A DNA stretch of 64,000 nucleotides from Octopus sinensis (lineage: Eukaryota): positions 1,240,001 through 1,304,000 of the forward strand of contig NC_043006.1 in the NCBI RefSeq assembly GCF_006345805.1. Direction: 5' to 3'. The notes beneath the pieces are model-generated. The model was not told the DNA's origin. It saw only the letters and a program-made list of their open reading frames with translations, and searched no databases. Positions 1 through 64,000 of the stretch are shown here, one piece after another. The position numbers and the translations under genes are program-made. Position 1 is the first letter of the stretch. The number at the start of each line of letters is the position of its first letter.

Positions 1-133
1 GTGCTCAACTAATACTTATTTAATCGACTCTGAAAGGACGAAAGATAAAGTCGACACCGAAGACACTTCAAATCAGAACGTAAAGTCAGAAGAAATGCCA
101 CTAAGCATTGTGTCCGGCGCGGTTACTATTCTC
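1..133 (-). mobile_element. tRNA-derived SINE family A, degenerate partial copy
   Basis: Reverse-complement similarity to cleaner copies at 9631-9863 and 18421-18652 (gaaagg.tgaaag.caaagtcgac, tcagaacgta, ctaagcatt..gtccggcg). Confidence 0.7.
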
Positions 134-353
134 TAATAATCCTTTCAACTAAAGGCACAAATCCTGATATTTTGTGGGAGGGGACTAGTCGATTACATCG
201 ACCCCAATGTTTCACTGGTCCTTAATTTATCAACCCCGAAAGGATGAAAGGCAAAGTCGACTTCGGTGGAATTTAAACTTAGAGCATAAAGGCGGACGAA
301 TTGCCGCTAAGCATCTCGTCCGGCGTTCTAATGATTCTACCATCTCACCGCCT
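134..353 (-). mobile_element. SINE family A (tail type 2)
   Basis: Contains gtcgattacatcgacccc...gaaaggatgaaaggcaaagtcgac...ccgcc, the reverse complement of the family A body and head. Confidence 0.85.
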
Positions 354-1050
354 TCAAAACTGTTAATAATGGCACTTAATACGTGTCATTTAATACATTT
401 AAAAATTTCGTTTCGCTCACTCGGGATACCGAGGTCTATTTTTGTATTTTCCCGGATTGATTGGGTTTCATTATCGATCCGACAGATATGTGTCCCTAAA
501 ACCAAACATCGTCCAAATATTTCAGAATTCATAAATGGATGGTGTTAGCGAAAGAAGACACCTTATAAATGCTAATCCCACACTTCCACACTAAAATCTT
601 ATTTAAGTGTTGCTCGTAAAAGACGATTAATTTAGTGACATAACTAATTAGTACGAAATAATTATCTCTTCTCAGTTACTCACTAATGGAATAAAACAGC
701 TATTATTTAGTTGGTGTGTATTTGAACACGTCGACTTGGCAACAGACACCATTTTCATATATAAACTATCATGTCGAAGCCAAGTGCACATATCAAAACA
801 GATGTTTCAGCCTTATTGAATTATTGACTGAACATCTCAGCCAACATTGCCCAATTGAGCATACACTTCTCTCTCTTTGTATTTATTTTAACGGAGCGTA
901 TTTTAAACATATTTAGCGGCTGCTATATGATTCCGTTGAAATTAATTTACTTCAGTTATGTTGCTAACACTCATGAAGGAGCCATAAATCTATTATATTA
1001 AAATGCTTTGGTGCAAAAGATCTGTCACGCAGTGGGAAGGCGATGGTAGA

Positions 1051-1095
<45 letters not shown>

Positions 1096-1799
1096 AATAG
1101 TGAGCGAGAAAAACTGTCGTATGACCGTCGAGGAAGCTGAAACTAATAGGGAATGAATGAGAATTTTTAATCAAAAATGAAGGTAAAGTATGAACGATGA
1201 GTTATAAATAAAAACATCTAGAATACGAATACATTTGATTGTAAAATACAGCGAAGGATGCCTGCGGGTCTCGAACTCACATGAAGTGCGAACATAACAG
1301 ATGTTACCATTCTACGAAAGCAATACTTCAAAATTTCTCTATCCACTTTAAGGAACTTAGTTCCTACAAGCGAGAATTGTGTGTTGTTTATATTGTATGA
1401 ATCTCAGAATCTTCGAGAAATGTGAAATAAAGGTTTTGACTCCTCCCATCCAGGGGTTATTTTAGTCTAATATTTTTTTACATATTAATAGTTCTATCTA
1501 CTTCGAAAGCCACCGTTAAAAATGATACATTTCAAATCTCTCAAAGTTTCTAGAATTTTTATATGTAAGCAAACGTTAAAAATGTTTTCTTTTTAAATAT
1601 ATTCCTTGCGCCTGACTTATTTCATTTTTAACGCTTGTTTTCCACCTCTAATGAATAATATATATATATATATATATAGTTGAGTGTAGAAATTCGGGGT
1701 GAGTACTTGATAATTATAAGCACCTGTGGTATACCGTTTGGTGGTGTAGGTGGTGGAGTAAATTGATCAAAATAAAAATGAAAATAAAAACATGAGGCG

Positions 1800-1870
<71 letters not shown>

Positions 1871-2180
1871 GTATAACTACCATTCCTTCCTCTTTTTCCA
1901 GCACCTTCTCCTCTTCCCACGTAACGCAAACAAAAGTGCTCTCATACTCCAATCAACCTTTTCATTGGTCTAAATCAATAGACGACCCTCAATTAAACAT
2001 TCGTTAAATCCATATCACCCGAAGAAAGGAATGCGTGAACATGATCTACCCGATGTCCATGGATACTACGGATCGTACTGTAAGCCTGCCAGTAATACGG
2101 ACTACGATCTTAAGACAAATTCGTGGTAACTCCCGTCGCGATGCTTTAAAATATTTATAAATTCCATCCAAGGGTTATTA

Positions 2181-2430
2181 TTGGCTGAGTGATAAGAAGC
2201 TTGCTTTCCAACCACAGGGTTCTGGGTTCAGTCGCACTGAGTGGCACCTTGAATAAGTGTCGTTTACTATTGCCTCGGGCCGACCAAAGCCTAGTGAGGG
2301 GATTTGGTAGACGGAAACTGAGAGAAACCCGTCGTATATATTTATGTGTGTGTTTTTTGAGTCTGTGTTTGTCCCCTCACCACCACATCGCTTGGCAACC
2401 GATATTGGTATGTTTACATCCCCGTAACTT
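2181..2430 (+). mobile_element. SINE family B, 3'-truncated by the adjoining R4/Dong LINE
   Basis: tggctg.gtg.taagaagcttgc...gggttcagtc...ttggtagacggaaactga...cgtaacttag matches full copies such as 34681-35077. Confidence 0.85.
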
Positions 2431-4604
2431 AGAGGTTCCACTCTCATGGATACTAGAAATTCTCAACACAAATAAATTAACCCCACTACTACTAAAAGAC
2501 ATTAAACATGCAATGGCAAACTGGAAAACTGGTATAACATTAAAAAGTGACTTACAAGTTATTAAAACCTACCCTGTACCCGTAAAAAGAGAGATTTTCC
2601 AGGGATACTCAGTGTCACCCCTGCTTTTCTGCCTGTCTCTGACCCCGCCAACAAACTTGTTAAACGAAACCACCATGGGTTATAGGTGCTATGGACAAAA
2701 ACTAAGCCATTTCCTGTACATGGATGACCTAAAACGTTTCGCTAAAAGCACCATGGAACAGAGAAGCCTTATCAAAACTGTCCAGAATTTCGGCAAAAAC
2801 ATCGGAATTAACATGGCGCTGGGCAAATGTTTCAAAGTCACACTGAGAAGAGGCAAATTATTCAGCACTGAAAACACTGCACTTGGCATAGACACAGAAA
2901 TTAGAGGATTAGACAACAACTACCCATACAAATGTCTAGGAATAGACGAAGCAGCTAAAATGCAACACACAGAAATGAAAGAGAACATTAGGAAAGGGAA
3001 CATTACAGAAGAGTCAGACTAATGTTAAGCAGTGAACTTAATGCTAAAAATAAGATAATAGGGATAAACACGGTAGCCATACCAGTCATAAATTACAGCT
3101 TTAACATAATAAGCTGGAAGATCAGTGAATTGAGAAACCTAGATAGAAAAACCAGAAAACTACTAACAGAGTACCAAAGTCACCACCCCAAAGCAGACGC
3201 AGACAGAATATATCTAACCCGCTGATAAGGAGGCCATGGCCGGATACGGATAGAGAACTACTATAAAATAACAACGGTTGGACTAGCAGAGTACATAGAA
3301 ACAAAGAGTAGAAGACTACTGCGTGTACTAAAGCAACACGAGAAAAAGAAAACTTTTTCTCTGTACACAAGGGGACGACAAAATAGAAAACAGAAACAAC
3401 TACACTGACACACTGACCTCAGATGACAACATAGCATCAATGGTCAGAGAGACAAAAGACAACATGAAAACTGAGTTACAAAAGATACTGAAGAAGGAAT
3501 GGAGAGAAAAATCGCTTCATGGCCAAAACCCTGCAAGGCTTGGCAGAGAGGAAGTGAGCCTAAGTAAAAGCCAACAATGGCTCAAAAGCTCTGGACTGAA
3601 AGCCGAAACGGAAGGACTGATTCTTACTGCACAAAATCAATGCCTGACTACAAACAATTATAAAACCAAAATAATGAAAACAGGCCTCGACACCAAATGC
3701 AGAATGTGCAACCAGCAAAATGAGACAGTTGGTCACATCATCTCGAGCTGTCCAGTCCTTGCCAAACCTGAATATATTGATACAGAAGCAGAGAAATAGT
3801 CAGTTATGTCCACTGGACAATGTGCCAACATTACATCAAAACTGACAACAGGTGGTGTAAGCATATGCCAAGCATGGTACAAGACAACGACCAGGCCGCA
3901 ATCATGTGATATATGTCGCTTCAAACCGACAAAGAAATAAAAGCTAATCGCCCAAACATAATAATCAAGGACTGGGGTAAAAAAAAATCACCTGCTTACT
4001 GATAGACATTGAAGTCACTTCTGATCAAAATAATGTCAAAAAAGAAGAGGAGAAATTGTACAAAGACCTTGAAATTGAAGTATTCAAAATGTGTGGCATG
4101 AAGGTAAAAACAATACCGATAATAATTGGAGCATTGGGAATGATACAAAAACGCATGAACAAAAACGTAGAAGCTATGCTGGGATCTTCAACACGACACA
4201 CCGTCAAAAAAGTAGCCCTGCTAGGAACGGCTCGCACCCTACGCATGACACTATCAATCCAATAAGATAACCTAAACAAAACAAACTACAAACACAAGAC
4301 ACACTCTATACAGCATTTACCCAGTGAAATAAACTTTCAGCGGCAAGCTAGAAAACCATAGCATTACACACTCAACACACAATACAAGCTGTGACACAAC
4401 GAAAGATTGCATCCTGCCTCAAGAGAAAAGAAATTAACACGATACAGTACCGAGAAGAGTTTGCACACTCCCAACAGAACACAAAAAAACACACACAGTG
4501 CTGCACATACCTCAGCAACACAAAGGTGCAGCAGATGATGCAGATGATGCAGATGATGCAGTAGAAATTTACTTCAATCTACCAAATGTTGAGCAGTTAT
4601 ATGT
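2431..4604 (+). mobile_element. R4/Dong-clade non-LTR retrotransposon (RT + REL endonuclease), 5'-truncated and frameshifted
   Basis: Translated fragments IFQGYSVSPLLFCL, HFLYMDDLK, GLKAETEGLILTAQNQ, CRMCNQQNETVGHIISSC, PIIIGALG and KVALLGTARTLR; 3' UTR followed by (TAA)n. Confidence 0.92.
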
Positions 4605-4629
4605 AATAATAATAATATAATAATAATAA

Positions 4630-4670
<41 letters not shown>

Positions 4671-4692
4671 ATAGTAATACTACTACTACTAC

Positions 4693-4727
<35 letters not shown>
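4605..4727. repeat. (TAA)n/(TAG)n microsatellite between R4/Dong copies
   Basis: Directly visible. Confidence 0.95.
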
Positions 4728-5035
4728 TTGATAGCAAAAGGGGCTGATTGCTACCTAACTCAGATACCAGGAAACCCCAAAATGGCAGAAATTCAAAAGA
4801 TAGTGCTCATGGGAACTGCTCATATCCTACTTTCTTTGTAATCTCAAGTTTTAAAACAAACATAATTTTCGTATGTTTTTTTTAGGCATTCACTAGTACA
4901 ACACTAAGTACAAAACCAAATATATGGCACCTTAGGCATAACACCAACATGAACTTCCAACTTATTGTCTCTTGAGGTCTCTGGGTGAAACTTGGAGCCA
5001 GCTTGTGCAAATGTAAAGCAAAAGTCAAACATTGA
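4728..5035 (+). mobile_element. R4/Dong 3' fragment (second subfamily)
   Basis: Translates to IAKGADCYLTQIPGNPKMAEIQKIVLMGTAHIL, homologous to the REL C-terminus; different 3' UTR, followed by (TAA)n at 5036-5106. Confidence 0.8.
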
Positions 5036-5050
5036 ATAATAATAATAATA

Positions 5051-5106
<56 letters not shown>

Positions 5107-5109
<3 letters not shown>

Positions 5110-6495
5110 GATCTTCCAGGGTGACAGCCTATCTCCGTTGCTTTTCGTTATCTGCATGATACCTCTGACTTTGGTACTCAGGAAAATGAACCTGGGTTAC
5201 CAACTAAAGGAAAAATCCCAATTTGAAACTGTATGGCAAAGATGAGACACAAGTGAGTTCCTTGGTGAACATGGCCCACTGTTTTAGTACTGATATTAGA
5301 ATGGAATTTGGACTCAAGAAGTGCGGAGTAACCTACCTAAAAAGGAGCAAGGTATAGTCCGTAGCAGGGATAGCATTACTGAGTAGAGAGACTTGATTAA
5401 GCAAATTGAAACGGAAAGATACAAATACCTTGGTGCAATAGAGTGCAGCGTGATAATGGAAAAGGAAATGAAAGAGCAACTAAGGATGGAGTATTTCTGA
5501 AGACTGGGGTTGGTGCTGCGCTCAAAAGTGACTGGATGGAAAAAAAATCCAAGCAGTTAGCATCACCTCGGTATGGAGCAGGAATTATAAAATGGCAAAA
5601 GAGAGAAACGAAGAAAATGGATACCATGCCCAGAAAAATGTTAACAGTACACGGAGCCTCCACCCTAAGAGTGAAACTGATTGGCTATACTTGTCCAAAA
5701 TAAAGAGTGGGGGAGGTTTGATCAGTTGCCTTGACTGTATCGAAGCAGAGGAAAACAGCCTAGGGTGGTATATAATAAAAGACGAGGAGCCAATGTTAAA
5801 GCACACGAAAAAGGCTGGCGTCATGAAAACTGAAATTTGTGTAACTAAAGGAAGATTTAAACAAGATATGAACAAAGAAAAAAAACGGTATGGCACGTCG
5901 ATAGCGAATGTCCGAAATTGGCACAACGCGAATACAAACGACGCCATGACAATGTGGCAAGAATGATCCATTGAGAGCTCTATGGAAATCACGGCCTACA
6001 AAGAGCAAAGACGTGATATGAGAAAACCCCAGAAGGAGTCGAAGAAAATGAGAACTGCAAAATCCTGTGGGATGTAATGATCTAGAGTGATCACCTGACC
6101 AGACTTTGGAAACCGGACATTGTTGTGGTGAATAAAAAAGAAAGAACATGCATGATTATCGACCTAGCATGCCCTGGTTTACAACAAGATCAATGTGAAA
6201 GAAGAAGAAAAAATAAACAACTGCAACGATTTAAAGTGGGAAGTACGAAGGTTGTGGTCAATGAAGAGTGTAGACGTGATACCAATGGTGTACTTGGAAG
6301 TATCAGCACACAGCTACCAACATGGATGAAAAAGACTGGTGCAAGTGTGAAGGTAGAACACCTACAAAAACCAGTATTGCTTGGAACTGCAAGAATTCTT
6401 GAAGCCTGACCAGTAAACAAGTGTCACCTTCGTCAGCTGGCTGTGGACGGCTGACACTTTCCATCATACCCAGCAAAATAAGCTGAGTTTTCATA
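5107..6495 (+). mobile_element. R4/Dong fragment (third subfamily), degenerate
   Basis: FQGDSLSPLLFVICMIPL, LYLSKIKSGGGLISCLDCIEAEENSL and EHLQKPVLLGTARIL; begins right after a TAA tract. Confidence 0.88.
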
Positions 6496-6499
6496 TAAT

Positions 6500-6840
6500 A
6501 ACAATGACCATGACGACGACGATTACGATGACAACGATGATGATGATGAAGAGGAGGAGGAGGAGGAGGATGAAGTGGAGGAGGAAGTGGAGGAGGAAGA
6601 CGATGACGAAGATGATGACAACGATGATGATGATGAAGAGGAGGAGGAGGAAGAGGGAGAGGAAGACAACGACGAAGATGATGACAACTATGATGATGAT
6701 GAAGAGGATGAAGTGGAGGAGGAGGAGGAGGAGGAAGTGGAGGAGGAGGAAGTGGAGGGGAGGAGGAGGAAGTGGAGGGGAGGAGGATGAGGAAGAGGGG
6801 GAGGAGGAGGGAGGAAGAGGAGGAGGGGAGGAGGAGGATA
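6500..6840. repeat. Compound (GAT)/(GAC)/(GAG) low-complexity repeat
   Basis: Directly visible triplet runs with internal duplicated blocks. Confidence 0.9.
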
Positions 6841-7849
6841 CAACAGAGATGCTTTTTTTACGATAGTTTTTCTGCTATATTATATTTAACACTTTCCCGT
6901 CTGTTGTGCAGATATTGAAATTTCACCAATTGTTCCCTAAACGGCCGGGAAACGAGCATAGAACGGACGGAGTTAATTTTGCTTGAGGGAAGAACAGAAA
7001 CTAAGCGGCAGGTTACGTATTTCTGATTTGATAAATGTAAAAGTACAACACCAGATCTCTCTCGGCCAATTCATTTTTGCATCAAAATTTGGTGATGTCG
7101 GTGTGATAATAATTTGGGAAGACGATACTGAATAACGATAAAAATTCGATATCATAGGGATCGGATAACTCTCGTAGATGATGCGGTAATAACTGACGAT
7201 GAGGAAACCGGATTCACGTACGATTGCTCATTAGCGATTATCTGAAACTAATTACGAATACGTTTGTAGAGTGAAATACGAGTAGATTTATAATATTTAC
7301 GAAAATGAAATAAGATATTCACCGATGACAATAATGTAATAAATGAGAATATCTAAGATTGTTATGAGGAAATTAAATAAGAAATATGACTTATGAACTT
7401 ATGCCTCTCCACAGAAGAGAGTTACTCAAATATGATACAATTAGTTTTAACAGTTTCCTATCACTTTCAAAGACCGCGTTAGTGATACCACGGATGGCAC
7501 CAGAAAACCAAACAAAGTGGTTAATAGTTCGTATTTGTTTATAGGCGATGCTTGAGCAGCTCAGACAATTTTCAGTGGCTTCTCTTTAGTTTTAGAAGAT
7601 AACCCAGACTGATGCCATTGACGGCTGAACACCCGCAGGACTCTGTCAAAGAAATTATTAACGGTTCTAAACATAAGCACTAGGTGCACGGATCTGGGGC
7701 ATGATCAAATAAAGCAGACCTGTGTTTTACTGTTTGGTATTGTTATATACTTTGCGACTATGGAAGATACAGGAAGTTTTTGACGCTTTGGTGCTTTGAT
7801 GTTTAAATATGAAGGATGTGACTAGCTGTTATAAGTTTGTCACTTCGGC

Positions 7850-8045
7850 CTTTGAAGTTGCGTTACCAATCGAATATTACGACCAAGACCAGGTGGGAAG
7901 AACGGTCGATTTAATCGCCCCTAGGTCATGATTAGTACTATCTTATTGAACACCGAAGAGATTGAAGGGCAGAATTAACATTGACGGTGTGTCGAATACA
8001 GAGCATAAGGGATTTTGTCCGAGCGGTCAAACCATTTTGTCGGGA
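7850..8045 (-). mobile_element. Highly degenerate SINE family A
   Basis: Residual gtcgatttaatcg.ccc...gtact.tcttattg..cacc...ttttgtccg motifs. Confidence 0.5.
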
Positions 8046-8219
8046 GTTTCTAAATCCTCATTGTTACGATAACAAAAACACAAAGAGTATGAAAGGCTTT
8101 AAATATGCAAAGACAATATAGTTATATTAAACACAGTAATAGGGACTAGCCCACAATAGAACTTGTACAGGTTCGCTTGGTTGACTAGCGTTAGTAGCTA
8201 AATCTCTTGAAACAAAGAA

Positions 8220-8375
8220 GCTTCTAAGGGGTTGCTAGAACTGCTAGAAATAGTAGCCAAGAAATTGTTGCCAAATCTCTTTCAAATCACACTCTACCGT
8301 TTCAATAATATAAAAAAGTGATGTATTGGACACTGTAATTTCTTATGTCCAAAATAACATGATGGTCATGCCTAA
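8220..8375 (+). repeat. Unclassified interspersed repeat (related copy on the minus strand at about 30660-30830)
   Basis: tagaaatagtagccaa...tctctttcaaatcacactctacc...atgatggtcatg resembles the reverse complement of gtggtttgacggaggtttggctacagcttcta. Confidence 0.5.
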
Positions 8376-8381
8376 AATATT

Positions 8382-8452
<71 letters not shown>

Positions 8453-9047
8453 GCTCTCACCCTACCTTCTTTCAAGACTTTTAACCTATCTTAACTCTTT
8501 TAATGCAAACTTTTCTTGCCTGTCTCCAATCCTTCCACACAGAAGACTAATCATTTGCCAATGAGAGTAGCCCAAACCATTTTGTGTCATTCTCTATTCG
8601 TCTCTCTGAGCTTCTCCTGAAATATCCATAAACTCTTTCTCGCCTCTCAAGATTGTCTTTACCCAGTGGTCACTGTATCTGTATCCAATGTACCGAGTGA
8701 ACCGTCCTCAATCAAATTGTCACATCAAGCATCAGGATTTTAGTGCCTTCAGTCAGTCATTTACCTTTATGCAAATTTTAACTGACTCTAAACATCAGAA
8801 TCAACCTCCACATGTTCTTCTCGCTTTACTTCCAGCTTCTCACAGTTGCACTCAATAAAATTTTTCTCCTCCCTTTCTACACAAGGCTCACGATTCGTGT
8901 AATATTTGTTACGTTCATCTCAACCAATAAAACAATCCCTCCAGATAATATACCCCTCTTCAAACAATACGCTCCAGGGCTAGCTCTTATACGTTTCATA
9001 CTTTTCGATCTCTCTCTCTCTCTCTACTCCCTCTCTTTCTCTCTCTA

Positions 9048-9114
<67 letters not shown>

Positions 9115-9630
9115 GTTCCACCAAAATATATCCTAATCTCTGAGACAAAACATTTCTAACCCTGAAAAGTACTGATCTGCGTTTTCCACTTCCAGCATCT
9201 CAAAAATGCTGGAAATATTTAATTACTTTCATATTTTTTCTATGAGCTTGTTTAATTCCTCGGTGTCACCAGAAAAGCTGATATAAAACGGGCGAGAATC
9301 TTGTTCTTTACACCACTCATCAGCAGTTTTTAGCAGTGGAAAACTTCATCGAACATAATGTTATTCCTGCATTTGTCATCTGTAAACTCTTTGGTATCCT
9401 CCTAGCAAAGCTACCCACCTAAGATTTTCAACCTTCCTTGGATTAGAAATTACCATCCAGACCCCACTACTGTAGCATATTTTGTCATTTTCGTAACGTA
9501 TGAATAACACCCTTAAAACTCGAATGACCTCTTTAGAGTATCACCAAAACTGAATGTCAAGACAGAAAACACTTCAAACCTGATCACTGATTGTTTTACT
9601 TTTTTATAATTAGAATTCTGCACTCATATA

Positions 9631-9863
9631 TATTTCTTTACTGCCCACAAGGGGCTAAATATAGAGGGTACAAACAAAGACAGACAAAGGGATTAAGTCG
9701 ATTACATCGACCCCAGTGCAAAATTGGTACTTTATTTATCGACCCCGAAAGGATGAAAAGCAAAGTCGACCTCGGCGGAATTTGAACTCAGAACGTAGCG
9801 GCAGACGAAATACTGCTAAGCATTTCGCCCGGCGTGCTAACGATTCTGCCAGCTCGCCGCCAT
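9631..9863 (-). mobile_element. SINE family A (tail type 1), full length with 16-bp TSD
   Basis: Full head (reverse complement ggcggcgagctggcagaatcgttagc) and tail; ATTCTGCACTCATATA at 9615-9630 and 9864-9879. Confidence 0.95.
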
Positions 9864-10527
9864 ATTCTGCACTCATATAATGAACAGTACTGTTGCGTCA
9901 GCTACATACACACACAGAGATCGTATCTAAACGAAATTCTTCAGGCTTATTCGCAAAGACTTGCTCATCAACATACAACATACTCTTTCTCACAAATATA
10001 ATGTTTTCTCAGGTTTATTATTTACTGCCTCTACAATGGCCTCTGTTCTGAACAAGCTAGTCGTATACCCACTTCACTTTACTACGTCCGATATACCATT
10101 TTCATATCAACCTTACTGTGTGTCGCAACCTGCGCGTTGCACTAAACTATCTCCAGATCTAACTTTCCCAGCACGAGAACCTTTTCGGAATTCCTCTCAA
10201 CCTGTGTTTGAATTTCAGAGATTGTTCTACAAATGTCCAAGCTGAACATCAGCCACAAAAATATCACCACATTCCACAGACCTCCAAAGTTCGTGGAGTC
10301 TGCCACGCCTCTTCTACCAAGCGCAACATATGTGTAAAATTAATCGAAATGGCCACTTCTAAATTGTCTGTGATAATTAATGTAAAATCGATTACTATCA
10401 TACATTATTTAACAATAATATTGAGACGAGAGATAGCAAAATATATAGAGCGCTTTGCACTGTGTTAATTTCTTTCTTTTACATTTAGTTTTACTATCTG
10501 ATTTATCTTGTTATTTTAGAGGTGATC

Positions 10528-10742
10528 GGTGGCGAGATGGCAGAATCGTTAGCGCGGCGGACAAATTGCTTAGTAGCATTTTTCCAGCACTTTCTGAGTT
10601 TTGAGTCTAAATTCCGCCGAGATCGACTTTACCTTTTATCCTTCCGGTCGATAAAATAAGTATCAGTGAAGTACTGGACTCAATGCAATCAACTAATTAC
10701 ATCCTCCCAATAAATTACTGACTTTGTGCCAAAGTTTTAAAG
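10528..10742 (+). mobile_element. SINE family A (tail type 2), diverged
   Basis: ggtggcgagatggcagaatcgttagc...aaattccgccgagatcgacttt... Confidence 0.85.
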
Positions 10743-11454
10743 CATTGTCCTTAAGCTGAAAAAATTAAGTACAAGTCCTGGTGGACTAGAATCGATTTAA
10801 TAGGCTGTAACACCTCTAAAAATGTGTCTCTTGTACAATAAAAAATAGTTACGTAATCATATCGTTTAACAAAACAAACAGGAATTCTCATATTGCCTAA
10901 AGCAACTAATGAAAGAAAAATGCTAAAAACATTGTGTTGTTTAATTATAGAATTTGTAATCATGGAACAAACATATTCGTACAAGACGGAGTAGAAAATA
11001 GGATGTCTAATCATGTGTAAGACTACCTGAAATCAGATCCTCAACAAGCAAACACTTTTACAGGAAACATGCACGACCGTGACGTTATCAATTCAGAAAT
11101 TAAACGAACCATGCGCAATAGAATAGCAGTGCAGCAGTAATCAAAACTTCAAAAATATACTTTAAAAGATTGTAGAATTCTTATCGCTCATTTCTAAACT
11201 ACTTTAAAATTCAGAATTACTTTCTCAATTCGGCAGACAACTATCCCTTGAACCATTGGCCTTAGTGAATGTTTTAGTGGATCAAAAACAGTTTCAGTTT
11301 TTCATATACAGGTACCTACGCTGATGACGGATTAACATTTTCCCATGATTTGAACGGCCAACAGGAGTAGAAAAAGGTAGAAAATCCTAATAGAGTCGTT
11401 TTAAAAACTTTAACCTTAGAATACTGTTAGAATGCAATATTACCTTTTCAGTCG

Positions 11455-11830
11455 TTATATTACGCCCTATTACGGATAAACAGCATTCTTGTAGCAACTC
11501 AAAAGAACACATTAACAGGGGTTCTAATCTACCTCCTACGATAATAAAAAGTATAGCCATAAACATTAGGAAGAGAATATCCAATACATCTTCCGACAAA
11601 ATAGTATTTAATAGAACTGCATGTTGTCATAAAATTTCGTTGGAGAAAAGCGTATTTAAAGAGAAACTGGAATATGAACAAGGCATAAGAAAAATCAATC
11701 CGCCCTGTATTATATATGTAGCTTCCCACATAACCATAAAATTCTGGCATTCTTCATAAAACATTCTTCACTAACGACATGTACCACATGTTACTCAATA
11801 AAAAAAAAAATACCATCGTAAAAGTTAATT
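11455..11830 (+). pseudogene. Penelope-like element RT C-terminal (thumb) fragment
   Basis: Frame reads HINRGSNLPPTIIKSIAINIRKRISNTSSDKIVFN...LEKSVFKEKLEY...NPP, matching the PLE pattern YINxxSNHPPxIIKxIP...ISxxSS...IIWFNPP. Confidence 0.7.
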
Positions 11831-12204
11831 ACATGGCAATATCATCAGCCTTATAGACTGAAGTAATATCATGAACCAAACGCCGAGGTAGGTTTCAAAG
11901 CCTCCACCAGAAAACAACTACAGTGACTTCTTAATATACACTCAGCGTTGCGTGCCTTAACCGAGTCGAGAAGAATGATAGAAGCTAAGATTTCTCAACC
12001 AAATTAATAGCAACTGCACTTACTCTGTGTTTGTATAGGCAGGATAGAAACACTGGAAGGACAGGGTAGCAAGAAACTCGTTTGTAGTTAACGCTGCAAC
12101 ACCTTGCATTACGGGTAGAAATTACATCCTGTTTGCCTCGCGAATTTATTGGATATGCTGTGATTAGTATACAGGTGTGTTAACATGTAGACTTGAGTAT
12201 GTGT

Positions 12205-12243
<39 letters not shown>

Positions 12244-12461
12244 AATGCGTATGCGCGAACGCACATACGCGCATACACAATAATTACCAGCACATGTATG
12301 CATGTATGTATGCATGTATGCATGTATGTATTTATGTATGTGTACGTATATGTACGCCTGAACGTAGGTATACATGCATATATGTATGTTTAAGTATGTA
12401 TGTGTGTACACACACACACACGCACACACGTATATATAAATAAATGCATAAATATAGTAAG

Positions 12462-12494
<33 letters not shown>

Positions 12495-13099
12495 ATATAT
12501 GCAATTATATATTAATGAACCCCTTGTAACAACATACGAGACGATCCCTCTTCTCGGTTGCTAATAAACTACCTCAAGCAAAGTTCACCTGATTTGTAAT
12601 GGAAGAACGTATGTGGTTCTTTGACCTAAACCTGATACAAATAACACCAAATTCTTCTTGAAATCTCATAATAGCGTCTTAAAAAGGAAAGCTTACATTA
12701 AAGAAGGTAGTTCTTGTTATACTAAATCTGGATGAAGGCAAAATTGTCGCGCCTAAAATGTCTTTAAGCAGAGTTAATTTGGATTTGGAGCTAAGCAACA
12801 ACTGCAATATAATTCTTGATGTGAACTTCTTCACCAAGTTGTCCCACCCAGCCAATGCCGTCAAGATCGGCGGTTATACTATGGTCTTAGAATTTGAGAT
12901 CTGATTGCAGGAATCACGTTTTATGTATTTCTGTTTAATAATAGCCAACATAAAGAAAGTTAGTTGATAGGCGTAGGAGTGGCTGTGTGCTTACGAACCA
13001 AATGGTTCCGGGTTCAGTCCCACTGCGTGGTACCTTGGGCAAGTGTCTTCTACTATAGCCTCGGGCCGACCAAAGCCTTGTGAGTTGATTTGGTAGACG

Positions 13100-14695
13100 G
13101 GCACTGTCATGGTATTAGCTGTCAGAAGTGAAAGTAGAAAAATCTGACGTCAACTTCGTGTATTTACGTCAGGTTTATACCTTCGTTAATTTACGCCGTT
13201 TATTTACGTACCACTACGCTGTCAGGTTTATAAAACAATTGAAGTTCAGTTTAAAGTTTATAGATAAATACATTTCATTCCATGTTCTGTTTAAACTTTG
13301 TAAATAAATATATTCTTGCATTATTCCTTATTGTTTTTAGAAAAGAAATCACACCAAATCTGCACAAATGACCACCACCGCGATCACATACACCAATCAG
13401 CATGACCAATGACCACTAATGACCACTACTACCACCACCGAAAGTGTAAAAGGAATTAATCACCGCGATATTGCCATCGCCACCGCTACAACAGCAGATA
13501 GTATTAATTGGCTTAAGATGCATGGACTTTTAAATACCCAGAAAATATGTACATCATGTGGAGCTAGCATGAGGGAAGTAGCTAAAAAAATTTGTCGGAT
13601 GGAGTGATATGGTCATGTGGAAGGCCTTGTAGAAAAATGGTTTCAATTAGAAAAGGAAACATTTCTAGAAAATAGTAAATTGAAGTGTGAACAAATTATT
13701 GATATATTATATTATTGGGCAAAAGAAGATTTAGCAAAGGGAATAGCACAGGAATGTCGTATAGCGAATGTAGCCGTAACAGATTGGAGAAATTTTTGCC
13801 GTGATATATGTGCAGAATATTATGTTGCACAAAACATTAAGCTCGGAGGGCCAACCCGAATTGTAGAGATAGATGAAAGCGCGTTTGTTAGAAGAAAATA
13901 TAATGTTGGCCATCGGGTTAAAACGCAGTGGGTTTTTGGCGCTTTGGAAAGGGATACTAGAAGATGTTTTTTAGTGGCAGTGGAAGATCGGACAGCGGAC
14001 ACCCTTTTGCAAATTATAGAAGACCGTATATTGCCTGGTACAACCATAATTTCCGACCTCTGGCGTTCGTATAATACGCTCAATCAGCTGGGATATAGGC
14101 ATTTGACCGTGAATCATTCAATAAATTTTGGTGATGCGGTAACATTTGCCACAACCAACCACATAGAATGTTTATGGAAGCATGTGAAGAATCGCAACAA
14201 AAGAGAAAATGGAACAGCCCGAAATTTACTTCAATCCCATCTCATCGAATTCATGTGGCATTATGAATTTAAGGGCGAAATATTCGGAAAGTTATTGGAG
14301 CAAATTCGACATCTATATCCATGTGTTTGAGACCTTATCCATGTGTTTGAGACCTTAGAGAGTATAAGTATCTACAGAGCATAAGTATCACATTTATTTT
14401 TAAACTTAACTTCAAACTTCATTTGTTTTATATTTTGATAAATTCTCTCTGTTGAAAATTATATTTTATATTCTAAATAATTTGCAATTTCAAAAAATAT
14501 ATTAATTTTGCGTTTTTTAATTTGATAAATTCTATGGAATGATTTTGCGTTTTTTAATTTGATAAATTAATTCAATTTGATAAATTCTACGGAATAATTT
14601 TGCGTTTTTTAATTTGATGAAGGTGGACGAGTGACGTCAGATTGACGTCACACTTTTTTTACTTTCCTCCTGACAGCTAATTCCGTGGTAGTGCC
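13100..14695 (+). mobile_element. Merlin (IS1595/ISXO2-like) DNA transposon, full length
   Basis: Imperfect TIRs (ggcactgtcatggtattagctgtcag versus ggcactaccacggaattagctgtcag, 22/26, similarity extending to about 54 bp); 8-bp TSD GGTAGACG at 13092-13099 and 14696-14703; subterminal tandem repeats at 14504-14618. Confidence 0.93.
13419..14330 (+). pseudogene. Merlin/ISXO2-like DDE transposase, frameshifted near 13590-13620
   Basis: N-terminal Zn ribbon (HGLL...CTSCG...WSC), then VEIDESAF..RKYNVG, WVFGALER, TIISDLWRSY, HLTVNHS and TNHIECLW. Confidence 0.9.
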
Positions 14696-15314
14696 GGTAG
14701 ACGGAAACTGAAAGAAGCTCGTCGTATAAATGTGTTTATATATGTATGTGTGTGTGTATATGTTTGTGTGTCTATGTGTTGTACCCCCTACCAACATTGC
14801 TTGACAACCGATGCTGGTGTGTTTACGTCCCCGTCACCTAGCGATTCGGCAAAAGTGACCGATAGAATAAGTACTAGGCTTACAAAGAATAAGTCCTGGG
14901 GTCGATTTGCTCGACTAAAAGGCGGTGCTACAGCATGGCCACAGTCACATGACTGAAACAAGTAAACGAAAAAGAGTAAGTTGGTTGGTCGGTTGGTTAC
15001 AGGCTTTGTATCGTATAGAGAAAAGGGAAGAGAGAGAGAGAGTGAAAGAGACGTTAGAAGTGCAAGATAAGGGTACATGCGAGGTTGGTGATGGTCAATG
15101 AGTAAATAAACGCTATATACGCATGCGCACACTGAGTAAGAATCAGAAACAGAAAAGGGGGTGATGGAAGAGGAAGAAGGATAAAAGGGGAGGGGGAGTA
15201 AATTTGTTGATAGTCATGGGAAAATTTATATCAATGAGAAATGTGTAAAATTTAATTTTACTTTAACGTAATAAATATTTTTCTTTCGAAAATTACTATT
15301 CATTTCATTATTAA

Positions 15315-15730
15315 GCACAAGCAGCGTAGCTGCGTGGTAAGAAGCTTGCTTCCCAGCCTCATGGCTCCGGGTTCAATCCGACAGCGTGGCACCTTGGGCA
15401 AGTGTCTTCTTCCATAGCCTCGAGCCGACAAAAGTCTTGTGAGTGGATTTGGTAGATGGAAACTGAAAGAAGCATGTCGTATATATTTGTTTATGTCTGT
15501 GTATGTGTGTCTTTGTATCTATGTTTGTCCTTCCACCACCGTTTGTAAACCGGTGTTAGCGTGTTTACGTTCCCGTAACTTAGCAGTTCGGCAGAAGCGT
15601 ACGATAGAATAAGTACCAGGCTTTAAAAATGTACTGGGGTGGAGTCATTCGAATAAAAATTCTTCAAGGCGATGCCCCAGCAAGGCCGCAGTCTAATGAC
15701 TGAAACAAGTAAAAGATATAAGATAAAAAC
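15315..15730 (+). mobile_element. SINE family B
   Basis: gctgcgtggtaagaagcttgcttccc...cttgggcaagtgtcttct...gatagaataagtacc...gactgaaacaagtaaaag. Confidence 0.9.
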
Positions 15731-15763
15731 ATAAAGCACCAAGAAATTTGATAACAGTAAAAT

Positions 15764-16716
15764 TCTTATTATTAGTTCGTCCGTCTTTGTCGACGATGAC
15801 CAAGGATATTACATGGAAGAAGAGCACGGGGCACGGTGTGTCCGATGCGTACTCGGAGGGCTCTGCTGCAGGTCGGCTTCTGGTTGTCTGCTGGGACTGA
15901 AGGCGAGCAGTTGGTTCTGGACATGCGCAGTTCGCTTTTTCTTTATTTCCCTGCAATCCTGCTCTGCTCGTATGAGGTCGAACTTCTGCTGCTGCAGCTT
16001 CACCAGGCAAAGCAATCTTGCACTTGCGTTTTACAAGTCACTGAAAGCTCTTCAGTTGGGTTTTGTATCTTTGAAGTGCTTTTTTTTTATCTATTTTGCG
16101 CGTGCTTGTCTTCCCTCAGTTCGCAGTAGAACAGTTATTGGTGAATCATGTGTCAGCGATTCGAATAAGGTGGCCTGCCCTCTGCTATCTTCAACAGTAT
16201 GTAATTGCTTGACATATCAATCGGAGAGAGGACCTCTACGTTTGGGACCTCGACTTGCCAAGTCATTTTTCAATAACTTTCCCAGTCAGTTCATGAGGAA
16301 GCGATTTAGCTTTTTGCGTGATGTTCGTAAACCGTCCAAGTTTCGCATGCGTATAGTAGTTCAGAGAGTACACCTATGTACACCCTCAATTTAGTGACTA
16401 TCATAATGCCTCTCCTCTCCTACGCTGATTTACGTAGCCGCTCAAATGTGGAGCTTCCCTTGGCGATGCGGGTTTCGACTTCATCGTCAATGTTCACAGG
16501 TCTGGTATCGTTTTGAGAGTCATAGTTCGTTCCACACACGGATTCTGCAGGTTGGTGCATGCCTTCTGTCTTCTGGGTACTGATTGTGATGCCAAAGTAG
16601 TTGCAGGCAGTGAAAAAACAGTTCATGCTATGTGGCGGTGTCACGCACTGAGTTCTCTTCCACCTTGATCTTGATTTGTAGCCTCTGCAGGTTGAGGAAT
16701 TCCTGATGTAACCTAT
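15764..16716 (-). mobile_element. RTE-clade (BovB-like) LINE 3' fragment
   Basis: Minus strand reads FLNLQRLQ, CNYFGITISTQKT, IDDEVETRIAKGSSTFERL, LLYACETWTVY and C-terminal TCSRALRVRIGH; short TAA tail near 15765. Confidence 0.88.
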
Positions 16717-16916
16717 GGTGACAAAAATATATTTCCAAAATTACCCGTTACACGACGGATAATACTCTAGAATATGCTCGTTTGTGTGTGCGTATACATA
16801 CACATATTCATCTATACGCATATAAATACATGTGTATGCATGTGTGTGTGTGTGTCTGTGTGTGTGTGTGACTGTGTGTGTGTGTGTGTGCGTGCGTGTG
16901 TGTGTGTGTGTGTGTG

Positions 16917-17820
16917 TAAATATAAAGGGTAAAAATTATTAGAAATGATAATTTATACCAGTGGCCAGCATGCGTAGAAAAATGTCAGTAGGTATATACA
17001 TTTTTACAATATATATGAGTGTATAAATTCATACACAGAGAGAAGATCACAATGTGGTCTTCTTACAAGCTAAAAAGGACAGTCAAAATCCCAAACAATG
17101 ACAGAAAATTCTTATTTAGAGCACATTGAATGTAAGCGAGCAGGGCAGTTTGAAAGAATTAAAATATCAGTTAATTGTATACTCCGAAGTTTCATCATTA
17201 ACGATTAATTAAATCAATTAACTAACCAATCAATTTATAAATTAATCATCCGTGTATCTTCAGTAGAATCGCTGGGACTTATAATTATAAAACTCGAATA
17301 CGTACCGAAACAGAAAGGAAACACGTGCTTACTGAATTTCCTCGTTACACATCAAGAATTCAAATCAAACGACCTCAATCATCGGGCTGAACCAGAATAA
17401 TACAGCAGTGAATATAATATTTAAATATAAATATAAAGGGTGAGAATTATCAAAAATGATCATTTATACCAGTGTCTAGCATGTAACGATGAAATTCAGT
17501 ATGTGTGTGTTTCCTTCGTATTTCGGTTCGTATTCGAGTTTTATAATTATAAGTCCCAGCGATTCTACTGGAGATCCACGGATGGTTAATTTATCAATTG
17601 ATTGATTAATTAATTGAGTTATTTAATCATTAATTCTGAAACTTTGGAGTATAGAATTAACTGATATTTTAATTCTTTCAAATTGTCCTGCTCGCTTACA
17701 ATCAAAGTGCTCTAAATAAGAATGTTCTTTCGTGCTTTGGGATATTGACTGCCATTTTTAGCATGTAAGAAGACCACATAGTAGTCTTCTCTCCGTGTAT
17801 AAATTTCATACACTCATATA
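16917..17820. repeat. Direct plus inverted repeat structure (A-B-spacer-A'-inverted B'), probably PLE-derived
   Basis: A 16917-16972 is similar to A' 17428-17483; B 17010-17349 is similar to the reverse complement of 17482-17820; embedded between (TG)n and (TA)n. Confidence 0.85.
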
Positions 17821-17821
17821 T

Positions 17822-17879
<58 letters not shown>

Positions 17880-18420
17880 ATATATGCATACATACATACA
17901 TACACATATATGTATGCGTGTGTTATACCACATGAAGAATACTAACCAAGCGTGTTACAGATAGTCACAATTTAGTTCTGAGACAAACCGGAACTTGATC
18001 CATCCAACTCCTTTTTTGACGACATTGTTTTGTTTGTTTCTTTGCTTTTGATACTTCATGTTGCATTTTAAGTAATATAGACGTAACTAAACATTTTTCA
18101 AACATAATGAATGCCTTAATATTTTTCTTAGTCATTCTTCTAAGTTGTCACACTCTTATATTCATTCCCTAAGCGATTATACCTTCTCTCCTCGACCTAA
18201 AACCTAGCAGTAACTATTAGATTATATCTTGTTGACGATGTGCAATATAACTTTTAAAAAGCGTCTAGCGTGGTCAACGTACTGTGAGAGATCACACGCG
18301 ATCCCTGCTGCATTCTAGTTTTAATCCATTTTAATTAACACTTGTCTTCCCGGACTTAACCAGAATTAGTCATTGATATAATGTTTCTTTTCTCTTTATG
18401 GTATAATGTTTCCAGTAATT

Positions 18421-18652
18421 AAGGCGGCGAGCTGGCAGAAACGTTAGCACACCGGACGAAATGCTCAGAGGTATTTCGTCTGCCGCTACGTTCTGAGTTC
18501 AAATTCCGCTAAGGTCGATTTTGCCTTTCATCCTTTCGGGGTCGATTAAATAAGTACCAGTTACGCACTGGTGTCGATATTATCGACTTCATCCGTTTGT
18601 CTGTCCTTGTTTGTCCTCTCTGTGTTTAGCCCCTTGTGGGCAGTAAAGAAAT
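18421..18652 (+). mobile_element. SINE family A (tail type 1), full length
   Basis: ggcggcgagctggcagaaacgttagc...ttctgagttcaaattcc...gcagtaaagaaata. Confidence 0.93.
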
Positions 18653-19339
18653 AGGTATAATTTTGTTATTAATTACAGTTTGTTACGTTTCTACCTTCAG
18701 TACATTGAGTAAACATCGGCTTTAGCATATGTTGCCAATAAGATTGTTTTATTCTAAACTGAATGAAGAATAAACTTACGACAAACAATTAAGTATGTAA
18801 CCTGGTCAATGTTCACCTTCCTACCTTCTTGTCTTAATTGGTTGGTGTTTGTTCGACTCTCCGGCAACATCTATTTACATCGATCATTTGAAACTCTGTG
18901 TGGCAAAATCAAGTTGGAATCAATTTACTTAAACACTACGAGTCTATTTACCATTGAAGACGTCAACGATGGAACATTCGGCAGAAAACCAGCATATACA
19001 TGTAATGAGTGAATTTTTTGTTTATATTCCATACTAAATATTTACTTTAGATAAAGTGTCATATAAAATAATGATACAACACTTAAGATTCAGCCGTAAT
19101 ATTGTTTGTATCGGTCTCAGACAGTAACGTGTTTATTCAATTCAAACTCCTGTGATGAAAACACAACGTCGACCCTTTTATTATCACTTAGGCAGTAAGA
19201 TACAGAGTACTCATGAACCCTTTCAGGGCCTTCCAAACTGATGAGAGGAAAGCTGGAAGGTACCGTTAAACCAAAAATCTGCTAAAAGCAGCCAAGATGC
19301 TGGTGTTAAGCTGGGTGATGGATCAAGTCTACCACCCAA

Positions 19340-19530
19340 GTAAACCTCGGCAAGATTTGAACTCAGACTGAAAACAATCGGAACAGCTACATGTCATTCC
19401 CCACCCCCATCCCACCAAGACTGGGTCTTTATCGATACCAGAGGAATGAAAAAGCAAAGTTGACTTCGGCAGTATTTGAAATCAGAACGCAAGTAACCAG
19501 GAGGCATTTCGCCCAACGCTTTTGCTATTT
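19340..19530 (-). mobile_element. Degenerate SINE family A fragments
   Basis: atttgaactcaga and ttatcgatacc.gaggaatgaaaaagcaaagttgacttcggc motifs. Confidence 0.55.
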
Positions 19531-21021
19531 AATCGCATTAATATTCTGTTTCGATTTTAAACCCCACTTCACTTGCGTTTGATTGTCAGTATAGGTAACA
19601 AGTAGTCCATAAGGGAGTTTGTGCGAAACTTCGATTCGTTCAGTTGCCTGGAAACAACTAGCGTTGAAGGTTGATTGAAATAACATTCTCCCACTTCGAA
19701 ATTAACAATGCTGTGTATTTTTTCAATAGTTGCTGGGTTCTATCCCGAAACCACAATTGTAGTAAGCAAACTGAAATAATTCCAAACAGAACCGGATGTG
19801 CTGGAAACTCAATTTCTTTCTCTTTGGTTCTGGCTTTAGTTGAATGAAAATCCAACCATTATATTGTTTTGGAGTAAACTTCGGCTGGAAATATAAATCC
19901 ACTTATAGAAGACGTATTTCGCAAGATACATTAATGGTGTAAGGTAGAAAAACAAAAGTCTTCAGTATTAGATTCTTTGAGACTACCTGAATTCAGTGTA
20001 AACCGTCAATACTATATTTCAGTTATCATTAGTATTGACGTCAGATAGGTTAATAAGATTATCTGCCAGAACAGGTCGATGTTTTAATGTTTGTTGTGAT
20101 TGTTGACAGCCACAAAGCAAGACGCTTTTACAACTACCATTTGTCCTGGTTCCTCACCACTTGCAATAACTGACTTGGAGTTTCGTCGTTTGGTGCAAGA
20201 GTCCCGTAATCAAAGAATAAAAGAGAGTGTACAGTGTTTTGTAGTAGAAATAAATACGGAAATTATACATGTTTGTTTGTTTGTTTGTTTGTTTGTTTTT
20301 AGCTCCAGATCAAATCTGATTAAGTATGCATATGTTCAAACGCATTCCAACCGTGACCAATCCACTCCTTTTTGTTCAACGATGTGCATAAAGGACCTCA
20401 TTAGCTAATATATTCATTTCTTAAAGACAGTCGAATGACCACATAGAGGCTCCTTATAACATTACTGATGTCGATTTATTTTTCACTTTTACTGCTGAGA
20501 TCTTCCTCATGTTTTTGTTGTTGCTATTGTTGTTGTAGCTTTTTCACTTATGTCGCAAGTGCCGTTGAAATTAATATCTTAAGCTATCGTATACTTCTTA
20601 TGATGACATCGCTACCTTTTATCATTACAATGACACTTCTATAAACATACTACCACCACCACCACCACCACCACTGCTACTGTTACTACTGCTATGCTTG
20701 ATGCGGTCAACTTGTGTTCCTCCATACTCAAGCTATTCATCTTTCTGTCGATATCATCATCACCAATTTGGTGACGCTGGTAGCATTACTATTGTTGTCA
20801 TCAAACTTCATGACTTTTGGTATACCCTGTAAGTTGATGCTGATGCTGCTATTGCTGTTTTTCTTGTAGTTGACATTGTTATATTCTCTAATGTCATGTC
20901 TTACGGAGCAGATCTATGATCGAAATCGCTCCATCTGGATGAAAGGATGAAAAACAAGAGAGAGAGATAGAGAAGTAGAGAAGAGATAGTAAAGATAGAA
21001 GAGCGCGCATCGCAATTGTTA

Positions 21022-21741
21022 AGATAAAACTTACTTGAAAAGGAATGCGTGGAGTTTGATCTCTCTCCCTCTTGTTCTTCATCCTTTCTGGTTTTCTCTC
21101 CCACCCTTCCCTATTCTTCTCCACTCCTCTTCGCCGTTCCCTCTCTCTCACTCTTCCTTCTCGGGTCTCTCGTCGCTGACACGTCACGACAGAGAATCTA
21201 TCTTTCTGACTTCTACCTTCGTAAAAACAACGTGCTTATACTATCTCCTTCATAAGCTCGTCCTTCTAGCGTTCAGAACAATTTTTCCATCGTCTTGGCT
21301 TAACAGCCCTCAATGTTTGTTTTTACTGTTTTCTTCTCACTGTCCTGTTCTTGTTACGAATTTCACCCTCCGCAAAAAATCCCAAATTTTATTTAATTTG
21401 CTTCGCGGGAAGAATTGTTTCAACGAAGTCGCGTCATGTCCATACCTTCGGAACGCGGAGTAAACGAAACAGGGACAACTGAAGAAGGAGAATATTCATT
21501 GTGTTGCATGTCTTGTACTCTGTTTTTTCGTTGTTTGAAAAAAAGTTCGTTTCCTTGATTTTGTTTTTATGTTTTCGTTTCTCATTGAGTTCAACGTTTT
21601 CGATGTCCTGTACCCATATATGCATGTATATATACATATATATGTAGGTATGTACATATATGTATGAATATATGCATATATTTATATATTATTTATATTA
21701 TTATATGATCGAGCGCCACGCATCCCTTTCCAAGTAAGTTA

Positions 21742-21746
<5 letters not shown>
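21022..21746. repeat. 31-bp inverted repeat pair (21022-21052 and 21716-21746)
   Basis: ccacgcattccttttcaagtaagttttatct (reverse complement of left arm) versus ccacgcatccctttccaagtaagttatatct, 28/31 identical. Confidence 0.8.
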
Positions 21747-21819
<73 letters not shown>

Positions 21820-21829
21820 TTATCCCTAG

Positions 21830-22020
21830 TACTTGTTCAAAATATACAATATTTGGGCAGGGAATACTCGATTATATCATTCGTAATACTTGTCTGGTAT
21901 TTTGACTAATCTGAAGAGATTAAGAAAGAATAGTCAACCTGGGTGTGATTTGAACTCCGAATGTAAAGAGACATACTTTAATACTATAGACCCTCTACTG
22001 ATCCTCGGAATCACCGAGGT
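21830..22020 (-). mobile_element. Highly degenerate SINE family A
   Basis: tcgattatatc...ctggtatttt...gtcaacct...gatttgaactccgaatgtaaag. Confidence 0.45.
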
Positions 22021-22680
22021 CATTTGCCCTTAAGAATGATATTGTAACATACCTGATATTCTATTCTTCTTTCTGAATTAAAATGCTAAAACTTAAAATG
22101 TTTCTTATTAGATCTCAGTTTTGTGTGTATAAAGAAATCGAAGATTCTCCATTCGCCAACGAATTCAATTTAACTAACATCTATTTCTAATTATTTAATC
22201 AACTCTGCAGATTTAGTTTGGTATCGGATTGACTGACATTAGTTTGAAACTTCTGTCAAATTAGATTTCAATTTGTAATGAATTGAATTTATTTTTCTGA
22301 TAATCTCAGCTAGAAATTGTTTTCTAGTAACAAACGATGTTAGAACGTTTCGCAGGAATCTTATTTAAATATTTTGTATTAGTTTTCTCATTTGAATGTA
22401 TTTGTTTCATTGAAATTTTTTTTCGTTGAGTTTAAATACGGCATCAACTCTTTTGCTGCTAACCTTCCCTTGAGAGATAAAATTTGATGTGTAGGTAGGA
22501 TTAGTGTTGTTGTTGTTGTAATTTTCTTTGTTCTTTAAATATGGAATGACTCTTTGCGACACAATATGTACGACATGAAAGCTAGTTTCGGTATAAGATT
22601 GTCTGTGCGTGTGAGTGTGTTTAGCTGTGTGTGTGTGTGTCTGAGTGAGTGTGTATACCGATGTATCTGTTTGAATGTGT

Positions 22681-23412
22681 GAAAGAAAGAAAGAAAAAAA
22701 GAAGGAAGGACGGAAAGAAGGAAAGGGAGAAAAGAAAGAAAGAACGAAAGAAAGAAATGAAAGAAGGAAGGAAAGAAAGAAGGAAGGAAAGGAAGAAAAG
22801 AAAGAAAGAAAGAAAGAAAGAAAGAAATGAAAGAAGGAAGGAAAGAAAGAAGGAAGGAAAGAAAGAAGGAAGGAAAGAAGGAAAGGCACGAAAGAAAGAA
22901 AGAAAGAAAGAAAGAAAAAGAAAGAAGGAAAGGAAAGAAAGAAAGAGGGAAAGAAAGAAAAGAAAGAAAGAAGGAATGAAAAGAAAGAAGGAAAGAAAGA
23001 ACGAAAGAAAGAAAGAACGAAGAAAGAAAGAAAGAGGGAAAGAAAGAAGGAAGGAAGGAAGGAAGGAAAGAAAGAAAGAAACAAAAAATAAAGAAAGAAA
23101 GAAAGAGGAAAGAAAGAAGGAAGAAGGAAGAAGGAAGGAAAAAAAAGAAAGAAAGAAAGAAGAAAAGAAAGAGAAGAAAGAAAGAAAGAAAGAAAGAAAG
23201 AAGGAGGAAGGAAGGAAGAAAGAAGAAAGAAAGAAAGAAAGAAAGAAAGAAGGAAGGAAGGAGGAAGGAAGGAAGGTAGGAAGGAAGGAAGGAAGGAAGA
23301 AAAGAAAGAAGAAAGAAAAGAAAGAAAGAAGAAGAAAGAAAGAAAAAGAAAGAAGAAAGAAAGAAAGAAAGAGAAGAAAGAAATAAAGAAAGAAAGAAAG
23401 AAAGAAAAGAGA
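22681..23412. repeat. About 730-bp polypurine (AAAG/AAGG) tract
   Basis: Directly visible; only scattered pyrimidines. Confidence 0.95.
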
Positions 23413-24189
23413 AATATTGCAGCATAAAGAGAATTTGAGAAATCGGACGAGTGTTTGCGTGTGTCTCTCCATCTCGTCGCCCTTCCTCTCTTTCTTCTGT
23501 TCGTAGCCATCGTTAGTTTCCCACCCACGCCATGGGGCCAAAACTTTGTTTTACCACACTATCTCTTCTTGCTTCTCACTGAAAGCTTTACTGCTGCCAC
23601 TCTTTCTCCTTCCTCTCCACGTCTCTCCTGCCTTTCGTTCTCTCCTCCCCTCCCCCTCTCTCTCTCCCATTTTATATTTCTATATTTTATCTTTATACAA
23701 ACTCCACTTTTATCAAATCCTTGTAGCTTCCTTCTCTCTCTCTCTCTTTCTCTTTCCCTTTTTTCTTTCTTTCCCTTTTGTCACAGTTACTTCAACTCTA
23801 TTTCTGTCACTCTTCTTCTTGTCAACATCTCTTTCACTTCCCAACGTCTCTTACTTCTGCTCTCTCTCTCTCTCTCTCTCTCTCCATCTCTCTCTCTCTC
23901 TAGTTGCTGAGTAACAGTTTTAGAAATAAAAATTGATGACTGTGCTGTTTACCGAAACTGACAGACCCAATTTTAATTTGTTTAAGTGGAAAGTCAGATT
24001 TTGTGTTCTTCCATAATTAATGCCACGTTAAAGTGGGATTTTCACGCGCGTACATTTTCATCAGCTAACAAATAACATTTGCCCTAGCAAATCGATTCCA
24101 TATTTGCGAAATTTCTCCAGACCATTATAGGATAGAAAGGAACACTTTATTATTGTTAAACTCCAATTGGTTCATAGTCCTTCTTGTGC

Positions 24190-24678
<489 letters not shown>

Positions 24679-24682
24679 TATA

Positions 24683-24860
24683 TGGCTGTGCGGTAAGAAG
24701 CTTGCTTCCCAATCACATGGTTCCAGGTTCCAGGTTCAGTCCCACTGCGAGGCAGCTTGTCTTCTGCTATAGCCTCGGTCCGACCAAAGACTTGTTAGTG
24801 GATTTGGTTGACGGAAACTGAAAGAAGCTCGTCGTATATATGTTGCTTATTTTGATTATA

Positions 24861-24900
<40 letters not shown>

Positions 24901-25307
24901 GGAGTAAACACATAAATGTGAAACAAGGTGGAAAAAAGAGTACTCAAATACCAGTGGTAGAGTAATATGCTTTATTTTAAGCAGCAGAAAATTCAACAAA
25001 ATCTGTTGAATTTTGTTGAATTTGTTGAATTTTGTTGAATTTTGTTGAACAGATTTTGTTGAATTTTCTGCTGCTTAAAATAAAGTATATATATATATAT
25101 AGACGCATATATTTGTGTGTGTGTTTGTCCCCCGTCCATCGCTTGACAACCGATGTTGGTTTGTTTTCGTCCCCGTAACTTAGCTGTTCACAAGAGAGAC
25201 CTACAGAATAAGTACTAGGCTTACAAAGAATAAGTCCTGGGGTCGATTTGTTCGGTGCTCCTGCATGACATCAGTCAAATGACTGAAACAAGTGAAAGAA
25301 TAAAAGA
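24683..25307 (+). mobile_element. SINE family B with an insertion in its internal microsatellite
   Basis: 5' half 24683-24840, foreign segment about 24899-25085, 3' half about 25100-25307. Confidence 0.88.
24970..25085. repeat. Perfect 38-bp-arm hairpin with a tandem 10-mer loop
   Basis: 24970-25007 is the exact reverse complement of 25048-25085; the loop is about four copies of gaattttgtt. Confidence 0.92.
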
Positions 25308-26070
25308 ATGTATATACACACGTGTATTACGTGTGTTGTGAGCACGCAGCATCGAAAGGAGGGGCCGTGTTCTCCTATAACGAGAACAAAGCGACCAGGT
25401 GGTCACGTTCGAATCTGCCAGATCGTATCAAAGCTGAAACGACACGTTATTATTTCCATGTACAGCTATATAGAAATATTATATGTCAGCGAAAGTAGCT
25501 GCTTATGTAGATTATAGATAGCTACACCGCTGTAATAAAACCTGGAAATTATTAAATATTTCACATATTACGATAGCTTCGGGATATTTCAATATATCAC
25601 AAGATTTGCTCGAAAAGATGTCTTTTATCTTTCAAACTTCTTTTCTCATCAGTAAATGTCTGTCTCAGCTATTAATATTTCCGTTGAATTTATAGTCAAT
25701 TTAATTTTCACATATGAGAAATATCTATTTTTAGAGGTAGTTTCAGGTTTTATCAGTTGACAACAAAAGACTATCGACTTTATTATACTGTATAGATTAC
25801 TTGTTTGAACACGTAGATGGATGGTTGCATAGATGGATTAATAGATATACATTCTAGGATTTCTCAATAGTTTATTATATATAACTTTGATTTACTGAAT
25901 ATTTTCATGGACAGCATGTGGCTGTGTGGTAAGTAGCTTGCTTACCAACCACATGGTTCCGGGTTCTGTCTCACTGTGTAACTCCTTAGGCAAATACCTT
26001 CAACTATAGCCTCGGGCTGACCAAAACCTTGTGAGTGCATTTGGTAGACGGAAACTGAAAGAAGCCCGTC

Positions 26071-26809
<739 letters not shown>

Positions 26810-26816
26810 ATACATA

Positions 26817-28087
26817 CAGGGGTTGGACAAAATAATGGAAACATTTAAATTTCAAACAAATTTATTTTAACATGGAGTAGGACCGCTTTTGACAGTAATT
26901 ACAGCTTGAATTCTACAAAGTATGGACTCGTGCAAAGTTTGAATTGTTTTCAAAGGAATTTTTGTCCTTTCTTCAGCTAAAACAGTCTCCAGTTCTTGTA
27001 GTGATGATGGTGGAGGGTATTGACTCCTTACTTGTTTTTCTAAAATGCACCATAAATGTTCAATAATATTGAGATCTGGGGACTGTGGTGGCCAGATAAA
27101 ATGTTCAACTTCTCTAGAATGTTCCTCGTGCTATTCAGTAAAAACTTTGGCTGTGTGAGTTGGTGCATTATCATCCTGAAAGATTGCGTTTCCCTCCGGA
27201 AACAGTTCTGCAACCATAGTATGAATTTGATCAGATAAAATGCTTAGTCGTGACTATTAATTCTGCCATGAAGGGAAACCACTGGGACGGCGGATTTCCA
27301 AGCTATAAGCCCCCACCACAACCACCACCACCAGATCGTCACAGATCCTCCACCATGTTTAACAGTTGAAAGAAAACAGTCTGGGTCAAATGCTTCTTTT
27401 GGCTGTCTCCACTCGTATACTCGGCCGGTGGTCGGAAATAAGGTAAAGGATGACTCGTCCGAGAAAATAACATTCTTCCACTGCTCTAGGGACTAATTCT
27501 GTAGGTTTTTAGTCTACTCTAAACGCTTCGCAACGTTTGTTTTTGAAAGTAGTGGTTTTTTGAATGCAACCTTCCCATGAAATCTGGCTTCGTGCAGCTC
27601 CTGGTGAAGAGTTTTGTGGAAACTGGGTTCTTGAGGTGGTCATTAAGCTCTACAGCAATTTTGGGAGCTGCACTTTTGTGATTATTTCTAACTATTCGCG
27701 TAAGGGTCCGACGGTCCCTATCTAAAAGTTTTGGTTTTCATCCGGAGTTTTGTCTCGACGAGGAAGTTTTTCTCTCCTTCTCAAAAGCTGTTATTACTTT
27801 CGAGACAGTACTTCATACATCAAAAATTTCGGCTGTTTTCGTTATGCTAGCGCTTGCCATACGAACGCCAACAATTTGACCTCTTTGAAAATCCGATAGA
27901 TCTGTCATTTTAATGAATGTTGATTACCTTTTTTCTGATGATATCTGAAAAGAAACAGCAATTTTATCAAAACATATTAAGCAACTCTAATAATAAATCG
28001 AAAAAAATAAAACATGATGGTTTTATAGGTATTTCAAAATTATGATGCTATGATGCTAGATGTTTCCATTAATTTGTCCAACCCCTG
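26817..28087 (-). mobile_element. Tc1-family DNA transposon, full length
   Basis: 27-bp TIRs CAGGGGTTGGACAAAATAATGGAAACA (26/27 match) with TA TSDs at 26815-26816 and 28088-28089. Confidence 0.95.
26867..27908 (-). pseudogene. Tc1 DDE transposase, disrupted
   Basis: MTDLSDFQRGQIVG..., WKNVIFSDES, FQDDNAPTH, WPPQSPDLNIIEHLW and RIQAVITVKSGPTPC*; stops and frameshifts present. Confidence 0.9.
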
Positions 28088-29302
28088 TATATGTATATGT
28101 TTGTCTGTCTGTCTTTGTCCCCCCACCATCACTTCACAACCGATGTTGGTGTGTTTACGTTCTCGTAACTTAGCGGCTCAGCAAAAAACCGATAGAATAA
28201 GTATTAGGCTTACAAAGAATAAGTCCTGTGGTCGATTTGTTCGACTAAAGGCTGTGCTCCAACATGGCCGCAGTCAAATGACTGAAACAAATTAAAGAAT
28301 GAAAGAATAACTTTGATTTACTTAATATTTTCATGGACAGCATAACAATGAAATTCATCCAAAAATTAACCAGAACAAGTTTAATGTAAAAAGTCAGAGA
28401 CATAACCTAATGGAAAATATCTACAATATGCAAATATATGAATATATTGACTGACTTTGTTTCCATCCATTCATCCTAGTCAAGCGCGGACCAATATAAT
28501 TCTTTCATGCCAGACGTCCAGATTAAGCGATGAGGCATAATGTCTGGCTTGAGTTTTAGTCAGATTGGCCCTTGGCTAACTGAAATATCTCATGTCCGTA
28601 CGCCGCGGCGACTACAGACGGTACCATTATTTCACAATCTGAACGGCTTCATCCTGGCCGTTGACAATTTGTAGAGTGTTATTCCGCTCAACATCTCGTG
28701 ATATTCGCCATTGATTCCATAAGTTCACTTGCTGAAATGATTCACATCTATCATACGATTTCTCCGCACCCTGCTTAGAGTGGCTACAAGCTGTGCAACC
28801 CATACCTAGCACCCCGACAAATACTACTACTCTGGTTCAGAGTAGACATGGGAACAATAATGGTTATGGGGTGGTTCCACACTCCTCAAAAGCCTGGAAC
28901 TCTCGAACCAGGATATCACTACCGGATACAGTTTAAAATTCATACCAAGGTAATATGTGGCAGGGGATACTTTTGTTTATGGAGCACTGAGAATTTATTG
29001 TTAGTCACTAGTGGACTGTGGGCTACTAGTTATGATTGCTGATATAGGGAAAAACCTCATAGTCGAAACAAAACTCCGGAAAAAAACCCAAACTTTCAGA
29101 TAGGGACAGTCGGACTCTAACGCGAATTATTAGAATGGATCACAAAAGTACAGCTCCCAAAATTGTCAGTAACCGCCTCAGGTCAGGATGCAGATTCTTA
29201 CTATGATTCATAAAAAAATCTTTCTCTCTCTCTCCCTCTCCCTCTCTCTCTCCCTCTCTCTCTCCCCATCTCTCTCTCCCTCTCTCTCCCTCTCTATCCC
29301 TC

Positions 29303-29334
<32 letters not shown>

Positions 29335-29399
29335 CTACGGAGAGGAGGGTTCCAGCTCATTCGATCAACAGAACAGCCTTCTTGTGAAATTAACGAGAA

Positions 29400-29602
29400 A
29401 GTGGCTTAGAACTCCACAAACGCGCGCACCCTTAACGTAGTTCTCAGGGATACATAGCGTGATACGGGATGTGAAAAGGCCGACCCATTGAATTACAGGT
29501 ACAACTCATTTTGACAGCTGAGTGAACTGGAGCAATAAAGTGAAGTAAAGTGTCTTGCTCAAGGACACAACGCGTCGCCAGGAATAGAACTCACGACCTT
29601 CA
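29400..29602 (-). mobile_element. SINE family D (MetaSINE-like central domain)
   Basis: Reverse complement gives B-box gtgagttctattcc followed by tgtgtccttgagcaagacacttt. Confidence 0.7.
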
Positions 29603-29659
29603 CATAAATGTTCCGTTGCAAAGGAAAGTTCATTATGATGCAATTATATCACTTGTGTT

Positions 29660-29964
29660 CTTCTTCTTTCGCCCTTTTCAAGCCTAGCCAGGCTCATGGT
29701 TTCCCGGTTTCTGTGGCGCATGTGTTCCCCCCAACTGGACGGGACCCCAGTCCATCGCAGCGTTACTCAAGAAACAGGAAGAGAGAATGAGAGAAAGTTT
29801 GGCGAAAGAGTACAACAGGGGTCGCCACCACCCTCTGCCGGAGCATCGTGGAGCTTTTTGGTGTTTTCGCTCAATAAACACACACAACACCCAGTCTGGG
29901 AATCGAAACCGCGATCCTCCGACCGCGAGTCCACTGCCCTAACCACTGGGCCATTGCGCCTCCA
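29660..29964 (-). mobile_element. SINE family C (tRNA-Arg-like head)
   Basis: Reverse-complement homolog of 58348-58668. Confidence 0.9.
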
Positions 29965-31140
29965 CTATCACTGTGCAGCACAGTTTCACACTAGGATGCA
30001 TAGTAGAGTTCTATATTAGGATATAAGTTTTATTCGAGGATGCATTACTCTCTCCCATCAATGAAGGTCAGTAGGAATATTAAGGTAACGTTACTGTTGT
30101 TGCTTTTGTTCTTAATCTTGTTCTTGTTGTGGTTATTATTGACAGAGCTTCTGTTTGATATCACATCGTCCTTGTCTTTGATTTTGACGCATGATCAAAG
30201 CAATCTTTCCACAGAAGAATCTTCTGTTTTATTTGTAAACGTAGTGTAACGCGGTCTACATTATTCAGTGTATATTGGCGACAGAGGCAAACTTAATACT
30301 GAGAGGTAATATTTATTCCCGCTTAAACGTGGGTGATTTATCTCCCCGCTAACGATATAAACAAGAGTGCACTTTATGCCAAAAGCCAATGTGAGAGTTT
30401 CTCTCATGCTTTCTACCACAGTACTCTTTGTTCTAACAGAAAATCCACATTTAAATGGGAATAAATATTCAGTGTACCCTTCCTTTCATGAGAATAGAGT
30501 AAGGTTTGAGCGATATTTGATCGATATTTCTTGCGGTTCCAACGCCTAAATAGAGACTTACTTGTTGGCGTATGTCTTGCTAAGGTATTATAATTCAGCT
30601 GAGTTAATTTATACGAATATTCACAGCCATACGTTTAGCTATTAATGTTTATATTATATTAGTCCTGATCCTGTAGACTTCTGATCAAAAATATTCTGAA
30701 TCATAATGCCCAGTCATACCATCTTTTTCTCTTGGACAATGCACAGAGACTACTTTGCACACTGCATCCTTTCTTTTTTTAAGGGTGGTAAGGAGTGGTT
30801 TGACGGAGGTTTGGCTACAGCTTCTAATTGGTGAGACAACCGCCTCGAGGGTCACTCACTGTCTCATGCTTGATTCAGTGTACCTGTTCCTTGTCATGTA
30901 CTTGAGATTTGGTATGCTGCGATGGTGGTGGTAGCAATAGCACCAGCAGCCGTTCAAGGATTTGGACCTGGAGATCTCCATTTCCAGCGACTTCGAGGGC
31001 AACCTCCCAGTGGTGTGGGGCGTCAACGAAGAGCCCTAGACTACAACAAGACGAACAAAGTTTTTTTTCCCAAGGTCTGGGGTCTCCCGCTCCTCTAAGC
31101 CCTAGACCATCACCTAATCACCCTTACCTGTCTCTTTGCT

Positions 31141-31149
31141 TAACAATAA

Positions 31150-31243
<94 letters not shown>

Positions 31244-31380
31244 GGTGGTGGTGAGAGGTGGTAGTGGTGGTGGTGGTGGTGGTGGTGGTGGTGGTGGTGC
31301 TGGCGGCCTTCGCGATCGTTGTCGTTGTCATTGCAGTCGTAGTCATTGTCGTAGTGGCAGTGATAGATGATGCATTGTTG
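31141..31380. repeat. Compound (CAG)/(TAG)/(TGG) microsatellite
   Basis: Directly visible. Confidence 0.92.
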
Positions 31381-31907
31381 TTATGGATGCATGAACAACA
31401 TTTTCCCCAGACTTACAGATATAGTTGCATTCTTCGTAAACAATACGACTGAGATTCAGTCCATCCAGATTCTATAAAACTCAAATCAATTGACCTTCTA
31501 AATAATAAAAGATATAAAGGGATAAATAAGTTTAGCCATAAGGTCAACAGCCAGTTTTAGCTTGATGTTTACGGATATAGTAGCTTTGAAATGCTTTACA
31601 CACTGGCTTTTCCTCTCTAGATGCCTAATCATTTCCCTTTTAATGCCTAATCGCCAACAGTTGCACAGATTAACGGAAAATGTCTATTTAGTGGGTATTA
31701 ACCCTCCAGAGGCAGCTTATAGTTGCAATGAGAAAAGATCGTAATTTTTTGATATATTGCCTGTTTCCCATTCAATATTAATTCTATGTACCAAATTTGC
31801 ACTAAAAATATCATTTTCTTAGGTTTTACCATGTTCCCAAACATAAATTTTATAGCTGGTTCACATGAAGAAATCTTTACAAATAATTGCTGTAGTTTCA
31901 GTAGATA

Positions 31908-32049
31908 TTAGGTTGTCCCAAAAGTTCGTAAATACTTGCGAAAATTGAAATTTTTACTCGCCATGTACAAACAATAACAACAAAAATTATTCCTCAAAAT
32001 AAAGACCATTATTTTCCAAGACTTTCTACGAACTTTTGGGACAACCTTA
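31908..32049. mobile_element. Mariner-type MITE (142 bp)
   Basis: TIR ttaggttgtcccaaaagttcgta / tacgaacttttgggacaacctta, flanked by TA on both sides. Confidence 0.85.
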
Positions 32050-33474
32050 TATTAGATGGTGGTTAAGTGAGCGTAATTACGCAGTCAAATCATAATATTA
32101 ATTATTAGTGCATTTGTAATGCAATTTTAAAATTTGTTCTCATTATGGGAATGTTGGACGGTAAAAGTTTAATTGAATTATGTTCGCTCATTGCTCTGAA
32201 AAAAGTTGACATTGAAATCATTCCGTTGTCGTCCAAGATCTTAAATTTTTAAACCTTGTACTGCTCTCACCTTTTCAATCCTTGAACCGTGGCTAAGAAA
32301 ACTTGAGCTTTTTGTTTTTTTATATTGCTTAGATTTTTGGGGGTTAAATAAATATATTTAATGCAATATAGTTATTTTTTTGTAAAGTATAGAAGCCATC
32401 TTAATATGGCTAACCACATAGGGGAGGGGGTGTTACTGTAGCTCTACTGTGGCTTCTAAGATGGCTTCTATACTTTACATTATCGAGCGATTACTGTTTA
32501 CATCTCATTCTGAGATTTAATAATAGTTATTATTTTAATTTAAGTTTAAGCTAAAATGAATTATTGAAGAAATTAATATCAATGAACATGTTAAAGCATG
32601 ATATTTTTACATTTCTAGTTAAAACTGTTCCGCTTACACAAGAAAAGACACTGTGGAAAAATGCTTCATCAAAGGCCTTCATATAACAGTAACTTTCATT
32701 TTTATTTATTTCTGCAGCACATTTTACTCTGCACCATTGAACGAAACTATTCAACATATGAAAGAAGAGTATACTTAGAGTTGTCTGAGGAATGAAAGGA
32801 CAGCGGTCATGTCCCCTCATTTTTCAGGATCTCTGATATTAAAGTGGAGTTGTCATTCCCGAAACCGGACACCTAGCCCGAATTCCGCTAAAAGCACCCA
32901 AGAACTTGGCGGTGGTATCAATCCGGTTAACGGGTTATAACTACCATCAAAGAATTCTGAATACAAAGATTTGTCTGAGCAAACACTGTGAGGGATTTTG
33001 TCCGATATGTTAATGATTACGCCAATCCATGGCCTTAAATTGACTCCATCGACTCCGAAAAGAACAGCAAAGTTAACCGTTTTCTTACACGCACGGATAA
33101 ATTTTTCACTATAGGCCTTAATGGTCGTAAAGACATTATATCAATGGATAAACTAATTAAGGTCTTCTTAGGGAAAACTGTCACTGTTCCAAACTGCAGA
33201 CGACACACACACAGCATTACAAACATGGCCCGCACACCCACCTTTACATTCCATGACTATCATTGGGATCGATCTGGTACCGGAAAAAGATTCTGTATTA
33301 TTTTTCCGGGTTTTTTTTTTACTTAATTCTTGAGAGCGGTCGGGTTCACTTTTAGTATTATCGTTTGTGAGAGCAGTCGAGTTTATTTCAGATATTCTCA
33401 TTTTAAAAATCATCTCCGGCTGATCGTTGAGAGGACATTGGTGTTGCCTTGGCGGAGATTTGCGCTCTCTCAGT

Positions 33475-33620
<146 letters not shown>

Positions 33621-33815
33621 CTGTGGGTTAACAAGGCTACAAATGGTTTCATGTAAAGAGATTTCCCATACATGAAACCAATGGTAGTCTGGTTAACCCA
33701 CAAATAAAGAATATTTATCCTCCAATACGGTATTGAGCACTCATTCTCACTGCTTTATAATAGAGTGCATATATTAATGCACACACGCGCACACACATAC
33801 ATATATGCATATGTA

Positions 33816-33863
<48 letters not shown>

Positions 33864-33915
33864 TATATATTTTTGTAGATAAACAGACATTTTATGCGCG
33901 TGTTTGTACATCTCT

Positions 33916-33969
<54 letters not shown>

Positions 33970-34544
33970 GACACACGTTTATCAGTTTCTTTTGGGAACA
34001 AATATTAAAAAGATAACCAATTTAAATCTGAAACACCGACGGCAATTAGTTTTTTGAGTAAATAAAGGCAAGATATTGAACATAACTACGCTTAAAAATG
34101 TTCTTATCAATTAGGTACAAAAGTACAAGTATAAACTTTCTTAATGAAAACCAATAAACACATCAACTCGGTCGCTACATAAAAAAAAAATTCATGGCGG
34201 TATTTAGATAGACAAATATTGCGAGTTTTCTGATAAATATTAAATTTCAGTCGTTTCATCATTACCGACATCTGAAGACTATAATATATTGCACCATAAT
34301 ATAAGGAAATAACTACATTAAATAAACCATAATCACTAATAACTACGCGAGTGAAATCGCAGAACAACACAGAGTTTAACCGATAAAGAAAAGTAACACA
34401 CTCACGCCGTAGAGAATTATACGAGACGATATTAACAGATTATTGAGAACTTTGAAGATCTAGCGTTATTTAACCAATGGAAGAGATTTCGGGAATGTAA
34501 TTAAAAAAAGTGTCAATATACCAATCTCTAAAGAACAACTTGAA

Positions 34545-35150
34545 TTATATAATTATGAATATATATGTATATATTCACCCATGATAGATCGGTAACCACT
34601 ACACACATTTTTCTCTATCTCCTTGTTTCTTTCTGTGGAAGAGCGTAGGCTCGAAATGTTAAAGATTTTTTCAATTCCCGAGGCGCAGGAGTGGCTGTGT
34701 GGTAAGTAGCTTGCTAACCAACCACATGGTTCTGGGTTCAGTCCCACTGCGTGGCATCTTGGGCAAGTGTCTTCTGCTATAGCCCCGGGCCGACCAATGC
34801 CTTGTGAGTGGATTTGGTAGATGGAAACTGAAAGAAGCTTGTCGTATATATGTATATATATGTGTGTGTATGTGTTTGTGTGATTGTCCCCCTAGCATTG
34901 CTTGACAAGCGATGCTGGTGTGTTTACGTCCCCGTCACTTAGCGGTTCGGCAAAACAGACCGATAGAATAAGTACTGGGCTTACAAAGAATAAGTCCCGG
35001 GGTCGATTTGCTCGACTAAAGGCGGTGCTCCAGCATGGCCGCAGTCAAATGACTTAAACAAGTAAAAGAGTAAAGAGTTATACTAATACATCTGGTTGTT
35101 TTCTACACCACCTGTCTTCGTCTTTTGTTTTTCTCGTGAATTCTCCCTAT
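34545..35150 (+). mobile_element. PLE terminal repeat (same family as 24190-24536) split by a family B SINE
   Basis: ctgtggaagagcgtaggctcgaaatgtt...ttcccg [SINE] ttatactaatacatc...tgtcttcgtcttttg, then (TA)n. Confidence 0.65.
34681..35077 (+). mobile_element. SINE family B, full length
   Basis: aggcgcaggagtggctgtgtggtaag...gggttcagtccc...gtaaaagagtaaagag. Confidence 0.95.
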
Positions 35151-35197
35151 ATATATATATATATATATATAGTATTTTAAATAAAATATATGAAAAT

Positions 35198-36527
35198 TAC
35201 CCCTCGCATACACCTACCACAATTAAATAACCTAACGTTTTATATTAATCATATGATCTCTAACACATATATACTTAATTGTTTATGGATATGAAACATT
35301 TGATCATATTTCACTGTAGAAACCTTGTTTAGAACATCTGATGAATAAAGATAGCAAAAACATTGATATATATAAGACAATTGATAGGTAGGAACCCCTC
35401 CAACATGGTAAAATTATAACTTTTCAATATGTGTTAAATAATTTTTTTTTTTTTAGAAAATGTATACATTTGTTAAATGATTTTCTTTTGTTTTTCACAT
35501 TCTTTTAGAGCTAAGTTGTATTAAGTTTACAAAAATACCTACATAAAGTTAAAGTGTAATAATTTAAGTATATAGAATTATATAATGGCAACTAGAAGTA
35601 AAAGCCGTAGTTCAGCATTTGGATTTCCTGCAGAATTTCCTACAGCAATGACTCCCATCAAAGGCTGGTGTATTCCGACATTATTTATACATAAGAAAAC
35701 GTGAGGAACAGATATCAAAAACTTCACCCACACCCAAAGAATACTACCGGATTGTTGCTGCAGATGTGCAAGCAATATGGGACACATTTTCTTTTCCTTT
35801 TATTGAGTATGAGGAAATAGGTCTAAAAATTGAGAGATTGAGTGAATCATCTTATAAATTAAACAAAATACCTATCAAGCAAAGAGAAGATAGTTTTCAT
35901 AAGAAATTAGAGGAGTTCAATGAAATGTTTGATATATGCACCAGCACGTGTTATGACAAACAGATAAAAAGATCTGACTGACATAGCCAATACCTCTTCC
36001 TTGTCATAGCCAAGGAATCGAACATGCTATCAATTTAGTGATAAAAGGTTCTGAAGTCAAAGTAGGCTACGAAAATACATATTAAATGTACAGAAATCAA
36101 GACAAAAGTTTACCTCACTTTCACTGAAAACAATGGCCTTTTAATTAAATAGTAAACTCTATTAATGCTTATTTTACGGTGTTAGCTGTTCATGTATTTC
36201 GTTCGAGGTTCGTGCATAGTTTTGTGTATTGCATGTCACAAGTCAGTAAGAATTTACATTTTTTTTTTACGTTGAAACTGCTTTTCTGAATATAGGCTGT
36301 TTTTATTTTTTAAAAAATTAATACAAACTATAAAGATTCTACTAACTGAGTTTTATTTTTCAGGTGGTGGTGGTGGTGGTGGGGTTGCATATAACTTATA
36401 AAATGCTATATAGGTAATACTTTAACCAATGCAAAGTTAATAGCATTGAAACAAGTTTACAGTTCCTTACATTTTCAGTATTCAAGACAGAATAAGGGAG
36501 AGCTATGCGAGGGGTAGGGGCGCTCTA
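35198..36527 (+). mobile_element. hAT-like (hATm-type) transposon remnant
   Basis: 35585-35981 reads LPSKAGVFRHYLY...IVAADVQAIWDTFSFP...MFDICTSTC; 13-bp inverted repeat tacccctcgcata at 35198-35210 and 36504-36516; right end ...ggggcgctcta. Confidence 0.5.
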
Positions 36528-36642
36528 GCATATATACATAACATAACTTCGCTCTAACACACACACGCGCGCGCGCGCATGCACATATATATATATATAT
36601 ATATACTTATATGAGTAAGTATTTCACTTATATCTCACGTAT

Positions 36643-36703
36643 TTATCGCTGAAGAGGGGAAAATTCTTATGAATTAACCCCGAAATTGGGACCAATACGG
36701 TAA
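36643..36703 (+). ncRNA. Canonical type I hammerhead ribozyme
   Basis: Helix I ttatcg/cggtaa; CTGAAGA; helix II GGGG-AA-AATTC(TTAT)GAATT-AA-CCCC; GAAA; helix III TTGG(GA)CCAA; cleavage triplet AUA. Confidence 0.8.
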
Positions 36704-36949
36704 TAACGCATTTTTGAGAAATTTCTATCGGTTTGTTTCGAGACGCATAAATTATAATTGTTATTAACAATTTTTGTCTTTTTTCGGCATATTTGGCATT
36801 AGAATTTTTCTTTTGCCCTTATTTTTGTAAATTATTTATAAATTTAACCTTTAAAGGTATTTTTTGATATGCTGGCCATTGATAAAATTTTTTCCCGAAA
36901 AAAATTTTATCCTACATTAGTTATATATATATAATATATATATATATAA

Positions 36950-37028
36950 CGGGAAGCTTTATGAAAATAAACAAAAGACGAAGGCAGGTGGAAAACAAAC
37001 GAACAATTGTATTAGTATGGCGCTCAGG

Positions 37029-37030
<2 letters not shown>
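36950..37030 (-). mobile_element. PLE terminal repeat fragment
   Basis: Reverse-complement similar to 35080-35150 (aaacaaaagacgaag.caggtgg...tgtattagt). Confidence 0.6.
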
Positions 37031-37101
<71 letters not shown>

Positions 37102-37122
37102 GGTGTCCCAAAAGTCACTGAC

Positions 37123-37157
<35 letters not shown>

Positions 37158-37471
37158 GTTCAGTTATTGGGATTTCAATCAATAGATTTGTGGGAATTCC
37201 ATTTCAGATAATGCAAAAAGAATAACGAGTATTTATGATGGAAAATTCATGCTATTTATATGTACATTGAGAAATAATACTTGAGGATAAATCCAGTACA
37301 ATGGCAGGATATAAAATATACTGCCTTAATTAGCCCTTACTTAAGTTAAAATTATAGTTAAAAAGGAACCACACGTGTTTCTGTATTGGAAGATCAAAAT
37401 ATATGTAATGAGCATATTTAGAATTCTACATATACATATAATTCTTTGGGTTCATTTTTCATTATATATAT

Positions 37472-37542
<71 letters not shown>

Positions 37543-38749
37543 CACTTGTCAGAGATTATGTTCGCTTTGGATTCATGAGGGCCCGTTTCCAATTTCTCTG
37601 TAAAACCTTCAGTTAATGTTTTTAACCATACCCTCAGGTCCAATAACTGAAAGCTCATCGTCGAAACCAATGGAAGATCCATCATCCTCATCATTATTTA
37701 TCAGTAAAAAATGAAAACGGGAATACACTTCACATATGTGTCTCCATGATGCGAAGAACGAATCTTTCAGTCATACAAGAATTTTTACATCAAGAATTAC
37801 TGAACATTTTATAAAGAACGATCTACATTTTCTGCTTTTTCCTACTCTCTTTTCCTCTCTCTGTGAATTATCAAACCGGTGAGAGATTTGAAAGCTTATA
37901 TTTATCAAATGAATATGGAGAGAGTATGGTAATTCAATAAAACGAACTGCTAGCCATCTGTTTTTGAAACTGGGGAACAGTGTCTCTGTTATATGCTTTC
38001 GTTAAAGTGAAATTGTAACTATAGAAGCTTGAAATTTACGTAAAACAGTTGTGCGAAAAGAAATATATCAAAATGAAATTTATTCATTTTGGTTGATTTT
38101 TTTTTTATTCATTGTTTTAATAAGATATCTTGGTTTGGCAATTGATAAATCATTTGCTAACATCATTACCAGAAATAGAAAAGGTAACGCAGTATCATAG
38201 CAACTGGAGTAGTAAAAATGATTATTTGGAGAGACATAAAGTACACAGCAATTATGATCTTTTTTTTCTTTTTCTTATACAACTGAAGTTCATCATATGA
38301 ATGCATGTCAAAATCGTTGACATGATCGCTAGAATTTTCTTCTGCTTAGCATCTGAATATCTATTGTTCCAACAGTAACTTCATTAATTCTTGAAACATG
38401 TGCGTTTTTCTTTTTTTAACCTTTAATCTATATTTACCGAAGATCTATTACCCTAAATCTATATTTATCGCAACAAATCTGCTGTAACTTAGAAAGTGAG
38501 TGAAATTTTAGGTTAAAAAATTGTCGCTATTTTCTGATGATAGTGTTCGCTTTAGACGTCACTTTTTAATGTATGCCAGCGACTTATAGATCCGACTAAA
38601 TGGCACAGCTGCTCTTCATACACCGCGTCTTGTCTCAGAGAATGTTTTCAAAATTCTATTATGTACTCATTTTTAAAGTGAAAAATGGTCATAACGTGTG
38701 AATTATTAACTATTCATAGTCATAAGTAAGATGTATATGAGAAGGGACA

Positions 38750-39144
38750 AGACGGCGAGCTGGCAGAATCGTTAGCACACCGGACGAAATGCTCAGAGGT
38801 ATTTCGTCGGTCTTTACGTTCTGAGTTCAAATTCCGCCGAGGTCGACTTTGCCTTTCATCCTTTCGGGATCGATTAAATAAGTACCAGTTACGCACTGGT
38901 GTCGATATAATCAACTTAATCCGTTTGTCTGTCCTTGTTTGTCCCCTCTGTGTTTAGCCCCTTGTGGGTAGTAAAGAAATAGGTATTTCGTCTGTCTTTA
39001 CGTTGTGAATTCAAACTCCGCCGAGGTCGACTTTGCCTTTCATCCTTTCGGGGCCGATAAATTAAGTACTAGTTGCTTACTGTAGTAGAGCTAATCGACT
39101 GGCCCCCTCCCCACAAATTTCAGGCCTTTGCCCATAGTAGAAAA
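38750..39144 (+). mobile_element. Dimeric/nested SINE family A with one 17-bp TSD
   Basis: Head + body + tail 1, then a second body + tail 2; GTATATGAGAAGGGACA at 38733-38749 and 39145-39161. Confidence 0.9.
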
Positions 39145-39361
39145 GTATATGAGAAGGGACATTTCTTAAGAACGGCCAGCGTGTATTGATTAAAAAATAT
39201 CGATTATCCATTATGACTATTACATGTCATTTACAATTTTAAATGCAGTGAAATCACATTATATTTTGACGAGAGAATAAATTAAAAAGTAAATCAATCA
39301 AAGATTGACACAAGGTTTATTATTCATAGAGATAGCTATGGTTGACTGAGACTTGTATATA

Positions 39362-39594
39362 TATTTCTTTACTACCCACAAGGGGCTAAACATAGAGGGG
39401 ACAAACAAGGACAGACAGACTGATTAAGTCGATTACATCGACCCCAGTGCGTAACTGGTATTTATTTTATCGATCCCGAAAGGATGAAAGGAAAAGTCGA
39501 CCTCGGCGGAATTTGAACTCAGAACGTAACGGCAGACGAAATACAGCTATGCATTTCGCCCGACGTGCTAACGCTTCTGCCAGCTCGCCGCCTT
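39362..39594 (-). mobile_element. SINE family A, full length with 15-bp TSD
   Basis: TGAGACTTGTATATA at 39347-39361 and 39595-39609. Confidence 0.95.
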
Positions 39595-39639
39595 TGAGAC
39601 TTGTATATAAATGACACTTCGCTTTCGAACTCTTATGTG

Positions 39640-39860
39640 AGAAGCGATGTTGAAGCGGGAGAAATTTGAACTCAGAACGTAAACAAACGTAACGAATACT
39701 GATTTCAAATTTTGTCGCAAGGCCAGCAATTTTGGAGGAGAAGATAAGTCGATTACATCGACCCCAGGTTTTTATTTAACGGGTTTTTATTTTATCGGCC
39801 ATAAAAGTTTGAAAGGTAAAGTCGACCTCGGCGGAATTTGAACTCAGAACGTAAACATAA
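39640..39860 (-). mobile_element. SINE family A fragments
   Basis: Two copies of aatttgaactcagaacgtaa plus gtcgattacatcgacccc. Confidence 0.7.
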
Positions 39861-39866
39861 GTATAT

Positions 39867-40295
39867 AGGCGCAGGTATGGCTGTGTGATTGTGTGATTAA
39901 AGGTGAAGTTGTAACTGCGTGGTAAGAGGCTTGCTCCCCAATCACATGATTCAGTTCTACTTTGTGGTACCTTTGGCAAGTGTCTTCTACTCCAACCGCG
40001 GACAGGCCAAAGTCTTGTGAGTGAATTTGGTAAACGGAAACTGAAAGAAGCCTGCCGTATATGGTGCCTGTGTGCCTTTGAGTCTGTGTTTTCCCCCACC
40101 ACCACTTGGCAACTGGTATTGGTGTGCTTATGTCTCCGTAACTCAGTTCTTGGGCAAAAGTGACCGATAGGATATGTACCAGGCTTTAAAAAGTTATTAT
40201 AAGTCCTGGGGTCGATTCGTTCAACTAAAGTTCTTCAAGGCAGTGCCCCAGTATGGCCACGGTCTAATGACCGAAACAAATAAACAGTCAAAGAT
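39867..40295 (+). mobile_element. SINE family B
   Basis: aggcgcaggtatggctgtgtg...gaaactgaaagaagcc...gtcctggggtcgattcgttc. Confidence 0.9.
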
Positions 40296-41411
40296 ACGTA
40301 ATTAGTATTACCGTATCGCATGTTGTACCTATTATGTCATGTATTTCGTTCAACACAAATTCATGGATATATCTGTAAAATAAAGGCGTTGTCCACGTTA
40401 TAAAAGGGTTGCGTAACGTTTTGCTGTAACGTGAAGTTCCGTAAAGCGTAATGTATTTTCCCATGGACTTCTATATTCCCTGACTTTCATATCGCACGGA
40501 AATTGATAGGAAAATAGGTTCCATGTAATAGAGTTTCACGTGACCTAAAAGATTTTCAGGAACGGAACCCTTCTGTATCGCAGAGGTGCTGTAACTCTGA
40601 TATCATTAACTTTTACGTGACAACATGGTTATATCTTCCTGGAAATGTTTGGATTGACGATTATTAAATTGTGAATAAAGATTAACTTCTGTATTATCCT
40701 TAACATTTATCTGGTCAAATGCGTTTCACTGCAATTCAAATGATTTGTGTTAATCTAATATTAATGTGATTCATTTTAAAATCGAATGTTTATGGAACAA
40801 GATTGGGGAAAATATCTTCTCTTCAGCTGAAATCAGTGTCAGATCTATATTGTACAGAAACATGAATACATATAGTGTATATGACAAACTGATTAATGTG
40901 TTCCGGCATATATATATATATATATATAAAGTGAACGGAAATGTAAATTTTGTCTCATGTTTCACACATTATATATTGTTTGTCTATGCAGAAGCTGGCA
41001 GATGTTCAAGAAATCTTATGGTGAGAAGAATATGGTTACCAATCCAAAATTACTTTAAACGACGAAAACAGGCGATGAGTTACACTGAACACCAAATACT
41101 AGATAACTTTTAATTATTTCTATAAAACACGAGAATGTTCTATATTTTGTCACTAAGTATTAGTAAATATAAAAACAGATAAGATATATGTATATATATA
41201 CATACTTACATATATATATTATATTATATTATATTATATTATATTAAATTATATTATATATATATATATATATATATAATACAAAATAAGAAAATGGAGG
41301 AATATATTTTAATCAATCATCAACTACCAGATAATACCAATTCACATAATTTATTAACCAATTACATAGGAGCATCCAGATCAAATACAGTACACATCCC
41401 CTATCTCACTT

Positions 41412-41449
<38 letters not shown>

Positions 41450-41452
<3 letters not shown>

Positions 41453-41830
41453 CAAAATGGAGTTGTAAGGTACCGCACGAGTGAAATTATATACGAAAGA
41501 AGGTTTGAAAATGCAATTTTAAAAGATGTTTATTTACTTTACCGGTTTCACTTTTTAGAAAAAGATTGTCAAAAGTAACATGTAAAAGTTTGGTTATGTT
41601 AATTATTGGTTGTCACAAAATACTACAAAACATATATACATTATTTGGTAACAAGAGCATGTTAAGGACATAAAAAAGTTTAACAAGTTCATTAAAATAT
41701 TGGGCACAAAAGATTACAACATAAATATACATTCTCAAGAAAATGTTAAAGATAGTTTCCAGAAGGAATTATTAAAAAGTCAGTGGAATATTGGTATTGT
41801 ATCTGTATATACATACACGCACAGAATATT
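41450..41830 (-). mobile_element. PLE 3' end/terminal repeat with degenerate hammerhead (41534-41578)
   Basis: Reverse complement: ttactt-TTGACAA-hairpin-GAAAC-CG-GTA-aagtaa; lies between (TA)n tracts. Confidence 0.5.
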
Positions 41831-41989
41831 ATAAGTTAAAAAAAAGTTTACATTATAGTAGTAGGGTAGCTTAAACTGACCTGGTCCACCATGTTATCGT
41901 AAAAGACTATTTTCTATTTCAAGGGACACTCATATATATTGATGTGTTTCCATACATATATATATATATCGAAACACATCAAATCATCA

Positions 41990-42305
41990 AAATCAAAATT
42001 AGCCCAAAAAACTAAAACAAATTCTCACTGGAACGTAATTACGTAAACCAATCCCCAACCGAACAAGCGGTAGAACAAATTGTAACACCAGCCTACACCT
42101 AATTTAAGAATCAGAATTCACATTTAAAGGTGGGCAAACCTTTAACGTAGAAGTCAACTTCACCTGCAGCTCGGAAAATTTAATCTATACAATTACATTT
42201 GGTGGATGTCAACAAAATGACATAGGATAGACAACCATGTCATTACCCAAAAGAATGACAACTCACCACCAACAGACCCGAGACGAAAATACAAGGTAAT
42301 TTCGC
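41990..42305 (+). pseudogene. PLE GIY-YIG endonuclease fragment
   Basis: FTCSSENLIYTITFGGCQQNDIG*TTMSLPKRMTTH matches the PLE pattern FTCxSxNVIYxIxCxxCxxxYIGET...LxxRxxxH. Confidence 0.75.
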
Positions 42306-42440
42306 CTTAAGTAGTCACATTGCATCTTGTGCAGGAATGGTCTTACCCGACTTCAAAACAGGCATTGTTGGCATTTTTCATGGCAATGGTCAGTGGTCAA
42401 TGATGGACTTCCGCGCCACTGGTGGATAGTCATCATGATT

Positions 42441-42477
<37 letters not shown>

Positions 42478-43960
42478 GTGTGTGTGTGTGTGCGTGCGTG
42501 TGTGTGTCTGTGTCTTTGTGTGTATTTATATATGTATGTAAGAGGTTATCATAGCTACATTCACATACATAAAATGTCAGCTTGATAAAACAATATGTAA
42601 ACACGAGTATTGACAAAGCAGTGATGGTTGATTACATAAGTAAAAGCAAAGAAAATATTCGAAGCCTCGACAGACCAGTAACATCGACCACACACCTTTT
42701 TGACATTTGAAGCTTGTCAACTCTAAGTAGAATCTAATGAGCTTTCCAACAAATATTGCGGAAAGACTTTCTTATTGCCTCTCCTTCGCTGCTTCTCAAG
42801 AGAAAGAATAGGTGAAAGAACGAATAGAATGATCTACTTCAAGTAAAACAATTTACAAGTGGTATTTAGATATAAAGGGCGAGGGAAAATATTCTAATGA
42901 AACTACCTTATATTTATTCGTATGTCGTAATAAAATATAGTAGAAGATTGTTATAAATGAAGTTAGACTTCAAATATTAAAATCACATATCACCTCTGTA
43001 AGCACATACAGAATTTTTTTTTTTTTGAAGAATGCAGCATTGTTTTTCGTTATTTAAAAATAAATGAGATGAAAAACAGAGTGGCTTCAATAACGACATA
43101 ATTTTAAAAGTACATTGTTTAAATCTAAATGAGTTTAATCACAGCTGACAGTAAGTTATAACACATACACTTGCACAAACAATACACATACAAGAAAAAG
43201 GGGGAAAAGGACATGTCGTGAAAAATACCATTAGCTTTTCTATAAAAATTCTTAAGTCAATTAATGAAGCTGCAGCGATAAATGATGTTGAATTCTAAAA
43301 GAGGTCACTTCTAAGATGGTGTTTTAGCAGCTATTAAGACACGTCACTGTTTACGCAGTTGGAAAGTAAAACTTAATTACTACCGCTTGTCAAACGGACA
43401 CTTCATTTACAAAATTCTGCTGATGTATTGCCTTCTCCAATCTCAACTAAAAACAATAAAGTCCAGCCTTTCTACTTCATCAATCAGTTTTCGATCTTGG
43501 ATTTCACAATTTATTCATTCTTTACACGAAAATAACCTATTAAATAACAACAATTTTCGAGCTTTAATTCTTGTTTTTGCTCGATTCCTGAAACGTGTGA
43601 GAAAATATAAATCATTTATGATCAAGTTCGGTCAAAGCCCTTTCCAAATGTGTTTAACTAATCTTTTATAATTTAGGTAGGAGACGTACGCAAAATGTAA
43701 GTAGGAGACGTACGCAAAATGAAAGGTAACAGCAAAGCCTCTACAAAGCCAATCAGTTTGCTAGCATAATATACATAATTAAAGTAGATTGTCAATGTTA
43801 TTAAACGTATCCACTCCATTCCACATATCGAGTCTTATATCACAATATTTGCACGATGTATCGTTATACTACACACACATATATATATATATATATATAA
43901 CATGCACATACACATACGTACATACTTACATAGATATACATACCTTCATACATACATACA

Positions 43961-43991
<31 letters not shown>

Positions 43992-44509
43992 CAGTGTGTG
44001 TGTTCCCGTGGAAGAGGGTATGTGTATTCTCCTTAGGGGTTGCACTGCGTAACATATTCATTTTCAACTTTCAATTGAAAATCCCTGATATTTCGACATC
44101 TTCGTTCATCTAATTGTACAAAGTTTCATGGTGGAGACAATCGTCAGACGTGAACAGAAATTTGGTAGGCGAGAGTTCCGATAAGTTCAAATCACGTTGT
44201 GTTCCTCTTACCACTTAACACACTTGTCTTCGTATTAATGCCTAGCATGAAACAGTAATTACCAAAATCACTTCAGCAGTAATAAAATGTCATCTCTTTC
44301 AGAAATATTACAACTAATATTGCGTTGTCTAATGCATATTATAAAAGTAGTATTACTAATTAGAGTTTTAGGTTTAATTTTCAGTTTCAGGTTAGTCCTG
44401 CTCAAACACATCTATTATCAAATGCATTCCAACCGTAATCCTCACATGTTTTTGCAGACTAAGTTTATCTAGTATAACATTATCCAACGTCCACATCTTT
44501 TATAAAGTG

Positions 44510-45180
44510 GTAAGATATAAGATCATGTCAACAGCAGCCAAAACAAACATCAGCATCAAGATCGATAATGAAGAGATCGAAGTGGTTGATGATTTCATCT
44601 TCCTTGGCTCAAAAGAAAATGAGATGGTCACTGCAGTCCAGAAATAAGGCGGCGGATAGTACTAGGCAGAGAGGCAATGGTCAGCATGACCAGGGTCTGG
44701 AAGAGTAGAGACATCAGACTCGCTACCAAATGCAGATTGGTGAATGCAATCGTCTTCCCAATAGCAACATATGGATGCGAGACCTGAACACTAAAGAAAG
44801 CTGACCAGAAGAAAATTAATGCATTCGAGCTTTGGTGTTGGAGAGGACTTTCGCGGATTCCGTGGACAGCGAGGCTCACCAATGGAGAAGCTCTTAACCA
44901 GATCAAGCCGAAACTGCCACTAGAAGCTACGATCACCAAGCATAGATTGGCATATTTCGGTCATATTATGCGGAGAAAATCCCTGGAGAAGGACATCATG
45001 CCCGGAATGGTAAGTGGCAAGAGAGGAAGAGGCTGACCAAGAACCCACCGGCTTGACACTATCAAGAGTGATACGGGAATGGCCAAAGCCAATCTGAAAG
45101 AAGCAACCCAGGATAGAACTGGCTTGAGAACACTGATCCATCGAGTAACCAAGAGTCGACTTCGACTGAGCGGATAGATA
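44510..45180 (+). mobile_element. RTE-clade LINE 3' fragment
   Basis: EIEVVDDFIFLGS, EIRRRIVLG, FPIATYGCET, INAFELWCWR, RLAYFGHIMRR and RVTKSRLRL. Confidence 0.9.
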
Positions 45181-46875
45181 GTGGAGTGATAGTAGTAAGA
45201 TACAATTCCAAGAAGACATTTAACTGCTTCTTTCAAGAGGAACGAACCCCTACATACGGGCTCTCCTGATGACTGAGTCAATAGTGGAATCGGTAGAACG
45301 CAGAACAATATATGTTATAATAGTTTATGTCCCTGTCTTTGTGAGATCAAATGTTTCTCGAAGAGACTTGGCCTTGTCTCCTTCCTCAATGATCGATTAA
45401 CTAAATAATATTCTAGAACTGAAGTTGGTTTTACCAAGTGAGCTCTCCCTCAAAATATGCGGCCCTGGTCCGAAGTGATATATTCCTTTCGAAACACTTT
45501 TCCTTTAGCTTTGCGTAGTTGCACAAAATAACTCTGCAACAATGTTAACATATTTGCAGGTTAATTCAAGTTTCCCTAACAATAGAGATAAATCAACTCT
45601 AAATTCAATTACGACGGATATTCTTTTCTGTAATTCTATATCTTGCACGATAGATAAAAGCGGTTAGTTTCTCATCAGTTGACGAACAGATTTAAATCCC
45701 ATTCGATATCATTTTGCATTTCTCAGCTGTATCCCAGTAAAAGAATATGGATCACCCTACTCCTCAATATTTTCAGAAACTTTGATGACGGGAGTTCAGA
45801 AATAGCGCCTAGAAATGGACAGAAACTTCAATACGCTCTCAGTTTTTAATTAATACCCTTCAATGTTTAACAAGCTTGTAATACTCTTAGGAAACGAACC
45901 CATGTAAACGAACTAGTTGTTAGTATTAGCTAATAGTTCTGTCTTTCAAGTCATAAATCGTACTCTCTTAAGAACAGGAATGGAAAAGTGGATAAGGTAA
46001 TCCTAAGGGACGATATCGTCGTGACTGGATCACCTTTGATAATAGGTTTGTTCCTTCAGGACATACTTGCATTTTTAAGTAAGACAAGAATGTTGCAGCT
46101 TCCTTTTGCCTGCCTCTGACATATAAATATGATCTGTTTAGTTAATCTAATTAATAATTCTGTTATTAATAGTATTTTTTTTCTATTAGCAACTTAATAA
46201 ATGCTAATTAATTTGAATTAATTATTCAAAACTAGGTTACCTATGCATTTCTCTGATGATGAAACATTCACCTTCCATACAAGATATCGCCATTTTCTTA
46301 ACAACAAGATATCGACCAGTTATCATCAACATATATCAACTAGATATTAACAGCATGTCAAGGAGTTATCAACAATAAAATATCAACTAGTTGTGAACAA
46401 TAATTTATGATTTAGATATCAATAGAGAACTTTTTCATGTTAAATCTGACTCAATTTTGACTTCATTCATAACAATTAAAGTAACAAACTTCATCTTTTC
46501 TCCATCACTTAACTAGTCTTCCGTTTGCCAAAACATTTCTTTCATTTGCGACAGTCAGGGAACTGTCCTATAACACGATATCACCCTACACTCCATTACG
46601 TCGGATTTTACCGAAAATCTTCGAATTACGAAACAAATGATAATGCTTAGCCGAAATGATAAAATCTCATAAACGAGTGAATCGTTCTGATATCATTGGC
46701 GGTCCATGTCGCAATATCTGGATCAACGATGAAGTATCCTTATTGCTTGCTCCAGACAAATAAATAAAGAGGTTGTGTACAAAATACTGGGAGCGAAGGT
46801 GGTACTCTTTGATCTTAGATTTACGAGAGATATATCGATGATATCACTTGTAAATATAAGCAAAAATATTATTTG

Positions 46876-47002
46876 ACGTATAGCTGTGTGCAACAACGTG
46901 GTTTCAGATTCAGTCCCACTGCAGAGAGGTCTTAGGCAAGTGTCTTCTACTATAACATCTGGTAATCAATTCCTTTAGAGTAAATTTGTGTGGAAGCCCG
47001 TC

Positions 47003-47048
<46 letters not shown>

Positions 47049-47280
47049 TGACTATGTGTGTGTCTGTATTTGTTTCCCACACCACTTGACAACTAGACTT
47101 GGCTTGTTTACGTCTCCGTCACTTAGCGGTTCTGCAAAACGGACAGGTAGAATAAGTACCAGGCTTTAAAAGAAATAAGCATCAGGATCGACCTGTTCGA
47201 CAAAACCCCTTCCAGGCGGTGCTCCAGCATGGCCGTAGTCTAATGGCTGATGTCAGGAAAAGAAGATAAAAGAAGATAAA
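46876..47280 (+). mobile_element. SINE family B, diverged
   Basis: ttcagtcccactg...ttaggcaagtgtcttctactata...agaataagtaccaggctt...gctccagcatggcc. Confidence 0.85.
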
Positions 47281-50200
47281 GCCAATAATCTAAAGATTCT
47301 AGGTCCGAGTTTGAATATTTGAAGGGTTATAAATCTCCGGAGTTACCTTTCCGTGTGCCTCGTTTTAATTTGGTATGCTTAATGGGAAAATCTTCAAGTG
47401 TTTGGATACAATCAGCATTTTTTTCCATGAGGTCCAATTAAGTATGGTATTTTCCCAATTTCCTATACGAATATTGCCATTGTCAGATTCACTTTAAAGC
47501 TGCCCATATATCTTAACTTCCGTAGGTCGATCTCACGACTCAATGTTGATTACAGAATGAGGAGCTGTCATTCACGTAATGAAGGATTTTAAGAATAAGT
47601 TTCAGGTTAAGGGATCACATAAAAAGTAATTATATGTGCATCACTTCACTTTTACTGATTTGGTACGCTTGGTATATACGCAATAAAATTTCTCTTTTTC
47701 TAGAAATTCTGAACCTGATGTCTGCTGACAGGTGGCCAATATCACATGAAAATGCGGGAAGTATTGCGGCGCAAGAAGTAAACTCTTAATAAGACATGAC
47801 TGTATTGCGGTTAGTGAAAATTAAATTCAATTTCTCTACTAAAACTTTTGTGCATTTGCATGGCTTTGTGAATAGAGAGCTACGCACAGGCATTCCTGCG
47901 TGGTTAAAATCTCTCAAAAAAACTATATGATTTCAAATTTGACTCCACAGTGCTACAACATGGCCATGAACTTTCACCCAAAACCTGTGGGTAAACAAGA
48001 GTGTTTTGTATGAGATTTAGTAGACGGAATTCCGTCAAATGGACTGTTCTTGTTCCTGGCAGGTAAACTTAAATCCACCGCCTACTTGAACAAAATCGTC
48101 TGGTTCTTGGGTACCTTTGCAAGCATTCGGGTCATTATATCTTTGGTCTGATAACACTTTTCTTCCTTCTTCCTACTAGTCTGGGAGGATCGGTTTTGTT
48201 CCATAGTTAAGGTTGTTTGCTTCTTGGTGTAAAGAGGAAAATAATAGATAATAAATCCCAGAATAGAAGCCGATAGAATATCGCTTTTAGGGATGTTGAT
48301 TCTTGAGATAGCGCCTACAATATTACCTACATGGATTTTTAGTTCATTTCAAAGTTCAATATTTCAGAAAAATACACAATTTCATCTTATAATCTACAAA
48401 ATAGATTATTTTAGAGTACTGCTAGTTTATATTAAATTCTAAGCGGTCAGTTTAAATAGAGAGTATACAAAATAGTATGTCAGACATTTAGTTTGACGCT
48501 GAACCATGTCGGTATTTCGAACTCGATTTTCTATAAATCCTTTGGCTACTTATGTTTACTTGAAATTAACTTGTTGTCCTGGTGTACTCCACAGTTTCAT
48601 TTCTATCGTGCTTTACATCCTTTGCCAGGGATTAATCCCGTTCTCTCAGTCAGCCGTAGTCTGTAATTACTTCGTACGGTATGGATCGCTTCATACTTTC
48701 TTTTCATTAAACACACCCAAAGAAACTGTGTTTTACAATAACCATTCGTACTGAGTCGTCTTTCATTAGAAAGTCAAAGAAACATATAGGAATTAGAAAT
48801 ATTCAAATGTACAGTAAGCTCGCGGAAAACACTAACCTGATTGTTCTGTTCTTTGTTACTTTCCAATATAAAATGTAGACGAGCATCATCTATCTCCCTA
48901 TTAACATATTTCTTACCATCATACCCAAAAGGGTTTCAATCGAATCTAGCAGAGGAAATGAATGGTTCAATGAATTCTGTTCATTTAGAACATGAACAAA
49001 TAATATCTAAGAAAGATTTCTTCAAGGCTCTGTGCAGGTACAGTACATACAAGAGGAATTACAAAAAGGAGCTGCCGGTTGTAAGGAAATTATATTATTG
49101 ATGGAAATATTTATAGAGGATAATTTTAGAAAACCAACAAATAGATATAAAATTAAGATCTTGAAACTAAAGCTTGTTGAGCTTTACACTCAATAATTTT
49201 AAATCAAGTTGATTATCAAATGTATGACTTGGCACAAAACTCTATAGGAGCGGCGTAAAATAGACTTAAATCCAATTTATAATTGTTTATTTGTCTAGAA
49301 GTGATGAAAGCGAATGTCAGATTTTAAGGAAATCGAATCCGTAGCAGACTGGCTCCTTACCATTTCTGTTTAAGAATCCTTGTCTTATTCCCCTCTCCTC
49401 CTACAGCCACCTTTATATCTATTCACACATTCCTCTTATTAACCGTAACGTCCATTCTCTCTGCACAGAATGTCTGCCTTCTGGAATTCTCTCCCCTACT
49501 ATCTTTTCTTATTTTGCATCCGTCTATTTGTGACTATCCAAGAGAAACATTAAACACGCTGATCTGATTTTAATGGCTTCGTTGGGCCTACGAAGGCTGT
49601 AGTGAGAGCCATTTGGTATTCCCGTTGGCCAATCCAATAAAATAAAGAACAACTGACATAAGGAGTCGAGCTACTGGTACAGACATTTTAACCATTGTCC
49701 ATTGGCAACATGAGGCCCAATTACAACCTGCTGCCTGGTCAGACCATCGGCGTCTAAACCAGCAACACCACCAAGTCTGCTTGATGATGAGGGCGGTTAT
49801 TTGGCACACTGCAGGATGTAAAATTAGACCCGTTAAAGAGCAGAACTCCGAAATGACAACAACTGTCTACTTACGTGATACACACACAAACACACACACA
49901 CAAATAATGAATGATTGAATGAGGGAAACGGTTCGGCCCTTCCTGCATCTGTCCTTTACGGGTGGGATATTGTACAGCTAACTGTGTTGCATTCATCAGT
50001 GCAGGGTACATCACGTCAGGTGTCTGGTTTTAAATAAAATACTTCGCTACATATACTGAGTTTCGCTTGACATGTTATAGTCACCTGAAGGATGCTGCCT
50101 ATACTAATTGTGAACGACACACTACTAAAGTTCAAATAATTATTTATATACATACAGATATGTGTGTGTATGTGTGTGTGTGTGTGTGTGTGCGTGTGTG

Positions 50201-50309
50201 TGTGCGTACTTTATTAATAAATCTGAAAAGACATCACAAGAACTGTTTTTGTGATGTCTTTGCAGCTTTATTAATAAAGCATATTACTCTACTTCCGGTT
50301 TTCGAGTAC

Positions 50310-50727
50310 TATTTCTTCCAACGGTCTCTGGTGTCAAAGACTGTCATTTGATGTTTAAGATCCTCCTGGGGCAAGTTTGATGGAGTTTTTGCAAGGCTTT
50401 GATGTAACAAGTGTATAAAAAGGCAGTTAAAACTCAGGAGTCATAGACTCTGAACTTGGTTTTGATGGTGAGACCTTTGTCAGAACACACATGATTTGCG
50501 CTCATTGCGATGGCTTCGTTGGTTCTTTTCGATCGTCTGATTTATTTCAGAATGAAGCGATACAACTTTAGAGAATGTGGTACCAAGATAGGCGAAAGAA
50601 TCGATATCGCCCAATCTCATACCCTAGACGAAGATGTTAACGTCTACATCGACATAGGGCTACCCTGGAGACGAAGAGAACATGGCTTTGCCTTTTTCAG
50701 ACTAATGGTAAGTCCAAAACCAGCGCA
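50310..50727 (-). mobile_element. RTE-clade LINE internal fragment, degenerate
   Basis: Minus strand reads CAGFGLTISLKKAK, GLTIKTKFRVY and CPRRILNIK. Confidence 0.7.
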
Positions 50728-50758
<31 letters not shown>

Positions 50759-50765
50759 TATATAT

Positions 50766-50797
<32 letters not shown>

Positions 50798-51583
50798 CAT
50801 ATATATATAATCATGTTAAAGGGAAACGGAATTTAATTAAAATTAAAATATTCAATCAAAATATACATTTCCAGTGGTCTAACGGGCAAAAAAAAATTAG
50901 TCAAGAAGACTATATATTAGTCATACGATATAGTGTATATTTATACACATAAGGAATCCACTTAACGTGAATTCAACACATTAGAAAGAACAGCTAGGTT
51001 CTGTAAACCACAAAAATAACGGATAAATTCGACAGGAATAAATTTGGAAATGAAAAACATTTACCATCTAGTACCCTGGACCAATTGGTTTCTGATCATC
51101 TTGTAGCGAATCAGGGGGAACTCACAAGGTCTGATCTTCTTCAGCAAGGTCCAACCTAGGGTTAAACATATCCAACAGGAGACAAACAAGGCTTATATAT
51201 ACATACTAAATAAAGATTATATATATACATACTAAATAATGAATATATATATATATTTACTAGTAAATTTAATCTCCACATCAATATGGCCCTTCAATGT
51301 TATCAATGTTACTGATGTGTAACCCCAGACAGATCTTCCACTAACCGGTTATAGGAGCAGCTTGCACCCTGTATATATTGCAAGCAGGGGAGTGAATCTC
51401 TTCTACCCTCCAGCAGACGACGGGATCGCGAGACCGACTCTGTTTTGAGCTAAGTTACTCGTCCTCAATCGCGAAAACCCGGTCGCTAGAGAGATGGCCA
51501 GAGTCCGCTCCAGCAAGCAATATATAGAAAAAAAAGCAACCATCGGTCACTGATTTGCAACAAGCAAAGTAGCTAGTCGTAAA

Positions 51584-51614
<31 letters not shown>

Positions 51615-52283
51615 TGTATGTATGTATGTATGTATGTATGTATGTATGTATGTATGTATGTATGTGTGTATGGCTATATTTCTGGAAAGCGCTGTTAACT
51701 TTGTGTATTTAATAGAAACTTTTGAGTAGTCGTCTGTTGCTCAGTAACTGTCGTTTAATCCTAATACCGAATTTTGATTCTCTTGGTATTTCTTGATGGA
51801 GAAGTCTAATAGTTGTCATGCATAAAATGCAGATAGGGCGCTAAATATTAATGAGAATATTGATAGTGGTTAAGAGAAATATAAAGCAAAGATAACTCAA
51901 TGTTAATTTTTTTGATGGCATACATATGAATATTTTATTACTACTAATAGCTGGTTACTCAATTTTATGTTATGGCTTTTAAATTAGTCACACCATGGCT
52001 GTTCCTGCAATACGATTTAAAAGTCTATTCTTCCCGTCTGCGTAGGTTAATTTTTAAGAAATGAATAGATGCAACTTCCTGTGTTACTATAATGGCATGT
52101 AGGAATTGTGGGATAAGGGTTTTCCCGGTTGTTTTATTGAGAATTTTCCTTATGTAGTCCGATGGATGTTTGAGTCTATTGAGACGCGTGCGTCTGAGTG
52201 TTTGTTTAAAAGGTTTAATGTATATATGTCTGTGTTCTTACTGGAACTCATGCACGAGTATTTCTCTTCTTACTCTGACGTAT

Positions 52284-52337
<54 letters not shown>

Positions 52338-52667
52338 GTGTGTGTGTGTGTGTGTGCATAAGTGCTAGTATGGCTTGCCTACATCCCCGGCAATATTTGT
52401 GAAATTAGAACACCTAGGAAATTGATTTCAACACTTAAAATAATCCACTAATAAACAGAATCATTAGCAGGTAGAGAAAATAACAAATAAAACATTCTCA
52501 CACACAAAATCTTGTATGTAACTCTAAAGGATCACAATCCCAATATTTATAAATGACTGCGAAATAGCGCCATCAACACAACTAGAATCGAACACAGAAG
52601 CATCAGTAAAACATATTGGATAAATTATTTACACTCGACGGATATTCGTCCTCATCTTGTTGTTGTT

Positions 52668-52713
52668 AACACAACGTTTCGGCTGATATACCCTCCAGCC
52701 TTCTTCAGGTGTC
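52668..52713 (-). ncRNA. Minimal type I hammerhead motif (PLE type)
   Basis: Reverse complement: gacac-CTGAAGA-aGGCTG..CAGCC-GAAAC-GTT-gtgtt. Confidence 0.65.
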
Positions 52714-52727
52714 TTGGGGAAATTTCG

Positions 52728-55310
52728 CCATATGGAAGGAAAATAACATAAACAAAGACTTGGATACAGCAATGAACCCTAATAAACTAGCTAACGTACG
52801 AAGATATATTCTCAACGCAAAAAAAGATATCAGAAATAGAAATAGAACATTTAAAAGAAAAAATACATCAGGAAAATGTAGATAGAAGCCACACAACAAT
52901 GCCAAATAATATAAACACTGAGATAGTAAAACACGAAGACAAACGTAACATTTTCAACAAAAACGATGTAAACAAAAAACAACAAACCCATACCGTAAGG
53001 ATGCATAATAATGCACGACAAGCAGCAAGCCAAAACACGACAGACAAACATACGAATGAGAAAAAAAGCGACACAAATCTAAAACCTGGAAACAACGAAG
53101 GGGAGCCTAATGATGATACTATAAAAAGTAAAATAATCAAAGAACTGAAAAACACAGATCTCAAAATGGACCACCGACCATACCTCCCAAATATCAAAAT
53201 ATACAAAAATAACATCAATTATAAACAGCATAAAACTAGCCGTCACAGAACTAATAGCCACTGAAACAAATAGCGATATCACTGAGCTAAATGACTTAGT
53301 ATATGCAGCAGCCACTGCAGCCACAAAAGAAGCTGGATGCTCCCTCAAACCCATCCAAACAGGAGTACCACCACCCAAACAAACCCTGTGGATAAATAAC
53401 ATTAAAAAAATACAAAAAATGAGAAAAGATCTGTCGATTCTTAATGAAATCAGTAGACAATCAACGCTACTAAGCAACAAAAAGAAAACAAAAATACTGT
53501 GCAAATACAACATCACAGAAAAAGATTTACCTGAGATAAAAGAAAAGCTAAAGCAAGATATCCTTGCCAAAGCACAAAGGATCCGCCGGTATGAGAAACG
53601 CCAACGTTTCTTTGAAAAGAACAAACAGTTCAACTCCAACCCCAAAAAGTTCTACCAAGAACTGGGCAAAAATAAAATAGACATCACTGCAGCACCAACG
53701 GCAGAAGAAGTGGAAGAATTCTGGAAAGAAATATGGTCGGGGAAAGAACGACGAAAAAAAAAAGGAGTATTAAAACAACAAACTCAGCATCTGAGCAACT
53801 TTGGACCCCATAACAACTGAAGTGGTCACCCAGGTACTGCAAAGACTAAGCAACTGGAAGGCACCTGGGCATGACAAGATCCCCAACTTCTGGTTGAAAT
53901 ATCTAACAGGAATGCACAAAAAGCTGGCTGAAAACTTTAACAACATACTGGCAGAGCCAGAGACAATGCCTGAATGGCTCACGAAGGGGAAAGCCATCTT
54001 AATTCCCAAATCCAATGAGACAGCAAAACCAGAAAACTACAGGCCTATAACCTATCTCCCTAAACTGTACAAAGCATTCACTGCAGTAATATCACAAAGA
54101 TTAAACAAGCACCTGGACGAAAACAACCTGTTTCCAGAAGAGCAGAAAGGATGCCGCAATGGCTCATATGGCTGTAAAGATCAACTAATGATCAATAAAG
54201 CCATAACTGAAGACAGCCACAGAAAGAAGAAAGGCCTCAGTATGGCCTGGATCGACTACAGAAAGGCGTTTGATAGCATCCCCCACACATGGAGGAGGAG
54301 GAGGAGAAGAAGAAGAAGAAGAAGAAGAAGAAGAAGAAGAAGAAGAAGAAGAAGAAGAAGAAGAAGAAGAAGAAGAAGAAGAAGAAGAAGAAGAAGAAGA
54401 AGAAGAAAACACAAAAAAGGTATAAAGCAAATGAAATCAAAACTAAATCTAGAACAGTAACAGACCATTATAAAACGATGGCAAGGAACACCCTTTCATG
54501 GCAAGTACTGGACTAAACTAAATGCAAAAGAAATAGACAAAGAAAAATCCCAGCAATGGTTGAGAAGCTCAGGACTCAAAGCAGAAACAGAGGGATTTTT
54601 AATTGCAGCACAAGACCAAAGCCTCCCCACCAGAAATTACCAAAAACATGTGATGAAAAGAAATATAACAAGTAACTGCAGAATATGTGGAGATGGACAA
54701 GAAACAATAAATCATATTATCTCTGGCTGCCCAGTCCTGGCTAAGAAGGAATATATTCACAGACACGACAGAGTTGGGACCTACATACACTGGAAGCTAT
54801 GCCAACATTATGGAATAACAACAGAAGAAAGATGGTGTAGGCACACACCAGAAAAGGTCACAGAAAACGAGAAAGCAACCATACTCTGGGATATGCCAAT
54901 ACACACAGATAGAGAAATTAAGGCCAACAGACCAGATATAGTTGTCAGAGATCATGAAGAAAAAAAATGCTTTCTAATTGATGTATCAATACCAGCAGAT
55001 GACAAGGTGTCTCTTAAAGAAATGGAGAAACTCTCAAAATACAAAGACCTGGAAATAGAGGTAACTAGAATGTGGAATCTAAAAACAGAAACAATTCCTA
55101 TCATAGTAGGTGCATTAGGCATGATAAAAAAATATTCAGACAAATACATAACAAAAACACCAGGACTTACAAACACATATAACATACAGAAAATTGCACT
55201 ACTAGGCACTGTCCACATCCTACGCAGAACACTTTCAATACAATAACCATCAGAGCATCACAACAAATCACAGCACATACCCAAGCACGTTATAAAAATA
55301 AAACTACTGA

Positions 55311-55312
<2 letters not shown>
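52728..55312 (+). mobile_element. R4/Dong retrotransposon, near full length, RT core deleted
   Basis: IWKENN...KLANVRRYILN, WKAPGHDKIPNFWLK, NYRPITYLP, EEQKGCR..GCKDQL, WIDYRKAFDSIPHTW, then KAETEGFLIAAQDQ, CRICG..ETINHIISGC, RHDRVG, RPDIVV..LIDVSIP; (TAA)n at 55313-55373. Confidence 0.93.
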
Positions 55313-55376
<64 letters not shown>

Positions 55377-55423
55377 TCGAAAAATACCTTAGGAATGAGA
55401 ACTCAGGTTCGAAATTTCCCCAA

Positions 55424-55469
55424 GACACCTGACGAAGGCTGCAGGGTATATCAGCCGAAACGTTGTGTT
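55424..55469 (+). ncRNA. Minimal type I hammerhead motif (PLE type)
   Basis: gacac-CTGACGA-aGGCTG..CAGCC-GAAAC-GTT-gtgtt; palindromic loopless helix III (AACGTT). Confidence 0.65.
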
Positions 55470-56133
55470 AACAACTAATAAGATGAGGACAAATATCCGT
55501 CAAATGTAAATAATGTAAATAATGTACATAATTCCTCATCTCTTAAATATAGAACTATATTGGATAAACTCAATAACAATATCCAGAAAAGATCAGATTA
55601 GCATTTTGGAATAAAGATGAATCACTCATTTGTCGGTTTACACACAACCTAAGAAACAAGAAAACTTATTCAACCAATTTTTATGTAATTTACTGTTCGT
55701 CGTACGTTATAAATAGATATTGCTAACGACCCTAGATTTCGCGAATTCCCTCTTCATCATCTCAGATAACTACATGCAAGTAATAATAGGTAACAGGAAG
55801 TCGATTTTCATCTTCAGTGACGGTCTATTGATAACAAACGGAAAGCAGATGCCTTTGATGTAAGCATGAGCATCAAGAATTCAAGAGAAATTTCAAATCT
55901 AGTAGGATTATATATTTTATGCTTAATATAAAATCCATTCCGCACTTTTAGCAGATTTTATGGAGATGACGGTCTATTGATCTCCAAAAATGTAAACGGG
56001 TAACCAGCAGATATGTTCAGAAAGGACCTAATCAAACAATTCACCGTTACACACCTAAATTGTTAACCTCAAAACAATCAATTTCTTACATTAACGCTCA
56101 ACTGTAACATGGAAAATTCTTACCTTTTATCAA

Positions 56134-56877
56134 CCCTTTTGTTACCGTGTTTCTGTTGAAATACACTGTCTTTGCAAATAATGAAGAATTTAGTAAACTA
56201 AATTCATTGTTATTAAGTTGGTGTTTGATTCATAAATTAACGTGGAATTTTGATGGGAAGTCTAAATTTAGATCACTTTAAAACTTTCGTTATCATATTT
56301 GTGTTGAAATCCTCTGCTTTTCTTTCCATTACTTTAGGAAATAAGGAAGAATTTAGTGATTACTAGCAGTATCGCCCGGCGTTGCTCGGGTTTGTAAGGG
56401 AAATAACTATATAAGCATTTTTAGAGAGTTATAGCCAAAAAATAGCAAAAAAATGCATTAAAAATGGAAAGAAAATGATGATAATTTTTTTTTTAATCGT
56501 TGACTCATCGTAGACATTTTTAGAGAGTTACTTCCCTTATATAATAGCGAAAAAATGCATTAAAATGGAAAAAAATGATGGTAAATTATTTTTAAAATCG
56601 TAGACTCATCGTAGACGCGCGCTAATACCCAGAAGGGCTCGATATGAATCCCTACTATAAGATACCCGGTTTTGGTTAAACTGCACCGCAAAATGTGGGA
56701 GTAGTTAGGAATCTAAATCGTAGGAGACAGACAGACACACAACTTGACTTTTATATATAATGATTAATCTGGTGTTTGAAGCACATTAACGTGAACTTTT
56801 GATGAAAGGTCTTAATTTGGATCACTCCAAACAGTAAACTTGTATCATACAGCCAGGACAAGCTTGTATCAAAAGGG
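56134..56877. mobile_element. piggyBac-like MITE with internal duplication, interrupted by a Helitron
   Basis: Termini cccttttgttac / gtatcaaaaggg; degenerate TTAA-like flanks (tcaa, ttgt); duplicated segment at about 56215-56285 and 56768-56830. Confidence 0.45.
56363..56763 (-). mobile_element. Non-autonomous Helitron (401 bp)
   Basis: Minus strand: A|TC...subterminal hairpin (cccggcgttgctcggg on + at 56375-56390)...CTAG|T; internal tandem duplication of about 100 bp. Confidence 0.8.
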
Positions 56878-57783
56878 TTGTGTCATACAACCCGGAAGAT
56901 TTTGTATCAAAGGATCAAACTGATAATGATTTGACTTACTTTGTACAGGTACAAGGTACGTCGAATCACTCTCAGTTGTGGTTATTAACCAAAACTGACC
57001 AACGTGCCGTGACGAAACGACGAAAGACCTCCTAGTTGTTTGTTCTACCAGCTTATAAAGCAACCTTCCCTTTGACATTTAAAATCTAACAGATTCAAAG
57101 AATTTTTATCGTTTCTTCCATCTTCAGTTTGGAGTTTTAAAAAAACCATGCTGATGACTCGTTAAGGTATTGTGATACTAGTAGGAAGGAAGGTGTCCTC
57201 AAAGTTGAAGACTAATCCGAACGCTTGCAACCGAGCGGATTCTAGTAAAGCTAGGCAAGGTGGTAGTAGCATTAAACATCAGGTTTTGAACCTAGTCCAC
57301 GAAAGATCGGATAAACTACCACAAAGGCTTTCCGCTGATATTTGCTGAATTCAATAAACAAGGACCAAAAACTATTGTTAGATCGAGACATTATTGCTCT
57401 AAAGTTCCGTTACTCACAATGAATTGAGCGTCTTATGAAATGTCAAAGTTCGTTTGAAAAGTTGTTCTCTGATGACGAAATACAACAATGATTAATATAT
57501 TCACGTTTGAATCACCCAGTACTTATTAAGAACGAATATGTATGTTATCATCGACATGATTTTCTACTATCACGATATTTTTGTACTATACCACCAGGTA
57601 TCTTGTATTTATTTTTATCTTCAGGAAATCCTTACGGTTTCTTCCGAACAAAGAACGACTTCTGCAACCTTTCCTAATCACTTTACTGATTCTATTTTGG
57701 GCCCGGTATTTGCCGTTTTAATTCAAATAAATAGAAACTACTGTGTGCAATTAAAAGGTTTTTATCTGTTCTCTTTCAACTCG

Positions 57784-57836
<53 letters not shown>

Positions 57837-58347
57837 GAGTATACTCTTGTGTGTAAGAATGTCTGTCTGTCAGTTTTTGCGACCGTGAGTGTATATGTAC
57901 GCATGTCTGTCTGAATATTTGTGTATTATCCATTTTCATACAAACCTGCCTGCTTGATTATATAATACAAACTTCATATTTGTAACTAAATTTTAAACAT
58001 TCAACCTTAAGAATATTTCGTTAAGACCTAAAGGCCAAATTTATAATGGCAAAATTATTTTCTTAAATTCCACCAAATTCTTGATTATTTTCAAAATTGA
58101 ATGAAATGCATATGAATTGTATTTCATGAGAAATATCGTCCCAAATTGGTTATTAACCTCAAATATCAATCTTTTTAAATATGGTATTTTTTACGCTCGT
58201 TAGTGTTCGATTTAGAAATTCTATCAATTGCAAGTCATCAAATGCAGGTATCTCTCTGTTTTGTTGAGAAAGTTCGACCATATCCAAACATAGCTTCAGT
58301 CATCTCACATACTTTCAGAAGAGATTAATATAACTTTAAACATTGAA

Positions 58348-58668
58348 TTGTGGAGGCGTAGTGGCCCAGTGGTTAGGGCAGCGGACTCGCGGTCGAAGGA
58401 TCGCGGTTTTGATTCCCAGACCGGGTGTTGTGTGTGTTTATTGAGTGAAAACACCTAAAGCTCCACGAGGCTCCGGCAGGGGTTGGTGGCGACACCTGTT
58501 GTACTCTTTCGCCACAACTTTCTCTCACTTTCTCTTCCTGTTTCTTGAGTAACGCTACGATGGACTGGCGTCCTGTCCAGCTGGGGGGAACACATATGCC
58601 GCAGAAACCGAGAATCCGGGCCCATGAGCCTGGATAGGATTGAAAAACGGTGCGTAAATAAATGAATA
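58348..58668 (+). mobile_element. SINE family C (tRNA-Arg(TCG)-like head) with 10-bp TSD
   Basis: ggaggcgtagtggcccagtggttagggcagcggacTCGcgg..ggatcgcggttttgattccc; AAACATTGAA at 58338-58347 and 58669-58678. Confidence 0.9.
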
Positions 58669-59200
58669 AAACATTGAACTAAATTCCTTGTCTCACCACC
58701 TAAGTATTTCTAAAACAGATTTTATTTATCTATGCTAGCGACATTAAATATGTTACCATTGCCACAGCTAGTCTTTAGCTATCATTCCAAAGGAAACCCG
58801 TTACAACTGACTGGGTTCGAGATTATGGTAGATAAATAGTTGTCCGTTGAAAATTATGAGAGCAAATAAAACAGCATATATCGAAAAAGGTACTAAGATG
58901 TTACTTCAATAATAAAGGCTACGTTTTCGAGAGAAGAGGTTTCTTATGACTCATGTATTAAATTATCTGGAATGAATTGGACGTCGTCAAGCTAACAACT
59001 AGATGAAACAAAATATTTAGTCAAAATTACAGTAAGAAACAACCACATTGGATTGACATTGTTTAATGAAACGGAACAATGAAACGGAACAATAAGCGAG
59101 TCACCATGTGAACGGTTGAGTGACTGTAGGAATGTTGTGTCAGCAATAGACTGTAAGAACTAAATCAATATTACTTATAATGACAAGCGCTGAAAAGCAA

Positions 59201-59540
59201 AGGGTAAATCCTAACAGGATGAGGTTAGTCGTATTATGTCGAAGCGAGTCTTAACATGTCTGGGTGACGTTTAGTATGTAAAGATAAGTCTGAGCAGGTA
59301 GAGGTTAGTCCTAATAAATTGAGGTTAGTTCTAGTATGTAGAGATTAGCCCTAGTGTGTTGCGATAAGTCCTAATATTTTGAGATAAGTCATAGTATGTT
59401 GAACTGAGTTTTAGCATATCGAGCTGAGTTTTAGCATGCTAAGATAAGTATTAGCATATTAAGAGAGAAGTCCCAGCTGGTTGAGGTTAATTCAAACGTA
59501 CTGAGACTAGTATAGTATGCAGAGGTACGTCCTAGCATTC
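59201..59540. repeat. Diverged 20-bp-period tandem array (about 17 units, consensus near GAGATAAGTCCTAGTATGTT)
   Basis: Units stay in exact 20-bp register from 59201 to 59460, for example gaggttagttctagtatgta / gagattagccctagtgtgtt / gagataagtcatagtatgtt. Confidence 0.85.
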
Positions 59541-62130
59541 GAGTGGGGCGTGACCCTTATAAATGCTGATTTTAACATTTTATATTTAAATATCTTACTT
59601 TTCTTTTTGGTACAAATAGAAAAGATATAACACAGAGACAAGACCATAGTTTTGGGAGAGGGATTTTAGTAAATAATATAGATTCCAGGATTATTTTAAC
59701 AGCACTGAGAGGATCAAAGGCGAAGTCGTATAGGGTTGGAGATTTTCTACCCATAACATAAAGGGACGTTGCTAGATAACACAAGGTATTTTGTGCACTA
59801 CTAAACCGATCTCATAAAAAGAGCAGTGGATGGTAGAATCAGTATCAATAGAATGTCCGACAATATACCTTTCGGTATTTAGTACAGCCTTTTGTATTTT
59901 AAGCTCAAATTCCATCCGGGTTCACTTTGCTCTCCATCCCTCAATGACTCAGCTTCCATCCAAATCCTATCTTATGAAATCAATATTACTAAGAGAATAA
60001 TATTTAGGTGACTAAAGGAATATAGTGAGTGTCTATGTGTCGGTATGTGTGTTTGTATTTGGTATTTAGTGCATTTTGTAAACGTGATAGAGCAAGCGAG
60101 AAGTACCCAAAAACCCGAGTTTAAGTTATGATTCTTAATTGAATCCTGTTCATTTTATATTCACCATTAAAGTATTTTATGAGATCAGGAACAACATGAA
60201 TACTCATTACCACTTTGTTTCTTTATTGCCAAAAATAACCAAATTTAAGCTCACTTTATACTTTTACGTGTGTCCCTGTATATGTGTTTATGTACCCATG
60301 TGTATTCCAAAAATTGACGATATATTTTTTAAATCTTTATCTGAAAATGCATATTTTCAGTCGTTATATTTTCATTAGTTTCATATTTTAACGTTATATA
60401 TATTTTTTCTTATTTTCATGACCGTATCTCTAAAACTTCTCACTGGCTATATAAAAAGAGAAAATACTATATAAAAAAGTCTTATCAAAGTTGTTACGTA
60501 TAAACATAGTTAGCTGATTCGTTATATATTTCTAACAAAATTTTCAGACGGTTAAACTCACTTTTATACAACATATTGATTATCTGTACACTGCATTTAC
60601 TATTCTGCATGCAAAGCAATATCTAGTTGAGATCAAACCTTCACTATAACATTATAAGAGAATACATCAAAGATGCCGATAGGCTTTCAAGGCTTTTATT
60701 TCAAAGTGAGATGTGGTGACTTGACTGAGTTTTCTTTGAAATTGAAAAATAACTCATGTATTAAACAGAACAAACACCACATTAATTTTTCTCTTTAAAT
60801 TAGATGAAATCGAATGAGACTAATTGTGGTTTTGAGGCCTAGTTGTGTCTATAAAGTTGATCATTGTCTGTATAATTTCCCAGCAGAACACTCCGTATGT
60901 TACTGTGACCTTAAAAGCGTCTTAAAAGCTATTAGCTCATAAAAAGTTTTGAGTTTCGACAGCGATTTGTAACGTTGCATTAATTAAATTTAATACTTTT
61001 TAATTAGACTAGTACTAGGAGTATAAACAGAAATAGTTTTTTTTTAATAGACATGAGATCAAATATATTCACTATGGTTGATTCATTTCTACTTGAGAAA
61101 CCAAACAACGATAATTATGTTGAGATACAATAAAAATGTCTTCGTCTAACGTTTTCTTATCTTTTTAATGCAGTGTATTTTCTTTTAGACATATTTCATT
61201 GCAATAAACCCTTTGGATCAGTGACAGCGCGAAATCCAAGGTGTAAGGGCCACGTGAAAAGACAATATTCATGATTTCTTTAATTTCATTAACGACTTCG
61301 TTGAGGTCACTGCTTGACTTTAAATCAATTCTGATCGATATCAGAGATATTCTACGTATGACTATACATATTTTTAGTACATATACGACTATATTATCTA
61401 ATTTGTTCTTTCCTTTTATTAGATGTATAATTTAGTTGTTTCTAAAATGTTGAGAGGATCCGTCGTAAGCAATTTACATTTCAGTATATCCGAAGCGTTA
61501 AAACAAATGTTGAGTTTTACCCCAATTCTTCAATTACAGACAGCGTACACTAACACAAGATCTCCAGCCAGTTTGCTATGGCTGAGCACATCTTAAAATA
61601 GGAGATACGCTTGCGAAAAGAATTTGGTGACATAGTTCTTTCCACAAATGCATCTCGTATTTTGAGACACTAACTAAATTTTACACGTTGTCATCACGCT
61701 TGTAAAGACATTGATTTAATATTAGCCGACGAGCTAATGTTTTTGCCATATCTCACTTATAATTAACTGAACTCCAGTATTTAGAAACCATTTAATTATT
61801 TGAGATTTGGAAATATTGCTGCTACCTATCTTGAGTAGTGATACCTTTAATTAAAACTGTCCTGTTTGTCACATAAAATGTGTTCACAATTTTTACTTTA
61901 GCTTATTGAATGGCGAGAGAATATGCGTCTAGCGTACACTGTCAGAGCTGAGTAGCATGAAAACATTCAACATTTACTTAAGTATGTCTCGTGTACTGCC
62001 TTATTGGTATTTCATGAAATATATTAATAAATTGTTACATATAAAATAACTCGAGAAAATTATTTTTATCTTAAAACATCATTGAAAATTGAGCTTCAAT
62101 ATTAGAGAAGTACTAATATATGCATTCATA

Positions 62131-62174
<44 letters not shown>

Positions 62175-62227
62175 TGTCTGTGCATGCGTATGTATATATA
62201 TATATATATATGTACATATATATATAT

Positions 62228-62277
<50 letters not shown>

Positions 62278-62681
62278 TACACACGCATATATATATATAT
62301 GTATACAAAAGCACAATTAAAGGTTACTAACTTCATTCAGGAAGAGCAAAATGCAATGATACTGACAGTCTGGAAAACAAGAGCATGGTGTTGTATAAAA
62401 ACAGAGGGAAAATAATTTTAGTGATACATATTCGATATAAAATAGTTTGTCAGATCACTTGACATAAAGGAAAAGAGTATTTTGTGTTAGATTTTCTTTT
62501 ACTTGGGTTTTATGTCTACAATATTTTATATATTTTATATATGTTTTGCAATTATAGAAAGATTATTGAACATCATATTTAAACCTCAACTGCAAGATAA
62601 CTATATAAACCGTCGCCGATATATATTATATTTATTATAATAATAAGATGAGAGAATAGAAAGGTAATTAGTAAATTATTA

Positions 62682-62920
62682 TTTATTTATTAAAAAATTC
62701 ACTAACATCCCTTACAGCTATTTCAATTCAGGGTTTCAAAAATTAATTAAGTAAATTAAAAATTATTTGAAAGTAAGTCGAGTTTCTTCAGAGGTATATA
62801 AAGGTATACCTCTGAAGAGACTCGACTTACTTTCAAATAATTTTTAATTTACTTAATTAATTTTTGAGACCCTGAATTGATATAGCAGTAAGGAATGTTA
62901 GTGCATTTTTTAATAAATAA
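62682..62920. repeat. Fold-back palindrome, arms about 117 bp, 6-nt loop
   Basis: ...gtcgagtttcttcagaggtata-taaagg-tatacctctgaagagactcgac...; inner arms near perfect. Confidence 0.92.
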
Positions 62921-62994
62921 GAAATATTTATTACGTTTAAATATTTGTTGTGCAAGATTTTTTATGTGAAGTCGTGTGTTGAAACAGATATTGT

Positions 62995-63227
62995 TATATT
63001 TCGGAATGGTCATTTTGCCAGTTTAGCCAATAAAAACACAATAAATAAGAAATAAATAAGAAATAAATAAGAAAGAAGAAAACAAAGGAGTGTGACGAAA
63101 GAACTCTGGCCTAAATAAGATTAAGATTAATGTAAAAAAATAAATAACACTGAAGCAAAATAGCACCAAATATATAGTGCGTGTGTTTTTATTGGCTAAA
63201 CTGGCAAAATGACCATTCCGAAATATA
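62995..63227. repeat. Perfect 46-bp inverted repeat with 141-bp spacer
   Basis: 62995-63040 is the exact reverse complement of 63182-63227. Confidence 0.9.
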
Positions 63228-63576
63228 ACAATTATTTATTAATTACCTTTCTATTTTCTCATCTTATTATACATATATATATACATACATATACTGTTGT
63301 GTCTGGGGAGAGTCATTTTCTTTTTGTGCCTTATAATGTAACACACTCACAGGTAAAATTTCCACTTATTTTTATTTTCCTAAAATTTTCGTTGTGTCTT
63401 GCAACCTTTTCAATAGTCCTGACTCTGTCCGTTATTTACACTGCGTTCCTTTTTGTTTGTTTGTGCACATGTGTGTGGGTCAGTGTGTGTGTATGTGCCT
63501 ATACATGCATGCATGTACGTATGTATGTGTGTATGTATGTATGCATGCGTATGCATGTGTATATGTGTGTGTATGC

Positions 63577-63613
<37 letters not shown>

Positions 63614-63731
63614 ATATGTATGTATGCGCAACTCCATTGTCTCCCGAGACAAAAAGGATGCCAACAATATATATGTATAAAATACTGTGTGTATTAAATG
63701 GTATATGTGTATATACGTATAAATGCATATG

Positions 63732-63806
<75 letters not shown>

Positions 63807-63944
63807 GCACAGAATTTTGTCAATGAACAGGTCGCGGTTTCAAAGCGATAAAAATATTTTACCAATATAAATTTAAATGCTGAAGTGAATCTAACGGTTT
63901 TTGTGTGTTTTTAAATGGCTTATAAAGACCTTCCACGCTGAAAA

Positions 63945-63997
<53 letters not shown>

Positions 63998-64000
63998 TGA

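What the first reader, a model, noticed from the sequence alone, without database searches (positions are those of the whole stretch)
52613..55568. Chimeric retroelement: R4/Dong cargo bracketed by inverted hammerhead-bearing Penelope-type termini and inserted as one unit
Seen in sequence: ATATTGGATAAA, then a 103-bp inverted terminal repeat, a 5'-truncated R4/Dong ORF, (TAA)n, the full terminal repeat and ATATTGGATAAA again. Both terminal repeats carry a minimal hammerhead. Established: PLE insertions often show an inverted partial terminal repeat at the 5' end and encode minimal hammerheads, and R4/Dong elements target TAA repeats. Inference: an R4/Dong copy landed in the TAA tract upstream of a PLE terminal repeat, and the fused RNA was then retrotransposed by PLE machinery, so one retroelement class transduced another. 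No TAA is present at the R4 5' junction, which fits this model. However, the R4 copy at 2431 also lacks 5' TAA, so that clue alone is weak.
Basis: partly seen in the sequence, partly recalled or inferred. Interest (0 to 1): 0.85.

Follow-up and report, generated by a model that had tools for sequence, protein, structure and literature searches.

The report
Dong retroelement nested in hammerhead repeat
In what is probably an octopus genome, a nearly full-length but broken R4/Dong retrotransposon lies between two inverted copies of a short hammerhead-bearing repeat. It most likely got there by an ordinary targeted insertion into that repeat's own TAA tract, not because one retroelement class carried the other.

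Summary
There is a 12-bp direct repeat, a 103-bp inverted arm, an R4/Dong body, (TAA)20 and a 181-bp terminal repeat (TR). Both arms carry a minimal type-I hammerhead motif. I add four points.

- **The R4 is almost full length.** It lacks only the 5'UTR and about 20 codons, but has a 965-bp internal deletion, three frameshifts and a stop.
- **TR is a dispersed octopus repeat.** Its family unit is a tRNA-like head, a TAA-like microsatellite and TR. Two copies without R4 show this, and one of them has the same duplication / inverted arm / microsatellite / TR layout.
- **The junction recurs.** A second locus, shared by O. sinensis and O. vulgaris, has the same R4-3'UTR/(TAA)n/TR junction with a different R4 breakpoint. 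Its R4 part is not the closest relative of this one.
- **Dong elements target (TAA)n.** The window itself holds three R4 copies chained through TAA tracts.

Best explanation (about 0.6): a short Penelope-type insertion, later hit in its TAA tract by a Dong element. Co-mobilisation (about 0.27) is not excluded: no TAA remains at the R4 5' junction, and the age comparison is not significant. A genome-wide census and the orthologous locus would decide; neither could be obtained here.

The parts
52613..52624 (.). Left copy of the 12-bp direct repeat ATATTGGATAAA (target-site duplication; effective length 7-12 bp)
   Evidence: D9; chance estimate; border ambiguity
52625..52727 (-). Left arm: an inverted, 5'-truncated copy of the terminal repeat (TR positions about 35-142). 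It ends in the short form GTAAATAAT and lacks the 39-bp tail.
   Evidence: (I1, I2)
52668..52713 (-). Minimal type-I hammerhead motif in the left arm: helix I GACAC/GUGUU, core CUGAAGA, one extra A, helix II of 6 bp, GAAA, palindromic CG, then U-U at the cleavage position
   Evidence: descriptor scan; MFE fold
52728..55314 (+). R4/Dong-type non-LTR element, nearly full length (from about codon 21 of the ORF to the end of the 3'UTR) but dead. It has frameshifts near 52815, 53225 and 53800, a stop at 54458, a 965-bp RT deletion and a 34-bp 3'UTR deletion.
54002..54292 (+). N-terminal half of the reverse-transcriptase domain (RVT_1 profile positions 1-93 of 205)
54293..54407 (.). (AGG)n(AGA)n microsatellite lying where 965 bp of RT sequence (L005 positions 283-1247) are missing
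54461..55246 (+). Open C-terminal reading frame with the CCHC (zf-RVT) and restriction-like endonuclease region; 95% identical at protein level to the intact relative P0125
55315..55374 (+). (TAA)20, perfect: the R4 3' tail merged with (or replacing) the TAA-like tract that precedes TR in the repeat family
55375..55556 (+). Right arm: a direct copy of the terminal repeat (TR) from its constant 5' border CATCGAAAAATA to the long 3' end
55424..55469 (+). Minimal type-I hammerhead motif in the right arm (core CUGACGA, helix II of 5 bp)
55518..55556 (+). 39-bp 3' 'tail', present on the right arm only. It is also present in O. sinensis copy A and in the inverted arm of L007.
   Evidence: PMC8557442
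55557..55568 (.). Right copy of the 12-bp direct repeat
   Evidence: D9

Best explanation
I propose two successive, ordinary retrotransposition events at one site.

**Step 1 (inferred from the anatomy).** A short non-autonomous, hammerhead-bearing retroelement inserted here. Its family unit is a tRNA-like head, a TAA-like microsatellite and the about 145-185-bp TR module. The insertion has the Penelope-type signature: a 5'-truncated direct copy that reached into the microsatellite, an inverted 5'-truncated copy of the 3' module placed upstream, a 39-bp tail at one end only, and a 7-12-bp target duplication.

**Step 2 (inferred).** An active R4/Dong element, whose endonuclease targets (TAA)n, inserted into the TAA tract between the two arms, in the orientation that the tract dictates. 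Its own (TAA)n tail fused with the tract. Whatever lay between the inverted arm and the R4 5' end was consumed or deleted at the 5' junction.

**Later decay.** The R4 copy then lost 965 bp of RT at an AGA microsatellite and 34 bp of 3'UTR, and acquired three frameshifts and one stop.

The hammerheads are motif-level predictions. Nothing here shows that they cleave.
For: 1. **The TAA-like tract is intrinsic to the TR family.** Two R4-free copies show it. O. sinensis copy A has a tRNA-like head, (AAC)n(AAT)n and TR. L007 has a head remnant sharing the 12-mer GGGCATATGGCG, an A/T-rich tract and TR. The border TAA|CAT(CG)AAAATA is the same in the window, copy A and L007; in copy B about 6 extra nucleotides lie between the tract and this border.
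2. **L007 shows the same architecture without any R4.** It reads: 17-mer direct repeat (15 of 17 matching), inverted TR arm with the tail, microsatellite, direct TR.
3. **Dong targets (TAA)n in insects, molluscs and cnidarians** (PMC7998251). In this window three R4 copies are chained through TAA tracts: 2435-4262, 4737-4829 and 5111-6400. Copy 2 is flanked by TAA on both sides.
4. **Copy 1 of that chain abuts a SINE with no 5' TAA**. A missing 5' TAA therefore also occurs at an R4 5' junction outside any TR composite.
5. **The R4 parts of the two R4/TR loci are not monophyletic.** The window's is 96.9% identical to L005, an intact 684-aa ORF, and 86.6% to copy B. The junctions therefore most likely arose independently, unless every R4 of this family carries TR.
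6. **R4 and TR have the same orientation in both loci**, as strand-specific TAA targeting predicts.
7. **The R4 looks no older than the arms.** Its private substitutions are at most 1.9% (15 of 783), with a mixed codon-position pattern of 2/5/8. The arms differ by 2.9% per arm.
8. **Both families are recently active in O. vulgaris.** Dong-R4 has 1129 near-full-length recent insertions and Penelope 329 (PMC13282606).
Against: - No TAA unit and no head remnant is left between the inverted arm and the R4 5' end. The junction is sharp at 52727|52728. This model needs either an insertion at the very edge of the tract or a target deletion. Copy B also lacks 5' TAA.
- The age comparison is not significant (Fisher p 0.26-0.28; p 0.09 with the estimated neutral part).
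- No allele or orthologue with the R4-free state of this locus was obtained.
- No autonomous Penelope-like element carrying this TR was found, so 'Penelope-type' rests on architecture and the hammerhead motif only.
Confidence: 0.6

Rival explanations
1. Co-mobilisation. An RNA running from an R4/Dong copy through its (UAA)n tail into a downstream TR was reverse-transcribed from the TR 3' end by Penelope-type machinery. The RNA could be a read-through transcript of a source locus where R4 sits upstream of TR, or a cDNA made by template switching from TR RNA onto an R4 RNA. The inverted arm, R4, (TAA)n and TR were then inserted together in one event.
For: - One duplication encloses everything.
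- The inverted arm abuts the R4 5' end directly, with no TAA or head remnant.
- A second locus has the same 3' junction and a different R4 breakpoint, again with no 5' TAA.
- The two arms have similar numbers of derived changes, 5 and 3, and the R4 private divergence is statistically compatible with the same age.
- PLEs are reported to retrotranspose foreign transcripts in trans (PMC8557442).
- Dong RNAs are processed from co-transcripts (PMC3774820). I infer from this that read-through into downstream DNA is plausible.
Against: - It needs an extra step on top of the same R4-into-TAA event at a source locus.
- The R4 point estimate is younger than the arms (at most 1.9% against 2.9% per lineage), whereas this model predicts equal or older.
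- The window's R4 groups with an intact autonomous element rather than with the other R4/TR locus, so there is no sign of a chimeric lineage.
- Pol III transcripts from the tRNA-like head could not span 3.5 kb of R4.
- No second copy carrying this R4's private lesions is known.
Confidence: 0.27
2. TR is the genuine 3' end of this particular R4/Dong subfamily, which would then have an internal TAA tract in its 3'UTR. The head-(TAA)n-TR elements would be its partner SINEs. The locus would be a single R4 insertion made by R4's own machinery.
For: Both copies of this R4 subfamily that can be read past their TAA tract (the window and copy B) continue into TR. The TR 5' border is constant. The Logan contigs of intact relatives stop inside the TAA run, so they cannot contradict this.
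Against: - An 80%-identical relative ends in (TAA)4 followed by unrelated DNA (L002).
- The three other R4 copies in the window end in TAA-type tracts without TR.
- As far as I know, an inverted duplicated 3' arm and a one-sided tail are Penelope hallmarks, and neither is described for restriction-like-endonuclease LINEs (for the Penelope side).
- The hammerhead is a Penelope/retrozyme feature, and TR relatives occur as 129-bp tandem arrays without any R4.
- Peptide searches found almost no TR-derived ORFs, which is unexpected if every R4 copy carried TR. This point is weak.
Confidence: 0.05
3. R4-driven 3' transduction. An R4 transcript that read through into a downstream TR was inserted by R4's own reverse transcriptase at a non-TAA site. 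The inverted arm arose by an aberrant second priming event.
For: A single duplication encloses R4 and TR. The duplication contains ATAA, which is weakly TAA-like.
Against: - The target is not a TAA repeat.
- Twin priming inverts upstream sequence; it does not duplicate the 3' end.
- The same inverted-arm-plus-tail layout occurs in L007 with no R4 at all.
Confidence: 0.03

Closest known systems
Penelope-like element (PLE) insertions and their min-HHR-bearing pseudo-LTRs (Cervera & de la Pena 2014, PMC4209133; Craig et al. 2021, PMC8557442)
   Same: An inverted 5'-truncated copy lies upstream of the direct copy, a 30-40-bp tail is present at one end only, and a flanking duplication encloses the unit. 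[quoted passage not shown]
   Different: No PLE reverse transcriptase / GIY-YIG ORF is present in the composite, the window or the related loci. The repeat is the 3' module of a SINE-like unit (tRNA-like head plus TAA-like microsatellite). No autonomous partner with this terminus was identified.
Dong (Bombyx mori) and other R4-clade non-LTR retrotransposons
   Same: Single ORF with RT followed by a CCHC and restriction-like endonuclease region. A (TAA)n 3' end. Serial insertion into TAA tracts is visible in this window. Dong-R4 is reported as abundant and recently active in Octopus.
   Different: Clade membership was not tested by phylogeny. This copy lacks its 5' end, where Dong and R4 carry an HDV-like ribozyme. 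It has lost half of its RT. No TAA is left at its 5' junction.
Metazoan non-LTR retrozymes and hammerhead-bearing SINE-like elements (Cervera & de la Pena 2020, PMC7229834; Li et al. 2026 preprint, 10.64898/2026.07.22.740005)
   Same: Small non-autonomous units with type-I hammerheads, thought to derive from PLE terminal regions. A relative of TR forms a 129-bp tandem array (L009).
   Different: In the octopus loci TR is dispersed and single-copy, or present as inverted pairs, not in tandem. It is joined to a tRNA-like head through a microsatellite.
LINE-1 transduction and template-switch chimeric retrocopies (for example U6-L1 chimeras; named from my own knowledge, not checked here)
   Different: Nothing here shows that the R4 travelled with TR. 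The same layout follows from a targeted nested insertion.

Membership tests
Penelope-like element (autonomous) | ORF with a TERT-like reverse transcriptase and a GIY-YIG endonuclease | tested here: not met
   The only RT in the composite is R4-type. No PLE-like ORF was seen among the window ORFs or the L004 ORFs.
Penelope-like element (insertion architecture; non-autonomous derivative) | Inverted 5'-truncated copy adjacent to the 5' end of the direct copy, forming flanking inverted repeats | tested here: met
   Arms 52625-52727 and 55410-55517 are about 93% identical. The same layout occurs in L007.
Penelope-like element (insertion architecture; non-autonomous derivative) | 30-40-bp tail extension present at one end only | tested here: met
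   The 39 bp at 55518-55556 are absent from the left arm. They are present in copy A and in the inverted arm of L007, and absent from copy B and from the direct copy of L007.
Penelope-like element (insertion architecture; non-autonomous derivative) | Sequence identity of the terminal repeat to the terminus of an autonomous PLE in the same genome | not testable with these tools
   No octopus PLE library or whole genome was searchable. Pattern scans of three collections found nothing.
Hammerhead ribozyme, minimal type I (PLE-type min-HHR) | Conserved core CUGANGA ... GAAA ... UH with helices I and II in register, an extra nucleotide before 10.1, G10.1-C11.1 and a palindromic 15.2-16.2 | tested here: met
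   The descriptor hits only the TR copies and gives 0 hits in 200 resamples. The MFE fold forms helices I and II.
Hammerhead ribozyme, minimal type I (PLE-type min-HHR) | Covariation supporting the helices | tested here: inconclusive
   The stems are invariant among the octopus copies. There is one compensatory change in helix II, U-A to C-G, against the related 129-bp unit of L009 (read by eye).
Hammerhead ribozyme (Rfam models) | Match to an Rfam hammerhead covariance model | tested here: not met
   No hammerhead match was found, even at E up to 10. The related tandem units of L009 are also missed, so the models appear blind to this minimal form.
Hammerhead ribozyme | Self-cleavage | not testable with these tools
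   This needs in vitro transcription of monomeric and dimeric constructs.
[quoted passage not shown] | Single ORF: reverse transcriptase followed by a CCHC motif and a restriction-like (PD-D/ExK) endonuclease | tested here: met
   RVT_1 E 2e-12. zf-RVT E 2.6e-5, which is below Pfam's cut-off. The motifs CRICGDGQETINHIISGC and RPDIVV...IDVS...K are read in the translation. The copy is colinear with the 1124-aa relative P0126.
[quoted passage not shown] | (TAA)n at the 3' end and insertion into (TAA)n | tested here: met
   (TAA)20 follows the 3'UTR, and relatives end the same way. There is a chain of R4 copies through TAA tracts at 2435-6838. No TAA is present at this copy's 5' junction.
[quoted passage not shown] | Phylogenetic placement of the RT within the R4 clade | not tested
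   Only unnamed homologues were retrieved. The assignment rests on architecture, TAA association and the literature on octopus repeats.
[quoted passage not shown] | HDV-like ribozyme at the 5' end | tested here: inconclusive
   Rfam gives no match, but this copy lacks its 5'UTR, so the feature could not be present.
Transduction / chimeric retrocopy (co-mobilised passenger) | One target duplication around passenger plus driver, and no target remnant at the internal junction | tested here: met
   The same outcome is also expected from a nested insertion with loss of the upstream TAA.
Transduction / chimeric retrocopy (co-mobilised passenger) | Several loci sharing the passenger's private lesions but with different duplications | not testable with these tools
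   Only one other R4/TR locus was reachable (copy B). Its R4 part is a different, older copy.
Metazoan non-LTR retrozyme | Head-to-tail tandem array of hammerhead units | tested here: not met
   There is no tandem TR in the window or in L004/L006. A relative forms a 129-bp x 2.7 array in L009.

The most novel reading that the evidence does not exclude
TR may be a 3' 'rider' module. Penelope-type reverse transcription would start at TR and run on into whatever TAA-tailed retroelement RNA lies upstream, either by read-through or by template switching. One retroelement class would then copy and re-insert members of another class, Dong LINEs and a tRNA-like SINE. This locus would be such a 3.5-kb cross-class retrocopy.
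Probability: 0.27. Interest if true: 0.75.

Novelty: new member of a known kind. Interest (0 to 1): 0.4.

Why it matters
If the nested reading is right, the locus is an ordinary product of two known behaviours: the Penelope-type inverted/direct insertion and Dong's TAA targeting. It is mainly a warning. Recurrent 'chimeric' junctions between a microsatellite-specific LINE and any element that carries that microsatellite do not show co-mobilisation.

There is a modest positive result. The work describes a hammerhead-bearing, SINE-like repeat family in octopuses, made of a tRNA-like head, a TAA-like tract and a Penelope-type tail. Its internal microsatellite acts as a landing pad for Dong elements, and one copy supplies the first coding exon of an O. 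sinensis gene isoform.

If co-mobilisation were shown, it would be, to my knowledge, a first case of Penelope machinery retro-copying a LINE of another class.

Tried and rejected
- **Rfam.** Gathering and E-value modes on the window, L007 and L009 gave no hammerhead. I rejected this as evidence of absence, because clear minimal motifs and tandem units are also missed.
- **Exact-pattern scans** for the TR core in JGI metagenomes (two scans), GTDB genomes and IMG/VR gave 0 hits.
- **Literature search** for the motif sequence gave 0 hits.
- **Six-frame TR peptide search** found one protein, P0121. That hit opened the O. sinensis and O. vulgaris loci.
- **Search with the R4 N-terminal region.** The candidate list was swamped by low-complexity words, and only three distant relatives were returned.
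- **Relative age test** of the R4 against the arms was not significant.
- **Search for a target duplication around copy B.** No clean duplication was found. Its 5' side abuts the intact terminus of another repeat.
- **Host exon to fetch the orthologous locus.** No convincing exon was found in the window, so the empty-site test could not be run.
- **Rejected: TR inserted into the tail of a pre-existing R4.** The duplication encloses the inverted arm on the far side of the R4, which this cannot explain.
- **Rejected: twin-priming inversion.** The inverted piece duplicates the 3' end rather than upstream sequence.
- **tRNA gene in copy A.** ARAGORN finds none. The head is only tRNA-like by eye.
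Full report
**1. Observation**

- ATATTGGATAAA lies at 52613-52624 and again at 55557-55568.
- An inverted repeat has arms at 52621-52727 and 55410-55517.
- (TAA)20 at 55315-55374 is 100% pure.
- Between them lies an A-rich coding body. Its pieces hit RVT_1 (E 2e-12, profile positions 1-93 only) and zf-RVT.

A self-BLAST shows that the terminal repeat (TR) occurs nowhere else in the 64 kb. The two arms differ by 6 substitutions and 1 indel over about 103 bp. A 12-mer match at these borders has a chance of about 6e-5, even allowing 400 offset pairs.

**2. The hammerheads**

Rfam finds no hammerhead at gathering score, or at E up to 10. Read by hand, both arms carry, on their own sense strand: GACAC-CUGA(C/A)GA-A-GGCUG...CAGCC-GAAA-CG-UU|GUGUU.

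This is the 'min-HHR' of Penelope-like elements described by Cervera and de la Pena (PMC4209133). Its features are:
- a G10.1-C11.1 pair;
- a short helix I;
- a two-nucleotide palindrome in place of helix III, so that only a dimer could form an active helix III.

I wrote a descriptor encoding those features. It hits only the two arms in the window, copy A in O. sinensis and its O. vulgaris orthologue, and nothing in 200 Markov resamples of the window. The minimum-free-energy fold forms helices I and II. A related 129-bp tandem unit from another organism (L009) has C-G where the octopus copies have U-A in helix II, which is one compensatory change. Rfam misses those units too. The motif is therefore real. 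Cleavage is untested.

**3. The R4/Dong body**

The C-terminal ORF (54461-55246) has close relatives:
- 90% with P0001;
- 82% with P0002;
- 95% with P0125, an intact 684-aa ORF.

Their contigs show that the family's 3'UTR ends ...AAAATAAAACTACTGA followed by TAA repeats.

L005 shows that the window copy has lost 965 bp of RT, replaced by (AGG/AGA)n at 54293-54407. It has also lost 34 bp of 3'UTR.

Against a 1124-aa full-length relative (P0126), the window aligns from residue about 20 (window 52721-52825, E 3e-6) and is colinear to the end. The copy is therefore nearly full length and lacks only the 5'UTR and about 20 codons. It has frameshifts near 52815, 53225 and 53800 and a stop at 54458. 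R4 homology starts within 1-2 nt of the end of the inverted arm, with no filler and no TAA.

**4. What TR is**

A six-frame peptide query of TR hit the N-terminus of an Octopus sinensis protein (P0121). The window therefore probably comes from an octopus. Fetching that gene gave 47 kb of O. sinensis (L004) and the orthologous 36 kb of O. vulgaris (L006). These are 97.6% identical over their longest collinear block, 7.5 kb. They hold two more TR copies.
- **Copy A.** It consists of a tRNA-like palindromic head (ARAGORN calls no tRNA), then (AAC)n(AAT)n, then TR with the 39-bp tail. It supplies the start codon and first residues of isoform X2.
- **Copy B.** It consists of about 230 bp of R4 3' end, a degenerate TAA/TGA tract, and a TR with internal deletions and the short 3' end.

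A search of 1.84 billion representative proteins with a 33-residue TR peptide led to two further loci.
- **L007/L008**. From left to right: a 17-mer direct repeat (15 of 17 matching), an inverted TR arm with the tail, about 45 bp sharing GGGCATATGGCG with the head of copy A, an A/T-rich TAA-like tract, and a direct TR. There is no R4.
- **L009.** A 129-bp x 2.7 tandem array of a related hammerhead unit.

From these I conclude that TR is the 3' module of a dispersed, non-autonomous, SINE-like family. Its unit is head, then TAA-like microsatellite, then TR. It inserts with the Penelope-type signature described by Craig et al. (PMC8557442): an inverted 5'-truncated copy and a 30-40-bp tail at one end only. 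No autonomous Penelope ORF was seen in any sequence in hand.

**5. Border detail**

The long 3' ends of three copies read GAACT(A/G)TA(T/C)T. The first 5 nt of the right-hand 'TSD' may therefore be element terminus or priming microhomology, which puts the duplication at 7-12 bp.

**6. Dong targeting in this genome**

Dong inserts into (TAA)n in insects, molluscs and cnidarians (PMC7998251). Dong-R4 is one of the most recently active families in O. vulgaris (PMC13282606). In the window, 2435-6838 is a chain of three R4 copies:
- R4 copy 1 (2435-4262), followed by a TAA tract at 4604-4727;
- R4 copy 2, a short fragment (4737-4829), followed by a TAA tract at 5035-5108;
- R4 copy 3 (5111-6400), followed by a degenerate TAA-derived tail.

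Copy 1 abuts a SINE with no 5' TAA.

**7. Nested insertion or co-mobilisation?**

The duplication encloses the arm, the R4, the TAA tract and TR. Either the R4 was part of the inserted cDNA, or it entered later between the arm and TR.

For in-situ nesting:
- The TAA-like tract is intrinsic to the family (copy A, L007), so it is a ready Dong target.
- The same architecture exists without R4 (L007).
- R4 and TR share orientation in both R4/TR loci, as strand-specific targeting predicts.
- The window's R4 is 96.9% identical to an intact autonomous copy but only 86.6% to copy B's R4. The two junctions therefore most likely arose independently.

For co-mobilisation:
- The sharp arm|R4 junction has no TAA or head remnant.
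- Copy B shows the same lack of 5' TAA.

The age test does not decide.
- Window-private substitutions in the R4 C-terminus are 15 of 783 (codon positions 2/5/8), plus 2 of 70 in the UTR.
- L005-private changes are 1/0/10 across the three codon positions, which indicates purifying selection on that lineage.
- The arms differ by 6 of 206 sites in total, that is 2.9% per arm.
- The Fisher p value is 0.26-0.28, or 0.09 if only the estimated neutral part is counted.

The point estimates (R4 at most 1.9%, arms 2.9%) lean towards a younger R4. Polarising the arm differences with copies A and B gives 5 derived changes on the right arm and 3 on the left, consistent with both arms having one origin.

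I weight the explanations as follows:
- in-situ nesting about 0.6;
- co-mobilisation about 0.27;
- TR as this R4 subfamily's own 3' end about 0.05 (against it: L002 and the three other R4 copies end without TR);
- R4-driven transduction about 0.03.

**8. Limits**

- No whole octopus genome could be searched by DNA. Collection scans for TR found nothing.
- No host exon was found with which to fetch the orthologous locus.
- The species of the window and of the Logan and ENA contigs is unknown.
- R4-clade membership rests on architecture, not phylogeny.

**9. Verdict**

The most likely reading is a nested, target-specific insertion. That is ordinary in kind, though it sits in a previously undescribed hammerhead-bearing repeat family.

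Noticed in passing
window 2435-6838: Three R4/Dong copies of other subfamilies are chained head to tail through TAA tracts: 2435-4262, a 93-bp C-terminal fragment at 4737-4829, and 5111-6400. The oldest tail has degenerated into (GAT/GAG)n at about 6500-6838. This shows serial Dong insertion into TAA tracts in this genome.
   Followed up: partly
L004 9752-10160 (O. sinensis CM016884.1) and L006 about 12560-12783 (O. vulgaris): A TR copy, hammerhead motif included, supplies the start codon and first ~33 residues (MRTQVRNFPKTPEEGWRVYQPKRCVNN...) of LOC115224785 isoform X2. A retroelement module has been exonised.
   Followed up: partly
L009 3030-3379 (ENA ERZ21867824 ctg121048l): A 129-bp x 2.7 tandem array (98% identical units) carries a hammerhead related to TR. 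It is translated in the databases as repeated ~42-aa 'proteins' (P0131, P0133, P0134). It looks like a non-LTR retrozyme array; the organism is unknown.
   Followed up: partly
window 56364-56760; L004 6425-6800 and 7580-7650: A roughly 400-bp repeat has a sharp terminus ...CCGGGCGATACTGCTAGT and an internal 101-bp tandem duplication (window 56416-56616). In O. sinensis the same terminus abuts the 5' end of the R4 fragment of copy B. Its class is unknown.
   Followed up: partly
window 13608-14327 (+): A 240-aa open frame matches the ISXO2/IS1595-type DDE transposase domain (E 5e-18). It is probably a Merlin-type DNA transposon remnant.
   Followed up: no
window 26870-27492 (-): Tc1/mariner-type transposase remnants (DDE_3, E 1e-6).
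   Followed up: no
window 22681-23407: A very long (GAAA)n microsatellite of about 181 units. The window is unusually rich in simple repeats overall (77 TRF rows in 64 kb).
   Followed up: no
window 33482-33620 and flank to 33700: A (TTA)46 tract has no recognisable R4 next to it. On one side lies a short palindrome (GGGTTAAC...GGTTAACCC).
   Followed up: no
window 2181-2430, 14681-14953, 24980-25270, 28029-28292, 34556-34891, 39847-40185: Several copies of one SINE-like repeat, recognised only through similar spurious ORF translations. One copy directly abuts the 5' end of R4 copy 1.
   Followed up: no
L003 480-774 (ENA ERZ23326556 NODE_90699): An R4 C-terminal fragment is joined to G+C-rich sequence unlike the rest of the contig. 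It is probably an assembly chimera.
   Followed up: no
L004 9768-9929: The tRNA-like head of copy A is itself a 69-nt-arm palindrome: an inverted copy of its 3' half plus the start of the microsatellite, then the direct head. This could mean the head-plus-tail part once inserted on its own with an inverted partial copy.
   Followed up: partly
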